Shown piece by piece: positions 1 to 64,000 of a stretch of DNA of 64,000 nucleotides. A program made the translations under genes and the position numbers. The first letter of the stretch is position 1. The number at the start of each line of letters is the position of its first letter. Location of the stretch: positions 352,001 to 416,000 of the forward strand of contig CBDAOY010000006.1 of assembly GCA_965198225.1 (NCBI GenBank). Direction: 5' to 3'. Below the pieces are notes generated by a model. It had not been told where the DNA came from. It ran no database searches and saw only the letters and a program-made list of their open reading frames with translations. The DNA comes from Terriglobia bacterium (GTDB lineage Bacteria > Acidobacteriota > Terriglobia > 20CM-2-55-15).

Positions 1-142
1 GATTGAATCTCGACTACGGGTGCACTACACACACTGTCCGGTGGCAACAAGCGGCTCGTATTGCGGAGTCATATTAATGGATTCCTGAGATTGTATGCGT
101 GGAATTGCATTGCGGCCGCTTTGTGGCATTAGAATTGTTTCC

Positions 143-1645
143 ATGGCTACGGAGCGACTCCGACGCGTGCTCTCTCGATCCGGGCAACCGACAGTCGAGG
201 TGGACGGCGTTGCGTATCACAGTGTGCACGACCCGTTGCGTGAGGTCCGGCGGTTCTACTCGGCTTTGAAGCTCGAGGACGCCGACGTGATCCTGCATTT
301 CGGCTGGGGGCTCGGTTATTGCGGCGAAACACTCCGGGAGCGGACCAAACCCGGCGCTCGCATCGTCGTTTTCGAGCCAGACGAAGAACTCTTCGAGTTG
401 TCGCGTGCCGAATCCGTCAACAGCGATGTCTTCGAAGAAGACCGCTTCGAGTTTGTCGTGGGTGCGAACGTATCTCATTTTTTCGACGACTGGGAAACGG
501 TCAACTTCCGGGAAACCGACCAGATCCTGTGGGTGGAGTGGCCGGCAGCTCTTCGTGAATACGCCCAGGTGGCAGAGTCTCTACAAGCCCGGTTCAAGAG
601 CCACCTGCGTGATCGGGCAGCCAACCTCCTGACGCACTTTCAGAATGGAGAGGTCTACTTCGAACATGTCATCGGCAACTTCGAGTATCAAGGCGACGCC
701 GATGCGGGCCGTCTCTTCGGGCGTTTCCGCAACATCCCCCTGGTTCTCGTTTCCGCCGGGCCGTCACTGGATCGCAATATTGGCCAGCTGCGGGACCGGC
801 AGGACCGGTGTTTCATCCTGTCGGTCGACACGGCACTGCGGCCATTGCTGGCCGCCGGAATCACGCCTCACGCCGTCATCACCGAGGATCCGAGCGAGCT
901 GAACGCACAACATGTCGTCGGCGCGATACCGGAATCGGTATATCTCATCGCAGAGCAGGCAGTCCACCGGTCGGCGCTTGACGCGGCCGCACGACGTTTT
1001 GTTTTCGGCCTCGGACTGTTTCCCGATTCACTCTTTTCGAAGTTCGGCTTCGGCAAGAGCAGCCTCGATGCCTGGGGCTCGGTGGCCACAACCGCCCTGG
1101 ACCTCGCGTGCCGGATGGGCGCCAATCCGATAGTCTTTGCAGGCCAGGACTTCGCCTACTCCTGGTATCGCGACTACGCGAGCAACACCATCTATCACGG
1201 CAACCCCTTCTACCCCGAACGGTCCGGAACGGAGCAGGCAGACGACATCTTCGGCAACACCGCCCACACGACGGAAAACATGATCGCCTACCGCGACTAC
1301 TTTGTACGTCGGATGAAGCAGGAGTCCGGAGTTCGCTTCATCAATGCCACCGAGGGCGGCATCCTCACCGAGGGTGCGGAGGTGCTGCCCCTCTGGGTTG
1401 CGTTTGAACAGATCCTTTTCGATCCCGTGGACATCGCCGGCGTCCTCGCCGAAAGTCATCAGCCTTCGAAGGCTTCGGCCGACGCTCTCGAACACCTGCA
1501 TCAGGTTCTGAAGTACCGCCGCACGGACTGTGCCTGCCTCGACGGTTTTCTGGAGCTCGCCGCGAAGGAACACCTGTTGAGCAGGGATGAGTCCGAGGTC
1601 GAGAAGACAATCCTGCGCGGAATCGACACCATTTCAGCCAGATGA
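143..1645 (+). CDS. Motility-associated factor (Maf)/DUF115 family protein, putative glycosyltransferase
   Basis: Motifs SAGPSL, GSVATTALDLACRMGANPIVFAGQDFAY and FINATEGG are typical of the MAF_flag10/DUF115 family; N-terminal YHSVHDP..E segment and Rossmann-like FGWGLGY. ATG at 143 chosen over the ORF-track start at 95. Confidence 0.8.
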   Translation: MATERLRRVLSRSGQPTVEVDGVAYHSVHDPLREVRRFYSALKLEDADVILHFGWGLGYCGETLRERTKPGARIVVFEPDEELFELSRAESVNSDVFEEDRFEFVVGANVSHFFDDWETVNFRETDQILWVEWPAALREYAQVAESLQARFKSHLRDRAANLLTHFQNGEVYFEHVIGNFEYQGDADAGRLFGRFRNIPLVLVSAGPSLDRNIGQLRDRQDRCFILSVDTALRPLLAAGITPHAVITEDPSELNAQHVVGAIPESVYLIAEQAVHRSALDAAARRFVFGLGLFPDSLFSKFGFGKSSLDAWGSVATTALDLACRMGANPIVFAGQDFAYSWYRDYASNTIYHGNPFYPERSGTEQADDIFGNTAHTTENMIAYRDYFVRRMKQESGVRFINATEGGILTEGAEVLPLWVAFEQILFDPVDIAGVLAESHQPSKASADALEHLHQVLKYRRTDCACLDGFLELAAKEHLLSRDESEVEKTILRGIDTISAR

Positions 1646-1680
1646 CGAGCTCGCTGGGCCCGCCGGGCCGGCAACCCTAG

Positions 1681-2524
1681 CTAAGGCGCGCCGAAGGGGA
1701 TCGAGCGAGCTTGAAGCTGGCTGGTGAAATCCCGCAACGCGTCGTCATTGGTACTCGCTCCCATGCCGAACAGCCGTGCTCGCATCAACTGAACGAAACC
1801 TCTCAGTCCTGTGGAATACTCGTTCGCGGCGAGCGCGCCTGCCCTGTTGTTGAGGTAATAATCTAAAAACGTGTTGTCCTCGGCCCGCTCGTAAACGTAA
1901 TGATCGCCGATCACGCCCCTCAGGGTGAACTTGTGGCGCTTCCTGAATGGACCGATCGACATCCAATTCCTGGAGTCGATATCCCCAGCGACAGCGACGA
2001 CTTCGTCCATCGTGCCGCCATCGCCTTCGAGTGCGTCTAGGAGTTCGAAAAAACCGAGCTGACACCCGGTCTCGTGATTGTGAAACGTGGTGTTGAAGGT
2101 TGGATCGAGAACATGATGCGTCCATGCGGCGCCGTCTGAAATCGGCACGACGACGGTAACATGGGTCAGCCCGTCCCGTGTGTCGCCGAAATTGATCGTA
2201 AACGATCCATACCCGAACGTCTTCAGCAGCTGATCAAAGAACAGGGACATGCCCGCGCAGTAGACGGCGCCTAAAAAGGACCCACCAAACGGGGTTTCTG
2301 GGCAGGAACTGATCGTAGTACGCTTCTGCCGCCGACGCAGTTTGAACGAAGCTGGTCGTCGCCTGGGAAAGCTCATCCACCAGGGCGTAGTTTCCGGCGT
2401 TCGCCGCCCAGTTCAGGATCAGGCACGCAGCGCGCAGACGGTCGGAAGCCAGCGCGTCGGCGAGGCCGTCGATCTCCTCGAGGAGTTGTCGTCGGAGCCT
2501 GACGGAGGACGGTTCATCGAACAT
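1681..2524 (-). pseudogene. Transglutaminase-like (Cys-His-Asp) protein, frameshifted by a 22-nt insertion at 2272-2293
   Basis: ORFs 2234..2524 and 1681..2376 together align colinearly with the C-terminal domain of 8376..10229 (LRRQLLEEIDGL..NWAANAGNYA..YYDQFLP / GAVYCAGM..THV..DPTFN). Confidence 0.75.
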
Positions 2525-2544
2525 GATAAGACTGGGTCGGACGG

Positions 2545-2821
2545 CTAGCAGCCCGTGGCAGAACTCTGCAGGGTCGCGCGCAGGGGTCTTCGGGTTGCAG
2601 GCGCGAAGAGAGGAGCGGAGCGATGATCATTCATCGTGACCGACGAGCGACAAAGCCTGCGGCCCGAAGACCCCTGCACCCTTCGGGTTACGGCGAAACG
2701 GGGCCGTCTTCGTTGTCGCCGACTCCTCCCAATGAATGAGCATTGTTTCGTCCTCGCCTCCTAGAATCCGGCCCCGTTTGGCCGTAACGCGGCCCTGCAG
2801 AGTTCTGCCACGGGCTGCTAA
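2545..2821. mobile_element. ~277-bp MITE-like element (family A, copy 1)
   Basis: ~33-bp terminal inverted repeats tagcagcccgtggcagaactctgcagggtcgcg / cgcggccctgcagagttctgccacgggctgcta, CTAG/CTAA flanks, two internal hairpin modules, no ORF. Confidence 0.8.
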
Positions 2822-3897
2822 ACGGCGGCTCGTTCAGATTGCAGGTCCATCTTGGCGAGCCTGGTCGCCGCTGCGACCTGGCAGGGTCTGTTCTGGGGGC
2901 GATCCAGCCCCGCCAGAGCCTCCAGCATGGATCGAGCGTGAGCCGGATTCTTCGTGTGGAAGGCTCCTCGGATCCGGCCGGTGTCGAGCCTGCGCACGCC
3001 TTGATGCCAGCCGCAATCCCAGCTCTCCCGATCGGCTTCGATGTCCCTGAAGAGCTGGAGCGCACGGGCCCGGTCGTCGTCGCTGAGCCGCTCGAAGGCC
3101 TGGGCGAAGACACTCATCAGACCACGCCCGCCCAGGGCGGCTACGATTTCCGGTGTCACCTCGACACTCTGCTCCTCGAAACAACGGCGGATGAACATCC
3201 TCTCCAACGCCGATCCCATTGAGCTGCCGTTGAAGTCGGCATTTCCAGCATGACGACGCGAGCGGTGCAGTAGATGGTCGACGCATGCAATCGGGCCGCG
3301 CTGGGCGATCTTGAGCCAATGGTAGTACTCGGCGGCTCGCCACAACTCGGGAAACTCGGGGTCGGTTTCGAGGAACGGCCCGACCTCTTCGAGCACGTCA
3401 CGACGGATCAGGACCGTGTTGCCGTTGATGAAGTTCCCGTCCAGCAGCGCGGTGAAGGCATCGGTCTCGAATTCGTTCGGAGGATGGAAGTCGCCGATCT
3501 GGCGGCCGTTGGCGTCGATCGCGACGTAAGCGGTATGAACAAGTCCGACCGCCGGATTCTCATCCAGAAAACGAACCTGCGCTTCGAGCTTGTCCGGTTC
3601 GAAGATGTCGTCTGAACTCAGCCATGCGAAGTAATCCCCGTGCATCTGGCGTATGCCTATGTTGATCGGCGTAGGGGTACCGGAAGGGCCCTGCGAGTTG
3701 ATGACGAGCGATATCCTCCGCTCGGGATGCCGCTGGATGAAGCCCTCGACAATCTTCCGCGATTCATCCGTCGAGTTGTCGTCCACGACGATCAACTCCC
3801 AGTCCGTGAACGTCTGACCGATGACGCTATCCAGGGTTTCCGCGATGAACCGACCGTAGTTGTAGTTCGGAACGACAATGCTGACTCTGGGCGTCAT
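2818..3897 (-). CDS. GT2 family glycosyltransferase
   Basis: VSIVVPNYNYGRFI, VVDDNSTD, YFAWLSSDD: canonical Glycos_transf_2 motifs. Confidence 0.92.
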   Translation of the reverse strand: MTPRVSIVVPNYNYGRFIAETLDSVIGQTFTDWELIVVDDNSTDESRKIVEGFIQRHPERRISLVINSQGPSGTPTPINIGIRQMHGDYFAWLSSDDIFEPDKLEAQVRFLDENPAVGLVHTAYVAIDANGRQIGDFHPPNEFETDAFTALLDGNFINGNTVLIRRDVLEEVGPFLETDPEFPELWRAAEYYHWLKIAQRGPIACVDHLLHRSRRHAGNADFNGSSMGSALERMFIRRCFEEQSVEVTPEIVAALGGRGLMSVFAQAFERLSDDDRARALQLFRDIEADRESWDCGWHQGVRRLDTGRIRGAFHTKNPAHARSMLEALAGLDRPQNRPCQVAAATRLAKMDLQSERAAV

Positions 3898-3965
3898 AGT
3901 GATCTGTTTTCTACGGCCTCCGCCCGATTACAAGAGGTTTACCGACACGGCCTCCGCCATGAAAA

Positions 3966-4058
3966 TGCAGATCGGTGTCCAAAGGATAGGTTCTAAATAT
4001 CAGCCACTTACGGTGTCAGGCAGGCGCTTCCGAATCTAAAATTTGACGTGAAATGTCA
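3966..4058 (-). promoter_or_regulatory. Putative sigma54 promoter with IHF site and upstream enhancer palindrome for the GT2 gene
   Basis: Minus strand tGGacaccgatctGCa (GG-N10-GC) at 3966-3981; IHF-like tatcagccactta 3998-4010; TTGAC..GTCA dyad 4043-4058. The same layout precedes the paralog. Confidence 0.65.
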
Positions 4059-4135
4059 GGATTCCGTCGGTAAGATCTAGTGGCTAGTAACAGCGTTTGT
4101 CCCGTGGCGTCTTTCAGAACAATCAGAGGAACAGG

Positions 4136-5191
4136 ATGAGTATCCCCTTGCAGCATCTAGAGTGTGACATTCGCTCGTGGCTTCAGGAACATGGCGGGAT
4201 CGCTTCCGACTATACGGTTCAGCGAATCAACCAGAGCTACCCACGAATCCAACAGATACTCACCGAGAGCGGGGGTGTTTCCTTCACAGCCGCCCTCGAC
4301 ATAGGGTGCGGTGCAGGTTTCGACGCATTCGCGTTGGGCGTTCACTTCGACCAGGTTCTTGCCATCGACTCCAGCGAGGCCGCCATCGAGGAGGCGCGCA
4401 GCATCGCCCGCGAAGCGGGTGTCTCCAACGTCCATTTCGAATGCGTTGATGCGCTGGGCTACGTGCCTTCAACGCTCTTCAGCTTCGTTTTTTGCAATAT
4501 CATGTCGCACAACGTGGACTCACGGCGGCTGCTCGCGACGGGCATCGCCCAATCCCTCGATCTGAGCGGATGGCTGAACTACGCCGAAGAACAGGAAGGG
4601 TATGCTCCCTTGGAGATCCACCGGGCAATCCAACGGAAGGATCTCTCCGCGGTGACATACCGCCTGTGGCAGATGCTTCGAGGCTTCTGCAGCATGAAGG
4701 GGTTCCGGTTTTTTGCTTCGGGTTCGATGGCGCCACTCCTGGAGGCCCTGGGGCTGAGGACCGTATCCTGCCAGTCCGAAGAGTGGAACGGCATCCCATT
4801 CGTCGAGAGGATTTCCCTCGTCCGCGAAGGAAGGCCGCTCGGACCCGAGCCTGAGGGAACGGATCCCGATTACCTCGACCTTCGGGACGAGTTCCAGCAG
4901 ATGAGGGGAAGGTTCCGGGCGTTGATTTCCGGCCGACCGGAGGCGGGGTTTTCCGCTCACCAGCGTGAGGAAATAGAGGAGGAAGCGGGGGCTTCGGCTA
5001 ATCGCTACGGACCTTTCCTGACGCTGCTGTCGATGGCAGACCTGGTTCTTCCGTCCCTGGATGAGGACGATCGCGGCCGACTACAGGCACAGCCGGAACC
5101 GAATTGGAGCTTGTTGCAGGATCTCGACGGGCGTTTCATCGGACAGATGAGACAGCGGGCCGGTCTGGAAGAGGGGCCGATTGACGACTGA
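4136..5191 (+). CDS. Class I SAM-dependent methyltransferase (tandem copy 1)
   Basis: LDIGCGAG motif I and acidic AIDSS. ATG at 4136 follows AGGA and matches the paralog's N-terminus. Confidence 0.85.
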   Translation: MSIPLQHLECDIRSWLQEHGGIASDYTVQRINQSYPRIQQILTESGGVSFTAALDIGCGAGFDAFALGVHFDQVLAIDSSEAAIEEARSIAREAGVSNVHFECVDALGYVPSTLFSFVFCNIMSHNVDSRRLLATGIAQSLDLSGWLNYAEEQEGYAPLEIHRAIQRKDLSAVTYRLWQMLRGFCSMKGFRFFASGSMAPLLEALGLRTVSCQSEEWNGIPFVERISLVREGRPLGPEPEGTDPDYLDLRDEFQQMRGRFRALISGRPEAGFSAHQREEIEEEAGASANRYGPFLTLLSMADLVLPSLDEDDRGRLQAQPEPNWSLLQDLDGRFIGQMRQRAGLEEGPIDD

Positions 5192-5240
5192 CGAGTTTCA
5201 TCAATCGTTTTCGAACCGACCACGGTTAACGACGAGTCAA

Positions 5241-6287
5241 ATGGATCTTCCGCTGCGGCATCCAGAGTGCGACCTCCGCTCCTGGCTTCAGGAACACGGC
5301 GGGATCGCTTCCGACTATACTGCCCGGCGAATCACCGAGAGCTACCCCCGCATCCGAGGGATACTCGGGGACACACAGGGCCTTTCCTACAACGCCGCTT
5401 TCGACATTGGGTGCGGATCGGGCTTCGACTCCTTCGCGATGGGCCTTCACTTCGACCAGGTTGTTGCCGTTGACACAGACAAGAAAGCGATCGAGGAGGC
5501 CGTCAGGATCAGCGGCGAAGCCGGAATCACCAACGTCCATTTTGATTGCGCCAACGCCGAACAGTACGAGACTTCCAGGCTCTTCAACTTCGCCTTCTGT
5601 AACCTGATGTCTCACAACGTCGGTTCCCGATGCCTGCTTGGCGTGAGAATGGCAATGGCCCTGCAGGAGGGTGGATGGCTGAACTACGCCGAGGAGCAGG
5701 AAGGCTATGCTCCTCTGGAGATCCACCGGGCCACCGAGCGGCGGGATGTTGCGGGGCTATCACAACGCCTGCGGCAATTGCTTCGGGGTTTCACGGGAGC
5801 GCCGGGTTTCAGATTCTTTGCCTCGGAGAGCATTCGGCCGCTACTGGCGGCCCTGGGGCTGAGGTCCGTGTCCGGTCACATCAACCGCTGGAACGGGTTA
5901 CCGTTCGGAGAGAGGATGTTGTTCGTTAAAGACGGAAACCCTTCTGAAACGGAACCCGACGGCACCGACCCGGATTACCTGGCGGTGCCGAGCGAATTTC
6001 GAGAGATCGGGGACAGGTTCAGAGCGTGGATAGAGGTCCGCCCGCCTGAAGGGTTTGCTCGTCAGCAGCGCGAGGAGATAGAGAAGGAAGTCGACGGTAC
6101 CGCCAATCGGTACGGACCTTTCCTCACGCTTCTGTCGATGGCGGACCTGGTATTGCCATCCTTGAGTCCCCTGGAAACACCGGAAGCCCATGAGCCGGAC
6201 TGGGATGCAGTTCTGGAACTCGACAGGCGTTTCATCGCCCAGGTGCGAAAGAGGGCAGGTTTGGAAGATGGGCCGATTGACGACTGA
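5241..6287 (+). CDS. Class I SAM-dependent methyltransferase (tandem copy 2)
   Basis: FDIGCGSG motif I; colinear with 4136..5191 including the C-terminal GLE(E/D)GPIDD. Confidence 0.85.
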   Translation: MDLPLRHPECDLRSWLQEHGGIASDYTARRITESYPRIRGILGDTQGLSYNAAFDIGCGSGFDSFAMGLHFDQVVAVDTDKKAIEEAVRISGEAGITNVHFDCANAEQYETSRLFNFAFCNLMSHNVGSRCLLGVRMAMALQEGGWLNYAEEQEGYAPLEIHRATERRDVAGLSQRLRQLLRGFTGAPGFRFFASESIRPLLAALGLRSVSGHINRWNGLPFGERMLFVKDGNPSETEPDGTDPDYLAVPSEFREIGDRFRAWIEVRPPEGFARQQREEIEKEVDGTANRYGPFLTLLSMADLVLPSLSPLETPEAHEPDWDAVLELDRRFIAQVRKRAGLEDGPIDD

Positions 6288-7275
6288 TTTCGAAGAGTAC
6301 GGGTACAGCCGGGGTCCGGTTCCGGTCCGGGGACGTTACTGGCTGCTCACCGTCGATTTCGAGGCGTTCACCAATCCGGACAACATCGCGTCTTGGATGG
6401 CGGCCATGCGTCACTGGGCGGCCCAGGCGAAGAACTACGGCTTACGGTTCTCCTTCTTCATGTCGGTCGAGGATGTCGTCATCTTGAAAGTGAATTCCCC
6501 TACTGAATACGGCGATTTCCTGGAGTGCGTCGACTTGTTATATCAGTCAGGAACGCGCTTTCATCCTCACAATCACGGCGTTTTCGATCCGGAAAGCGGA
6601 GCCGGTTTCGCCGATACCGACAGTGAGCGGCCCGAAGGATATACCAAACGCATCAGTATGTTTCATCGCGCCCACTACCAGCACGGAGTGGACTTTGGCT
6701 CCTGGATGGGTACCGTGAAAGCAGGCTACGAGAGTTTTCTCGCCGATGCGGGTGTTCCGCCGCCCCACATGCTTGCCTTTCGCGCGGGCGGATGGGACTA
6801 CGGCTCCACTTCAGAGGACCTCCGGATATACCTGGACGCTCTGTCCGAGGCAGGATACAAAGTCGACAGCAGCGCCTGCTCGGGCGCGTTTGGTACGCCC
6901 TCGTGGCGGATGGGCGCCGACTACCAATCAAACGTCTTCCTGCTGGACTCTAACTTGATCGAAGTTGCGCCGAATTCCGCACTGGATTGCGGGCAGTTGC
7001 CGCCCGAAGCGCCGTCGCCGTTTGAGACCAATCAATCGGGGCCTGGAGTGTATGTACACGTCTTACACTTCGATCATCTCTTTCACGAACTCGACGCCGG
7101 CTCATACCGGTATTTCGCCGTGACCGACCCTGAAGCGATAAAACGGAGAATAGACCAGTTTTTCGAAAAAATGGGGATCTGGCGGTCTTCGCCGCTTCTC
7201 CAGAGCGCCACCTTTGACGACATCGAGTTTGTGATGCCGGAATCGGTTTCTTCCGAGGAGAGTCACAGTGTCTGA
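6277..7275 (+). CDS. Polysaccharide deacetylase-like protein
   Basis: LTVDFE, HPHNH, FRAGGW and VDSS motifs resemble the NodB/CE4-like fold. Start is TTG 6277 or ATG 6268, overlapping the upstream stop. Confidence 0.65.
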   Translation: MTTDFEEYGYSRGPVPVRGRYWLLTVDFEAFTNPDNIASWMAAMRHWAAQAKNYGLRFSFFMSVEDVVILKVNSPTEYGDFLECVDLLYQSGTRFHPHNHGVFDPESGAGFADTDSERPEGYTKRISMFHRAHYQHGVDFGSWMGTVKAGYESFLADAGVPPPHMLAFRAGGWDYGSTSEDLRIYLDALSEAGYKVDSSACSGAFGTPSWRMGADYQSNVFLLDSNLIEVAPNSALDCGQLPPEAPSPFETNQSGPGVYVHVLHFDHLFHELDAGSYRYFAVTDPEAIKRRIDQFFEKMGIWRSSPLLQSATFDDIEFVMPESVSSEESHSV

Positions 7276-8311
7276 AAGCACCACCGAGCCGCTCGTTCTC
7301 AATGACATGTACGAACAGCCGCGTAAGAGCCTGATGGTCAATCTGGTCATGGGCCTTTTCCTCAGGTTGAAGGAAGACCGCTACTCCTCTCCTCACAGCA
7401 CTCGACCCGATTTCGAAAAGGATGGGGAAGCCGAGCTAGCTGAAGCCGAACCACCTGAAGATGCAAGCTCGGGTGACGTGCTCGATCCCCGCACCCAGTA
7501 CGAGTACGACACCGCCTACAACTCGTTCTTCTATTGGCTCCAGGACTACGTCACCATGGACTTCCTCGACCACAAGGACGTGCTCGACGTCGGTTGCGGA
7601 TGGGGCGGGAAGATGATCAATTACGCAGCCAACACCCAGCTCAACACGATCTATGGATTCGACGTCCCGCCGTACAAGCCGGAGGTCTCCGAGGCATTTG
7701 CCCGGTCCAAGGGCTTGGACAACTGCGTCTTCACGGCGGCTTACGCCGAGGACATCCCCTACGACGACAACCGGTTCGACGTGGCGATCATCGACGACGT
7801 CCTGGAGCACGTGCAAGACCCCGAAAAGACGGTCTCGGAGGCTTATCGCGTCCTGAAGCCCGGAGGCACGCTAATCATCAAGTCGCCCTCGTTCAAGATG
7901 ATGGACGCCCATCATCTTGACAATGCAATCACCTGGCCCGGCATCCACTATCTCCTGTCGATGAAGACGTGGGCGGCCGGCCTGAACTATCTGCTTCTGG
8001 ACGAAAGATACCGGGATGTTCTGAACTTCTCCCCCTTCTACAAGACCGTTTCGACGCGGTATCACAAATGTGTCACCGCCAACCTGAACGGGCTGGACTA
8101 CTCCGACTTCGTGCAAATAATCGGGCGGCATGATTTCGAGATTGAAACGTTGAAGATGACGAAGCGGAATATATCGAGGAGCAGGGTCGTAAAGTATCAT
8201 CTCTATGATTTCTTCTACCGTATCCCCCTGGCGAAAGAGTTCCTTTCACAGTTTGTCCTGTTCATCGGCAAGAAGCCCGCAAAGCCCGATTCCCAGAGCA
8301 ACGCTTCCTGA
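7268..8311 (+). CDS. Class I SAM-dependent methyltransferase (Methyltransf_11-like)
   Basis: VLDVGCGWGG, AEDIPYDDNRFD, VLEHV, RVLKPGG. Confidence 0.9.
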   Translation: MSESTTEPLVLNDMYEQPRKSLMVNLVMGLFLRLKEDRYSSPHSTRPDFEKDGEAELAEAEPPEDASSGDVLDPRTQYEYDTAYNSFFYWLQDYVTMDFLDHKDVLDVGCGWGGKMINYAANTQLNTIYGFDVPPYKPEVSEAFARSKGLDNCVFTAAYAEDIPYDDNRFDVAIIDDVLEHVQDPEKTVSEAYRVLKPGGTLIIKSPSFKMMDAHHLDNAITWPGIHYLLSMKTWAAGLNYLLLDERYRDVLNFSPFYKTVSTRYHKCVTANLNGLDYSDFVQIIGRHDFEIETLKMTKRNISRSRVVKYHLYDFFYRIPLAKEFLSQFVLFIGKKPAKPDSQSNAS

Positions 8312-8375
8312 CGCGTATGGAACACGCCGGGACTACCGCTTGTCGTGAATGATGGAGTGGGAGTCGAGACGGTCT

Positions 8376-10229
8376 TCAGCGGTTTCCGAGAGGTATGCCT
8401 CGGGCTTCCAGCTGTCGGGTAAAATCCTGCGTCGCCGTCGCGTTCCCGCAGGGCCCGATGCTGAACATCCGAGCGCGCATCAACTGCGCGAGTCCTTTCA
8501 GACCGCCGGCATATCCGTTAGCGGCGAGTTCCCGTGTGTTTCTGTCGAGGAAGTCGACGAATCTGCCGTCACTCCTCCCGTAGACGTAGCGATCGCCGAC
8601 AACGTCCCTGAGGAAAAAGAAGGACTCTTTGAGGGGACCGATCGATATCCAATCCCTGGAGTCCATGCTTTCGGAGTGTGCGACAACCGAATCCATGCTG
8701 TCGGTGTCGAGCGCATCGATCAGTTCGAACATGCCCAACTGGCATCCGGTGACGCGGTCATGAAACGTCGTGTTGAAGGTCGGATCGAAGATATGGTGCT
8801 CCCATGCCGTGCCATCGGAAACCGGCACGATGACGGCCACGTGGGTCAGCCAGTCCCTCAGGTCACCGAAGTTGATCGTAAAGGCGTCGTACCCGAACAT
8901 CTTCAGCAGCCGATCGTAGAACAACGCCATGCCGGAACAATAGAGGGCCCCCTTGTTCGGCAGGAATTGATCGTAATAGATCTCCGCGACCGACGCCTTT
9001 AGAACAGAGTCGGTTGTGACCTGCGCAAGATCACTGCTCTGGGCATAGTTTCCAGCGTTGGAGGCCCAGTTCAAAAGCATCCGGGCCGCTAGCATCCGAT
9101 CCGTGACCAGTGCATCTCCAAGGCCGTCGATTTCAATCAGAAGCTGCTGCCTCAACGTAGCATCAGTAGTAGCAGGTACTTCTTCGAGGGCCAGACGTTC
9201 CCGGCTCAGCTCGTTCACACCCTGGCAATGGACCGGCCCAGAGCCACCCGGTGTCCTGTGCACGACGCCGGATGCACCCTCCTCGCACCGATCGCCGAAC
9301 CGCTCGATGGATGACGGAGCCCTCCACCCCACTGAATGCCTGGCGAACCACCCGTCATCGACGCCACTGGCCTCGTAGAGTTGGAGCGCGCGAGCCTGGT
9401 CCTCGTCTGGGAGATGGGCGAACGCCTCGATGAAAACACTCATCACACCTCGCCGGCCGAGCGCCGCTACTATCCCCGGTGTCAACTCGACACGCTGTTG
9501 CTCGAAGCAGCCAAGTGCGAAGCTGCTTTCGAGGCACGATTCGATGTAGCGACTGTTGTCGTGCGCGTTTCCAGCGTGACGTCGCGCCCGGAGCAACGGA
9601 CGATCGATACACGCGATAGGGTGGCGCAGGGCGATGAGGAGCCAGTGATGATACTCGGAGGCACGTCCCAAACCCGGGAACCTCACGTCGGTTTCGACAA
9701 ACGGGCCGACGTCGGCGAGCACCTCGCTGCGGATGAGGACCGTGTTGCCGTTGATGAAGTTTCCGTCCAGCAGCGTCGTGAACGCGTCGGTCTCGAATTC
9801 GCCGGGAGGGTGGCAGTCGCCGATCTGACAGCCGTCCGAATCGATCGTGATGTAGGCGCTATGAACCAGCCCGACCGCCGGATTCTCATCCAGGAAGCGG
9901 ACCTGCGCGTCGAGCTTGTCCGGCTCGATCACGTTGTCCGAACTGAGCCACGCGAGGTAGTGTCCGCGCGCCTCGCGCATTCCGAGGTTGATCGGCGCCG
10001 GCGCGCCGGAAGGGCCCTGCGGGTTGACGACGAGTGAGATATTCCGATCCGGATGGCGCTGTATATAGGACCCGACGATTTCTCGCGAGTCGTCCGTAGA
10101 GTTGTCGTCCACGACGATCAACTCCCAATCCGTGAGGGTCTGCCGGATGACGCTGTCGAGGGCCTCCCCTATGAAACGACCGTAGTTGTAGTTGGGGACG
10201 ATGACGCTGACTTTGGGCACCGTGGTCAT
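8376..10229 (-). CDS. GT2 glycosyltransferase fused to a C-terminal transglutaminase-like (Cys-His-Asp) domain
   Basis: N-terminal GT2 motifs (VIVPNYN, VVDDNSTD, WLSSD). The C-terminal ~250 aa contain YCSG..THVAV..FDPTFN. Confidence 0.8.
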   Translation of the reverse strand: MTTVPKVSVIVPNYNYGRFIGEALDSVIRQTLTDWELIVVDDNSTDDSREIVGSYIQRHPDRNISLVVNPQGPSGAPAPINLGMREARGHYLAWLSSDNVIEPDKLDAQVRFLDENPAVGLVHSAYITIDSDGCQIGDCHPPGEFETDAFTTLLDGNFINGNTVLIRSEVLADVGPFVETDVRFPGLGRASEYHHWLLIALRHPIACIDRPLLRARRHAGNAHDNSRYIESCLESSFALGCFEQQRVELTPGIVAALGRRGVMSVFIEAFAHLPDEDQARALQLYEASGVDDGWFARHSVGWRAPSSIERFGDRCEEGASGVVHRTPGGSGPVHCQGVNELSRERLALEEVPATTDATLRQQLLIEIDGLGDALVTDRMLAARMLLNWASNAGNYAQSSDLAQVTTDSVLKASVAEIYYDQFLPNKGALYCSGMALFYDRLLKMFGYDAFTINFGDLRDWLTHVAVIVPVSDGTAWEHHIFDPTFNTTFHDRVTGCQLGMFELIDALDTDSMDSVVAHSESMDSRDWISIGPLKESFFFLRDVVGDRYVYGRSDGRFVDFLDRNTRELAANGYAGGLKGLAQLMRARMFSIGPCGNATATQDFTRQLEARGIPLGNR

Positions 10230-10287
10230 CTTTGATTAGACTGCAATCCTTTCAGGCGTTCCGGGGACACTGCGTCGGGGGGGGAAA

Positions 10288-10381
10288 TGCAAGCAGCCTT
10301 CCAAAGGATTCGTTAATACGAATCAACTACTTACGGTTTAGCGGTGCCGGACGGGCTCAAGGATTTGACGGTGAATTGTCA
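10288..10381 (-). promoter_or_regulatory. Putative sigma54 promoter with IHF site and enhancer palindrome
   Basis: Minus strand tGGaaggctgcttGCa (GG-N10-GC) at about 10288-10303; consensus IHF site AATCAActacTTA 10321-10333; ttgacggtgaattgtca 10365-10381. Confidence 0.7.
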
Positions 10382-10478
10382 GTGTTCCGGCTGCGCCTCC
10401 GCTTCCTGGCTCGGGAGGGTTCCGTGTAAAAAGTTGTAACCCGGATAACGGTCTGACCGCACGGAGCGCTGCACTGTT

Positions 10479-10811
10479 CTATGAGTTGCCGGCCGGCTCG
10501 ATCACCGCCGACATAGAACCCATCGACCGGGGAAGGAGCGGATCGGCGCCGTAAGCGTGGATCTGGTCACGCTTCTGCTCCGCCTTCGATAACTCGCAGG
10601 TTATCAGGATAGTGGTGCCCTTGGTATCGACTTCGACGGCGTGGGAAAAAGCCTGGGCTTCGCCGAAGCCAAAGAGCTTCCGGAGCATCTCGACGACGTA
10701 CTCATAGGTATGGTCCTCATCGTTGAGGAGGATGACGTGGTAGAGGCTCTCGAGTTGGTATTCTGTGGACTCTTCGATTTCAGGAACGGCGCTCGTAGAC
10801 GATCCGGGCAT
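10479..10811 (-). CDS. clpS: ATP-dependent Clp protease adaptor ClpS
   Basis: YHVILLNDEDHTYEYVVEML..AVEVDTKG..KAEQK..IEPA. Confidence 0.9.
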   Translation of the reverse strand: MPGSSTSAVPEIEESTEYQLESLYHVILLNDEDHTYEYVVEMLRKLFGFGEAQAFSHAVEVDTKGTTILITCELSKAEQKRDQIHAYGADPLLPRSMGSMSAVIEPAGNS

Positions 10812-10961
10812 GCCACAGTCTAAACTCAAGTAAACAGGGAAGTGAGAGGTTTTTGTGAGCGCTCGATCCACGTTTACATCTCTAATTGCGCGGACTACAA
10901 TTGCCCTTTCCTGAGCAATAGATCGATTTTTTGGGGTTCTTCCCTCGGAGGATTAGAAGTG

Positions 10962-12914
10962 ATGCGCAAGACCGTAAACATCTGTTTATTGGCGACTGTG
11001 ATCGTGCTGTCCGGTTGTGGTTCATCGACGGGACCCGGCGACGACACCTCGTCCACCGTCCTGACGCCGCGGGGACCGGTCTCGATGGACAGAAATGACT
11101 ACCCCGTCTTCCCGGACGCCGATGCCGGTGCCGACCCCTCTGTGTCCGCTGAAGAGGGGGGCGCAGGGTTTACGGGCGAGGGCTGGGACACGAACACCGA
11201 CTTCGATCTGATCGGCGACCCAAGGGCGGTAAAAGGCGGCAGCTTTACGAAGCACGAGATCGACTTCCCCGGCACACTCCGAACCGAAGGCCCCGACGTC
11301 ATCCTGTGGAACCAGCACGTCGAAGGCATGGTATACGAGGGCCTCGTGAGCCTTCACCCGACGACGCTCGAATTCATCCCGTCACTCGCCACCCACTGGC
11401 AGGTATCCGACGACCAGATGACCTACCGTTTCCGGATCAATCCCAACGCCCGTTTCTCGGATGGGGAGCCCGTCACGGCCGAGGATGTCGTCGCCAGCTG
11501 GGAATTCCGCATGGATCCCAACATCCAGGCTCCGATGAACCGTCTCGTCTTCGAGAAGTACGAGCGGCCGATCGCGGAGAGCAAATACCTCGTTCGGGTA
11601 GAAAGCAAGGAACTCAACTGGCGCAACTTCCTCTACATCTCGACGTCGTCGATCATGCCTGCCCACGTCATCCGCACCCTCGAAGACGACGACTACCTGA
11701 CCGATTGGAACTTCAAGATGTTCCCGGGATCCGGTCCCTACATCGTCAACGAAGAGGATGTGGAGCAGGGTAAGTCGGTCACGATCCGGCGGCGTCAGGA
11801 TTACTGGGCCGAGAACCATCGCGCGAACGTCGGCCTGGGCAACTTCGACGAGATTCGGAATGTCATCGTCAGGGACGAAAACCTGGCCTTCGAGATGCTC
11901 AAGCGCGGCGACCTGGACTTCTTTTTCGTCATTCGAGCTCAGATGTGGGTCGAGGAACTGGAGTTCGACCGGATTCAGAGGGGCCTCATTCACAAGAGGA
12001 AGGTCTTCAACCACGATCCGCAAGGGATGGGCGGCCTCGCGATGAACATGCGAAGACCACCGTTTGACGACATCCGCGTCCGGAAGGCGATGAACTACCT
12101 GTACAACCGCGGACAGATGATCGAGAAGCTGTTCTACAACGAATACCTGCCCCAGAATTCCTACTACCCGGGCGGAGTCTACGAAAACGCCGACAACCCC
12201 GAAAACCTGTATGATCCGGAACGGGCGCTGGCCCTGCTTGGGGAAGCAGGTTGGGATTCGAGGGATTCACAGGGACGGCTGGTGAAGAACGGACAACCTC
12301 TGAGCCTCGAGCTGGTCTACTACTCCAACACTCAAGAACCTTATCTGACGGTGTTCCAGGAAGACCTGCGGCGTGTGGGCATCGGTCTCAACCTGCGGCT
12401 GGTGACGTTCGCAACGCTTGTCAAGCTACTGGATGAGAGGCGTTTCGACTTCGTGACGCTCGCCTACAACGGCTTGCTGTTCCCGAACCCGGAAACCTCC
12501 GTTCATTCCAGCCTGGCCGACCAGGAGAATTCCAACAACATCACCGGCATCAAGAACGCCCGGATCGACGACATTCTCGGAGCCTACGACAAGATGTTCG
12601 ATGTCGAAGAGCGCATCGCGGCGATCCAGGAAATCGACGGGCTCATGGCCGACACCTATCCGTTTGTGCTGTCGTGGTATGCCCCTTACCAGCGGTTTGT
12701 GTTCTGGAACAGGTTCGGGACTCCGGAAGGCTACGTTTCCCGAACGGGAGACTACAGCGACCCGATCGCTTTCTGGTGGGTCGAACCCGAGAAGGAGCAG
12801 GCCATCGCAGGAGCCATGCGTGACGAGTCGATCACGCTGGACGTCGGAGAGACAGACAATCGTTACTGGCTGGAGTTCTCCGGAACCGAGGCGGCGACTC
12901 CGAAGGATCAGTGA
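10962..12914 (+). CDS. Peptide ABC transporter substrate-binding lipoprotein (YejA/OppA-like, family 5)
   Basis: Lipobox LSGC; ARFSDGEPVTAEDV, GSGPY, PPFDDIRVRKA. Confidence 0.9.
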   Translation: MRKTVNICLLATVIVLSGCGSSTGPGDDTSSTVLTPRGPVSMDRNDYPVFPDADAGADPSVSAEEGGAGFTGEGWDTNTDFDLIGDPRAVKGGSFTKHEIDFPGTLRTEGPDVILWNQHVEGMVYEGLVSLHPTTLEFIPSLATHWQVSDDQMTYRFRINPNARFSDGEPVTAEDVVASWEFRMDPNIQAPMNRLVFEKYERPIAESKYLVRVESKELNWRNFLYISTSSIMPAHVIRTLEDDDYLTDWNFKMFPGSGPYIVNEEDVEQGKSVTIRRRQDYWAENHRANVGLGNFDEIRNVIVRDENLAFEMLKRGDLDFFFVIRAQMWVEELEFDRIQRGLIHKRKVFNHDPQGMGGLAMNMRRPPFDDIRVRKAMNYLYNRGQMIEKLFYNEYLPQNSYYPGGVYENADNPENLYDPERALALLGEAGWDSRDSQGRLVKNGQPLSLELVYYSNTQEPYLTVFQEDLRRVGIGLNLRLVTFATLVKLLDERRFDFVTLAYNGLLFPNPETSVHSSLADQENSNNITGIKNARIDDILGAYDKMFDVEERIAAIQEIDGLMADTYPFVLSWYAPYQRFVFWNRFGTPEGYVSRTGDYSDPIAFWWVEPEKEQAIAGAMRDESITLDVGETDNRYWLEFSGTEAATPKDQ

Positions 12915-13945
12915 CAAGCTATTTCATCCGACGGTTCCTGCTGATCATCCCGACCTTCCTGGGAATCAGCATGGCCGTGTTCGTCATCACCCACTTCGTC
13001 CCGGGGGGACCGGTCGAGCAACAGGTTCTCCGGTTCAAGATGGCGCTGGCGCAGGAGGGCGGGGCCGGCGGAGCGGCCGGAGGGCTGACAGCCGAGGGTC
13101 TGCCCGAAGGAGCGATCGAGGAGATCCGCCGCTATTACGGCTTCGACAAGCCCGTCCACATCCGGTACGCAAGTTGGTTGTGGAGTGTCCTGCACCTGGA
13201 CCTGGGGCGGTCCTACATCTACCACCAGCCGGTCTGGGACGTCATCAAGACGAGGTTTCCCATCTCGATCTTCCTCGGTCTGACCGGTTTCCTCCTCAGT
13301 TATCTCGTCTGCGTCCCCCTCGGCGTCTTCAAAGCCATCAAGCACGGATCCAGATTCGACTTCGTCAGTTCCTTCAGCGTCTTCCTCGGCTATTCCATCC
13401 CGGGCTGGGCCCTGGGCACGGCCCTGCTGGTCCTGTTCGGCGGCGGGAGCTTCTGGGACCTGTTCCCGCTGGGAGGATTCCGGCCGGACAACTGGGAGTA
13501 CCTCAACTTCGGGGAAAAGATCATCGCCCAGGCTCATCACATGTTTCTGCCCGTTGTCTGCTACATGATCGGGTCGTTCGCGACGCTGACGATCCTGACG
13601 AAGAACGCGCTCATGGAAAACATGGGCCAGGACTACGTGCGAACGGCTTTTGCGAAAGGACTGCGAGAGAGGCGTGTCATCTTCGTTCACGCGCTGCGGA
13701 ACTCGATGATCCCACTCGCTACGGGTCTGGGCCATTTCATCAGCCTGATTCTGGCCGGATCGTTCCTGATCGAGAAGGTCTTCAACATCGACGGTATGGG
13801 CTACCTGGGGTACACGTCGGTCTTGCAGAGGGACTATCCCGTCGCGCTCGGCATCATCATGATCAGCAGCGTCCTGATGCTGGTCGGCAACATTCTTTCC
13901 GACATGATCTACGTCGTCGTCGACCCGAGGATTCGTTTCAAATGA
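12911..13945 (+). CDS. Peptide ABC transporter permease (YejB/OppB-like)
   Basis: FVPGGPVEQ, YVRTAFAKGL..HALRN EAA loop, C-terminal VDPRIRF. Confidence 0.92.
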   Translation: MTSYFIRRFLLIIPTFLGISMAVFVITHFVPGGPVEQQVLRFKMALAQEGGAGGAAGGLTAEGLPEGAIEEIRRYYGFDKPVHIRYASWLWSVLHLDLGRSYIYHQPVWDVIKTRFPISIFLGLTGFLLSYLVCVPLGVFKAIKHGSRFDFVSSFSVFLGYSIPGWALGTALLVLFGGGSFWDLFPLGGFRPDNWEYLNFGEKIIAQAHHMFLPVVCYMIGSFATLTILTKNALMENMGQDYVRTAFAKGLRERRVIFVHALRNSMIPLATGLGHFISLILAGSFLIEKVFNIDGMGYLGYTSVLQRDYPVALGIIMISSVLMLVGNILSDMIYVVVDPRIRFK

Positions 13946-13988
13946 TCAACCTAGATCGGGGGGCAAAGGTGCCGACCCGTGAATGTAG

Positions 13989-15128
13989 ATGGCAGTAGGG
14001 GAAGAAGAACTGAGGGAGGTCCTGACCGAGCCCTCGTCCGAGCAGCCGGAAGAGCCGAAGCGATCCGTTTCGATATTCAGGAAGCGGTGGCACAAGTTTC
14101 GAACTCTGAAACGCGGGTACTATTCCTTCCTCATCGTCGTCGCAGCGTACCTGATCTCGTTCATCCTACCGATCCTGATTAACAACAAGCCCCTGGCGCT
14201 GAAGTTTAACGGCGAGTACCACTTCCCGATCCGAACCTACGTCGATGCTTCGGAGTTCGATCCCGACTCGTTCGGTGAGCCCGACTACCGGGCGCTCAGG
14301 GAAAGGTTCGCCTCGGAGGGCGAGGGCAACTGGGTCTTGATGCCGCCCTTCCCCTACAGCCCGAACGAAAACCTTCTCGATATGGAAGGAGTGCCGCCGC
14401 ACTCTCCGTCAGCGGAGCATCCCTTCGGAACGGACAACAGGGCAAGGGACATCCTCGCCAGGCTGGCTTACGGGTTCAATATCTCACTGTCCTTCGCCCT
14501 GCTCGTTCTGGTGTTCAGCTACGTGGCCGGAATCGTCGTCGGGGCCTCGATCGGCTACTTCGGAGGAAAGCTCGATATCCTGGGCCAACGCGCCATCGAG
14601 ATCTGGTCGTCCCTACCCTTCCTGTACATGATCATCATCGTGAGTTCGATCATCGTCCCAACATATATTCAGGGGCGGAATCAGCTGCTGCAACCCTCGT
14701 TCTGGCTTCTGATCATCATCCTTTCGGCATTCGGGTGGATGGGAATCACCTACTACGTGCGCGGAGAGTTTTACAGGGAGAAAGCAAAGGACTACATCGG
14801 CGCGGCTATCGCCATGGGCGCTTCCGAACGCGCGATCATGTTCAGGCATATCCTTCCGAACGCGCTTACCCCGGTCGTCTCTTTTGCGCCGTTCGCCATC
14901 GTCGGCAACATCTCGGCTCTCGTCGCCCTGGACTTTCTCGGTTTCGGCCTGCCTGCGCCCACACCAAGCTGGGGGGAGCTGATCGGACAGGGAACGCAGT
15001 ATCTGACGAAGTGGTGGCTGGTCTTCTTCCCTCTCGGCGCGGTCTTTCTGACTCTTCTCCTGATCGTCTTCATCGGCGAAGCCATACGCCAAGCTTTCGA
15101 TCCGAAGGAGTATTCGAGGCTGCGGTAG
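13989..15128 (+). CDS. Peptide ABC transporter permease (YejE/OppC-like)
   Basis: HPFGTD..RDILARLAYG, RHILPN, LDFLGFGLP..SWGEL, AFDPK. Confidence 0.92.
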   Translation: MAVGEEELREVLTEPSSEQPEEPKRSVSIFRKRWHKFRTLKRGYYSFLIVVAAYLISFILPILINNKPLALKFNGEYHFPIRTYVDASEFDPDSFGEPDYRALRERFASEGEGNWVLMPPFPYSPNENLLDMEGVPPHSPSAEHPFGTDNRARDILARLAYGFNISLSFALLVLVFSYVAGIVVGASIGYFGGKLDILGQRAIEIWSSLPFLYMIIIVSSIIVPTYIQGRNQLLQPSFWLLIIILSAFGWMGITYYVRGEFYREKAKDYIGAAIAMGASERAIMFRHILPNALTPVVSFAPFAIVGNISALVALDFLGFGLPAPTPSWGELIGQGTQYLTKWWLVFFPLGAVFLTLLLIVFIGEAIRQAFDPKEYSRLR

Positions 15129-15169
15129 CCCCCGCCTGTCGGTCTCTATCACGTAAGAACGGAATTTGA

Positions 15170-16153
15170 ATGGCTGAAAAACTCGTGGAAATCCAGGGCC
15201 TCAAAACCTACTTCAGAACCGAAGCAGGCATCGCCAAAGCCGTCGACGGCGTGGATCTGAACATATTCAAGGGCGAGGTCGTGGGCCTGGTCGGCGAATC
15301 CGGATCGGGGAAGAGCGTCACGGCGCTGAGCATCCTCCGATTGATCCCGAACCCTCCCGGGGAGATCGTGGACGGATCCATCCTCTATAAAGGACAGAAC
15401 CTACTCGAGCTCTCGTGGGAGGAGATCCGCAAGATTCGCGGGAACGAAATCAGCATGATCTTCCAGGAGCCGATGACGTCGCTCAACCCGGTGTTTACGA
15501 TTGGGATGCAGTTGATGGAGATCATCCTCGAGCACGAGAAGTGCTCAAAGAAAGAGGCTTTCGATCGCTCCGTCGAGATGCTCAAGCTGGTCGGAATCCC
15601 GGAGCCGGCCTCACGGATGGGGGCCTACCCCCAGCATTTTTCCGGGGGCATGCGCCAGCGGGTGATGATTGCGATCGCGCTTGCATGTAATCCATCGCTG
15701 TTGATCGCCGACGAACCCACCACGGCGCTGGATGTCACGATCCAGGCGCAAATCCTGGAGTTGATGTTCCAGATCAAGGAAAAGCGCAAGGACGCGGCGA
15801 TACTCCTCATCACGCACAACCTGGGAGTCGTAGCGGAAACCTGCGACCGCGTCGCCGTGATGTATGGGGGTAAGATGCAGGAGATCGGGTCCGCTGAGGA
15901 AATCTTCAACAACCCGCAACACCCCTACACGCGCGGCCTGCTGGCGTCACTCCCGCAGGTCGAGGGAGAGAAACACGATCGGCTGCGCACGATACCGGGC
16001 AACGTCCCGAACATCCACGAATTACCGATCGGCTGCAAGTTCGCCACCCGATGTGAAGAGAAACTCGAACGATGCGACCTGATCGAGCCGGACTTTCATC
16101 AAGTCGCGCCAAACCACCGGTCCCGCTGCCATCTGGTGGAAAGTGGTCAGTGA
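15170..16153 (+). CDS. oppD: Oligopeptide ABC transporter ATP-binding protein (OppD-like)
   Basis: [27 protein letters not shown]-terminal HPYT and Cys motif. Confidence 0.9.
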
Positions 16154-16191
16154 TCAGTGTTCAGTCAGACCAACGTGACCGAGAGAGAGAT

Positions 16192-16260
16192 GTAAGTGCG
16201 CTCTATGAGCGCACAAATTCTTGCTGAACCATCAGTTGTGCGGTCATAGACCGCACCTAC
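16192..16260. repeat. GTAG-family REP doublet (REPIN)
   Basis: gtaagtgcgctctatgagcgcac ... gtgcggtcatagaccgcacctac in inverted orientation. Confidence 0.85.
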
Positions 16261-16299
16261 ACGGCCTCATCGAAGCGGATTGCGGATGCGCACAGACTA

Positions 16300-17289
16300 A
16301 TGGAAAAGATTCTCGAACTGAAAAACCTGAAAGTGCTCTTCCCCATATTCGGCGGGGTCTTGCTGCGGAAGCGGGCGGCGGTCCGGGCCGTCGACGGGGT
16401 CAGCCTGGATCTTTATAAGGGAGAGACACTGGGTCTGGTCGGCGAGTCCGGTTGCGGCAAGAGCACCGTCGGGCGGGCGATCGTCAACATCCTGCGAGCG
16501 ATGAGCCACGGCGTGGAGGTGTCGGGCGAGATTCTCTACCATTCCCCTGACGGGGTCGTCGACCTCAATTCCCTGAACCGATCCGACATGCGGCCGCTGC
16601 GGTCCGACATCCAGATGATATTCCAGGACCCGTATTCGTCCCTGAACCCCCGAATGACCGTCAGCCAGATCGTCGAGGAGCCGTTGAAGATCCACACCCG
16701 CTCGACCGCCGCCGGACGCAAGGAGCATGTCCTCCGGCTTCTCGACAAGGTGGGTCTAACCCACGAGCAGGCCAGCCGCTACCCTCACGAGTTCTCGGGC
16801 GGTCAACGGCAGCGCATCGGCATCGCCCGCGCTCTCTCCACCCACCCGAAAATCATCATCGCCGATGAGCCCGTGAGTGCTCTCGATGTGTCCATCCAGG
16901 CTCAGGTGATCAACCTGATGCAGGACCTGCAGAAGGAATTCGATCTCTCTTACATCTTCATCGCCCACGACCTGTCGGTGGTGCGGCACATTTCCGACCG
17001 TATCGCGGTGATGTACCTGGGAAACATTGTCGAGCTCGGCCCTGCCGACAAGGTGTACACCGACCCGAAGCATCCATACTCGAGCGCGCTGCTTTCGGCG
17101 GTACCCCGACCGGTTCCAGGACGGGTCCACGAACGCATCAGGCTCGTCGGCGACGTCCCGAACCCGATCAACAAACCTTCCGGGTGCAGCTTTCACACCC
17201 GCTGCCCCATCGCACAAGAGTCTTGCTCGGCCGAGGTTCCTGCCCTTCAGGCAAAAAACGGCCGATCGGTAGCCTGTCCCCTGGTCTAG
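16300..17289 (+). CDS. oppF: Oligopeptide ABC transporter ATP-binding protein (OppF-like)
   Basis: GESGCGKS, FQDPYSSLNPR, FSGGQRQR, DEPVSALD. Confidence 0.9.
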   Translation: MEKILELKNLKVLFPIFGGVLLRKRAAVRAVDGVSLDLYKGETLGLVGESGCGKSTVGRAIVNILRAMSHGVEVSGEILYHSPDGVVDLNSLNRSDMRPLRSDIQMIFQDPYSSLNPRMTVSQIVEEPLKIHTRSTAAGRKEHVLRLLDKVGLTHEQASRYPHEFSGGQRQRIGIARALSTHPKIIIADEPVSALDVSIQAQVINLMQDLQKEFDLSYIFIAHDLSVVRHISDRIAVMYLGNIVELGPADKVYTDPKHPYSSALLSAVPRPVPGRVHERIRLVGDVPNPINKPSGCSFHTRCPIAQESCSAEVPALQAKNGRSVACPLV

Positions 17290-17561
17290 TGTCCTGAGTT
17301 AGAAGTACGTTCACTATCTCCGATGGATGTTGCCACTCGCTGGGTGGACGTTGAACCGGTCGACAACGGTCGTATGCACGCTGCCGGCTCTGCCCTTGCA
17401 ACCGGCAACTTCCATCGGCCCTGCGGGTTCGGGCGGAACGGCGCCGTCTTTGGAGTCGCTCCTCCTCGCAATGAATGAGCATTGGCTCGTCGTCGCTCCG
17501 CCAAATCCAGCGTCGTTGCGCTCCGAAATATAGCAAACGTACTTCTAACTCAGGACACTCG
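17286..17561. mobile_element. ~276-bp MITE-like element (family A, copy 2)
   Basis: TIRs agtgtcctgagttagaagtacgtt / aacgtacttctaactcaggacact; CTAG on the left includes the oppF stop; internal module shared with copies 1 and 3. Confidence 0.8.
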
Positions 17562-17728
17562 CAACTCGCTTTCTTCCGCCTTCAGGCGGCTTTCGCAAAG
17601 CTCCAGGTTTGGTGCTCCGGAAACGCCCAATAAGGGATGGAGTTGTATGCTGGTTTTCTGGTAGACTTCTCCGTTGATTCTGCACAGGACGTAAACTTTC
17701 TGTTCTTAATAGCTTAGGAGGAATTGAC

Positions 17729-18571
17729 ATGGCCGACGGAAGCGGGAACGGCCGGGTCACGGTGGCGGGAGCGGTCCTAGGCGGCATGCTCCTGATTTTG
17801 ATCGTGGTTTCGCTCTGGCTTTTCACGAGCGACCGCTATTGGTTCACCCCATTGGCTTCAGCTGAAGGCGGCGCGATCGATCGAATTTTCGTGATCGTCT
17901 TGGTCGTGACCGGGATTGCCTTTGTGCTCGTCCAGGGCGTGATGGCCTATTTCGTGGTGCGATTCGGAGAGAGGGGGGAGGAGAAAGCCACCTACTGGCA
18001 CGACCACCCGAAGGGTGAAGCCATACTGATCGGGATCACGGCGATCACGCTGACCGTCCTGGTTTTCCTGGGCCAGAGCGTCTGGGCTGATATTTTCTTC
18101 GCGGACCCGCCCGAGGACGCGATGATCGTCCAGGTCACGGGCCAGCAGTTTCAGTGGGTCATCCACTACCCCGGCCCCGACGGTGTCTTCGGAAACCGGG
18201 ATCTCACCCGGGTGACGGCCACCAATTACATCGGGTTGGACCGCAGCGATCCGGCCGCGGTGGACGACATCATGACGCTGAACCAGATGCATGCCATCAA
18301 AGACCAGCCTGTGCGGGTGAGAGTCGGTTCGACCGACGTCATCCACAACTTTCACATCCCGCAGATGCGGGTCAAGCAGGACGCGGTGCCCGGGATGGTG
18401 ATCGAGTTATGGTTCACTCCGATCGAATCGGGGGAATACGAAATCGCGTGCGCCGAACTGTGCGGCCTCGGTCACTACCGTATGAAGGGCTTCCTGACGG
18501 TAGACGAGACCGAAGAAGAGTTCCAGCAGTGGCTCGAGGAACAGATCGAGTTCCAGCCGGCTGACGATTAG
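17729..18571 (+). CDS. coxB: Cytochrome c oxidase subunit II
   Basis: CuA motifs DVIHNF and CAELCGLGHYRM; SD aggagg. Confidence 0.95.
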   Translation: MADGSGNGRVTVAGAVLGGMLLILIVVSLWLFTSDRYWFTPLASAEGGAIDRIFVIVLVVTGIAFVLVQGVMAYFVVRFGERGEEKATYWHDHPKGEAILIGITAITLTVLVFLGQSVWADIFFADPPEDAMIVQVTGQQFQWVIHYPGPDGVFGNRDLTRVTATNYIGLDRSDPAAVDDIMTLNQMHAIKDQPVRVRVGSTDVIHNFHIPQMRVKQDAVPGMVIELWFTPIESGEYEIACAELCGLGHYRMKGFLTVDETEEEFQQWLEEQIEFQPADD

Positions 18572-18582
18572 GGATCAATTCA

Positions 18583-20373
18583 ATGAGTACAACCGTAGAA
18601 CATGCCCATCCCGAACTGGGCTTCTTGCGCAAATACATCTTCAGCACGGATCACAAGATCATCGCGATCCAGTACATCGTAACGGCGATGTTCATGGCGC
18701 TCATCGGCGGCGCGCTCTCGATGATGATGCGGTTACAGCTGGCCTGGCCGACACCGACCGGCCGGGGACCGATTGTCACCGCGGTCTGGTCCTTTCTGGG
18801 GTCGATCTTTCCCAACGCCGTGCCAGGCGGTGTCATGGTGCCGGAGTTCTACCTGTCGCTGGTCACGATGCACGGGACCATCATGGTGTTCTTCCTGTTC
18901 ACTGCGATTCTGACCGGAGGATTTGGCAATTTCCTCATCCCGCTCCAGATCGGAGCCCGGGACATGGCGTTCCCGTTCCTGAACGCCCTTTCCTACTGGG
19001 TGTTTCTGGTGTCGTGCGTCGTCATCCTGGGAGCGCTGTTCGCGACGGGCGGCGCGCCGCTTGGAGGCTGGACGGCCTATGCCCCTCTCAGTGCGATCCC
19101 CGAAGCCGGTCCGGGACAGGCCCTGGGAATGACGCTGTGGATTGTGGCGATCGCGCTATTTGCCGCATCGGGACTCATGGGCGGGCTGAACTATGTCACC
19201 ACTCTGCTGACCATGCGGACCAGGGGCATGTCCATGATGCGGCTGCCCCTGACACAGTGGGCCATCTTCATCACCGCCGTGCTGGGTATCCTGGCATTCC
19301 CGGTGCTGCTCGCCGCCGGAATCCTGCTCCTGGCAGACCGACTGGGCGGCACGAGCTTCTTCGTGCCCGGCGGTATCGTCCTGAACGAGCAGTTGATCGA
19401 GCACACCGGCGGCCACCCGCTGCTGTGGCAGCACCTGTTCTGGTTCTTCGGCCATCCCGAGGTCTACATCGTCGTCCTGCCCGCGATGGGCATCGCCTCG
19501 GATGTCTTGGCGACCTTCTGCCGAAAGCCCATCTTCAGCTACCGGATGATGGTCTATTCGATGAGCGCCATCGCGTTTCTGAGCTTCATCGTGTGGGGCC
19601 ACCATATGTTCCTGAGCGGCATGAGCCCGGTGATGGGCTCGCTGTTCACGCTGACCACCCTGTTGATCGCTGTTCCCTCCGCGGTGAAGACGTTCAACTG
19701 GCTCGGTACCCTCTGGGGGGCCCGAATACGGTTTACCACGCCGATGCTGTTCGCGCTGGGGTTTGTGTCGACGTTCGTCAGCGGCGGCTTGAGCGGTATC
19801 TTCCTTGGGACGTCCGCCGCGGACATCGCGATGCACGACACCTATTTCGTGGTCGGGCACTTCCATCTCGTGATGGCGGTCGCGCCGCTGTTTGCGGGCT
19901 TTGCGGGCATCTACTTCTGGTTCCCGAAAATGTTCGGACGGATGATGAACAACACGCTGGGGAAGATTCACTTCTGGATCAGCTTTGTCGGCGTGAACTG
20001 CATCTTCCACACCATGCACAGCATGGGAATCGTGGGCCATCTGCGGCGTATATACGACCCGCTCCAGTATGAGTTCCTGGCGCCGGTCGCGGGTATGAAC
20101 ACGTTCGTGTCGGTTGCCGCATTCATCACCGGCGCAGCCCAACTGTTGTTCATCGCGAACTTCCTGATGAGCATCTGGGCCGGGAAGAAAGCCGGGAAGA
20201 ACCCGTGGCAGGCGACGACGCTGGAATGGACCGTTCCTTCTCCACCGGGACACGGAAACTTCCCGGCCGAGCTTCCGACGGTGCACCGCTGGGCATTCGA
20301 CTACAGCCTGCCGGAAGCGGCCGAGGACTTCGTGATGCAGGATCAGCCCTCGACTTCCGCAAGGTCGGGGTAG
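18583..20373 (+). CDS. coxA: Cytochrome c oxidase subunit I (A1 type)
   Basis: TDHK, TMHGTIM, WFFGHPEVY, WGHHM, HDTYFVVGHFH, RR. Confidence 0.97.
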   Translation: MSTTVEHAHPELGFLRKYIFSTDHKIIAIQYIVTAMFMALIGGALSMMMRLQLAWPTPTGRGPIVTAVWSFLGSIFPNAVPGGVMVPEFYLSLVTMHGTIMVFFLFTAILTGGFGNFLIPLQIGARDMAFPFLNALSYWVFLVSCVVILGALFATGGAPLGGWTAYAPLSAIPEAGPGQALGMTLWIVAIALFAASGLMGGLNYVTTLLTMRTRGMSMMRLPLTQWAIFITAVLGILAFPVLLAAGILLLADRLGGTSFFVPGGIVLNEQLIEHTGGHPLLWQHLFWFFGHPEVYIVVLPAMGIASDVLATFCRKPIFSYRMMVYSMSAIAFLSFIVWGHHMFLSGMSPVMGSLFTLTTLLIAVPSAVKTFNWLGTLWGARIRFTTPMLFALGFVSTFVSGGLSGIFLGTSAADIAMHDTYFVVGHFHLVMAVAPLFAGFAGIYFWFPKMFGRMMNNTLGKIHFWISFVGVNCIFHTMHSMGIVGHLRRIYDPLQYEFLAPVAGMNTFVSVAAFITGAAQLLFIANFLMSIWAGKKAGKNPWQATTLEWTVPSPPGHGNFPAELPTVHRWAFDYSLPEAAEDFVMQDQPSTSARSG

Positions 20374-20444
20374 TGGTACGACAAATGTTATAACGACGGA
20401 TAGAGCGGCGAGAGCCTCCCGTCGCAGTTCCGTGAAGTTATTTT

Positions 20445-21095
20445 ATGCCTGTAGTTACCGAAGAGAAGATCGAAGAAAAACTGAGCGTGGGACCGCCGCC
20501 TCCGCCAATATGGCACGGCGGTGGCGACGATGGTGAGCCGCTCGAGCCGGGCTCGACGTTTCCCGTCTCCAAAGGACGGATCGGGCTCTGGCTCCTGCTG
20601 AGCGGCATCGTGATGCTATTCGGCGGTTTTTCAAGCGCGTACATCGTGTTGCGGGGCGTTCCGGCGTGGCAGAACGTCGCGATCCCTCCGGTCCTCTGGG
20701 TGAACACCATCATCCTGCTCGCCAGCAGTGTCACGATCGAATGGACCCGCCGCTCGGTCCGTCAGGGACACCAGAGTGCCACGAAGAAGTGGATCGTGGC
20801 GACCGGTGTCCTGGGTTTCGCCTTTCTGGCAGGCCAGGTCCTCGCCTGGCAGCAGATGGTGGATGCGGGCGTTTATCTTCCGTCTACGTTGCACAGCTCC
20901 TTCCTGTATATCCTGACCGGGGCGCATGCCGTGCACTTGCTCGGGGGGATCGGGGGTTTGACATATGTATTGGGGCAGACTCTTCGGAATCGCTACACAA
21001 GGACAGACCACGAACCGGTCAGCCTGTGTGCCACGTACTGGCATTTCATGGACGGCCTGTGGGTCTATCTCTTCCTGATGTTTGTTTTGGCTTGA
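20445..21095 (+). CDS. Cytochrome c oxidase subunit III-family protein (first)
   Basis: NTIILLASSVT, FLAGQ, LTGAHAVH, YWHFMD. Confidence 0.9.
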   Translation: MPVVTEEKIEEKLSVGPPPPPIWHGGGDDGEPLEPGSTFPVSKGRIGLWLLLSGIVMLFGGFSSAYIVLRGVPAWQNVAIPPVLWVNTIILLASSVTIEWTRRSVRQGHQSATKKWIVATGVLGFAFLAGQVLAWQQMVDAGVYLPSTLHSSFLYILTGAHAVHLLGGIGGLTYVLGQTLRNRYTRTDHEPVSLCATYWHFMDGLWVYLFLMFVLA

Positions 21096-21108
21096 TTGAG
21101 GAGTTTCG

Positions 21109-21735
21109 ATGGAAGCGACCATAGCGGAACAAGAACGGCTATTGGCTTCGGACTGGGGGGGCGGGAAGTCCCCGTTCGGTACGACATGGGGAAAATTCAT
21201 GATGTGGATTTTCATCGTGTCCGACGCCCTGACATTCGCGGGGTTCATCGTCGCATACGGGTTCATGCGCGCCTCGAGCCCGGCCTGGCCGGACCAGACG
21301 GAAGTCTTCGATATGCGGCTAATCACCTTCATGACGTTTGCCCTGATCTCGAGCAGCGCGGTCATGGCCATGGCCGTCGGCGCGGCTCAACGAGGGGATG
21401 CGAAGGCTGCGGTGCGTTTCCTGCTCATGACGATTGTCGGAGGGATAATCTTCCTCGGCGCGCAGGTCTACGAGTGGTCGCACTTCATCGCCGAAGGGGC
21501 ACGCCCCTGGGTCAACCCCTGGTTGCCGGAAGTGCCGCAATTCACCGCGAGCTTCTTCGTCATGACGGGCTTCCACGGCTTGCACGTGCTCAGCGGGATC
21601 GTCCTGCTGGCTTACACCGCAATGCGGGCCGGCATGGGAAAGTATTCCGGCGACAGCGTCGAGATCGCCGGCCTGTACTGGCACTTTATCGATGTTGTCT
21701 GGGTCTTTATTTTTGCGTTCTTCTATTTACTGTAG
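21109..21735 (+). CDS. coxC: Cytochrome c oxidase subunit III-family protein (second)
   Basis: GKFMMWIFIVSD, QVYEW, TGFHGLHV, GLYWHFIDVVW. Confidence 0.9.
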   Translation: MEATIAEQERLLASDWGGGKSPFGTTWGKFMMWIFIVSDALTFAGFIVAYGFMRASSPAWPDQTEVFDMRLITFMTFALISSSAVMAMAVGAAQRGDAKAAVRFLLMTIVGGIIFLGAQVYEWSHFIAEGARPWVNPWLPEVPQFTASFFVMTGFHGLHVLSGIVLLAYTAMRAGMGKYSGDSVEIAGLYWHFIDVVWVFIFAFFYLL

Positions 21736-21746
21736 GGAGGTAATGG

Positions 21747-22046
21747 ATGGCTGAATCCCACGGTTACAGAGTTTACATGGTTACGTGGGCCTGGCTTCTT
21801 GTCATGACACTGCTCGCTCTCGGTGTCGGGTACGTGGAGATGCACACGGGGATAAAGGCGGTGCTCCTCGTCGGCATCACTCTGGCAAAGGTCGTCCTGA
21901 TCGCGGCAATCTTCATGCACCTGCGGTTCGAAAGACTGAACCTGGTGATGATCACGTTCACGCCACTCGTCCTGTCGTTGATATTGTTCTTTTTTATCGC
22001 GCCCGACACCGCCGACACGGCGACCCGGGTTCTTTCCGTACGGTGA
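21747..22046 (+). CDS. Cytochrome c oxidase subunit IV-family protein
   Basis: Three TM segments, K..LI..FMHL.FE motif, operon position. Confidence 0.85.
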   Translation: MAESHGYRVYMVTWAWLLVMTLLALGVGYVEMHTGIKAVLLVGITLAKVVLIAAIFMHLRFERLNLVMITFTPLVLSLILFFFIAPDTADTATRVLSVR

Positions 22047-22052
22047 TCCATC

Positions 22053-22298
22053 ATGCGTAGGGTAGCCGGGGCGTTCATAGTGGCGTTAGTGGTTCTCCTC
22101 CTGGAGGGAACGGGATGGAGCCAGTGCGCGATGTGCCGCACGGCTCTTGAGAACTCGGTAGAGGGTGCCGAGATCGCGGAGGGTTTTCGTTACGGGATCC
22201 TGTTCCTGCTGGCCGCTCCCTACGCCATACTCGGCGGAATCTCCTTCGGTGTCGTTAGGGCGTACAGGCGACGGGAGCCGGGGGCTCCGGTCGAGTAG
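22053..22298 (+). CDS. Small membrane protein with QCAMC motif, last gene of the cox operon
   Basis: Signal-like N-terminus, SQCAMCR, then GILFLLAAPY TM helix. Confidence 0.7.
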   Translation: MRRVAGAFIVALVVLLLEGTGWSQCAMCRTALENSVEGAEIAEGFRYGILFLLAAPYAILGGISFGVVRAYRRREPGAPVE

Positions 22299-22318
22299 TC
22301 AGTTGTCAGTTGATACGT

Positions 22319-22341
22319 GTAGGGGCGGTCTATGACCGCCC
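22319..22341 (+). repeat. Single GTAG-family REP
   Basis: gtaggggcggtctatgaccgccc palindrome. Confidence 0.75.
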
Positions 22342-22349
22342 GGTCTTTC

Positions 22350-22474
22350 CTTTGAGATCTCTCAGCCTTCGCTGAGGGCTTTTCCCTTCTTCCACTGAGT
22401 TTCAGTTGATAAGTCTTGACTTTGAGATCTCTCAGCCTTCGCTGAGGGCTTTTCCCTTCTTCCACTGAGTTTCA
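22350..22474 (+). repeat. Perfect 55-bp direct repeat x2 (period 70) containing a hairpin plus pyrimidine tract; possible tandem terminators
   Basis: ctttgagatctctcagccttcgctgagggcttttcccttcttccactgagtttca at 22350-22404 and 22420-22474. Confidence 0.85.
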
Positions 22475-22477
22475 AGC

Positions 22478-22520
22478 TTGACGAGATAGGCCTCTATATG
22501 TAACCTATTAGTTACATATT
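22478..22520 (+). promoter_or_regulatory. sigma70-like promoter overlapped by a perfect operator palindrome (probable ArsR autoregulatory site)
   Basis: TTGACG at 22478, TAACCT at 22501 (17-nt spacer); atatgtaac-ctatta-gttacatat at 22496-22519 directly before the ATG. Confidence 0.75.
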
Positions 22521-22877
22521 ATGGGTGACGCATTCGATGCCGTGTTCCAGGCTCTGGCTCATCCGAGCCGGCGCAAGATCCTCGATTTTGTCAAAGCGAA
22601 TCCGGGGTCGAGTATCAACGATGTCTGCGTCGATTTCTCGAGCAGCCGGATCGCGGTAATGAAGCATATCCGCAAGCTGGAAGCTTCATCCCTTATCGTC
22701 TCCCACAAAGAAGGACGGGTGCGTCGGCTGTACTTCAACGTGATCCCCATCCAGATGATCTACGAGCGTTGGACCGACCAGTACAGCGCCATCTGGGCGG
22801 GTCAGATAACGCGCTTCAAGAACAGAGTCGAATCGAGGAAACATGAGCGAAAGAGAACGAGCGGTATTCAAGGTTAA
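22521..22877 (+). CDS. ArsR/SmtB family transcriptional regulator
   Basis: FQALAHPSRRKIL..SRIAVMKH..LE..LI..KEGR.R..YFN. Confidence 0.9.
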   Translation: MGDAFDAVFQALAHPSRRKILDFVKANPGSSINDVCVDFSSSRIAVMKHIRKLEASSLIVSHKEGRVRRLYFNVIPIQMIYERWTDQYSAIWAGQITRFKNRVESRKHERKRTSGIQG

Positions 22878-23421
22878 GATCGAGGCGCCCATCGAGGTGG
22901 TCTGGCGCGAGTTGACCACCACGAACGAGTTGCTGCCTTTCTTCTTCAATTCCAGGATGGAAACGACCGGTCTGGAAGTCGGGGGGCGTATCCGCATGGT
23001 TACTCCTGCCCGCAAATACACCGGAGTGATCGGCGAGGTCCTCGAATACAGCCCGCCGCATCGTTTCTCGCACACCTTTCGGTTCACTCAGTTGGACGAA
23101 CCGCCTTGCAAGGTGACCTACGAACTCGAGGAAGTCGGGGGTGCGGTGGAATTCACGCTGATCGCCGACGATATACCGGCCGCGAGCAAGACGGGGAAGT
23201 ACATGAAGCAAGGCGGAGATTACATCGTCCAGACGCTCAAGGCCGTGGCGGAGCGCAAACCGCTGCCGCTCTATTCCAAGTTCATCCTTCTGATGTGCAA
23301 GCTGTCGGTGCCGTTTACTCCGAAGAAATCACTGTCGGAGAATTGGCCCCTGGGGAACGAAGAAGTAGGCCGTAGGCCGTTGGCCGTTGGTCGGAATGCA
23401 AGAGAGGTGAAGAGGTCATGA
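22843..23421 (+). CDS. SRPBCC/AHSA1 domain protein
   Basis: KIEAPIEVVWRELT, GEVLEYSPPHRFSHTF, VTYELEE; common partner of ArsR. Confidence 0.85.
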   Translation: MSERERAVFKVKIEAPIEVVWRELTTTNELLPFFFNSRMETTGLEVGGRIRMVTPARKYTGVIGEVLEYSPPHRFSHTFRFTQLDEPPCKVTYELEEVGGAVEFTLIADDIPAASKTGKYMKQGGDYIVQTLKAVAERKPLPLYSKFILLMCKLSVPFTPKKSLSENWPLGNEEVGRRPLAVGRNAREVKRS

Positions 23422-23762
23422 GTACATACATCGTTGTTGGAATTATGTTGCAGGTGGCGATGGTTGTGTCGGGTCACTATTCGGAGGCTGTTATCAATCT
23501 GTCCGCGGTGTTGGGAGTTGGTATTCCGCTCATCGTGGGTGCGGTCTTCGGGTTGGCGCGCGCGGCAACGGTCAAAGATGCCGCAGCGGGCGGATTCGCG
23601 ATCGGCATCGTCGGAGCGTTCATTGGAATACTCCTGGCAATCCTCATGGGTGACCAGGAATGGATGTTGCTGACATTCGGGCCGGTCTCCTCTGCCGTTA
23701 CGGGCATGATCGGCGCCCTCGGACTGTACGCCTTGGCCGGAAAACGGCGAGCTACGGCCTAA
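23418..23762 (+). CDS. Small hydrophobic membrane protein, unknown function
   Basis: About four TM segments, ATGA overlap with the upstream gene, SD gagg. Confidence 0.7.
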   Translation: MSTYIVVGIMLQVAMVVSGHYSEAVINLSAVLGVGIPLIVGAVFGLARAATVKDAAAGGFAIGIVGAFIGILLAILMGDQEWMLLTFGPVSSAVTGMIGALGLYALAGKRRATA

Positions 23763-24013
23763 GGTGAAACGACACCGTGGCGAGCCCCTGGCGTCAGCAC
23801 GTGAGGCAGCGAAACTCTAGGATCGGGTGTAGGGGCGCTCTATGAGCGGAACCATCTATTAGCGTCGGGCCCACCGTCCCCCTCACGCCGAAAGGCCGAA
23901 CGTTCAAGGACCGAATTGCAGTGCGTGGATTCGCGGAGAAAGACAGTTGGTCCGGTCCCCCCACGCCCTCCTTGACGAGAACAGTGTGCGGTCATAGACG
24001 TCATAGACCGCAC

Positions 24014-24347
24014 CTACACATCATTGAACTCCGGGCGATAGCACGCCGTTCCACGAACCCCGTCAAGCACTCCCTCCCGGAGTTCCATCACGATGAAGGC
24101 CTCGGCGGGAGCGCTGAACTCACACGCGATCCCGTGCCTGTCCGATTGCTCGAAACCGAAACGCGGGTAGTAGGCGGGATGGCCCAGGACGACGACGATC
24201 TCACAGCCATCCTGCCGCAATATCTCCAGTCCACTCCTCACGAGTTGCGATCCGACACCGGATCTCTAAGGCAAGTGTGTGCACTTCGTGGACAGAATCG
24301 ATGTCGGAAGGATTCTCCCGACGGATTAAGATGTGTGTCTCAGGCAC
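24014..24347 (-). pseudogene. YhbS-like GNAT N-acetyltransferase with internal deletion
   Basis: N-terminus VPETHILIRRENPSDIDSVHEVHTLA (from GTG 24347) joins out of frame to RSGVGSQLVRSG..VLGHPAYYPRFGF..YRPEF; the central part is missing. Confidence 0.75.
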
Positions 24348-24404
24348 CGGGCTGCTCAATAGGCTAGACTTTGGAAACCAATTTTACAGCGGGAGAGCGA
24401 ACTG

Positions 24405-24794
24405 ATGGGGGAATCTCGAAAGCCAGAGGTAGGAGCGATCGGATGGGTCGATCTGACCGTCCAGAACGCCGGCGACATCCGGGACTTTTACAGCAAAGTC
24501 GTCGGCTGGAAACCGGCCGAGGTCGACATGGGAGGGTATTCGGACTACAACATGACGCAACCGGAAAGCGGTACACCAACGGCGGGGGTGTGCTGGTCCC
24601 GTGGTTCGAACGCAAACTTTCCGCCCTACTGGCTCGTCTACATCACGGTGGCCGATATCGACGAGAGTGTCCGCTGCTGCACAGAGTCGGGTGGGACGAT
24701 TATCGAAGGCCCCAAGGATATGGGCGCGCACGGACGATACTGCGTCATCAAGGATCCGGCGGGCGCCTATGCGGGGCTCTTCCAATCGGCCTAG
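24405..24794 (+). CDS. VOC/glyoxalase family protein
   Basis: IGWVDLTV..RDFYSKVVGW, WLVYITVAD, CVIKDPAGA. Confidence 0.88.
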   Translation: MGESRKPEVGAIGWVDLTVQNAGDIRDFYSKVVGWKPAEVDMGGYSDYNMTQPESGTPTAGVCWSRGSNANFPPYWLVYITVADIDESVRCCTESGGTIIEGPKDMGAHGRYCVIKDPAGAYAGLFQSA

Positions 24795-24946
24795 TGGCCT
24801 GTAACAGTGCTACCCAGGAGTATTCTGAATTCTTGGGTTAGGCGATCAGCCATCAGCTTTCTGCTATCGGCTCAATCGGATGGACGATCGTCGTGTTCCG
24901 GAAGCAGCTGAGGCTGATCGCTGACATTACGCTTGATCCGCAGGGC

Positions 24947-25552
24947 TCAAGAGTCTATTACTTCGATATCGATCGGGGTCGTTCCGCCAGCATTGCAGCG
25001 TTTACCCGAACAGGCAGAGACTCCCACTGCCAGATCCATCTCAGCCCGGAACGTGACCGAGGAGCCGGGTTTCGAGAGGGGGTGTCGTATCTCGAGTTGC
25101 CCGGACTCCAGGACGCCTACGTTCATGAAGACGTTGAACGCAGTCGGGATCGTGTCCGCACCGATGTCGAACGGAGCCAGGGCGGCCGTCAGGTTGTCGA
25201 GACAGTTCGAATGGTCCCTCAGTCCGTAGTTCCGCTCGAACATCGCCGTACTGCACGGGCTGTAGAGAAAGTCGTGTCGGCCGACGGTGTCGTCAACGAT
25301 CTTGAGCATCGGGTTGCTCCGGTTCGAATAGAGAGTATGCCCCTCGGTCAGGAACAGCGTCTCGTTGTAATGGAAGCTTCGGCCGTTCGACAAGCCCTCA
25401 CCCACGTCCTGTCGATTGAAACAGACCAGGTCGGCAACCTGGCCTCCTTCCGAATCGATCACCTTCAGCGACTGCCCCTTGTCCAGCTCCAGGCCGATTC
25501 CCTTACAGGCTTCGATCCTCCGCCGTCCAGCTTCACGCACGACAGCCTCCAA
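24947..25552 (-). CDS. DUF1989 (urea carboxylase-associated) family protein
   Basis: GGQVADL, GRHDFLYSPC, NCLDNL, FNVFMNV, VSACS..CN. Start uncertain. Confidence 0.85.
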   Translation of the reverse strand: MEAVVREAGRRRIEACKGIGLELDKGQSLKVIDSEGGQVADLVCFNRQDVGEGLSNGRSFHYNETLFLTEGHTLYSNRSNPMLKIVDDTVGRHDFLYSPCSTAMFERNYGLRDHSNCLDNLTAALAPFDIGADTIPTAFNVFMNVGVLESGQLEIRHPLSKPGSSVTFRAEMDLAVGVSACSGKRCNAGGTTPIDIEVIDS

Positions 25553-25848
25553 TAGATTCAGCGATCCTCATGCGGATCCATTCTACCTGTCCAACCGGGA
25601 TTACGTTTACGCTGGCTGTACTGGAGTCCTCTCGAGTCTTCTCGAGCGGCGCTCGCGGCGCCCGCCCTGGTGTGCCAGGGCAACATCCAGCCATCGGTAC
25701 CGGTCTGCAGGCTGCAATAATCTCAGCCAACGGAACGAAGGAAGCCTCCCCGATACGCGGCATTCGTGTTCGGAGTTACTGCAAGTAATTACAAGCACGA
25801 CAATTCCTTTTGAGGTCTTGGGCACTACCGTCCTGTCTTACGAGGACG

Positions 25849-26123
25849 CTAGTGGCCTGTAACGGAGATATCGGTACCAGCGTTGCGGTGGAACGGCACC
25901 GGATTCTAGGAGTCGACGACGAGGTAATGCTCCTACATTGCGAGGAGGAGCGACAACGAAGACGGTGCCGTTCCGCCGCAACCCTCCGGGCCGATGGGGG
26001 TTGCCGTCGATCTCTTTGTCGTTCGTCGTCTTGATGAAACCGCATCAATTCCTCCTCTCTCCTCGACCTCGACTGGCAAGACCCATCGGCGATGGTGCCG
26101 ATCTCTCCGTTACAGGCCACTAG
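25849..26123. mobile_element. 275-bp MITE-like element (family A, copy 3)
   Basis: ctagtggcctgtaacggaga ... tctccgttacaggccactag; CTAG at both ends; shared internal modules. Confidence 0.85.
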
Positions 26124-26206
26124 AATTGCGTTGTTGCCGATTTTCGGCTTGTTTCCGGCCTGCTCTTGCCTTTCAATAGGTGCTCTATCTACAGCGGAGG
26201 TATCCA

Positions 26207-27090
26207 ATGTTGAAACGAGTCATGACAGTAACGCTCGTGGTCGTGGGAGTGCTCGGTTTCGTTTCAGTTGTCGGGAACTGGACCAAAGCACTCGATGCCG
26301 AGTTTCTGGTCTTCGGACAGACCGGTGGAACCGGGTCCGGATCGGGAGGTGGCGGCACCGGCGGCGGAACAACGACGATCACCAAGATAATCCCTCAGGT
26401 GGCCGCCGGTTCATTCGACGCAGGAGCAACGACGTTCTCGACAACCATCCAGGTGATCAACGTCGGAACGAGCGCGGTCAGCCTGACCGCCGACTTCTTC
26501 AACCAAAACGGCAGCGTGTCGACCATACCCTTCACGACGACCGACGTGACGGCTCCGACCTTCACCGGGACGCTCAGCTCGATTTCCATACCGTCCAACG
26601 CTGCAATCGTGATTCAGAATGGCAGCGTAGCCGCGGGAGCGGTCAACTGGGCCCGGCTCGTGACGGACGGGGCGGTCACGATAGCTGCGCAGTTCGAGAT
26701 CAAGGACGCAAACGGAAGGCTCGTCTCACGTGTGGGTGTCCCTTCGGCTGATGCCGACGGCACGAAGCTCTTGATTCCGCGGTTGAGAAACGCCGACCCG
26801 ACCAAGGGTACGAGCACCGCGTTCGCCATCGCGAACACGGGAGATGCGACTGCATCCGTCACAGCCACGCTCTATTCGGCGGGACAGGTCGCGGGAACAA
26901 AAACCCTGACGCTGGACGCGAAGAACCAGACGGCCCAGTTCGCCAAGGAGTTTTTCACACTGACGAACGAACCCACCGTGGACACGTTCTCCTTCATGAT
27001 ATTCGAGTCGACGACTGCGACTCTGGCCGCACCGCCCTCGTTTTTGAAGGCAGCAACCAGGCCACGTTCCCGGTCGACAAGCTTCAGTAA
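26207..27090 (+). CDS. Secreted beta-rich protein with Gly-rich linker; one-base frameshift near 27030
   Basis: SD ggagg, N-terminal hydrophobic segment, IIPQVAAG domain start. The true end ..ALVFEGSNQATFPVDKLQ* lies in another frame, supported by the downstream paralogous fragment. Confidence 0.65.
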
Positions 27091-27109
27091 ATCATCGCAA
27101 CGCCGATGT

Positions 27110-27137
27110 CGGCGGCCGGCCCTCTCTGCCGGCCGCC
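27110..27137 (+). terminator. GC-rich hairpin after the secreted protein gene
   Basis: ggcggccggc-cctctct-gccggccgcc; no clear U-tract. Confidence 0.4.
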
Positions 27138-27243
27138 ACCCAATCGCTTCAGACGTCGAACCTCCACGTTTAGCTGGGTTCTCCTTTCCCCACCATCGAG
27201 GTTGAACCACACCTCTGCCCGGACTTTTGCGCTTGTTTCCCAT

Positions 27244-27339
27244 ATGGTCTTCGAGTCCACGACCGCTTCTCTTGCGGCAACGTCACTCGTTTTCGAAGGA
27301 GCCAATCAGGCGACCTTCCCTGTTGGGCGCATCCAGTAG
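27244..27339 (+). pseudogene. Orphan C-terminal fragment of a paralog of 26207..27090
   Basis: MVFESTTASLAATSLVFEGANQATFPVGRIQ* versus MIFESTTATLAA(T)ALVFEGSNQATFPVDKLQ*. Confidence 0.7.
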
Positions 27340-28849
27340 GATCTCGTAAAGCGCCGAGCGGCCTGTGCCGACAGAATAGGACTCGATCAGCCGGAGGGAA
27401 TACTCCGATTTGATCCGGCGATCTGCGCGCCAGTTCTCACCTCCAGCATCACTGGTGCGCACGCCGGAGTAGTACCGCACGTTTGGATACCTGCCTGCTT
27501 GCGCCCCGATCACCCCCGGCCGTTCCGAGGCAAAGATCGCGTGGAGGGCCGCTACACCGTGGTTGAGGAAGACTTCGGGCTCGCCGGCAATGACAATGCT
27601 GCCCTCACCCAATTCGCCGGCGATCTGCGCCATTCTGCGGTGGTCGGCAGCGAGATCGTCGACCGCCACGGAGTGATCCTGGTCGGGCGGCTTGGGGGAC
27701 AGATTGGAGTACAACAACGTGAACGCGACGCCCATCACAACGACGAGGCCCTGTCGAGTGTTGAAAAGCTTCAACGCCGTCACCCCGAGGAGAATCATCG
27801 GAACGGCGATCTGTATGCTGTATCGCGGGTTCAGATCGAAGCTGCCTTCGTAAAAAGCGAGGTACACGGCCATCATCAAGCCGATCCACGCCACAAAGTA
27901 AAACTCCCCCAACTTTGGACGGGTATCTTTTCCAGACTGAGATCGCAGCGTCCTCACTCCCCAGGCCAGAAGAGAAAGGGCGGCCAGAACCGAGATGCCC
28001 CACGGAAAACGACCCCCGTTCAACAGGTATCCGAGTGACCCGACGAAGTTGGCCGGTACATAAGCAGGGGAAAAGGCCGCCTCGACTCCGACCAGCGTAG
28101 GCGGGAGCCGCCGAGAGGACCCAGCCCAGGTGGAACAGCTGACCGGAGATGAGCGCAAGTCCGATCAACTTCCATCGCCGGCCGAGGGCGGGACTCGCGA
28201 ACAGGAACAGAGTGAGAACGACCGCCTCGAGTCGCATCTGAGCCGCGAGCGCAAGACCCGCTACCGCCACCGGGTAGGCGCCCGAAACCAGTCCCCACAC
28301 ACCGAGAACTGCAAAGAGGACCGTCACCAGGTCGGTTCCCGCCGACACGGAGTATTCCAGCACAGGCGGGGTGGTCAGAAAAGCGAGGGCTGCCATCCAA
28401 CCCATCCATGACTGCCGGAAAGTATCTCTTGCCAGAAGGTAGATTCCGCCAACTGCGAAAGCGAAAAGGATGCGGGCAAAAACGAACGCAGCGCCTTCCG
28501 ATGGACCGGATACCGCGAATAGCAGACCCAGCAGGGTGGGATAGCCGACGGGCTCCTTGTAGTAGGTGGACACCTCGACCGTCTCGGGAGAACCCAGCAG
28601 CGTCAGTTGCGCCACCGGTGCCCGGGACAGGTTGGATGCGATCTGGATGTAGATGTCTTCATCAAAAAACAGTCGGTGGGATGCCTCGACGAAGACAAAG
28701 CTTGTGGCAAGGGCGAGAGCAACAACAGCTGGAACGTGGCGGTCCAGCCGTTCACGGTTCTTGAATAGCGCCCACAGCAAAAGCCCGAGAGACAAATAGA
28801 CCAGCAGGGGGCCGAAGACCGACAGTATTCGGGGAATCAGGGCGATCAT
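27283..28849 (-). CDS. Polytopic membrane glycosyltransferase (GT-C, ArnT/PMT-like), frameshift near 28090
   Basis: FFDEDIY loop, EPVGYP and many TM helices. ORFs 27605..28849 and 27283..28158 form one protein if joined. Confidence 0.6.
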
Positions 28850-28861
28850 CGTGGTTAGTAG

Positions 28862-30715
28862 TCAGTGGTCACTTTCCTGCAAGAGCCAGAAATGTGCCAG
28901 GTAGCTGAAAACCGTGAACGCGAGTTGTTCACCGTCCGGAGAATATGCAGGCTGCGTCTTGTCGGAGGGATCGAACGTCAGCTGTACGGCCGGACCGCCC
29001 GACATCGGGGCACGGAAAATCTGGAAATATCCGTCGGGCGCCGGAGCGATGTAGGCTGCCCACTGGAAGTCGGGAGAGACACTCATTCCCGAGAAAATCT
29101 GATCGCTCTCGAATGTGTGAACCCGTTCCGGCGTTCCACCCTGCCGCGAAACGACGTAAATCCCCTGCTCGACGCCACCGTCGTAGCCCTCGAACACGAG
29201 CCGCTCACTGTCGGGCGCCCATTCCGCCTGGAACGGCTCTCCGTCATAGGTTCCGAGATCGAGCTGTCTCGGCCGGCCGGTGACCTGTCCCGACTCCTGA
29301 TCGATGCCGACAACGAAAAGGACGCCGCGCCATCCGCTTCCCTCGGGCACCATGCTCGGATATACGATCCAACGCCCGTCCGGAGACCACCGGGGCCAGC
29401 CGGTTTCATAACCATCGAACGAGAGTTGCCGGGCCGGCGAGGAACCGTCGGCGGGTTGCAGCCAGACGTCGTCGGATCCATCGGCGTGAGTATGGAAAAC
29501 GATCCACTTGCCATTCGGGGACCAGTGCATGCCCTGGTCTTCGGAATACGATGATCGCACCACGGTGCCGGGGACATCGGCCGCACCCTCGCCGAGCCGG
29601 ACGAAACCGATGTTCTGGGCGATGTCGGGATAGTTGATGTCGTCGATCGCGCGTCTCCATGTGCCGTAGGTAAACGCGATGCTCCGGCTGTCCCAGTCCC
29701 AGGAAGGTGTTTCGGACTGGAAGGTCGTGACGGCACTCGTGGCACCACCGCCCGCCGGCGACACGGCGATGAACACACGATAGTCCTGGGTCTTGAACAG
29801 CACGCTGCCATCGGCCCCGACGGTTGCACCGTAAGTGTCCCGGTCGAAGTGGGTGAGCTGCTCTGCCCGGCCCGTTCCCAGATCCCGGGCCCAAAGGTCG
29901 AGGGTACCCTCCTCATTCGGCGATCCGTAGTAGAGGCTTCGACCGTCGGTCGAGTAGGCGAGGGGTCCATACGCTTCGGGGGCTTCAGCGACATGTTCGC
30001 CCCCGGAACAGGACGGATCGATGAGCTGGACGTCACCGGCTCTCGAAAGACAGTCGAAACCCGAAGAATCCGGTCGCCACGCCGGAAAAGTCAGCCGTTT
30101 GTCGGAAAGCCGGATCCTGGCGGAACCTCCGTCTGCGTCGAAGATCCACACCATGGAACCCGCCTGTCCGGGTGCGAGGCCGACAAAGGTCTTTCCGTCG
30201 GGCGCCCACGCCAACTGGGTCAGTTCCCCGTCGGCGATCGTCGTCGGAGGGGCGCCATCGATCCCCGAGTCGAGGGTCCCTTCCAGTTGCGGCTGCTCCC
30301 ACAATGGCCGTCGGCCTCCGTCCTCGATGTCGTAGAGGAACCATCTGGCGGTTCCGCGATCGGGGGGGACTTCTCGTGCCGCAAACGTCCGACTGTCCGG
30401 AAGCCACGAGATATGGCTGACGTTGTTCCCCCCGGAACCGAGGTCGCGGACCGCGCCGCCTGCGACACGCTGAAATCTGAGTCGGGTCCCCGTGGTGTAT
30501 GCGAGCCAGACACCGTCGGGAGACATGAAGCCGAGCGGATCCCGGTAACCGACGGGACCGCGTTGACGGACGGTGGTGACGAACTGGAGGCGAGCCTGAT
30601 TGTCCTGGAGCGAACCGGCCGGCTCAGGACTGCAGGCTCCTGAGAAGAGCAGAGAGAGCGCCAGAAGCCCATGGTGGAACAGTACCGAGGGTCGCTGTTG
30701 TCTCGGGTCAACCAC
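28862..30715 (-). CDS. TolB-like/PD40 beta-propeller lipoprotein
   Basis: Repeated SPDG/WSPNG/YSPDG motifs, lipobox-like FSGAC. Start uncertain (GTG 30715 or ATG 30739). Confidence 0.8.
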   Translation of the reverse strand: MVDPRQQRPSVLFHHGLLALSLLFSGACSPEPAGSLQDNQARLQFVTTVRQRGPVGYRDPLGFMSPDGVWLAYTTGTRLRFQRVAGGAVRDLGSGGNNVSHISWLPDSRTFAAREVPPDRGTARWFLYDIEDGGRRPLWEQPQLEGTLDSGIDGAPPTTIADGELTQLAWAPDGKTFVGLAPGQAGSMVWIFDADGGSARIRLSDKRLTFPAWRPDSSGFDCLSRAGDVQLIDPSCSGGEHVAEAPEAYGPLAYSTDGRSLYYGSPNEEGTLDLWARDLGTGRAEQLTHFDRDTYGATVGADGSVLFKTQDYRVFIAVSPAGGGATSAVTTFQSETPSWDWDSRSIAFTYGTWRRAIDDINYPDIAQNIGFVRLGEGAADVPGTVVRSSYSEDQGMHWSPNGKWIVFHTHADGSDDVWLQPADGSSPARQLSFDGYETGWPRWSPDGRWIVYPSMVPEGSGWRGVLFVVGIDQESGQVTGRPRQLDLGTYDGEPFQAEWAPDSERLVFEGYDGGVEQGIYVVSRQGGTPERVHTFESDQIFSGMSVSPDFQWAAYIAPAPDGYFQIFRAPMSGGPAVQLTFDPSDKTQPAYSPDGEQLAFTVFSYLAHFWLLQESDH

Positions 30716-31574
30716 TGGCGATGAAGAGTCCCAGGCCATGGATAACGGAGAAGACCACCGCCAGGAAGGTCAGGCCCAGGCAGGCGATGGCCCCGAACAG
30801 GTGGTCTCCCCGCTCGGGCTTCAAAGGATCCAACCACATCGAAGAAGCATACCCGCCCACGAATCCGCCCAGGTGGGCCCAGTTGTCCACACCCTGCATG
30901 ACGAACCCAAAGATGAACAGGAAGATCGCATACATTCTCGCCTGCTGTCCGACCATGCTGCTGCCTCCGCGCCGGCTGTAGTAGATCAACGCGCCGAGAA
31001 GTCCGAATATCGACGCCGAAGCACCGATCGTCCATCCCGCTCCACTGAAGAACCCGGGCAGGAACCGACCAGCCATGGTACTGGCAAAGAACCCGACGAC
31101 ACCCGAAACGGTATAAATGATGATCATGCGGCTGAGACCGTAGAACTCGATGACAGCCGGGCCGATCTGACGGACCCACATCATGTTGAAGAAGATGTGC
31201 AGGAGGCCGCCGTGAAGCCACGACGCGCTCAAAAACGTCCACCATCGACCGAGCTCAAAAACCGGGGTGGCCCCGCTGGCGCCGAACAGGAACAGACCTC
31301 GGATGCTCGGAGACAGGAAACCCAGCATACCGCCCATCTGGATACCGCCCGGGTCGACAACGAGAGATGCGATGAAAAGGATCGAGCAGGACACCAGGAC
31401 GAATTGGGGAAAGGTTTCGGCGAGGTCGCCGCGTCCGAGCCGCGCAAGGACGGGCGCAAACCCCCACAAGCCGGGGTTCCGTCGCCCGCAGTTGAGACAC
31501 TCGTCATCGTTGACGCCGACCAGCAAACCGCAGGACGGGCATACGACCGAGCCTTCTGTCTTACGTCCGAGCAT
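30708..31574 (-). CDS. Rhomboid family intramembrane serine protease with N-terminal zinc ribbon
   Basis: CPSC..CLNC; LHGGLLHIFFNM, GASAS, DNWAHLGG. Confidence 0.92.
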   Translation of the reverse strand: MLGRKTEGSVVCPSCGLLVGVNDDECLNCGRRNPGLWGFAPVLARLGRGDLAETFPQFVLVSCSILFIASLVVDPGGIQMGGMLGFLSPSIRGLFLFGASGATPVFELGRWWTFLSASWLHGGLLHIFFNMMWVRQIGPAVIEFYGLSRMIIIYTVSGVVGFFASTMAGRFLPGFFSGAGWTIGASASIFGLLGALIYYSRRGGSSMVGQQARMYAIFLFIFGFVMQGVDNWAHLGGFVGGYASSMWLDPLKPERGDHLFGAIACLGLTFLAVVFSVIHGLGLFIASG

Positions 31575-31753
31575 CTGCTGTCGAGTATACCGGAATCCAG
31601 TGTGGTGCCGAGCTATGCGTCGGGTCCCGCAAGCCGGGCGGTCGCGAGTGATTCGTCGAGGGTATTAAAACGGAGGCGCGGAGACACGGAGGCTGAACAG
31701 GATCTCGGTGCCTCTGTGCCTCCGTGGTTACTTTTTTCCTACGTTACAGGCCA

Positions 31754-33091
31754 CTACACGCGCTCGAATATCTCCGGTTCGAACTCCTGGAGGAACGTCT
31801 CGTGTAGCCGGCGCAGGACCGTGTCGGCCTGACTCTCTTCGACGACGAAGCTCAGGTTGATGTTGGACGCACCCTGAGAAATCATCCGGATGTTGATGTC
31901 GTTGAGGCAGCCAAACGCCCGCGCCGCGATGCCTGGCGTATTCCTCAGGTTCGTCCCCACCATACACACCAGAGCCATGGCTCGCTCGGCCCGAACATCG
32001 CCGAGCTTGCCCAGGTCGGCGACGATCTTATCCAGCGGGCGATCGTCGTCCATCGTCAGCGACACCGACACCTCAGAAGTCGTAATCACGTCCACACTGG
32101 CGCCATGTCGATCGAACACCTCGAACAGGACCCGCAGGAAACCATGCGCCCCGAGCATCCTGGAGGACGTGATGGTTACGACCGTCAGGCCTTTCTTGCA
32201 GGCGAACGACTTGATCGGGTTGAGCCCGGCCGGTGCGTGATCACTGATCGACGTCCCGCTTCGATCGGGCTTGAGCGAGTTGAGCACGCGTACCGTTATG
32301 CCCTTCTCCACAGCCGGTAACACGGTGGAGGGATGTAGGACCTTGGCGCCGAAATAGGCCAGCTCCGAGGCCTCGTCAAATGACATCTGCTTGATCTTCC
32401 ACGCGTCAGTCACGATCCGCGGATCCGCCGTCATCATGCCATCCACATCGGTCCAGATCTGGATCTCGTCGGCGCCGAGGCACGCTCCGATCAGTGCCGC
32501 AGAAAAGTCTGAACCTCCACGTCCCAGCGTCGTCGTTTCACCGGATGTGGTCGAGCCGACGTAACCTCCCGTGACGACCACCCGTCCCTGCTCGATCTGG
32601 GGCCGTACACGGTCGTCGACCCGTTTCTGCGTTTCGGCAAGAAGCGGATTTGCCTTCGTGAAACTCCGATCGGTGACGATGCACTCCCTCGGATCGAGGT
32701 GAACGGTCTTCGCTTTGCTGGCCAATCGTCGTTCGAAGATCTTCGCCGACAGGATCTCGCCATAAGAAGCAATCGCGTCTTCCTCGGCGGGTGTCAGAGC
32801 ACCCGAGGCATGGACGCTATCGAGGACCGCCTCGAGCCCTTCGAATTCGGGAGCGAGAGTGGGAAGCAGATCCGTATGGCGCTCCCGCAGGGCAGCAACG
32901 ATACCAAGGGCTGCGTCGCGCGACCCTTCTGCCGCGAATCGAGACGCCTCGATCAGATCGTTAGTTACCCCGCCGAGGGCGCTGACGACAACCACTGGGC
33001 CGAGTTCTACTCGATCGGCAACGATGGCACATGCCCGATCGATCGCCTGAGCGTCCTTGACGGAGGTCCCGCCGAACTTCATCACAATCAT
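31754..33091 (-). CDS. lysC: Aspartate kinase
   Basis: MKFGGTSV, TTLGRGGSD, WTDVDG..ADPR, AYFGAKVLHP, two ACT domains. Confidence 0.95.
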   Translation of the reverse strand: MIVMKFGGTSVKDAQAIDRACAIVADRVELGPVVVVSALGGVTNDLIEASRFAAEGSRDAALGIVAALRERHTDLLPTLAPEFEGLEAVLDSVHASGALTPAEEDAIASYGEILSAKIFERRLASKAKTVHLDPRECIVTDRSFTKANPLLAETQKRVDDRVRPQIEQGRVVVTGGYVGSTTSGETTTLGRGGSDFSAALIGACLGADEIQIWTDVDGMMTADPRIVTDAWKIKQMSFDEASELAYFGAKVLHPSTVLPAVEKGITVRVLNSLKPDRSGTSISDHAPAGLNPIKSFACKKGLTVVTITSSRMLGAHGFLRVLFEVFDRHGASVDVITTSEVSVSLTMDDDRPLDKIVADLGKLGDVRAERAMALVCMVGTNLRNTPGIAARAFGCLNDINIRMISQGASNINLSFVVEESQADTVLRRLHETFLQEFEPEIFERV

Positions 33092-33192
33092 GGTTTTGAG
33101 ACTATCACTGAGGGGGTCGTGGGCAACGTAAGCTCAAATGGGCAGAGGACAGGCGAATCATCGGCTGTTCTCGGACCCCGTGCGGCTTGCTG

Positions 33193-34116
33193 CTAGGGCT
33201 CGTTCGATGTCTCTCCGGCGATCGCTGCTCTGATCGCTTTGACGGTCTGATCGGCACGGAAGTCCATCAACTTGTTGCCGATTTCGATCGTCTCGTCCTT
33301 CGGGTCGATGCTCAGACCGTTGATCGTCGCCTTGCCCGCCGCGACGCGCTGATCGTAGCGAACCGACGTCGGATCGGTGACCATCATAAGCGAGGTGATC
33401 ACGTAATCGTCGTGAATACCGTCGTTCGTCGGCTGAACGATCCCCAGTTCGCTCTCCATCCACTCGGTCACCTCGCGGTACCGGTAGAACTCAGGGATGT
33501 AGTGGGCCGCAGCCTCGCCCCAGCGCTCGTTCAAGGCTTTGGCGGTGTTCTCCATGCCACTCTGGTTTCCACCGCTGTCGCCGAAGAAGATGAGGTGCTC
33601 AAAGCCCTGAGCCTTCAGGCTGCTGGCAATGTCATCGAGCATCATCTCGTAAGTCTCCTGCCGGAGACTGATAGTTCCCGGGTAGCGCATGTGGCCCGAC
33701 GGGGGGTTGTGGTCCCCTTCCGGCACCAGCGCGACAACAGGGGCGCACAACGCGTTTCCGAGCTTTCTCGCGATGCGCTCACAAGCTCCCCGCAACACGT
33801 AGTTGTGTTTGCCGGTCGCCAGGTACGGACCGTTTTGCTCGATCCCGCCGGTTGGGATCAAAGCGGTCGTTCTCCCGGTTGCCATCGCATCCCGCACTTC
33901 CATCCAGGTCAGCTCTTCAATCCAGATCGAATCCAGGGCGGCGATCGGTCGTGGCGATTTCAGCGTCTCGGCAAGCTGGCGTGCCTGTTCCGCCTGCCGG
34001 GCGGCCCGCTGTTCCGGGGTCAAGTTGCCCCGCCCTCTGCCCCGCTGCGCATCGGCAAATGTCGCGACTCCGAACGCCAACGCCACGATCACCGCGACAG
34101 ACAATACCTGTCTCAT
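33193..34116 (-). CDS. Creatininase family protein with signal peptide
   Basis: IEELTW, PTGGIEQNGPYL..GKH, PGTISL, GDSGGN, GIHDD; SD gaggagg before ATG 34116. Confidence 0.88.
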   Translation of the reverse strand: MRQVLSVAVIVALAFGVATFADAQRGRGRGNLTPEQRAARQAEQARQLAETLKSPRPIAALDSIWIEELTWMEVRDAMATGRTTALIPTGGIEQNGPYLATGKHNYVLRGACERIARKLGNALCAPVVALVPEGDHNPPSGHMRYPGTISLRQETYEMMLDDIASSLKAQGFEHLIFFGDSGGNQSGMENTAKALNERWGEAAAHYIPEFYRYREVTEWMESELGIVQPTNDGIHDDYVITSLMMVTDPTSVRYDQRVAAGKATINGLSIDPKDETIEIGNKLMDFRADQTVKAIRAAIAGETSNEP

Positions 34117-34172
34117 TACGTCCTCCTCAACTGACTCTCTACCCGTGGCTCTCCGGCGATGCCCCACACCAA

Positions 34173-35417
34173 TCAGTCCGAATAGTCCCTCGATGACATG
34201 ATTGCCGTTCGCAGGTAAGAAGGATTCCCGGCCTCTGTCCATGCCAGGACCAACCGCTCGGAATCTCCGACCAGTTGCGGGAATCCGCTGGAACGTTCTT
34301 CACTGTTGTTGGCTACGGTCCAGAATCCTACCACGGTACCGCCGTGATCGACCTGTTTCAGGCGTACCTCGGCGCCATCGTCGGTTTGCTCCATCCACGC
34401 TACGAACGCCGAGGAGGATAGCCTCAAGACCTCAACTCGGCCCAGCGGTCGGCCGTCATCGATCCGGACCGGTGTCTGGAACGTTTCTCCCGCGTCGTCG
34501 GAAAAGACCAGCCACACTGCGGGCTCGGCGCGAGCACTCGTAAACCACGAGACCGCCACGTCCTCATCCGACGCGGATATCGAGGGACCGTTCACGGGAC
34601 AGCCGTATATCTCCCACCCGTCCTCGGATAGTGCGCGGGGCTCCGACCACGCACCGTCCCGGTAGCTCAGGATCGAAATGTCCCGGATCTCGCCAGCGGA
34701 CCGATCGCGATAGACAAGGAGCTGCCCCCCGGGTACCGGCGCGGCCGACGTCTGACAGCATTCACAGACACGATCATCGAGCAGGGTCTCGGAGTGGACC
34801 GACCCGTCTGGACGGATCAGCGCGTGCATCAGGGACATGTCCCCGCCGTCGGGATCCGCCATCTGCCTTCCATCCAACCAGGCCGCCGACACCAAACCAT
34901 CCTCTGTGGGAAGCATGGAAACAAAGCCGTGCTCGGTTTCGGTTCCGTCGCTGTGAGGTGTGACCGGATCGTCCCAGCTTCGGCCGCCATCGTCCGACAA
35001 CGCAACACGGACGCCGTACGCGTACGTGTCCGGACCGGTCTTCGCGAGCCAGTGGGCAGCCAACCGCCCTCCGGGCAACGGGATCAACGATGGGAAATCG
35101 GCCCAGTTCACGAACCAGTCGGCTCCTTCGGCCACCGTTTCCGGACTCGACCATTCCACGCCACCCCGCTCGAGAACGGAAAACCGCAGCCTGTCCCGAC
35201 CCTCGTGTCCCGGTTCGATCCAACTCAACAGAACCCGTCCTTCGGAGTCCATCGACAGGTTTGGCTCGGCGGCGCCGGCGCCCGCCGGCGCGTCTATCAT
35301 CGGAATCGATCGGGGCTCGGAGAGATCGGCCGGCTGGGTAGCACAACCCGCGAAGAGGCTCAGAATCAGGCAGGAAAAGAGCCAACGTTGGAAGGAAGAC
35401 ATAGGGGAGTATGGCAT
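34173..35417 (-). CDS. Sialidase-like (BNR/Asp-box) lipoprotein
   Basis: Lipobox FAGC; Asp boxes SDDGGRSW and SDDAGETF; WADFPS, VCECCQT, GCPVNGP. Confidence 0.8.
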   Translation of the reverse strand: MPYSPMSSFQRWLFSCLILSLFAGCATQPADLSEPRSIPMIDAPAGAGAAEPNLSMDSEGRVLLSWIEPGHEGRDRLRFSVLERGGVEWSSPETVAEGADWFVNWADFPSLIPLPGGRLAAHWLAKTGPDTYAYGVRVALSDDGGRSWDDPVTPHSDGTETEHGFVSMLPTEDGLVSAAWLDGRQMADPDGGDMSLMHALIRPDGSVHSETLLDDRVCECCQTSAAPVPGGQLLVYRDRSAGEIRDISILSYRDGAWSEPRALSEDGWEIYGCPVNGPSISASDEDVAVSWFTSARAEPAVWLVFSDDAGETFQTPVRIDDGRPLGRVEVLRLSSSAFVAWMEQTDDGAEVRLKQVDHGGTVVGFWTVANNSEERSSGFPQLVGDSERLVLAWTEAGNPSYLRTAIMSSRDYSD

Positions 35418-35442
35418 AGGCTGCGGAAGGTGACGAGTGGTT

Positions 35443-35709
35443 GTAGGTGCGCTCTATGAAGCTGTGAACGAATTATGGGAACGGAAAATCGGCTGGCGGG
35501 GCTTTTCACGTGTAGGTGCGGTCTATGACCGCACAACTTGTGGTCCCGCGAGCATTTGTGCGCTCATAGAGCGCACCTACACTTGAGGATCGCAGGTTCT
35601 TCATGAAAAGCCCCGCCACCCGATTCTCCAACAAATGACATTCGTTCACAGCTTGTATGAGCGCGCGTCGTGTCGGTCCGGAAAATGTGCGGTCATAGAC
35701 CGCACCTAC
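35443..35709. repeat. REPIN whose left REP is interrupted by a MITE
   Basis: gtaggtgcgctcTA[insert]TAtgagcgc ... gtgcggtcatagaccgcacctac. Confidence 0.8.
35457..35655. mobile_element. ~198-bp MITE (family B, copy 1) with TA duplication, carrying an internal REPIN
   Basis: TIR aagctgtgaacgaat / attcgttcacagctt; inner IR ggcggggcttttca / tgaaaagccccgcc; REPIN at 35512-35580; near-identical inverted copy at 62059-62255. Confidence 0.85.
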
Positions 35710-35716
35710 ACCATTC

Positions 35717-37153
35717 TTACGGCAACTCCGTAGTGCCCATCAAATACTCATCGATCCCGCGAGCGGCAACACGGCCCTCCTGGATGGCCCAAACGATGAG
35801 GGACTGGCCGCGCGCCATGTCACCTGCCGCAAAGACGCCGTCGACATTCGTCATCATCCGCTCGTCGGTGGCCACGTTGCCTCGATCGGTCAGATCGACG
35901 CCGAGTTGCGAGAGCATGCCTTCCTTTTCGGGGCCGACGAAGCCCATCGCCAGCAGCACGAGATCGACTTCCATTTCAAATTCCGAACCGGGAACTTGGT
36001 CGACCTGCAGGCGGCCGACCTCGTCCCTACTGATCTGGGCTCTGACCCCGTGCAGCTTCTCGACGTTTCCATCCGAGCCCGAAAACCGCGTCGTGGAAAC
36101 GTTGTATTCCCGGACTCCCCCCTCCTCGTGGGCCGAGGAAGTGCGGAAGATGTTGGGCCAAGTGGGCCAGGGATTGTCCGGCGCTCTTTCGCCGGGCGGC
36201 CGGTCGAGCAGTTCGAGTTGATGAATCGAATGAGCACCCTGGCGATGGGCCGTGCCGAGACAGTCCGCCCCGGTATCGCCGCCGCCGATGATAACAACCT
36301 TCTTGTCGCGCGCGGTGATGAACTTCTTTTCGGGTATGTCATCTCCCTCGCAGCGCTGGTTCTGCAGGGGGAGGTAGTCCATCGCAAAGTGAATACCGTC
36401 GAGATCCCTGCCTGGCACGGACAGATCGCGCGACGCCGTCGCGCCCCCGGCCAGCAGGAGCGCGTCGTAGTCGGACCGCAGCTCGTCGACCTGGATGTTG
36501 ACACCGACGTTGGCGTCGGTTCGAAACTCGACGCCTTCTGTCTCCAGCAGATCAAGCCGACGGTCGAGGAGTCGCTTTTCCATCTTGAAATCCGGGATGC
36601 CGTAACGAAGCAGGCCCCCGATACGGTCGTCACGCTCAAAAACGGTAACGGTGTGGCCGGCGCGATTCAACAGGTCAGCCGCGGCCAGACCGGCCGGCCC
36701 CGAACCGACCACCCCGACTTTCCTACCGGTCCGAGACTCCGGAGGCTTGGCCTTGATCCAACCATTCTCGAACGCGCGGTCGACGATCGTAACCTCGATT
36801 TGCTTGATCGTGACGGCATCGTCGTTGATGCCCAGCACGCAGGAACCCTCGCAGGGAGCCGGGCAGAGGCGGCCGGTGAACTCGGGGAAATTGTTGGTCG
36901 CCGACAGTCGTTCGATCGCTTCCTTCCATTGGTTGCGGTGAACCAGGTCGTTCCAATCCGGAATGATGTTTCCCAGCGGGCAACCCTCCTGGCAGAAAGG
37001 AATGCCGCAATCCATGCAGCGAGCCGACTGGCGTCGGAGCTCATCTTCAGGAAAGTCCCGGTAGACCTCCCCCCAGTCCTTCAACCTCTCGGCGATCGGG
37101 CGGCGGTCCGGAACGACGCGGGCAATCTCGAGGAAACCGGACGGGTCACCCAT
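35717..37153 (-). CDS. gltD: Glutamate synthase small subunit
   Basis: [45 protein letters not shown]. Confidence 0.97.
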
Positions 37154-40100
37154 GCTGGACCATCTCTTTGTGCTTGCCGCTTCGCTCGTTCAGGACGCGC
37201 CGATAATCCAGGGGCATCACCTTGACGAATCGACTCCGGTTCTCCCCCCAGTGTTCGAGTATGTCCCGCGCGTAATCGCTGTCGGTGTAGTTGACGTGAC
37301 GCTCGATGACGAAACGCACGAAGCTCTCTTCGGCTGCTATGTCCAGGCGTTCGAGGTCGACCATCTCGAGGTTACAGTGTTGGGCAAAGTCCCCCTCGAG
37401 GTCGAGGACGTAGGCGATCCCACCGCTCATCCCGGCGGCAAAGTTTCTCCCGGTTCGGCCCAGAACCACCACTCGCCCGCCGGTCATGTATTCACAGCCG
37501 TGGTCCCCGACGCCTTCAACAACGGTTACGGCCCCGCTGTTTCGTACGGCGAAACGCTCGCCGGCGACGCCACGGATGAACACCTCGCCGCCCGTCGCTC
37601 CATAGAGGACCACGTTACCGACGATGATGTTCTCCTCGGGTAAGAAATCGGATTCCTTGGGCGGATACACGATGATACGGCCACCGGATAGCCCCTTCGC
37701 CATGTAATCGTTGGCGTCTCCTTCCAGAGTCAACGTCATCCCCTGGGGAACGAATGCGCCGAAGCTCTGACCTGCGGAGCCCGTGAAGTGAGCACGGATG
37801 GTGTCCTCGGGAAGACCGTCCGCGCCGTAACGGCGCGACACTTCGCTGCCGAGCATCGTGCACGTCGTCCGGTTCGAATTGCGGATGGGCATCTCGATCT
37901 CCAACGGGTGTTTTTTCTCCAGAGCTTCGGACGCGAGCTCGATGAGTCGATTGTCGAGGACCGAGGCGATCCCGTGATCCTGCTCCTTCATCTTCCGTGT
38001 CCCCACCGAAGGCGAGACGTTCGGACGGTAGAGGATCGGCGTCAGATCGAGTTTCTTTCCCTTCCAGTGGTCGATGGCCTTTCTTGTTTCGAGCCGATCC
38101 ATCCGGCCCACCATCTCGTCCACCGTGCGGAATCCAAGCCTGGCCATCAGCTCACGAACTTCCTCTGCGACGAAGCGGAAGTAGTTCACGACGTGCTCTG
38201 CGTCGCCGTCAAACTTTTTGCGTAAACGGGAATCCTGCGTTGCTATCCCGACCGGGCAGGTATTCAGATGACAGACGCGCATCATGATGCACCCGGTAAC
38301 GATCAAGGCAGCGGTCGAAAAACCGTATTCCTCTGCGCCCAGCAGAGTGGCGATGACCACGTCACGACCGGTTTTCAGCTGGCCGTCAGTCTGCACGATG
38401 ATCCGGCTGCGGAGATCGTTCGCCACAAGTACCTGGTGCGTTTCGGCGAGGCCGAGTTCCCAGGGAATGCCCGCATGCTTGATGCTTGTCAGGGGGGAGG
38501 CACCCGTGCCCCCGCTGTCACCGGAGATCAGCACCACGTCGGAGTGCGCCTTCGACACACCAGCCGCAACTGTTCCCACGCCAACCTCGGCGACCAGCTT
38601 CACGCTGATGCGCGCGCGGGGGTTGGAGTTCTTGAGGTCGAAGATCAGTTGCGCCAGGTCTTCGATCGAATAGATGTCGTGGTGGGGTGGCGGCGAGATG
38701 AGTCCCACGCCAGGCGTGGAATAGCGTACCCGCGCGATGTTCTCGTCGACCTTGTATCCGGGAAGCTGCCCGCCTTCCCCGGGCTTGGCTCCCTGCGCCA
38801 TCTTGATCTGGAGTTCCCGGGAGTTGACCAGATACTCGCCGGTCACCCCGAACCGTCCCGAAGCCACCTGTTTGATCGCACTCGAGCGGGAGTCCCCGTT
38901 CGGGTCGGGTGTGAAGCGGGCGGGATCCTCGCCGCCCTCACCGGTGTTGCTCTTTCCTCCGATGCGGTTCATGGCGATCGCGAGCGTTTCATGCGCTTCC
39001 TTGCTGATCGACCCGAACGACATGGCGCCGGTGGCAAAGCGGGTGACGATCGAGTCGACGGGTTCGACCTCGTCGATCGGGACAGGTTCATCGGCGAACT
39101 TGAAATCGAGGAGACCGCGGAGCGTGCAGAGACGGCGGTCGGTCCGGTTGGCCGCCTCACTGAACTTCTTGAAGAGAGAATAGTCGTTCCGGCGCGTGGA
39201 GTATTGCAGCATGTGGATCGTTGCGGGGTTGTACATGTGGTACTCCCCCTCCCGACGCCACTGGTACTGGCCACCCCACTCCAGGTCCGGACTGCGTACA
39301 GGGCGCTCCGGGAACGCCCTGCGGTGATGGGCCAGGATCTCTTCGGCGATTTCGGTAAGCCCGATGCCGTCGATTCTGGACGCGGTCCAGGTGAAGTACC
39401 GATCGACGAACTCCTGGTTCAACCCGATCGCCTCGAAGATCTGAGCGCCACGGTAGCTCTGCAGCGTGGAGATGCCCATCTTCGACATCACCTTGACGAT
39501 TCCTTTCTTGACCGCCTTGATGTAGTGGTTGATCGCCTCCGAGTGCGTCACCTCGATGAGGTTCTCGCGGATCAGGTCGTCCAGCGTTTCGAACGCCAGG
39601 TACGGGTTGATTGCCGTTGCTCCATAGCCGATCAGGAGACAGTAGTGATGCACTTCTCGGGCTTCGCCGGTCTCGACGACGATGGCAGCCCGTGTCCTCT
39701 TCCCCTCCCGTACAAGATGATGATGCAAACCGGCGACGGCGAGCAGGCTGGGAATCGGCGAGAACTCCCGGTCGACTCCACGGTCTGAAAGGACAAGAAT
39801 GTTCACGCCTTCGTCGATTGCGCGACTCGCGTCCCGGCACAATTCGTCCAGAACCCGCTCCATGCCTGCGGCCCTCTCGCTGACGGGAAACACCATCGAC
39901 AGTGTCTCAGCGCTGAAGCCGGGCCGGCTGATCTGGCTGAGCCTGGCCAACTCGGCGTTGTCGAGGATAGGAGACAGCATCTTGATCTGCTGGCAGCTCT
40001 CGGGATCGGGATGGAGCAGGTTTCGCTCGGCGCCGACGTAGCTGATCGTCGACGTCACGAGTTCTTCCCGGATCGCATCCAGTGGAGGATTCGTGACCTG

Positions 40101-41675
40101 GGCAAAGAGTTGCTTGAAGTAGTTGAACAGGCTGGGTGCGCGATCCGACAGTACCGCCAGCGGCGTGTCGTTGCCCATCGAGCCCAGAGCTTCCTGGCTG
40201 TTTACCACCATCGGCGCCATCAGAATCCTCAGGTCTTCGTGCGTATAACCGAAGATCTGCTGACGGCGGAGAACCGTCGCATGGTTCGGTTCGGGAACTC
40301 GCGGCGCTTCGGGAAGGTCGCTGAGCCGGACCATGTTCTCGTCGAGCCATTCGCGATACGGATTGGCCGAGGCCATCTCACGCTTCAATTCCGTGTCGTC
40401 GATGATACGACCCTCACGGGTATCGACGAGGAACATCTTTCCAGGCTGGAGACGACCCTTGAAGGCCACCTCTTCGGCCGGGATGTCGAGCACACCCACT
40501 TCCGATGCCATGACGACCATGCCGTGTTTCGTGACCAGGTAGCGGGACGGGCGCAGGCCATTGCGATCCAGAACCGCTCCGATCACCCTGCCATCGGTGA
40601 ACGCGATCGAAGCCGGACCATCCCAGGGCTCCATCAAGCAGGAGTGATACTCGTAGAACGCCTTCTTCTCCTCACTCATGCTCTCATGCCCGTCCCAGGC
40701 CTCGGGAATGAGCATCATCACCGCATGGGGCAGTGAGCGGCCACACAAGACAAGCATTTCCAGCGCGTTGTCGAGCACGGCCGAATCGCTGCCGCCCTCG
40801 ACAAGCACGGGGAACAGGTCGGCGATGTCCTCCTCGAACAACTCCGACGAGAACAGGCCTTCCCGCGCCCGCATCCAGTTGATGTTTCCACGAAGGGTGT
40901 TGATCTCTCCGTTATGCGCCAGGTAACGGTACGGATGGGCAAGCGGCCAACTCGGAAAGGTGTTGGTGCTGAAACGCTGATGAACCAGCGCCAGCGCGGA
41001 GACCATCCGGGGGTCTCCGAGATCGGGGAAGTAAGTCTCGATCTGTTCGGCCGACAGCATGCCCTTGAAAACGATGGTTTGTGACGAAAGGCTGGCAACG
41101 TAGAACGCATCGCGACCTTCGACTGACGATTCACGAACCGCCCGCTCGGCGCGCTTCCTGACCAGCAGCAGAGTGCCCTCGAATCGATCGGCTGCCGTCT
41201 CATCACCACGGCCGATGAATACCTGACGTATGCGGGGTTCTCCCGCCTTCGCTGTGTTTCCGATCGGGGTGTTGTCGGTTGGGACGTCACGCCAGCCGAG
41301 CAGCCTCTGGCCGGTGCGGTAGACGGCGTCCTCGACGAGAGCCTGGATCTTCTGCGTTTCGCCGTCGTCGGGGGGGAGGAAAATCATGCCCACACCGTAG
41401 TCGCCGGGTTCGGGGAGCGCGATCCCGTTATCCCAGGTTTCCCTAAAGAACTCGTGCGGAATCTGCAGCAGAATTCCGGCGCCGTCACCAGTGTTTGCCT
41501 CGCTGCCCTTGGCGCCGCGATGGGCCAGGTTGTTCAGGACTTCCAGCGCCTGCCGGACGATCTCACGCGAACGATGCCCTGCCATGTCGACCACAAAACC
41601 GACACCACAGGCATCGTGTTCGAAACTGGGGTCGTACAACCCTTGCTTAGCTGGCATTGCTGGATTCATGTACAC
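37146..41675 (-). CDS. gltB: Glutamate synthase large subunit
   Basis: EHDACGVGF (Cys1), [41 protein letters not shown]. Confidence 0.98.
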
Positions 41676-41815
41676 GGGGATTCTCGATTCGGCGACTCAG
41701 TTCTCTGAGTCTCCCTCGATCGGAAAGCCCGGCTGGATCTTCCGATGCTACGGGTAGCGTTACACTTTACTTAATTTAAGAAAATAAGTCATCTCGAAAA
41801 ATACAATTACTTTGC

Positions 41816-41830
41816 ATAAGAGACGCTTAT
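41816..41830. promoter_or_regulatory. LysR-type T-N11-A binding palindrome in the gltB/LysR divergent promoter
   Basis: ATAAG-agacg-CTTAT within an AT-rich intergenic region. Confidence 0.65.
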
Positions 41831-41849
41831 TCTGTACATTCCTTACCGG

Positions 41850-42764
41850 ATGAATTTTGAAACCTTGTTCCTCTACTGCGACGTCATTCGCTCGAACAGC
41901 TTCTCGCTGGGAGCCGCGGCACATCAGATTTCGCAATCGGCAGCCAGCCAGGCGGTGCGGCAACTCGAGCAGGAGCTGGGAGTCCAGCTCATCGACCGGA
42001 CGAAGCGTCCGTTCATGGTGACCCGTGAGGGAGGCGTCTTCTTCGAAGCATGCCAGGAGATTGTCGAGTGTTTCGAGAAAGCGAAGGCGGAGATCACTTC
42101 CGAGAATGCCCGGATCGAAGGCACCGTTCGCGTCGCGGTGATCTACTCGGTCGGGTTGCAGGATATGGGATGGTATACGCAGCAGTTCACCAGTCTTTAC
42201 AGCCGCGCAAGAATCCGGCTGGCGTACCTGCATCCGGAAGAAGTGGTCGAGGCGGTTATATCGAACGGCGCCGACCTCGGTATCCTGTCTTTCCCAAGCC
42301 CGCACCGCTCGCTCACGGTCATTCCGTGGCACTCGGAACCGATGGTCTTCGTATGCTCATCCAACCATCCGCTTGCGGCCCGGGAACTCGTCGGCGCTCC
42401 CGAAATCGCCGACCAACGGTTTGTGGCGTTCGACAAGACGCTTTCGATCCGTCGGGCAATCGACCGCGCGCTGCGGGTGCGCGGCTTCAAGGCCGACGTC
42501 GCGATGCAGTTCGACAACATCGAAACGATCAAACAGGCCATCACCACCGAGGCGGGTGTCAGCATCCTGCCACGCCCAAGCGTCAACCGCGAAGTGGAGG
42601 ACGGCGTCCTTACCGCGGTTCCTCTGGACATGCCGGAGTTGATTCGTCCCGTCGGGATCATCCACCGCCGCCAGAAGCTCCTAACCCCCACGACGTCAGC
42701 ACTGATGGACTTTCTGCGGCAGTATCGGCCGGGGGAGAGAGCTGTGGGGAGTAGTAGTCGGTAG
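41850..42764 (+). CDS. LysR family transcriptional regulator (GltC-like position)
   Basis: SFSLGA..ISQSAASQAVRQLEQELGVQLIDR HTH; divergent from gltBD. Confidence 0.92.
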   Translation: MNFETLFLYCDVIRSNSFSLGAAAHQISQSAASQAVRQLEQELGVQLIDRTKRPFMVTREGGVFFEACQEIVECFEKAKAEITSENARIEGTVRVAVIYSVGLQDMGWYTQQFTSLYSRARIRLAYLHPEEVVEAVISNGADLGILSFPSPHRSLTVIPWHSEPMVFVCSSNHPLAARELVGAPEIADQRFVAFDKTLSIRRAIDRALRVRGFKADVAMQFDNIETIKQAITTEAGVSILPRPSVNREVEDGVLTAVPLDMPELIRPVGIIHRRQKLLTPTTSALMDFLRQYRPGERAVGSSSR

Positions 42765-42893
42765 TCGGTAATCAGGATCGTCGTTTGCCAACTTGTCTGC
42801 GTACGGAACACCCGGGGACAGGGCAAGCCCTGTCCCCCTCACATTGGCTCTTTCACGAACCTTTCTGCGCAGCAACTTGCCACTTCTTGTTGA

Positions 42894-43820
42894 TCAGTAG
42901 ATCGTGATCGGTACGGGTGTAAAGCACAACACGAGCATCGCGAGTGCGATCCAACCCAGGGCAACCTGACGCGGGCCAAGCGGCACGGTGTCGTCGAGAG
43001 TGGGAGGGTGCCGCGTTCCCAGCAGCGCCAGCAGGAAAATCCACACCAACCAGCCGGGCCAGAAGAAGACCCCCATGGGGAGCAGGGCAAAAATCAAGAC
43101 CTGGGAGATCCGCCTGTGGAGGCGCCCGAACAGCGCGTAAGCGATATGTCCTCCGTCGAGCTGCCCGACGGGAAGCAGGTTCAGCGCGGTCAGAAAGAAG
43201 CCAAACCACGCTGCGAGCCCCACGGGGTGGAGAAACACATCCTGCCCTGCCGGTGGCGTCGCCCCGACCAGGAAGGAGATTGTCTTGTAGGCGAGGGGTT
43301 CGCCGAACATAATCAACCCTTCCGCGGGTTCCATCGGTCCGAACCGGGACTGCGTCAGCGCGAGGGCCAGGATCGGAATCGCGAGTACGAAACCCGCAAT
43401 CGGCCCGGCCACGCCAACCTCGAGCAGAGACGCCCGATCGTGAAAGGGCGATCGGATCCGGATGAACGCCCCGAGTGTGCCAATCAGCGACGGGAAAGGG
43501 ATGAAGTAAGGCAACGTCGCAGAAATGCCATAATAGCGGCACGTAAGGTAGTGGCCCATCTCATGGGCCAGCAGGATCGACAGGATCGCGATCGAAAAGG
43601 GGAGGCCGCGGAACAGAACGGTGGGGTTTCGGAAAATCTCTTGAAGCGTCCCACCGGGAGCAGCCGAAAGGTCTTGCTCCCATGCGGCCATCATGACCGT
43701 GCCGACCACCAAAGTCGTGAAACCAGTGGCGATAAAGAGGGCAACGTTCAGCCACGGAAACGGTTCGGCCCGCAGGGTCAGCGTCGGCTCGGAATAACCG
43801 TTGAGAACGTCGTGGTCCAT
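42894..43820 (-). CDS. Site-2 protease family (M50) membrane metalloprotease
   Basis: HEMGH, AGPIAG, NLLPVGQLDGGH; ATG at 43820. Confidence 0.92.
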   Translation of the reverse strand: MDHDVLNGYSEPTLTLRAEPFPWLNVALFIATGFTTLVVGTVMMAAWEQDLSAAPGGTLQEIFRNPTVLFRGLPFSIAILSILLAHEMGHYLTCRYYGISATLPYFIPFPSLIGTLGAFIRIRSPFHDRASLLEVGVAGPIAGFVLAIPILALALTQSRFGPMEPAEGLIMFGEPLAYKTISFLVGATPPAGQDVFLHPVGLAAWFGFFLTALNLLPVGQLDGGHIAYALFGRLHRRISQVLIFALLPMGVFFWPGWLVWIFLLALLGTRHPPTLDDTVPLGPRQVALGWIALAMLVLCFTPVPITIY

Positions 43821-43845
43821 GACCGAGGGGGGACGTTCCAAGCCG

Positions 43846-44112
43846 CTACAACGACTGCAAGTCTTTGCCGGGCTTGAAACGCACAGCCTTGCCTGGAGGA
43901 ATACTAACCTCGGAGCCTGTGCGGGGATTGCGCCCGATGCCGGTCTTCCGCGGTTTGACGGAGAAGACGCCAAAGCCACGAAGTTCAATCCGATCATCGC
44001 GTTTCAGGGCGTTCTTCATGGACGCAAAGATGGTGTCGACCGCCTGTTCGGCTTTGGTCTTACTGACACCCGTTCGGGCGACGATCTGATTGACAAGATC
44101 GACCTTAATCAC
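43846..44112 (-). CDS. HU/IHF family DNA-binding protein
   Basis: IELRGFGVF..GRNPRTG..VRFKPGK; SD ggagg. Confidence 0.93.
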   Translation of the reverse strand: MIKVDLVNQIVARTGVSKTKAEQAVDTIFASMKNALKRDDRIELRGFGVFSVKPRKTGIGRNPRTGSEVSIPPGKAVRFKPGKDLQSL

Positions 44113-44183
44113 AGTTAACCTCCATTCACTTAGGCTATCTCTTTTGAATACATATTTTTACCATCGAAAAGGGGCGTTAGGCA

Positions 44184-44756
44184 ATGGCAATTAAACCCGA
44201 CTCGTGGATCCGCCAAAAAGCCGAGGAAGGAATGATCGAGCCTTTCAGCGCGGAGCAGATCGCGAAAGGTATGATTTCCTACGGGTTATCGTCGTACGGA
44301 TATGATCTGAGGCTGGCCGACGAGTTTAAAATATTCACTCCGCCGCCCGATGCCATCATCGATCCAAAGTCAATCCCACCAGAGTATTACCGCGACCATC
44401 GAGGTCCCCATTGCGAGATACCACCGAACGGCTACGTCCTCGGTCGGACCCTGGAGTACCTCCGAATCCCGCGCGACGTCCTGACCCTGTCGACGGGCAA
44501 GTCCACCTACGCCAGGGCCGGCGTCCTCATCAACGTCACGCCGTTCGAGCCGGAGTGGGAGGGATTCGTAACTGTCTCAATCGCAAACACAACGCCGGTT
44601 CCCGTTCGCATATACGCCAACGAGGGACTGTGCCAGGTGATCTTTTTCCAATCCGATGAGCCGTGCGAGGTCTCTTACAAGGACCGAAAAGGTAAGTATC
44701 AGGCACAGAAGAAGATTGAGTTTTCGAAAACGGAAGAGGAAGAAAGTAATCCGTAG
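44184..44756 (+). CDS. dcd: dCTP deaminase
   Basis: [41 protein letters not shown]. Confidence 0.95.
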
Positions 44757-44907
44757 GCCGTTGGAATCTCAGCGGCGGTCTTGGACCGCCGGTTTCCGGA
44801 GTATGACGAAGCAACCGCGCCCGAGTGACGAGTGACGATGAATGACAACTACGAGATTAGAATCAGCAATCAAGGCCAGGCGTCTTCAACGGCCTACGGG
44901 CAACGGG

Positions 44908-45480
44908 CTACGGCCTACTTCTCCCCTTTTCCCAACGCTTTATCGGGACCAGATCCAAACCCCAGAAGTCCAACGCCCGACCGACAGTGTGGTCCACTAT
45001 TTCGGAGATCGATTCCGGTCTGGTGTAGAAGGCCGGCAGCGGCGGCATGATGATGGCCCCCATCCGTGTCGCGTCGAGCATCAGGCGACAGTGGCCTTCG
45101 TTCAAGGGGGTTTCTCGAAACAGTAGCAAGAGTCGACGGCGTTCCTTCAGCGTCACATCCGCTGCACGCGTCAGGAGGTTGTCGTTGGAACAGTTTGCGA
45201 CCGATGACAGGGTCTTCACCGAGCACGGGGCGACGATCATCCCATCTGAGGAAAACGATCCGCTCGAGATCGATGAGGCCATGTCCCGAATACCGTGAAC
45301 CTGATCGGCAAGGGCCTCCACCGCTTTGATCGAAAAGTCGGTCTCCATCAAGATCGTGGCTCGACCCATCTCGGTTATCACAAGATGCGTCTCGATGTCG
45401 CTCCGCTCTGCGAAGAGTTCCAGGAGTCGGATGCCGTAAATGACGCCGGATGCGCCGGAGATGCCGATGATGATTCTCAT
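44908..45480 (-). CDS. ubiX: Flavin prenyltransferase UbiX
   Basis: GISGASG, SSGSF, APCS, RAADVTLKERR, RETP, PAFY. Confidence 0.95.
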   Translation of the reverse strand: MRIIIGISGASGVIYGIRLLELFAERSDIETHLVITEMGRATILMETDFSIKAVEALADQVHGIRDMASSISSGSFSSDGMIVAPCSVKTLSSVANCSNDNLLTRAADVTLKERRRLLLLFRETPLNEGHCRLMLDATRMGAIIMPPLPAFYTRPESISEIVDHTVGRALDFWGLDLVPIKRWEKGRSRP

Positions 45481-45488
45481 GGTTCAGT

Positions 45489-45554
45489 GTAGGTGCGGTC
45501 TATGACCGCACATTCTTCGGACCGCAACGATGTGCGCTCATAGAGCGCACCTAC
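45489..45554. repeat. GTAG-family REPIN
   Basis: gtaggtgcggtctatgaccgcac ... gtgcgctcatagagcgcacctac. Confidence 0.88.
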
Positions 45555-45560
45555 AACTAC

Positions 45561-45893
45561 TCATAACTTGTCCGCACACTCCCCACACGGGCACAGCGCT
45601 CGCAGCCTGTCGAAACTGTAGATACCGGTCCGGTGTCCGTCGCTCCATTCAAACTGCAGGGCGTACTGCCCGACCAATTCGATCTGCCTGAACTCGAGTG
45701 AATCCGGGACGTGGATGGGCAGTATCAGTCGTTGTCCGGTGTCTTCGTCCTGACAGGTTGCGCACGGGCAGAGGCCACGAAGGACGGGTCCGACGTAATG
45801 GCTCTCATGACCGTCGGACCACTGGATCATCAACTCCTGCGGCGTCACCTTCTTGATCTTGACCGGATCGGTCGACCCTCCGGGGGCCGCCAT
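45561..45893 (-). CDS. DUF971 (GBBH-like N-terminal) domain protein
   Basis: WSDGH..LRGLCPCATC, VGQYALQFEWSDGHRTGIYSF. Confidence 0.9.
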   Translation of the reverse strand: MAAPGGSTDPVKIKKVTPQELMIQWSDGHESHYVGPVLRGLCPCATCQDEDTGQRLILPIHVPDSLEFRQIELVGQYALQFEWSDGHRTGIYSFDRLRALCPCGECADKL

Positions 45894-46994
45894 CTATTCG
45901 ACCTCCAGGACCGGTGCGTTGTAGTTTCGGATGCTGATTTGCGCCGCCAGGCGTTCGGAGATCTCGCGAAGAACGATGCTGCTTGCCGCGTCCGGCTGAG
46001 CGGTGACGATCGGGGACCCCGCGTCACCGTGCGTTCGGATCGGCAGGTCGAGAGGCACCTCGCCGAGGAACGGTATGTCGAGTTGCTCGGCCGCACGGCG
46101 CGCTCCGCCTTCTCCAAAGATATAGTCCTTCGAATCACAGTGAGGGCAGATGTAGTACGACATGTTCTCGACGATCCCGAGAATTGGCACTTTGGTCTGC
46201 TCAAACATTCGGAGCGTCTTCATCGAGATCGTCAGCCCGACGTCCTGTGGTGTCGAGACAATCACGGCGCCAGTCAGCGGCACCGACTGGGCCAGGGTGA
46301 GGTGGACGTCGCCGGTTCCCGGCGGCATGTCGACGATCAGGTAGTCCAGTTCGCCCCAGTTCACATCGAACAGGCATTGCTGCAACGCCTTGTGCGCCAT
46401 CGGGCCGCGCCAGATCAGGGGTTGGTCGGGCGACTTGACCATAAGTCCCATCGACATGAACTTTAAGCCGGCCGACTCCTGCGGCGTTATCTTGTTGGCC
46501 ACGTTGGCCGGTGCTGCAGTGACTCCGAGCATGATCGGGATCGTCGGACCGTAGATGTCGCCGTCGAGAAGTCCCACTCGCGCGCCAACCTGGGCCAGGG
46601 AGGCTGCCAGATTGACGGCAATCGTCGACTTCCCGACCCCGCCTTTGCCGCTTCCCACCGCGACGATGTTACGGACGTTCGAGAGCGTTCCCTTCTCCAT
46701 ACGCGGCGCCTGCCGGACCTCGGCGGTCAAGTTGATGTTCACGCTGGTCACCCCGGGCAGGGACTCGACCAGCGAAGCCGCCTCGTCGCGCATCTGGTCC
46801 TTCACCGGGCAGGCCGGAGTGGTCAGGTTCAGGTCGAACGTGATGGCACCGTCTTCGGCCTTGAGGTTTCGGATGAACCCGAGCGAGACGATGTCTTTTC
46901 CGAGGTCGGGGTCGAGCACTTTGCGCAGCTCACTGAGCACCCGCTCCTCAACGGATGCCCCTGCCGAGCCGTTCTGGTTGTCCTGGCAGGCCAT
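45894..46994 (-). CDS. mrp: Mrp/ApbC/NBP35 Fe-S cluster carrier ATPase
   Basis: N-terminal DPDL..DIV..LTTPACP; GKGGVGKS; DMPPGTGD; ENMS..CPHC. Confidence 0.95.
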   Translation of the reverse strand: MACQDNQNGSAGASVEERVLSELRKVLDPDLGKDIVSLGFIRNLKAEDGAITFDLNLTTPACPVKDQMRDEAASLVESLPGVTSVNINLTAEVRQAPRMEKGTLSNVRNIVAVGSGKGGVGKSTIAVNLAASLAQVGARVGLLDGDIYGPTIPIMLGVTAAPANVANKITPQESAGLKFMSMGLMVKSPDQPLIWRGPMAHKALQQCLFDVNWGELDYLIVDMPPGTGDVHLTLAQSVPLTGAVIVSTPQDVGLTISMKTLRMFEQTKVPILGIVENMSYYICPHCDSKDYIFGEGGARRAAEQLDIPFLGEVPLDLPIRTHGDAGSPIVTAQPDAASSIVLREISERLAAQISIRNYNAPVLEVE

Positions 46995-47088
46995 GGTTCC
47001 TTCTCCTTATATGCTTCGCTTACGTCACCTCTCCAAACTCTCTATTGTACACGGGCGGGGCCTGGTGGCCCCTCAGTGACGATTGATT

Positions 47089-47154
47089 GTACGTGCGCTC
47101 ATAGAGCGCAGGTTTGTGCCGGCCGGAAGATGTGCGGTCGTAGACCGCACCTAC
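47089..47154. repeat. Degenerate GTAG-family REP pair
   Basis: gtgcgctcatagagcgca ... gtgcggtcgtagaccgcacctac. Confidence 0.75.
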
Positions 47155-47317
47155 ACCCACTTGTCACTTCTTCCAACCAAATAACTGCAGCAGATTCCAG
47201 CATAGCGGTTTATTATCGTTGGTTCGGATCATACCGACGGGCGGCGCAGACTTGCGCCGCTTCTCCTCTATTCCGTCTCGACCCGACCACTCAATTCATA
47301 AAGGAACGAACAGACTT

Positions 47318-48394
47318 ATGAAGACTTATAAGATCGGCGCCCTTCCCGGCGACGGTATCGGTCCCGAAGTCGCCGGCGAAGGACTCAAGGTGCTCCGAGT
47401 TGTTTCCGAGATCGACGGCTTCAGCTACGAGACCGTCGACTATCCCTACAGTGGGGAACATTATTTAAAGACGAAAGAACTGGTCCCCGACAGCGTGATC
47501 GACGAGTGGAAGGAACTCGACGCGGTGTTCCTTGGCGCGATCGGTCACCCCGATGTCGAAACCGGGCTCGTGGAACGGTCCGTGATCCTCGGACTGCGCT
47601 TCGGCCTGGACCTCTACGTCAACCTGCGACCGATCAAGCTCTACGCCGAGCACCTCTGCCCGCTCAAAGACAAGAAGCCCGAGGACGTCGATCTCATCGT
47701 CGTTCGCGAAAACACCGAGGGCCTGTACTCCCAGGTCGGCGGCATCGTCAAGAAGGGCATGCCCGATGAAGTTGCGACCGTGGTCGGCGTCTACACCGGT
47801 AGCGGTGTCGGGCGGGCCATCCGCTACGCGTTCGACCTCGCCGAAGGTCGGAAGAAAGCCCGGGGCCACGGAAAGCTGACCCTCGTCGACAAGGCGAACG
47901 CCATCCGGTCGCACGATCTCTGGACCCGCCGTTTCGCCGAAATCGGGAAGGAACATCCGGGCATCGAGATGGACCACGCCTACGTCGACGCCTGCTGCAT
48001 GTGGCTGGTGAAGAACCCGGAATGGTTCGACGTGATCGTTACGACCAACCTTTTTGGCGACATCATCACCGATCTTGGAGCGATGATCCAGGGTGGCATG
48101 GGCATCGCGGCATCCGGAAACATCCATCCCGGCAAGCACGGCATGTTCGAACCGATCCACGGTTCGGCGCCGAAGTACGCGGGCAAGAACGTCGCGAACC
48201 CGCTCGGCGCTATAGCGGCGGTCAGCATGATGCTGGACTTCCTTGGTGAGAAGAAGGCGGCCGACCGCGTGGAGAACGCGATCGCGAAGTTGTTGTCTTC
48301 GAAGAGAATCCCTTCGCTCGACGCCCGGAGCGGGCTGAGCACGACCGAGATCGGCGACATGGTCGTTGACACCGTGCGACAATCTATCGAGTAG
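47318..48394 (+). CDS. leuB: 3-isopropylmalate dehydrogenase (isocitrate/isopropylmalate dehydrogenase family)
   Basis: PGDGIGPEV, NLRP, RENTEGLY, NLFGDIITDL, FEPIHGSAP. Substrate specificity is inferred. Confidence 0.85.
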   Translation: MKTYKIGALPGDGIGPEVAGEGLKVLRVVSEIDGFSYETVDYPYSGEHYLKTKELVPDSVIDEWKELDAVFLGAIGHPDVETGLVERSVILGLRFGLDLYVNLRPIKLYAEHLCPLKDKKPEDVDLIVVRENTEGLYSQVGGIVKKGMPDEVATVVGVYTGSGVGRAIRYAFDLAEGRKKARGHGKLTLVDKANAIRSHDLWTRRFAEIGKEHPGIEMDHAYVDACCMWLVKNPEWFDVIVTTNLFGDIITDLGAMIQGGMGIAASGNIHPGKHGMFEPIHGSAPKYAGKNVANPLGAIAAVSMMLDFLGEKKAADRVENAIAKLLSSKRIPSLDARSGLSTTEIGDMVVDTVRQSIE

Positions 48395-48535
48395 GAACTC
48401 CTCTCCCTTATGGGCAGGGGTGGATGCGCCAAGGGCGCAGAAGGGTGGTTCTTTGCGCCACCCCTTCTCATCTGAGGAGAGGAGTGAAAGGTTTGAAAGC
48501 AGGGATTTAGAGCACGAGAGGACGCGTGCGTTTCG

Positions 48536-50831
48536 ATGTCACCCAGTTCTGAAAACGAAAAACCCGCGGCTGACCCGAGTCCGGACGTCGAACTCCTCAA
48601 GACGCTCGCCTCGGTCTCCCCTGTCGGCATCCTCCGTGCCGATCCTCGCCGCTACTGTACCTACATCAACCAGAAGTGGACCGAGATCTCCGGCCACACG
48701 CTCGAGCAGGCTCGAGGTCTCGGCTGGCTCCGGGCTTTCCACCCGGAGGACCGTCGTCGGGTCTTTGCCGAATGGGAAGAGGCCGACCGGGGGCGCCGGC
48801 CCTACCGTTCCGAGTTCCGGTTCCGGAGACCCGACGGTGTGACGACCTGGCTCTACGGACAGGCGGTCGCTGAGCGTTCCCTCGATGGCCGGATTACCGG
48901 CTACATCGGGACGGTTACCGATATCACCGAGCACAAGGAAGCTGAAGAGGCGCTCCGGCGGGCACACGAGAGGGCGCGGGCGAGCGAGGAACGTTTCCGC
49001 GACCTCGTCGAATCGGCGCCCGACGGCGTGGTGGTGTTTGACGTCGACGGGCGGATAACCCTGGTGAATGCTCGGGCCGTCGAGATGTTCGGGTATGAAC
49101 GCGATGAGTTCCTGAAGCTCCCGGTCGATGAGCTTGTCAGGGGGAGCACGAAACTTGGTCCTGGCCGGGGAAAGGAACGTGACCAACAACCGGTCCGCGG
49201 AAGACTGGAAATGTCGGCGAAGCGACGGGACGGGACGCTCTTCCCGGCAGAGATACACCTGAACCCGATCGAGGGCAGTCCCGAACACGGCACCATCGCA
49301 CTGGTTCGGGACCTGACCGAGCGCCTCCGGCAAATGGAGGCGCAGTTGAAACTCGCGGCTCTTATCGACGCGTCCGAAGACGCCATCATCGACTCGACGC
49401 TGGACGGAACCATCACGGGCTGGAGCAAGGGTGCTGAGAGAACCTTCGGATACACGGCTACAGAAATCATCGGACAACCCGCTTCGGTCCTGATTCCCGA
49501 TTCCTTCCCCTCCGAAGAACGCGACCTCATAAACAGGAGGATTCTGAAAGGGGAGAGGGTGGTCGTCCCCGAGACAATCCGCCTGGGCAAGGGTGGAAAG
49601 AGCATCGACGTGTCGCTGGCGTTCTCGCCCGTACAGGATCGGCACGGCGGGATCGTCGGCATCGCGGTTATCTGCCGCGATATAACGGAACAGAAGCTCA
49701 TGGAGCGGCAGTTTCACGAAGCCCAGAAGATGGATGCGATCGGGAGGCTCGCCGGTGGCGTTGCCCACGACTTCAACAACCTGCTGACGGTTATCACCGG
49801 GTACAGCAGCCTGCTCGGTGAAGAAATGTCGGCCAATCATCCGGCCCGAGTGCGGATCCAGGCGATCCGAAAGGCATCAGAACAGGCAACCGATCTCACA
49901 CGCCGCTTACTCGCTTTCGGTCACAGACAGGATGCCGAGCCCAGGGTACTGAACCTGGACACAACTGTTCGGGACATGGATCGGATGCTGCGCAGCGTGT
50001 TGGGTGAAAGCGTCGTGTTCGAAACCGAACTCGACGGCCGACTCGGCAACATCGCGATCGACCCCACACTCCTCGAGCAGGTGATCATCAACCTGGCCAC
50101 GAACGCTCGGGACGCAATGCCGGCTGGAGGAAGGCTGATCATACAGACATCGGAAGCCACCTTCGAAGAGCCTCGCGCGGACTCGCACAACTCGATCCAA
50201 CCCGGTCGCTACGCGCTGCTGGCCGCGACAGACACGGGTTTCGGCATGAACGAGGAAACGCTGGCTCATGTCTTCGAGCCGTTCTTCACAACCAAGGAGC
50301 CCGGGAAAGGCACGGGACTTGGCATGGCGACAACTTACGGCACGGTTCGCCAGTGCGGCGGTGCGGTCGGCGTTTCGAGCAAACCGGGCGAAGGGACGAC
50401 CTTCCGCGTGTATTTTCCCGTCGTCGATGAGCCCCTTTCCCCGGCTGAAATGACAGAGATGATCAGGAACGTCCCGGCCGCCGACGCCCGCGTGCTTCTG
50501 GTGGAAGACAACGAACCGCTTCGAAGGCTCGCGGCCGAAATCCTTCGGGGGAAAGGTTACGGGGTGATCGAGGCGCACGGGCCAGTGGACGCGCTCGGTC
50601 GTCTGTCCGGTTCGAGCCCGGATCTCATACTGACCGATGTTGTGATGCCGGAAATGAGCGGCGCAGAGATGATCGACCGCATGGAAACGATGGGGTTGGA
50701 CGGGGTTCGGGTGCTTTACATGTCCGGATACACGAGCGATGCGCTGGACGGTCGGGGTGATACTACGTAAGCCGTTCACGCCCACGCAGTTGCTGCGGAA
50801 GGTGGCCGAAGTCTTGAAGAGGGATGCGTAG
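48536..50831 (+). CDS. Hybrid PAS sensor histidine kinase/response regulator (CckA-like); one-base frameshift at G-run 50754-50757
   Basis: Three PAS domains, [23 protein letters not shown], receiver DVVMP. The missing KPFT..LLRKV tail is in another frame and ends at TAG 50831. Confidence 0.88.
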
Positions 50832-51326
50832 GAACGGCCATCGAATCCCACGCGGACACAAAAAGGCAAGAAGAGGAACGGCGTGTCGTCCGAGGATCCC
50901 CTGGGATTTGGTTCCCGATCTACACCCATTTATATACCTCGACGTATGTTAATCAGAGAATCCGGGCGCGAGACAGTCGTTGGCGACGTCGTGTACAACC
51001 CCCATTTTAACTTGACACCATCAATATACGATTAGTACCTTACCGTACAGGGATTAGTGTCACACGCTCAAGGGTTTATGGACAAAAAGAGGGGACGCTT
51101 CAGTTGACCGCCAGGTAAGGCGATACCGTTCCTTCGTCGCTCGTTCTGAATTCCCTGTCCCTAGACCCGTCGAAACCCCGGCCGCCCGGCCGGGACTGCG
51201 GGCCGGGAGGTAGTGTGACCAGGAGGAGGAAATCGGTCCAACCGGTTTTCATTCTTGAGCCAGTAACTGAGTAAGTAACTGTAGGGTCCGCCAGTCGAGA
51301 CCGGCGTACTCTATGGGGGGTAACCA

Positions 51327-54300
51327 ATGGTTTATCGTTCCTTTCTTTCGGTAGCCGTCGTTCTGCTGCTCGCAGTAAGCGCTGCAGGCCAGTCGACTAC
51401 CGGTACGATTACGGGAACCGTGACTGATGTCACCGGTGCGGTACTGCCGGGCGTCGAGGTCACGGTAACCAACGTCGGCACGAACCTGACTCGCAGCATG
51501 ATTACGAACGAGTCGGGGCTCTACACAGCGCCGCAGCTTCCGCTCGGAAACTATCGCGTGGAAGCACTGCTTCCCGGCTTCCAAACGGCGGTCCGAAGCG
51601 GCATTACGCTGAACGTCGACCAGCGTGCCCGGATTGACCTTGTCCTGGAGGTCGGTCAGGTGACCGAGGTCGTCGAGGTAACCGCCGAGGCGCCCTTGAT
51701 CCAGACTGAAGACTCTTCCATCGGCACGGTCATCGACCAGCAGAAGGTCACGGAGCTTCCCCTGAACGGGCGGAACTTCGAGAGCCTCGTGCTGCTGGTT
51801 CCCGAGGCCGTGACCGCGCAGCAGGGCTCGCATCTTGGCGCCCGCGGCGGCGTCGTCATCGCCGGCATGGACGAGCACTACCAGAGCTTCTACATCGACG
51901 GTGTCGACAACGTCGACACGATCATCCGGAACTTCGCATACCGCCCGTCGATCGACGCGATCGAAGAGTTCAAGGTCCAGTCGACCGGTTACGCGGCGGA
52001 GTTCGGCCGCAATGCCGGCGCGGTGATCAACGTGACGACGCGCTCCGGAACCAACGAGTTCCATGGAGCCATCTTCGATTACCACCGCAACAAGGCCCTG
52101 AACACGTCGACCAAGTTCGCCAAAGATGAGGGGCTCAAGAAGGAAGGGTTCCTGCGGAACCAGTTCGGCGCGACGCTGGGCGGTCCGATCGTTCGCGACC
52201 GGACGTTCTTCTTCTTCGCCTATGAAGGGCAGCGGCAGAGATCGGAGGTCGTCAGACGCGGCAACGTTCCGACCACGAAGATGCGAGCCGGTGATCTGTC
52301 CGAGCTCACCAGCAATTTGATCGATCCGGTAACGGGACAGCCGTTCCCGAACGCCACGATCCCGGCGAATCGGATCAACCCTCTATCGAAAGAAGCGCTC
52401 GGCTTCTGGGACGCACCAAACTCCAGCGGGACATCGCGGAACCTGAGCGTGGCGGGTAGCGAGACCGCGGACTTCGACAACATCTCGATCAAGATCGATC
52501 ACGCGTTCACGGATGTTCACCGCGTGTCGGGTCGTTACAGCTATGCGAAGGAGTTCATCTTCAACCCGTTCGGGTTTCAGGGTAGGTCGGTCCTGCCGAC
52601 CTTCGGCCAGTTTAACCCGCGTTACCGGACGAGCTCCGGCATCAACATGACCAGCGTGTTCTCGCCGCGCGTCATCAACGAGGTTCGCGTGGGCTTCAAC
52701 CGGTTCGCGCAGCCTCTGGCTGACTTTTTCAGCTCGCTGGTGTCCCTGGTCGGCGAGGAGCGGACCCCGCTGCCGCCGCTGCAGGCGGCGATCACGCGGA
52801 ACCGCGACGCGTTCGATACGTTCAACTTGAGCGGAGTGGTTACCAACCTGGGTGTCGGCGGCGGCTTCTGGCGTCTGAACAACACCTGGAACATCATCGA
52901 CTCGCTGACCATCAACAGCGGCAACCATTCGTTCAAGTTGGGCGTGGACTACCGGAAGATGGATTTCCACAACATCACCGGAAGCCCGAACACCTACACG
53001 TTCAACGGTGATTTTACAGGGAACCCCTTCGGCGACTTCCTGCTCGGGTATCCGATCACCACGGCCACCCAGACCGGTATCCTGGAGGCGGGCATCCCGG
53101 CTCGGGAGTACGGACGCGAGCGGAAGCACGAGTTCGCTCTCTATGTCCAGGACGACTGGAAGGTGAATCCCGATCTGACGATCAACTGGGGATTGCGGTG
53201 GGAGTACTACAATCCTCTGACTGCTCTGAACGGGCTGTCGGGATGGCTTGCGGAAGACAACAAGATCCACGTCGTCTGCCGCGAAGCCTACGAGGCGGAG
53301 TGCGGCAAGGGGGCCGTCGACCCGAACTTCTTCGTCATCCAGGACGACGGCAACGGTATTCTGCCGCAAGGCTTGACCCGGCCCGACAAGAACAACTTCG
53401 CGCCGCGGCTCGGCCTGGCCTGGAGTCCGGGCGGGAGCAACACGGTGATCCGCGCCAGCTACGGCATCTTCTACGACTCGGACGACCGTCACAAGTCGTT
53501 CTGCTGCGTGAAGGGCGCGCCGTTCAACAAGTCGTTCAGCTTCCGGGCGACCAACTTCAACGATCTGGATCTGGCTATGGATCCGTTCCCGCAGAGCCTG
53601 GCGGGAAGCGGATCGTTGACGGGTGGCGCCTACGATCCCGACATGCGAGACACGTACGCCCAGAAGTGGAACCTGGGTGTCCAGCGCGAGCTGGCCGGGA
53701 GCCTGATGATGGACGTCAGCTACGTGGGCTCGGTGACTCAGAAGCAACGCCGGAGTCGCCGTGTCAACCAGCCGTTGACGCCGGGGCCGGGCGGCGTGTC
53801 CGGGCGCCGGACATTCCAACCGTTCGGGAGGCTGACGCTGACTGAAAACAGCGGCCACTCCAACTTCCACTCGCTGCAGGCGAAGATCGAGCAGCGGTTC
53901 TCCAGCGGCCTGACCTTCATCAACTCGTTCATGTGGGGCAAAGCGATGGACGACCGCTCAGTCGGGACCGCCGGAGCGGCTAGTGGTGCTCAGAACCACT
54001 ACAACTGGGATGCGGAGTATGGGCCCTCCAGCTTCGACGTCCGGTTGAAGTACAGCTTCAGCTACGTCTACGCGCTTCCCGAAGGCAGCAACGCCTTCAC
54101 CCGCGGCTGGCAGTTGAGCGGCATCCTCACGGCCCAGAGCGGCCGCCCGTTCACGCCGCGGCTGGGCTCCAACGTCGCCAACGTAGGCAACACGTCGTAT
54201 CCGAACCGGATCTGTGACGGTAAGCTCTCGAACCCGACGGAAGACCGCTGGTTCGATGCCAGCTGCTTCGTTGCCCCGGCCGCGTTCACGTACGGCAACT

Positions 54301-54539
54301 CCGGACGCGCTATTCTGGAGGGCGACGGGTTCTTCAACTGGGACATGTCGGTCATGAAGAATACATACGTGATGGATGAGCGGGTGAACGTTCAGTTCCG
54401 TGTCGAGGTCTTCAACCTCACCGATCACACGAACTACGGTTTCCCCGAGACTCGTGTCGACCGGTCCAGCGCAGGAACGATCGGAGCCTTGCTCGGCAAC
54501 CCGACGCAGGTGCAGTTAGGCTTGCGGATCGTTTACTGA
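51327..54539 (+). CDS. TonB-dependent receptor, Oar-like, with N-terminal carboxypeptidase-regulatory-like domain
   Basis: Signal peptide, GTITGTVTDVTGAVLPG, ELPLNGRNF, AEFGR..G..IN..TRSGTNEFHG, QDDWK, NNFAPRLG, C-terminal QLGLRIVY. Confidence 0.93.
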   Translation: MVYRSFLSVAVVLLLAVSAAGQSTTGTITGTVTDVTGAVLPGVEVTVTNVGTNLTRSMITNESGLYTAPQLPLGNYRVEALLPGFQTAVRSGITLNVDQRARIDLVLEVGQVTEVVEVTAEAPLIQTEDSSIGTVIDQQKVTELPLNGRNFESLVLLVPEAVTAQQGSHLGARGGVVIAGMDEHYQSFYIDGVDNVDTIIRNFAYRPSIDAIEEFKVQSTGYAAEFGRNAGAVINVTTRSGTNEFHGAIFDYHRNKALNTSTKFAKDEGLKKEGFLRNQFGATLGGPIVRDRTFFFFAYEGQRQRSEVVRRGNVPTTKMRAGDLSELTSNLIDPVTGQPFPNATIPANRINPLSKEALGFWDAPNSSGTSRNLSVAGSETADFDNISIKIDHAFTDVHRVSGRYSYAKEFIFNPFGFQGRSVLPTFGQFNPRYRTSSGINMTSVFSPRVINEVRVGFNRFAQPLADFFSSLVSLVGEERTPLPPLQAAITRNRDAFDTFNLSGVVTNLGVGGGFWRLNNTWNIIDSLTINSGNHSFKLGVDYRKMDFHNITGSPNTYTFNGDFTGNPFGDFLLGYPITTATQTGILEAGIPAREYGRERKHEFALYVQDDWKVNPDLTINWGLRWEYYNPLTALNGLSGWLAEDNKIHVVCREAYEAECGKGAVDPNFFVIQDDGNGILPQGLTRPDKNNFAPRLGLAWSPGGSNTVIRASYGIFYDSDDRHKSFCCVKGAPFNKSFSFRATNFNDLDLAMDPFPQSLAGSGSLTGGAYDPDMRDTYAQKWNLGVQRELAGSLMMDVSYVGSVTQKQRRSRRVNQPLTPGPGGVSGRRTFQPFGRLTLTENSGHSNFHSLQAKIEQRFSSGLTFINSFMWGKAMDDRSVGTAGAASGAQNHYNWDAEYGPSSFDVRLKYSFSYVYALPEGSNAFTRGWQLSGILTAQSGRPFTPRLGSNVANVGNTSYPNRICDGKLSNPTEDRWFDASCFVAPAAFTYGNSGRAILEGDGFFNWDMSVMKNTYVMDERVNVQFRVEVFNLTDHTNYGFPETRVDRSSAGTIGALLGNPTQVQLGLRIVY

Positions 54540-54553
54540 TCTCTTGATCATTC

Positions 54554-54587
54554 AGACCAGGGGGGCAGCTTGCCTCCCTGGTCTTTT
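54554..54587 (+). terminator. Rho-independent terminator
   Basis: agaccagggggg-cagcttg-cctccctggtct followed by a T-tract. Confidence 0.75.
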
Positions 54588-55271
54588 GCGTGTTAACACT
54601 AATGAGCATGAATGTTTTATAATCAGGCATGGAGATCACACAGGAGCAGTATTGTCGCATCGAGCCGGAACTGCCGCGTCAGCGGGGCAACGTCAGTCTT
54701 TCGAACCTGACGGTCTTGAACGCCATTTTGTATGTGGCTGAGCAGGGCTGCAAGTGGCGCGGTCTGCCCAAGCGCTTTGGCAACTGGCACACCATCTACA
54801 CCCGGATGAACCGCTGGTCCAAGAACGGGGTGCTCGACGCCGTCTTCGAAAAACTCCAGCGCGAGCAACTGGTGCGCATCCGGGTGGAAGCCGTTTCGAT
54901 GGACTCGACCATTGTGAAGGTGCATCCCGACGGCACAGGAGCGTTAAAAAAAACGGTCCGCAAGCGATCGGCAAATCCCGCGGTGGATGGACCACCAAGA
55001 TTCATCTGGTTGCCGCGAACGCTCGAACGGCGATAACGTTTGCGCTCTCGCCCGGCCAAGCGCACGACGCCCCGCAGGGCCGCGAGCTGCTCGCCGGCCT
55101 GGGGCCGTTGCCCGCGCCGCTGCCGCTGCTGATGGACCGTGCCTACCAGGACGACCAGACCCGCCAATTGGCTCTGGATTTTGGGTGGATTCCCGTCGTG
55201 CCGCCCAAGCGCAACCGCTTGGAGCCGTGGGAATACGACCGCGTTCTCTACCGCCGCAGGAACGAAGTCGA
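54588..55271 (+). mobile_element. IS5 family (IS427-like) element, right end missing; transposase orfA/orfB with A8 frameshift site
   Basis: Left end gcgtgttaacacta; orfA 54629 (GCKWRGLP..FGNWHTIY.R..RW, DSTIVKVH); A8 at 54946-54953; orfB IGKSRGGWTTKIH, MDRAY, YRRRNEV, then breaks. Confidence 0.88.
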
Positions 55272-55737
55272 CCTGACGCCGTTCATACGCTGGCTCACGA
55301 TCGACAAGAAAATCGTAAAACCCGGCGACACGATTCGCGGCCAGGCGATGGTCGAAGACCCCGCCGGAGTCGCACGCTTCGCCGTGGCGTTCCAGGGACC
55401 GATGGGCCGCCGGACGACGATGCGCATGTCGTTCACGCCGCGAGCCAACAACAAGTCGCTGTTCGACGGGACGCTGACGATCCCGAAATGGATCGAACCG
55501 GGGCGGTACCTGCCCTACGACATGGCGCTGGGTAACGTTCTGGGCCACTTGAAGGGGTATTTCCCGGAATACGTTCCGGCGACGAGGAACCTGGTGCTGG
55601 AGGTCCTTCCCAGTACCGATGCCGATGTCATGCCCCCGACGCTGGAGGAATTTGGCATCGGCGCACCGGGTGAATCCACGGCCGATGGCGTAGCACAGTC
55701 CTATGACATTTCCGAATCCGTGATGGTGTGGGCGAAG
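55272..55737 (+). pseudogene. Internal fragment of an unrelated beta-rich protein fused in frame to the IS5 transposase
   Basis: Open frame with host-like codon usage (KIVKPGDTIRG..VEDPAGV..GTLTIPKWIEPGRY..DVMPPTL), truncated at both ends. Confidence 0.5.
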
Positions 55738-56234
55738 CTGTGGCCCGTCCTCAGCAGCCGATGAACGCGCCTGATTGCGTCATGCGCGTCTCGGCCCGGC
55801 CGGTACGCATACTGCTCCGGTTGCAGGTCGGCTTCGAAGATCGGCGATAACACCAGCATCGCCGCCGTCTGCACCACCCGATCCCGGAGACACGGAATGC
55901 CCAACGGCCGGAACTTCCCTCGTTGCTTCTTCGGGATGAGAACCTGCCGAACCGCATGCGGCCGATAGGTCCCTTCCTTCAGGTCCCGCGCCAGTGCTCC
56001 CAGCCACCGGTCTACCCCAAGCGCCTCGATGTCTCCGACCGTCTCGCCGTCCACCCCGGCCGCGCCGCCGTTGCGGCGCACGGCCTGCCAGGCGACTGCG
56101 AGCACGTCGTCGCGCCACACCTTGTCGCTCAGAGAGTAGAACCGGAAGCCCAGAGCTTCCTTCGCTTTCGCATGTAGCGCCGTCTGGAGTCGCTGAACTC
56201 TCTCCGAGGCTGTTAGGCTCTCGCCAGTCCTCAT
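55737..56234 (-). pseudogene. ltrA: Group II intron reverse transcriptase/maturase, N-terminal fragment (RT0-RT2)
   Basis: RFYSLSDKV, NGGAAGVDG, IPK..RPLGIP..DRVVQ, PIFE..YAYRPGR; breaks before RT3; SD ggagg before ATG 56234. Confidence 0.9.
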
Positions 56235-56308
56235 GTCCCTTCCTCCGTCATGCGCTGCTCTCGAACTGAGGTCCCTTCCCTCCACCGGCATTACCCGGCT
56301 TCCCTGGT

Positions 56309-58055
56309 GTAGAGTCGAAAGTGGTCGGGCTGGTCTGCCCTTCCACCGTCCGCTCAATCAAACGGCTCGTGCGGTTTTCCCGCAAGCCGCTTTCCTCAGT
56401 TGCTCCTCGCACGGAGTCACCGGTCCACGAGACCGGGAATCAGATGCGTCAGTCGGACCAGACCGAACTCTCGAATAAGTCGTCGCGTCGGATAACGGCG
56501 CCACATCGTATTTCTCCACCGTTTCGCGAGAAACGAGTAGATACGGCGCTCAATCCAACGGTCCAGCTCGTTGAAGAGTCGGCGCACCCTCGCTTTGCGG
56601 TAATAGTTCCCCCAGCCCCGAATCACCGGGTTGAGCTGGTCGATGACTTCGCCCAGCTTCAGGGGAGCCTTACGGCGCGAGAGGTGTCGGATTTGCGTCC
56701 GGAACCTCTCGACCGACTTTTCCCGTGGAATGGCATACAGGTTATGGGGGTGCATTCCGCGACCACGCCTCTGTGTATCGGACAGACGCAGTCCTTTCCC
56801 TTGTTTCACCTTGTACCCCAAGAACTCAAAGCCTTGTCGAACGTGTACAATCCGCGTCTTCTTCGGATGAAGTCGAACTCCAAGTTCCTCCCAGAGAAAC
56901 CGCTCTGCAAATGCGAGCGCCTGCCGGGCTTGGGCCGGTGTCCTACAAACCACCACAAAGTCGTCCGCCCAGCGTGTGAGTCTTGACCTTGCCGGGTCAT
57001 CGCACGGTCAAACGGCGTCAGAAAGATGTTCGACCACAACGGACTGGCCACTCCCCCTTGGGGAACTCCCGTCCGCGTGGGTTGCCAGCAACCTCCTTCC
57101 AATACCCCCGAACCCAGGATTGCCCGGATCAGCCCCAGAACTCGGCCGTCGCTGATCTCTTCGGCGATCAAGTCGAGAAGCTTCTCCTGGTCGATCGTGT
57201 CAAAGAACTGCCGTAGGTCAGCATCAACCACCCAGAGGTCTCCGGCGCCTAGCTCTGCCCAGACTTTCCGCATCGCATCATGGGGTGAACGCCCCTTGCG
57301 ATACCCGAATGAGCAGTCCAGAAACAACGGCTCGAAGATTGGTTCCATCCGCTGGACCAGCGCCTGCTGACAGACCCGATCCATTACGGCCGGTATCCCC
57401 AGCTTTCGCATTCCTCCGTCGGACTTCCCGATCTCGACTCGCTTTACCGGCTTGGGTCGATAGGTGTCATCCCGCAGCTTTTGATGCAACAAGGCCAGAT
57501 ACTCCTCCTTGCGCCTTTCAAACTGCTCAATGGTCACTTCGTCGATGCCCGCGCTACCTCGGTTCCGTTTCACTTTCTCCCAGGCCAACTCCAGATTCTT
57601 GCGACTAAACACCTTGTCGATCAGCGAGTGGACCTTTCGCTTCCTTCCCTGTCTGCTTTCCAATGTCGCTGTGGGGCGGCGGGCGGCGGCTTCATCCGTA
57701 CCGCGTTTGGGTCTTTCACTAAAGGAACTATCCAAGTTCACGATATCTCCGCGTTTCCCATCGCTCGCACATTCACAACTGAGTACGGGGACTTCCCCCT
57801 CCAGCGGGCCTTTTGAACCCACCAGCGCCGCTGCTCGAAGCAACGATCCGAAACCTTATGTTTGCCGTCTCGTTCCTGAGTGTAATCTCGACCTTACCTT
57901 CCGCCCGGACGATACCAGGCCTCCCTGGGTCACTCGCGTCTCTTCTCCACCGTGTCGCCCGCACACACCTTGGTGCGATGGGGTGGAACCAATGCGCCTT
58001 CGCCCCCATAGTGCGGGCTCGACCATTCCCCATCTTTGGTGGGGTCTGAAGGGCA
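56309..58055 (-). mobile_element. Inner group II intron, 5' end deleted, inserted in the outer intron
   Basis: D5 AAGCGGCTTGCGGGAAAACCGCACGAGCCGTTTG and D6 ending ..CGACTCTAC at 56309; no GTGYG 5' end is visible before the junction at ~58055 (approximate). Confidence 0.82.
56417..57843 (-). pseudogene. ltrA: Inner intron RT/maturase (WADD active site), frameshift near 56985, no endonuclease domain
   Basis: HSLIDKV, LGIP..DRVCQ, VVDADL..FFD, GVPQGG..SP, then in another frame LTRWADDFVV, FEFLGY, NPVIRGWGNYY. True start is probably downstream of 57843. Confidence 0.9.
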
Positions 58056-58547
58056 TGAGGAGAACCGCCACCGGCAGGGCTTCCCGTGTTGCGTCCATCC
58101 CCCCCTTCCACACGTGCCGCCGCTACTACCCCGGCGGAACCGGTCGGTGCTCGCGTCGCTCGCTTCCCGACCGCTGGCAGCCTTCCCCGTATTCCGGGCG
58201 GATCGGCTTCCGCATCGCTTCGTTCCGAGGCCTGCGCAGCGTTCACATCGTTGCGGCCCGCGTGGTCGCTGAACCGCCCAGGGCGGCCCTTTGTCATCGG
58301 AGTGCTTCAGCCGATGTCGTTACCTCCATCGTCCGCTCCGACTGCTACCGGCTGGAGCGACAGTTGCCGGGCGGGGTTCGCAGAATGTTGGGAGCTCGGA
58401 TATGTTGGGGCCCGGTGTAAGTACTTGTCAGTATTGAACTGCTAGGCCAGACCTCCCAACATAACTTCACGACGCTTTTGGGACGCGTAAGTTGGGGGGA
58501 CGACAGATTTCGCCCATGGTAGAGCCTCTTTCAAGGAGGTTCTCACC

Positions 58548-59771
58548 ATGTTCGAGACACTGTTTTCTGCCGAGCGTGTCTTACGCCGGCATCGGGACGG
58601 CCCGCTCGCCGCACAGCGCGCCGCCTACCTGCAGGACCTGGTGTCCTGCGGATTGGCTCCCAGCACGCTCCGGGTCCGGGCTAGGCACTGCCTCCGGATA
58701 GCGACAAGCCTAAGCACCTGGCCGCCTGACCACTTGTTCTCTACGGACGAGGTAGCGGCGCTGGATACTCGCCGCCTTGCGTCTGGAAAGGCTCTCCGCC
58801 CACCGGTCGATGGCTTCCGCTCCACTGCGCTGGAATTGCTCAGCAGTCTGGGGCGGCTGCGCACGGACCCTCCGTGCGAGCACGACGACAAGCTGAATGC
58901 CTTCATCGCCTTCCAGCGCGAAACCAGTTGGCAGTCAGAGGAAACGTGCCTGATGGCGCGCCCGCGGATCCAGCGATTCCTAAACTACCTGCACCAGCGG
59001 GGTGTGGTCCTGGACGCTGTGTCGCCCGCAGACATCGATGGCTTTTTCGAGGAGATGGCTCAGGTCTGGAGTCGCAAGTCGTTAGCCACAGCCGCTTGGG
59101 CAATCCGTAAGTGGCTGCACTACAGCGGCCGACGCGGCTGGGCTCGACCCGGACTGGACGCGGCAGTCTTGGTGCCGCGTCTGTACTGCCGCGAGGGGCT
59201 GCCACTCGGACCCACCTGGGACACGGTTTCGCGCATGCTTGCCGCCACCGAGGGGGACGATCCTGCGGCGATCCGCGACCACGCGATCCTGCTGTTGCTC
59301 TCGGTCTATGGCGTGCGCTCGGGCGAAGTGCGCCGACTGCGCCTTGACGACATCGACTGGACCGGGAACCGGATCACGTTCGAGCGGTCCAAGAGCCACC
59401 GCCGGGACTTGCTCCCGTTGCATCCTCTGGTCGGCGAAGCGATTGCCCGCTACTTGTCACAATCCCGGCCCCGGACGGACAGCCGGATTGTCTTCCTCCG
59501 GGTACGTCCCCCGCACACGCCGCTCACCACCTGCGCGCTCCACGCCATCGTTGACCACTGCTATCCGGAAGCGGAAAGGCCGTCACGGGGACGGGGCCCG
59601 CACGGGCTGAGACACGCGTGCGCCCGTCATCTCGTCGAGGCTGGTCACAGCTTCAAGGAAGTGGGTGACCACCTCGGCCATCGCAGTCCCGACAGCGCTG
59701 GAATCTACGCGAAGGTGGATCTGCGCTCGCTGCGCCAAGTGGCGCCGGACGATCTCGGGGGCTTGGCATGA
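58548..59771 (+). CDS. ritA: Tyrosine recombinase RitA
   Basis: YGVRSGEV, GPHGLRH, LGH..IYAKVD; SD aggagg. Confidence 0.92.
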   Translation: MFETLFSAERVLRRHRDGPLAAQRAAYLQDLVSCGLAPSTLRVRARHCLRIATSLSTWPPDHLFSTDEVAALDTRRLASGKALRPPVDGFRSTALELLSSLGRLRTDPPCEHDDKLNAFIAFQRETSWQSEETCLMARPRIQRFLNYLHQRGVVLDAVSPADIDGFFEEMAQVWSRKSLATAAWAIRKWLHYSGRRGWARPGLDAAVLVPRLYCREGLPLGPTWDTVSRMLAATEGDDPAAIRDHAILLLLSVYGVRSGEVRRLRLDDIDWTGNRITFERSKSHRRDLLPLHPLVGEAIARYLSQSRPRTDSRIVFLRVRPPHTPLTTCALHAIVDHCYPEAERPSRGRGPHGLRHACARHLVEAGHSFKEVGDHLGHRSPDSAGIYAKVDLRSLRQVAPDDLGGLA

Positions 59772-60715
59772 CGCTCGCCACTGCCGTCGATTCGTACGTT
59801 TCCGCGAAGCGCTCGCGTGGAGCGATTTACGAACGAGAGGGCCCCATCCTGCTCTCCTTCGTGCGCGCAACAGGCGACATCCCCGTCGGGGAGGTCTCCT
59901 ACGAACAGGCTCGGGCATTCTGTTCGGGCTCCGGCCCGGCCACCCGCTGGCAGGTGCACAAGCACAGCACACTCCGAACATTCTTCAAGCATCTCGTTGG
60001 CCGAGGGCACTTGAGCGCGTCACCCCTACCGGATCCGCCGCCACGCATCCGCTCCACCTTCAAGCCGTACATCTACTCCCGCGAGGAAATCCAGCACCTG
60101 CTCGATGCGACCGCAATCTTGCGCGACCGCCGTTGTCCGCTCCGCCCGGAGACCTTTCGCACCTTGCTGCTGCTGCTCTACGGCACTGGTCTGCGCCCAG
60201 GCGAGGCCCGACGCCTGCGGCTCTGCGATGCGGATCTCGACGACCGCATCCTCACCGTCTGGAACACGAAGTTCTTCAAATCGCGCTTGGTCCCGTTTGG
60301 CGCTTCCCTGCGGGATGTCTTGCGAGCTTACCGCGAGATCCGGCTGGCCCTGCCACTTCCCTCTGGCGATCGCTCGGCCTTCTTCGCCACAGCGGGCGGC
60401 AAGACGCTGTCCGCCGACTCTCTGTCTTCGGGATTTGCCCGCATGAGGAAGCGCGCCGGCATCCGCAATCCGCAGAATCGCCTCCAGCACCGCCTGCAGG
60501 ACGTCCGGCACACATTCGCCACCGGCCGACTCCTTCACTGGTACCGCGAAGGGGTCGATGTCCAAGCCCGCCTGCCTTGGCTGGCGACTTACCTCGGTCA
60601 CGCGGACCTGTCCGGTACCCAAGCCTACCTGACGATGACACCCGACCTGCTCGCCGAGGCCTCGCTGCGCTTTCAGCGCTTTGCCGAATCCTTGGCCCAA
60701 GGAGACGCTTCATGA
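59768..60715 (+). CDS. ritB: Tyrosine recombinase RitB
   Basis: TGLRPGEA, TKFFKSRLVP, RHTFA, LATYLGH..TQAYL; ATGA overlap. Confidence 0.92.
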   Translation: MTLATAVDSYVSAKRSRGAIYEREGPILLSFVRATGDIPVGEVSYEQARAFCSGSGPATRWQVHKHSTLRTFFKHLVGRGHLSASPLPDPPPRIRSTFKPYIYSREEIQHLLDATAILRDRRCPLRPETFRTLLLLLYGTGLRPGEARRLRLCDADLDDRILTVWNTKFFKSRLVPFGASLRDVLRAYREIRLALPLPSGDRSAFFATAGGKTLSADSLSSGFARMRKRAGIRNPQNRLQHRLQDVRHTFATGRLLHWYREGVDVQARLPWLATYLGHADLSGTQAYLTMTPDLLAEASLRFQRFAESLAQGDAS

Positions 60716-61725
60716 CATCCAAGCACCTGATCGGTCCGTTCGTCCGGCGCTTCCTGCTCGAGGAAGTCGTACAGGATCGCAACCTCAGCCCGCACACCCG
60801 CAAGAGCTACCGCGACAGCCTCAAACTGCTGTTCGCCTTCCTCGCCGAGCGCCACCGAACCGACCCCACGCGCGTCACTGTCGAGCAGGTCGACGCCACA
60901 CTCGTACGCGAGTTCCTGAGCGACCTCGAAGGACGCCGTGGCAACTCCGTTGCCACCCGCAATCAGCGCCTGGCAGCCTTGCGTTCTCTGTTCCGCTTCA
61001 TCGCGCGTCTCGCCCCGGAACTGGTGGATCAGGCCGCGCAAGTCCGGACCATCCCGGCACGCAAGACCCCGGTTCCCGTCATCCCTTACCTGGACAAGCC
61101 TGAAATCGAGGCCTTGCTCGCCGTCCCGGATCGGGCCACGGTCCAGGGCCGCCGGGACTACGCCGTGCTACTCCTGATGTACAACACAGGCGCTCGGGCC
61201 AGCGAGGCGGCCGGACTTTCTCTGGCCGACCTGAGCCTGCACGGCTCGCCCTCCGCGCGATTCGTCGGCAAGGGCGGCAGGCACCGTCTCTGCCCGCTCT
61301 GGCCCCGCACCGTCGGGGTCTTGCGCGAGGTCCTCGGCGAGCGTCTCGACGGCCCGCCCCAGACCCCTGTCTTCGTCGGCCAGCGTGGCCTGCCGCTCAC
61401 GCGCTTTGGCATTTACGAACTCGTGTGCCGCATCGCGCAAAAGGCTGCGCAAACCACGCCTTCGCTTCGAACCAAGCGGGTCAGCCCCCACACCCTGAGA
61501 CACACCACCGCAGTCCACCTGCTCCAAGCTGGCGTCGATATCAATACGATCCGTGCCTGGCTTGGGCACGTCTCTCTGGAAACGACCCACCGCTACGCAG
61601 AGGTCGACTTGGAGATGAAGGCGCGCGCCCTGCGTACATGCGCCAGCAACATTCCTGAACCGGCCCCTGTCGCCCCGAGTTGGCACAACGATTCGGACCT
61701 ACTGGCCTTCCTCTCGGCTCTTTAG
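60712..61725 (+). CDS. ritC: Tyrosine recombinase RitC
   Basis: SPHTRKSYRD, TRNQRLAA, YNTGARASE, SPHTLRH, LGHVSLETTHRYAEVD; ATG 60712 in an ATGA overlap. Confidence 0.92.
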   Translation: MTSKHLIGPFVRRFLLEEVVQDRNLSPHTRKSYRDSLKLLFAFLAERHRTDPTRVTVEQVDATLVREFLSDLEGRRGNSVATRNQRLAALRSLFRFIARLAPELVDQAAQVRTIPARKTPVPVIPYLDKPEIEALLAVPDRATVQGRRDYAVLLLMYNTGARASEAAGLSLADLSLHGSPSARFVGKGGRHRLCPLWPRTVGVLREVLGERLDGPPQTPVFVGQRGLPLTRFGIYELVCRIAQKAAQTTPSLRTKRVSPHTLRHTTAVHLLQAGVDINTIRAWLGHVSLETTHRYAEVDLEMKARALRTCASNIPEPAPVAPSWHNDSDLLAFLSAL

Positions 61726-61910
61726 GCCTTGAGCAAAATTATGTTGGGGGATTTGGCAAGTGAGTCAGTGGTTGCAATCACTTACACCGGACCCCCAACA
61801 TATCCGAGTTCCCAACATTCTGCGAATCATGTTGGTGCCAACATGATTCGCACCCGCTGGGGAATGGCGCCTTTCACGGCGCACCGGAACCTGAACGCTA
61901 AATGAAAGCT

Positions 61911-61964
61911 GTGCGGTCATAGACCGCACCTACACCTAAAGGGGCGGCCGTACGGCCGCCCTTT
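61911..61964. repeat. REP followed by a bidirectional-terminator-like hairpin
   Basis: gtgcggtcatagaccgcacctac, then aaaggggcggccgtacggccgcccttt. Confidence 0.7.
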
Positions 61965-62058
61965 CCTGTGTGTGCCTCCGAAAACGATCCAGCTGATCGC
62001 GCCGCTTCAAACGACTCGCCCTGACCCCGAGCTCTTCGGGGGCAAACCTGCGCTCATA

Positions 62059-62255
62059 CAAGCTGTGAACGAATGCCTGTTTGAGAATCGGGTGGCGGGG
62101 CTTTTCATGAAGAACCTGCGATCCTCAAGTGTAGGTGCGCTCTATGAGCGCACAAATACCAGCGGGACCACAAAGTTGTGCGGTCATAGACCGCACCTAC
62201 ACGTGAAAAGCCCCGTCACCCGATTTTCCGTTCCCATAATTCGTTCACAGCTTCG
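62059..62255. mobile_element. ~198-bp MITE (family B, copy 2), inverted relative to copy 1, inserted at the TA of a REP
   Basis: gcgctcaTA[caagctgtgaacgaat...attcgttcacagcttcg]TAgagcgcacctac; internal REPIN. Confidence 0.85.
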
Positions 62256-62330
62256 TAGAGCGCACCTACACCCGGCCGTGAAGTTTCGCGGTTCGAAGAA
62301 TGTGCGGTCATAGACCGCACATTCAATCAC

Positions 62331-62362
62331 AAAAAAAGGGCAGCCTTGCGGCTGCCCCTTTT
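62331..62362 (-). terminator. Rho-independent (bidirectional) terminator of the second TonB receptor gene
   Basis: aaaaaaagggcagcc-ttgc-ggctgcccctttt. Confidence 0.85.
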
Positions 62363-62372
62363 GTAAAACCGC

Positions 62373-64000
62373 TCAGTAGACGATGCGCAGGCCTAATTGG
62401 ACCTGGGTCGGGTTGCCGAGCAGCGTGCCGATCGATCCGGCACTGGACCGGTCGACACGGGTTTCGGGGAATCCGAAGTTCGTGTGATCGGTGAGGTTGA
62501 ACATCTCGGCTCGAAGCTGGATGTTCAACCGCTCATCCATCACGTATGTATTCTTCATGACCGACATGTCCCAGTTGAAGAACCCGTCGCTCTCCAGGAT
62601 GCCGCGTCCGGAATTACCGAACGTGAAAGCATCGGGCCGGACGAAACAGCTGGCGTCGAACCACTGGTTCTGGGTCGGATTCGAGAGCGATCCGTCACAG
62701 ACGCGGTTCGGTCGGGAAGTGTTCCCGACATTGGCGACGTTGGCGCCCAGTCGGGGCGTAAACGGGCGGCCGCTCTGCGCCGTGACGATGCCGCTTAGCT
62801 GCCAGCCCCGGGTAAGGGCGCTGTTGCCGCCGGGGATCTCGTAGACGTAGCTGAAGCTGTACTTCAACCGAACGTCGAAGCTGGACCGGCCATACTCCGC
62901 ATCCCAGTTGTAGTGATCCTGGGCTCCGCTCGCGGCACCAGCCGTTCCGATTGCCCTGTTGTCCATCGCTTTCCCCCACATGAAGGAGTTGATGAACGTC
63001 AAGCCGGAGGCGAACCGCTGCTCGACCTTGGTCTGGAGCGAATGGAAGTTGGAGGTACCTGCGTTCTCGAAGTACCCGCCCGATGCGAACGCCCCGAATT
63101 GAGGGAACGGTCGCCGGGAACCGATGCTCCCCGCCTCCGGCGTGAACGGCTGGTTGATCCGGCGGTTTCGTCGACCCTTGAGTGTCAGCGAGCCGACATA
63201 GCTCACGTCCATCATCAGGCTGCCTGCCAGCTCGTGCTGGACGCCCAGGTTCCACTTCTGCGCGTACGTGTCCCGCATGTTCGGATCGTAGGCGCCAGTC
63301 GTCACCGAGCCGGCACGACTCAGCGACGACGGGAACGGAGTCACATCAAGGTCGATCTCCGGAGTCACCACCGGCCCGAAGCTCAGTGACGTGTTGAACG
63401 GTGCGTTCTTCACGCAGCAGAACGACTTGTGACGGTCGTCCGAGTCGTAGAAGATTCCGTAGCTGGCCCGGATCACTGTTCCCGAACTTGCAAACGGGCT
63501 GTAGGCAAAACCCAGGCGCGGCGCGAAGTTATTCTTGTCCGGGTTGGTCAAACCACGGGGCACGACGCCGTCTCCGCCATTCTGGATGACGAACAGGTCC
63601 GGGTCGATCACCCCACGGCCACATTCATCGCCGTAGGCTTCCTGACAGACCACGTGAATCTTGTTGTCCGTGATCGTCCATCCCGAAAGACCGTTCAGCG
63701 CATACAACGGATCGTAGTAGTCCCAACGGATCCCCCAGTTGATCGTCAACTGCGGGCTCGCCTTCCAGTCGTCCTGGACGTAGAAAGCCAGCTCGCTCTT
63801 GCGCTCCCGTCCATACTCGCGCGGGGGTATTCCGGCCGCCGTGATCCCGACCTGAGTCGTTGTGCGGAACGGCACACCCAGCAGGTAATCACCGAACGGC
63901 TCACCGGTGAACCGTCCGTCGAACTCGTAGCGGTTCACCGCGCCCGTGATGTTGTGGAAATCCATCTTCCGGTAGTCCACACCCAGTTTGAACGAGTGGT
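62373..64000 (-). CDS. TonB-dependent receptor, Oar-like (3' half; gene starts beyond the window), close paralog of 51327..54539
   Basis: Open to the window edge (HSFKLGVDYRKMDFHNITG..); same C-terminus LLGNPTQVQLGLRIVY. Confidence 0.93.
   Translation of the reverse strand, partial: HSFKLGVDYRKMDFHNITGAVNRYEFDGRFTGEPFGDYLLGVPFRTTTQVGITAAGIPPREYGRERKSELAFYVQDDWKASPQLTINWGIRWDYYDPLYALNGLSGWTITDNKIHVVCQEAYGDECGRGVIDPDLFVIQNGGDGVVPRGLTNPDKNNFAPRLGFAYSPFASSGTVIRASYGIFYDSDDRHKSFCCVKNAPFNTSLSFGPVVTPEIDLDVTPFPSSLSRAGSVTTGAYDPNMRDTYAQKWNLGVQHELAGSLMMDVSYVGSLTLKGRRNRRINQPFTPEAGSIGSRRPFPQFGAFASGGYFENAGTSNFHSLQTKVEQRFASGLTFINSFMWGKAMDNRAIGTAGAASGAQDHYNWDAEYGRSSFDVRLKYSFSYVYEIPGGNSALTRGWQLSGIVTAQSGRPFTPRLGANVANVGNTSRPNRVCDGSLSNPTQNQWFDASCFVRPDAFTFGNSGRGILESDGFFNWDMSVMKNTYVMDERLNIQLRAEMFNLTDHTNFGFPETRVDRSSAGSIGTLLGNPTQVQLGLRIVY

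Follow-up and report, generated by a model that had tools for sequence, protein, structure and literature searches.

A RIT element in a group II intron domain I hairpin, and the intron-associated insertion sites of its relatives

In the RIT elements described from Cupriavidus metallidurans CH34 and from pHG1 of C. necator, a plasmid published as RIT-rich, the genes ritA, ritB and ritC overlap and the element spans about 3.5 kb; in the portions of this work used here, the published elements carry inverted repeats with an overlapping palindrome and are inserted in the genes of other mobile elements (PMC3414803). According to the sections on RITs in a second account, they are found in many bacterial phyla and no laboratory has yet reproduced their movement, and Table 1 of that account lists their target specificity as 'not tested' (PMC10214605). 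The same sections cover Tn554, the strand-biased circularizing elements (SE) and the GInt islands, which take 6 bp of the old flank along when they move (PMC10214605). Our search of article texts found no publication that connects group II introns with RITs or with tyrosine recombinases.

Here we describe a RIT element in a window of 64,000 nucleotides from a Terriglobia bacterium (GCA_965198225.1, contig CBDAOY010000006.1, positions 352,001 to 416,000). A sequence-only reading of this DNA had placed the element in the loop of a GCGGG/CCCGC hairpin near the 5' end of a group II intron, had noted that its removal restores this end, and had suggested looking for RIT-free copies of the intron in the genome. 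When the 3,470 bp at 58383-61852 were taken out in silico, the 5' end of the outer intron became contiguous again. Two RIT-free sister copies of the intron (C5:762050, minus strand, and C5:810698, plus strand) match the predicted empty site exactly, both having a contiguous ...CAGCGGG TGCGAA CCCCGCC... at this position. All coordinates of that reading hold, and the hairpin loop is confirmed as the place of insertion. The 6-bp core reads TTCGCA on the plus strand and surrounds the element as a direct repeat (Table 1). The exact empty site in two sister introns speaks for mobility of the element as a unit, with one filled site in the whole genome.

Table 1. Features of the RIT locus and its host intron (positions in the 64,000-nucleotide window)
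Feature	Position	Strand	Remarks
Outer intron nt 418-986, first ~165 RT codons (start 56232)	55740..56309	-	99.8% to C5 copy
Inner group II intron, 5' side rearranged	56310..58065	-	Pfam RVT_1 and GIIM in RT/maturase gene
Outer intron nt 39-349, domain I	58066..58376	-	RF02003 at 58246-58387; 99.7% identical to C5 copies
Left-junction core copy TTCGCA	58377..58382		Direct repeat of 61847-61852
RIT left end	58383..58547	+	Outer boxes ATGTTGG at 58385 and 58402; inner inverted box at 58456
ritA, 407 aa tyrosine recombinase, long N-terminal part	58548..59771	+	Pfam Phage_integrase 1.9e-24
ritB, 315 aa tyrosine recombinase	59768..60715	+	Pfam Phage_integrase 2.3e-19
ritC, 337 aa tyrosine recombinase	60712..61725	+	Phage_integrase 4.4e-30 and SAM-like N domain (Pfam)
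RIT right end	61726..61820	+	Inner box at 61741; outer boxes CCAACAT at 61795 and 61812
Inner spacer TGCGAA	61821..61826		Exact reverse complement of both outer cores
20-bp end palindrome	61827..61846		Two ATGTTGG boxes and 2-nt centre
Right-junction core copy, TTCGCA on plus strand, TGCGAA in intron sense	61847..61852		Intron nt 33-38, hairpin loop
Outer intron nt 1-32	61853..61884	-	Identical to first 32 nt of both RIT-free C5 copies

The element is intact and occurs as a single copy in the genome. Its genes are arranged as ritA-ritB-ritC with 4-bp ATGA overlaps between neighbours, and all three products belong to the Pfam family Phage_integrase (PF00589). The protein sizes lie within the range of ~315-410 aa given for RITs in the pertinent section of PMC10214605. 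RitA is longer at its N-terminus by about 125 residues, which may hold the additional DNA-binding part expected of RitA. Over 93% of its length, RitC has 51% identity to a copy on C. necator H16 pHG1 (NC_005241.1). A RIT-specific model is absent from NCBIfam, where the Rit proteins gave only Xer-like matches below cut-off. The two ends form inverted repeats identical at 44 of 47 positions, and each carries three ATGTTGG boxes; with three intact recombinase genes and such family-typical ends, the element is a complete RIT, as the sequence-only reading had it. The inner spacer and the boxes on either side of it make up a full box-6-box site, while the end palindrome together with its flanking cores extends to a 32-bp palindrome (61821-61852) that is self-complementary at 30 of 32 positions. 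Relatives show this succession of a 6-nt spacer, a 20-bp palindrome and a 6-nt core on 49 of their element sides. On 28 of these sides the inner spacer matches the outer core exactly in reverse complement, and on the other 21 the two are unlike, so identity to the core is not strictly required.

The host is a group II intron on the minus strand, with its 5' end GTGCG at 61884. This assignment rests on the 5' end, a match to Rfam RF02003 (group II D1-D4-4) and a partial RT (Pfam RVT_1) in the window, together with the full sister copy. RF02003 scores 65.7 bits on the interrupted copy versus 80.9 bits on an intact one; the full sister copy reaches 39.3 bits with RF00029 (gathering score 40) and has a complete RT+X open reading frame. 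The hairpin GCGGG/UGCGAAC/CCCGC comprises intron nt 28-44 and forms when the first 70 nt are folded at minimum free energy, and in the copy at C8:1286825 its pairing is kept through a compensatory change (GTGGG...CCCAC). Homology to the outer intron stops abruptly near 55740, leaving a 3'-truncated copy that lacks domains V and VI and most of the RT gene. Being truncated, the window copy of the host intron is dead; it also carries a rearranged second intron, already noticed in the sequence-only reading. In this inner intron the RT+maturase gene (57843-56417) has lost 1 nt near 56983, domain V starts from 56392 and the 3' end ...CTAC lies at 56310. The inner copy stands in place of 68 nt of the outer intron and is devoid of 137 nt present in its full copy (C5:501705-503287; RF00029, 37 bits). 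The inner intron is thus real, yet it is no clean insertion. Given the abrupt end of the outer intron, what had been read as three-level nesting is one dead intron with two separate guests.

Insertions of related RITs in genomes and metagenomes are often found at group II introns as well. Half of an intron domain V hairpin directly abuts the RIT end or palindrome in 41 of 93 related loci, called by eye, 35 of which were also recovered by a regular expression. In an anchored motif test, a domain V half was found on 39 of 113 element sides, with less than one expected. All six loci with both flanks available, when rebuilt by script, yield the canonical 34-nt domain V together with domain VI. In nine loci an intron RT gene stops a short way upstream of the domain V half, and six further related loci are located at FLG codons of intron reverse-transcriptase genes. 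These flanking sequences support the use of a conserved ribozyme hairpin, domain V, as the attachment site of relatives of the window RIT, and suggest the catalytic hairpin as the seat of most of these relatives. Introns entered at domain V or in the RT gene have their catalytic hairpin or that gene broken. An Rfam scan with E values up to 1 gave no intron match for the split domain V beside 12 related RITs, which is attributed to the blindness of the model to half hairpins. At 20 related loci with other flanks no intron RNA was detected at the Rfam gathering score, so these provided no further domain I case. In some related contigs (L032, L040, L089; L048, L054, L107) one and the same domain V half occurs on either side, an arrangement unpredicted by the insertion model proposed below.

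In the concatenated RitABC tree, the window RIT and a second element, G200, are sisters (SH-aLRT 100) and lie inside a clade of 22 rows, 19 of which are domain V insertions. G200 is the nearest relative, with 64% identity over the three proteins, and splits a DDE (IS) transposase gene at the core TACCTC. The window RIT is therefore nested in a domain V-targeting clade but differs from it in target (domain I and core TGCGAA versus a GATGCG-like core). The best match of RitA in 401 genomes of the phylum has 59% identity, and the highest RitC identity in genome and metagenome scans was 68-69%. The DNA of the RIT gave no match in the genomes of 60 relatives, and viral contigs yielded no close relative. 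Contigs from public runs (X1, X3, X8) hold the RIT interior at ~98-99% identity and stop within the terminal repeats, and a 93-nt contig of X1 spans 61781-61873 with 8 differences; near-identical RITs, at 91-99% identity, thus occur in public runs. Public runs also show 3,470-nt 'skips', which have 29-41 nt per side and possibly come from RIT-free introns, and are thus uninformative on excision and circles. No circle or excision product of the RIT was seen.

Taken as a whole, what is shown here, from the filled and empty sites and the anatomy of the element to the targets and the phylogeny of its relatives, is probably best explained by conservative site-specific entry of the intact single-copy RIT into the intron copy at the 6-bp core TGCGAA. 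The RIT would excise as a circle, whose junction would contain two inverted box-6-box sites flanking a small palindrome. One of these sites would then swap strands with a target having the same 6-bp core, and the expected outcome would be a directly repeated core, with the palindrome at one of the junctions and the inverted spacer inside. RIT lineages would insert, with strict site specificity, at conserved sequences that belong to other mobile elements. The window RIT would descend from a large clade that attaches at the DNA of domain V, the catalytic hairpin, with core GATGCG, and its own sub-lineage may have switched targets, the window RIT to the domain I hairpin and its sister to the transposase gene. 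The likely benefit is that intron DNA would offer a harmless, multi-copy and horizontally spreading landing pad.

We infer that the domain I hairpin may be a preferred site and not a one-off. Integration needing just the 6-bp core, with the hairpin context coincidental, would agree with a single-copy element, the lack of a replicate insertion and a sister at an unrelated target, and the same genome has nine empty hairpin copies, identical or near-identical and all without a RIT. However, the hairpin accounts for only 10 of the 2,727 genomic TGCGAA sites (~0.4%; the occupied copy is counted twice, once per junction), and all related lineages examined occupy conserved mobile-element positions instead of scattered sites, which makes a coincidence unlikely. 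The homologs were not found at unrelated sites sharing only TTCGCA, the outcome that the sequence-only reading had set against its own proposal, but use other cores at other conserved sites. More empty hairpin copies without a RIT occur among 60 relatives, and none of the loci examined had a further RIT in the domain I hairpin. With the sister located in an IS transposase gene and no second insertion despite the nine empty copies, a dedicated attachment site in domain I is unproven, and we rate it a little short of even. The earlier proposal that a ribozyme hairpin serves as the attachment site thus finds support at the family level, through domain V, and stays tentative for domain I, with its one case and with G200 elsewhere. 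The motif TTATGTTG in 5' exons of a sister intron subfamily resembled the RIT boxes and was rejected, there being no box pairs in the genome; the exons carrying it are ordinary homing sites.

A domain V-preferring RIT could also have integrated off target, the domain I hairpin resembling domain V. The position of the window RIT in the domain V clade would agree with this, as would the pattern AGC.GG.TGCG.AA.CCGC, which by eye is seen both in the hairpin and in domain V, there in the 5' strand and the loop. However, the hairpin lies at edit distance 6 from the domain V 21-mer, a distance common to 4,455 genome sites, and was rejected as a special look-alike; the 31 genome sites at distance <=3, mostly intron domain V copies, are all unoccupied. 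The window RIT has its own inner spacer TGCGAA, versus CGCATC/GATGCG in the clade, and its palindrome is on the opposite target side relative to the domain V insertions, so that an off-target event appears quite improbable. A last alternative is that the RIT is carried in intron RNA and spreads via intron retrohoming. Ribozymes can tolerate large inserts in terminal hairpin loops, and the RIT occupies such a loop. On the other hand, the window intron copy is without most of the RT gene and domains V and VI, the RIT-bearing form of the intron was encountered once whereas RIT-free copies are many, and the introns that relatives split at domain V or the RT gene should be unable to move alone. Multiple intron copies at different homing sites with a RIT at the same position were not found. 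With a dead host and relatives that disrupt their introns, such carriage is highly improbable, and of the two relationships suggested by the sequence-only reading, safe harbour fits better than hitch-hiking.

Site-specific entry at TGCGAA could form part of a wider pattern, toward which we are more sceptical than inclined, in which RITs are dedicated hyperparasites of other mobile DNA, with one attachment site per lineage that lies in a conserved sequence. If this were true, a large cross-phylum clade would use domain V DNA of group II introns, and the domain I hairpin would be the true attachment site of the window RIT, which would have jumped there from domain V. Among them, the three recombinase paralogs would split the element boxes and two unlike target arms, and this sharing of work would explain the constant trio of the family. 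In any case, the base-exact filled and empty pair and about 40 domain V insertions give a poorly understood transposon family defined landing sites; the attachment sites, the 6-bp crossover core and the conserved end architecture are substrates for direct tests of RIT mechanism. For group II introns, they point to an unrecognised pressure from a DNA transposon family that would home to their most conserved RNA-coding sequences and break the copies entered.

Among known systems, the integron integrase acts on folded attC hairpins, and group IIC introns target attC or terminator hairpins. RITs resemble the former in having a simple Xer-like tyrosine recombinase at a hairpin site, and the latter as mobile elements that exploit a structural hairpin of another element. 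The RIT loci gave no sign of single-stranded substrates, and other RIT clades target protein-coding motifs that are not obvious hairpins. In the TeI3/TeI4 twintrons of Thermosynechococcus, one mobile element is reportedly adapted to life within group II introns. The window locus likewise has guests inside a group II intron, and its inner intron is of that kind, whereas the RIT belongs to the DNA recombinase elements rather than to the retroelements and cannot be spliced out.

Tn554, SE and GInt elements share with RITs a multi-recombinase tyrosine transposon organisation and a 6-bp core; as far as the sections cited describe them, RITs have no counterpart of Tfp/GinC or TnpC, while the other elements have no such terminal palindrome (PMC10214605). 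By analogy, the inner spacers of RITs that are unlike the current core could be a memory of the old flank. The Cupriavidus RITs (Van Houdt 2009/2012; PMC3414803) agree with the window element in gene order, length, terminal repeats and palindrome, and in mobile-element targets. The parts of these accounts drawn on here give no attachment site, in contrast to the 6-bp core in an intron hairpin and the recurrent intron targets described in this work.

Excision of the recombinase-in-trio (RIT) element (58383-61852; 3,470 bp) leaves a single TGCGAA core within an uninterrupted group II intron, which bears out the sequence-only reading of an element inserted in intron domain I. The sole Rfam match at gathering score in the window is RF02003, group II intron domain I (58246-58387, minus strand, 65.7 bits). 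RIT-free copies of this outer intron, which that reading had proposed to look for, were found twice in the nine contigs of the same genome (C5:762050, minus strand; C5:810698, plus strand). In both copies the 32-nt 5' piece is contiguous with the piece that follows the RIT in the window, reading ...CAGCGGG TGCGAA CCCCGCC... In one of them the intron is full-length (about 1.9 kb) and has a complete RT+X reading frame, scoring 80.9 bits for RF02003 and 39.3 bits for domain V/VI (RF00029) against a gathering score of 40.

Features of the RIT locus, with nearby repeats and the RIT of the nearest relative
Feature	Location	Strand	Remark
Outer intron 5' end, GTGCG	61884	minus	sequence reading; 32 nt of intron follow
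Core TGCGAA, right copy	61852-61847		intron sense; sequence reading
20-bp palindrome	61846-61827		between right core and inverted core copy
Inverted core copy	61826-61821		sequence reading
RIT body	from inverted core copy down to 58383
Core, second copy	58382-58377		remainder of domain I follows
ritA			407 aa; Pfam Phage_integrase
ritB			315 aa; Pfam Phage_integrase
ritC			337 aa; Pfam Phage_integrase
Inner group II intron	58065-56310		between outer-intron nt 349 and 418
REP-like repeat	61911-61929, 62178-62196, 62302-62320		also 16238, 35687
L154, RIT of G200 (genome of nearest relative)	G200:C1:4635500-4644500		core TACCTC; palindrome on ritA side

The three recombinase genes are joined by ATGA overlaps, and the Arg, His-x-x-Arg and Tyr motifs were recognized by eye in all three products. 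The element occurs once in the genome, and its RitC is 51% identical to that of a copy on C. necator pHG1, a RIT-rich plasmid according to Van Houdt et al. (PMC3414803). Core included, the RIT ends are inverted repeats with 44 of 47 positions identical. Each end carries two outer ATGTTGG boxes and one inner box of opposite sense, with two more boxes contributed by the palindrome. The same paper describes RIT ends as an inverted repeat of 28-29 bp that is overlapped by a palindrome (PMC3414803).

Judging by its sequence, the host intron copy is dead; its homology to the full copy ends at 55740, about 165 codons into the RT gene. The inner intron, which replaces 68 nt of the outer one, encodes a separate RT/maturase (Pfam RVT_1 and GIIM); its domain V runs from 56392 and its 3' end reads ...CTAC. 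It is itself rearranged, with a 28-nt inverted segment at its start, a 1-nt deletion in the RT gene and the loss of 137 nt that are present in the full copy C5:501705-503653. The proposed three-level nesting thus stands only in part: the RIT and the second intron both lie within the outer intron, but as two separate guests of one broken intron. Another rearrangement lies at the truncated end of the outer intron: a long open frame (54754-55764, plus strand) extends into it, joining a fragment of an IS5-like DDE transposase (Pfam DDE_Tnp_1, residues 74-155) to a C-terminal portion of unrelated sequence. The inner intron family counts about 20 copies in this genome (C5:813156-814098, C5:62158-63804, C6:840376-841977 and others), most without a reading frame, some in tandem and often inside other introns.

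Three copies of a 19-bp palindromic REP-like repeat, GTGCGGTCATAGACCGCAC, present 171 times in the genome, lie just upstream of the 5' exon of the outer intron, and public-run contigs differ in unit number there. A sister subfamily of the outer intron (C5:826007, C4:145605, C5:610219) homes to ...TTATGT(T/C)(G/T)TATTTCAAC; these homing sites resemble RIT boxes but were rejected as such, the genome having no RIT box pairs.

A RitB scan of the genome collection gave 13 related loci, and 427 relatives came from a RitC scan of metagenomes, the best 80 being retained; the closest RitC identity in this set was 68-69%. The relatives come from Syntrophobacteraceae, Thermoguttaceae, Terriglobia, Anaerolineae, Myxococcales and other taxa. 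All share one end layout: outer box, 6-nt spacer, 20-bp palindrome, 6-nt core and flank. The palindrome is 8+4+8 in the relatives and 9+2+9 in the window RIT. Among the 49 element sides with this layout, spacer and core are exact reverse complements in 28, and in 21 the spacer is off by 1-6 letters.

In the printed flanks of 93 loci, including the best 80 of 427, half of an intron domain V lies directly against the RIT end or palindrome in 41, L028 and L081 being weak assignments. At these loci the terminal repeat directly adjoins the 5' strand (...RAGCCG, followed by a core such as GATGCG), and the rest of domain V (GGAAA..CCGC....CCGG.T) and domain VI come after the palindrome. A regular expression recovered 35 of the 41; five extra matches at wrong offsets were discarded. 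A stricter test, anchored on the last box, gave 21 + 18 of 113 sides versus 0.45 + 0.34 expected from random places of the same loci. When the element, palindrome and one core were removed from the six loci with both halves (L026, L029, L031, L041, L045, L071), a 34-nt hairpin with AGC triad and 2-nt bulge was rebuilt in every case, followed by a domain VI ending ...CTAC.

With the genome's two intron RT proteins as tblastn queries, intron RT genes were found in the flanks of 17 of the 93 loci, and at nine of the domain V loci this gene stops immediately ahead of the domain V half. Six other RITs (L065, L070, L091, L092, L106, L112) interrupt intron RT genes within the FLG motif, at its Leu-Gly codons, the tblastn match stopping at the same residue in three; they belong to a more distant RIT clade. 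Flanks of the other 46 loci are of another kind or unreadable; by our reading of their translations, some of these RITs appear to lie within genes for tyrosine recombinases (L079, L080, L088), DUF1016-like proteins (L082, L101, L102, L104) or IS transposases (L078, L083). Other mobile DNA seems to provide each RIT clade with a conserved target of its own. Several loci are flanked on either side by the same domain V half, either the palindrome and 3' part twice (L032, L040, L089; also L063) or the 5' strand twice without palindrome (L048, L054, L107; also L027), and in L107, L089 and L032 one flank is an inverted copy of the other. Such doubling could reflect genuine inversion between RIT sites, or assembly chimeras formed across the inverted ends.

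In the RitC tree (86 rows) the window falls in a 32-row group (SH-aLRT 94, under the tree's star line of 95) with 28 rows labelled domain V, L038 being later read as domain V too. Compared with 401 genomes of the phylum, RitA has one better relative, G200. In the concatenated RitABC tree (49 rows) the window element and that of G200 are sisters (SH-aLRT 100, 64% identity) within a clade of 22 rows, 19 of them domain V insertions. The G200 RIT cleanly interrupts the gene of a DDE transposase, with PF13701 positions 4-170 to one side and 169-434 to the other. Their sub-lineage would therefore have left domain V twice, or once and then changed target again.

The GCGGG / 7-nt loop / CCCGC hairpin (intron nt 28-44) forms part of the minimum-free-energy structure computed for the first 70 nt and is kept in eight further intron copies of three subtypes, in one of them (C8:1286825) by the compensatory change GTGGG...CCCAC. 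The Rfam consensus has complementary letters there, yet leaves them unmarked as paired. That a ribozyme hairpin serves as attachment site, as first suggested, is supported for the relatives at domain V; a dedicated domain I site is possible. In its favor, site specificity is strict among the relatives, the inner spacer matches the target core at 6 of 6 positions, the 6-bp loop of the target is flanked by inverted arms as in a classical recombinase core site, and of the 2,727 TGCGAA sites in the genome only 10 belong to this hairpin. On the other hand, no second domain I hairpin insertion was found among the related RIT loci, nine hairpins in the genome are empty, RIT-free copies of the intron 5' end also occur among the 60 relatives searched, and the sister element occupies another target. 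Mistaking of this hairpin for domain V is unsupported: 4,455 other genome sites lie as close to a domain V 21-mer as it does (edit distance 6), none of the 31 sites within distance 3, mostly intron domain V copies, is occupied, and the spacer of the window RIT differs from the domain V core.

Literature searches returned no paper linking RITs to group II introns. A mobilome study detected no circular RIT forms (PMC5737581), and another report gives RIT movement as not reproduced and target specificity as untested (PMC10214605). We infer a mechanism from which the directly repeated core, the inverted spacer and the palindrome would be expected: in a circular form, two inverted box-6-box sites would flank the small palindrome, one of these sites recombining with a target that bears the same core. 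Under this model the gene trio should lie either way round relative to domain V, and both arrangements occur among the relatives. We speculate that three paralogs are kept because the two arms of the target differ from the boxes of the element. Spacers unlike the current core may be mutated or may have been carried over from an earlier site, as described for Tn554 and SE elements (PMC10214605).
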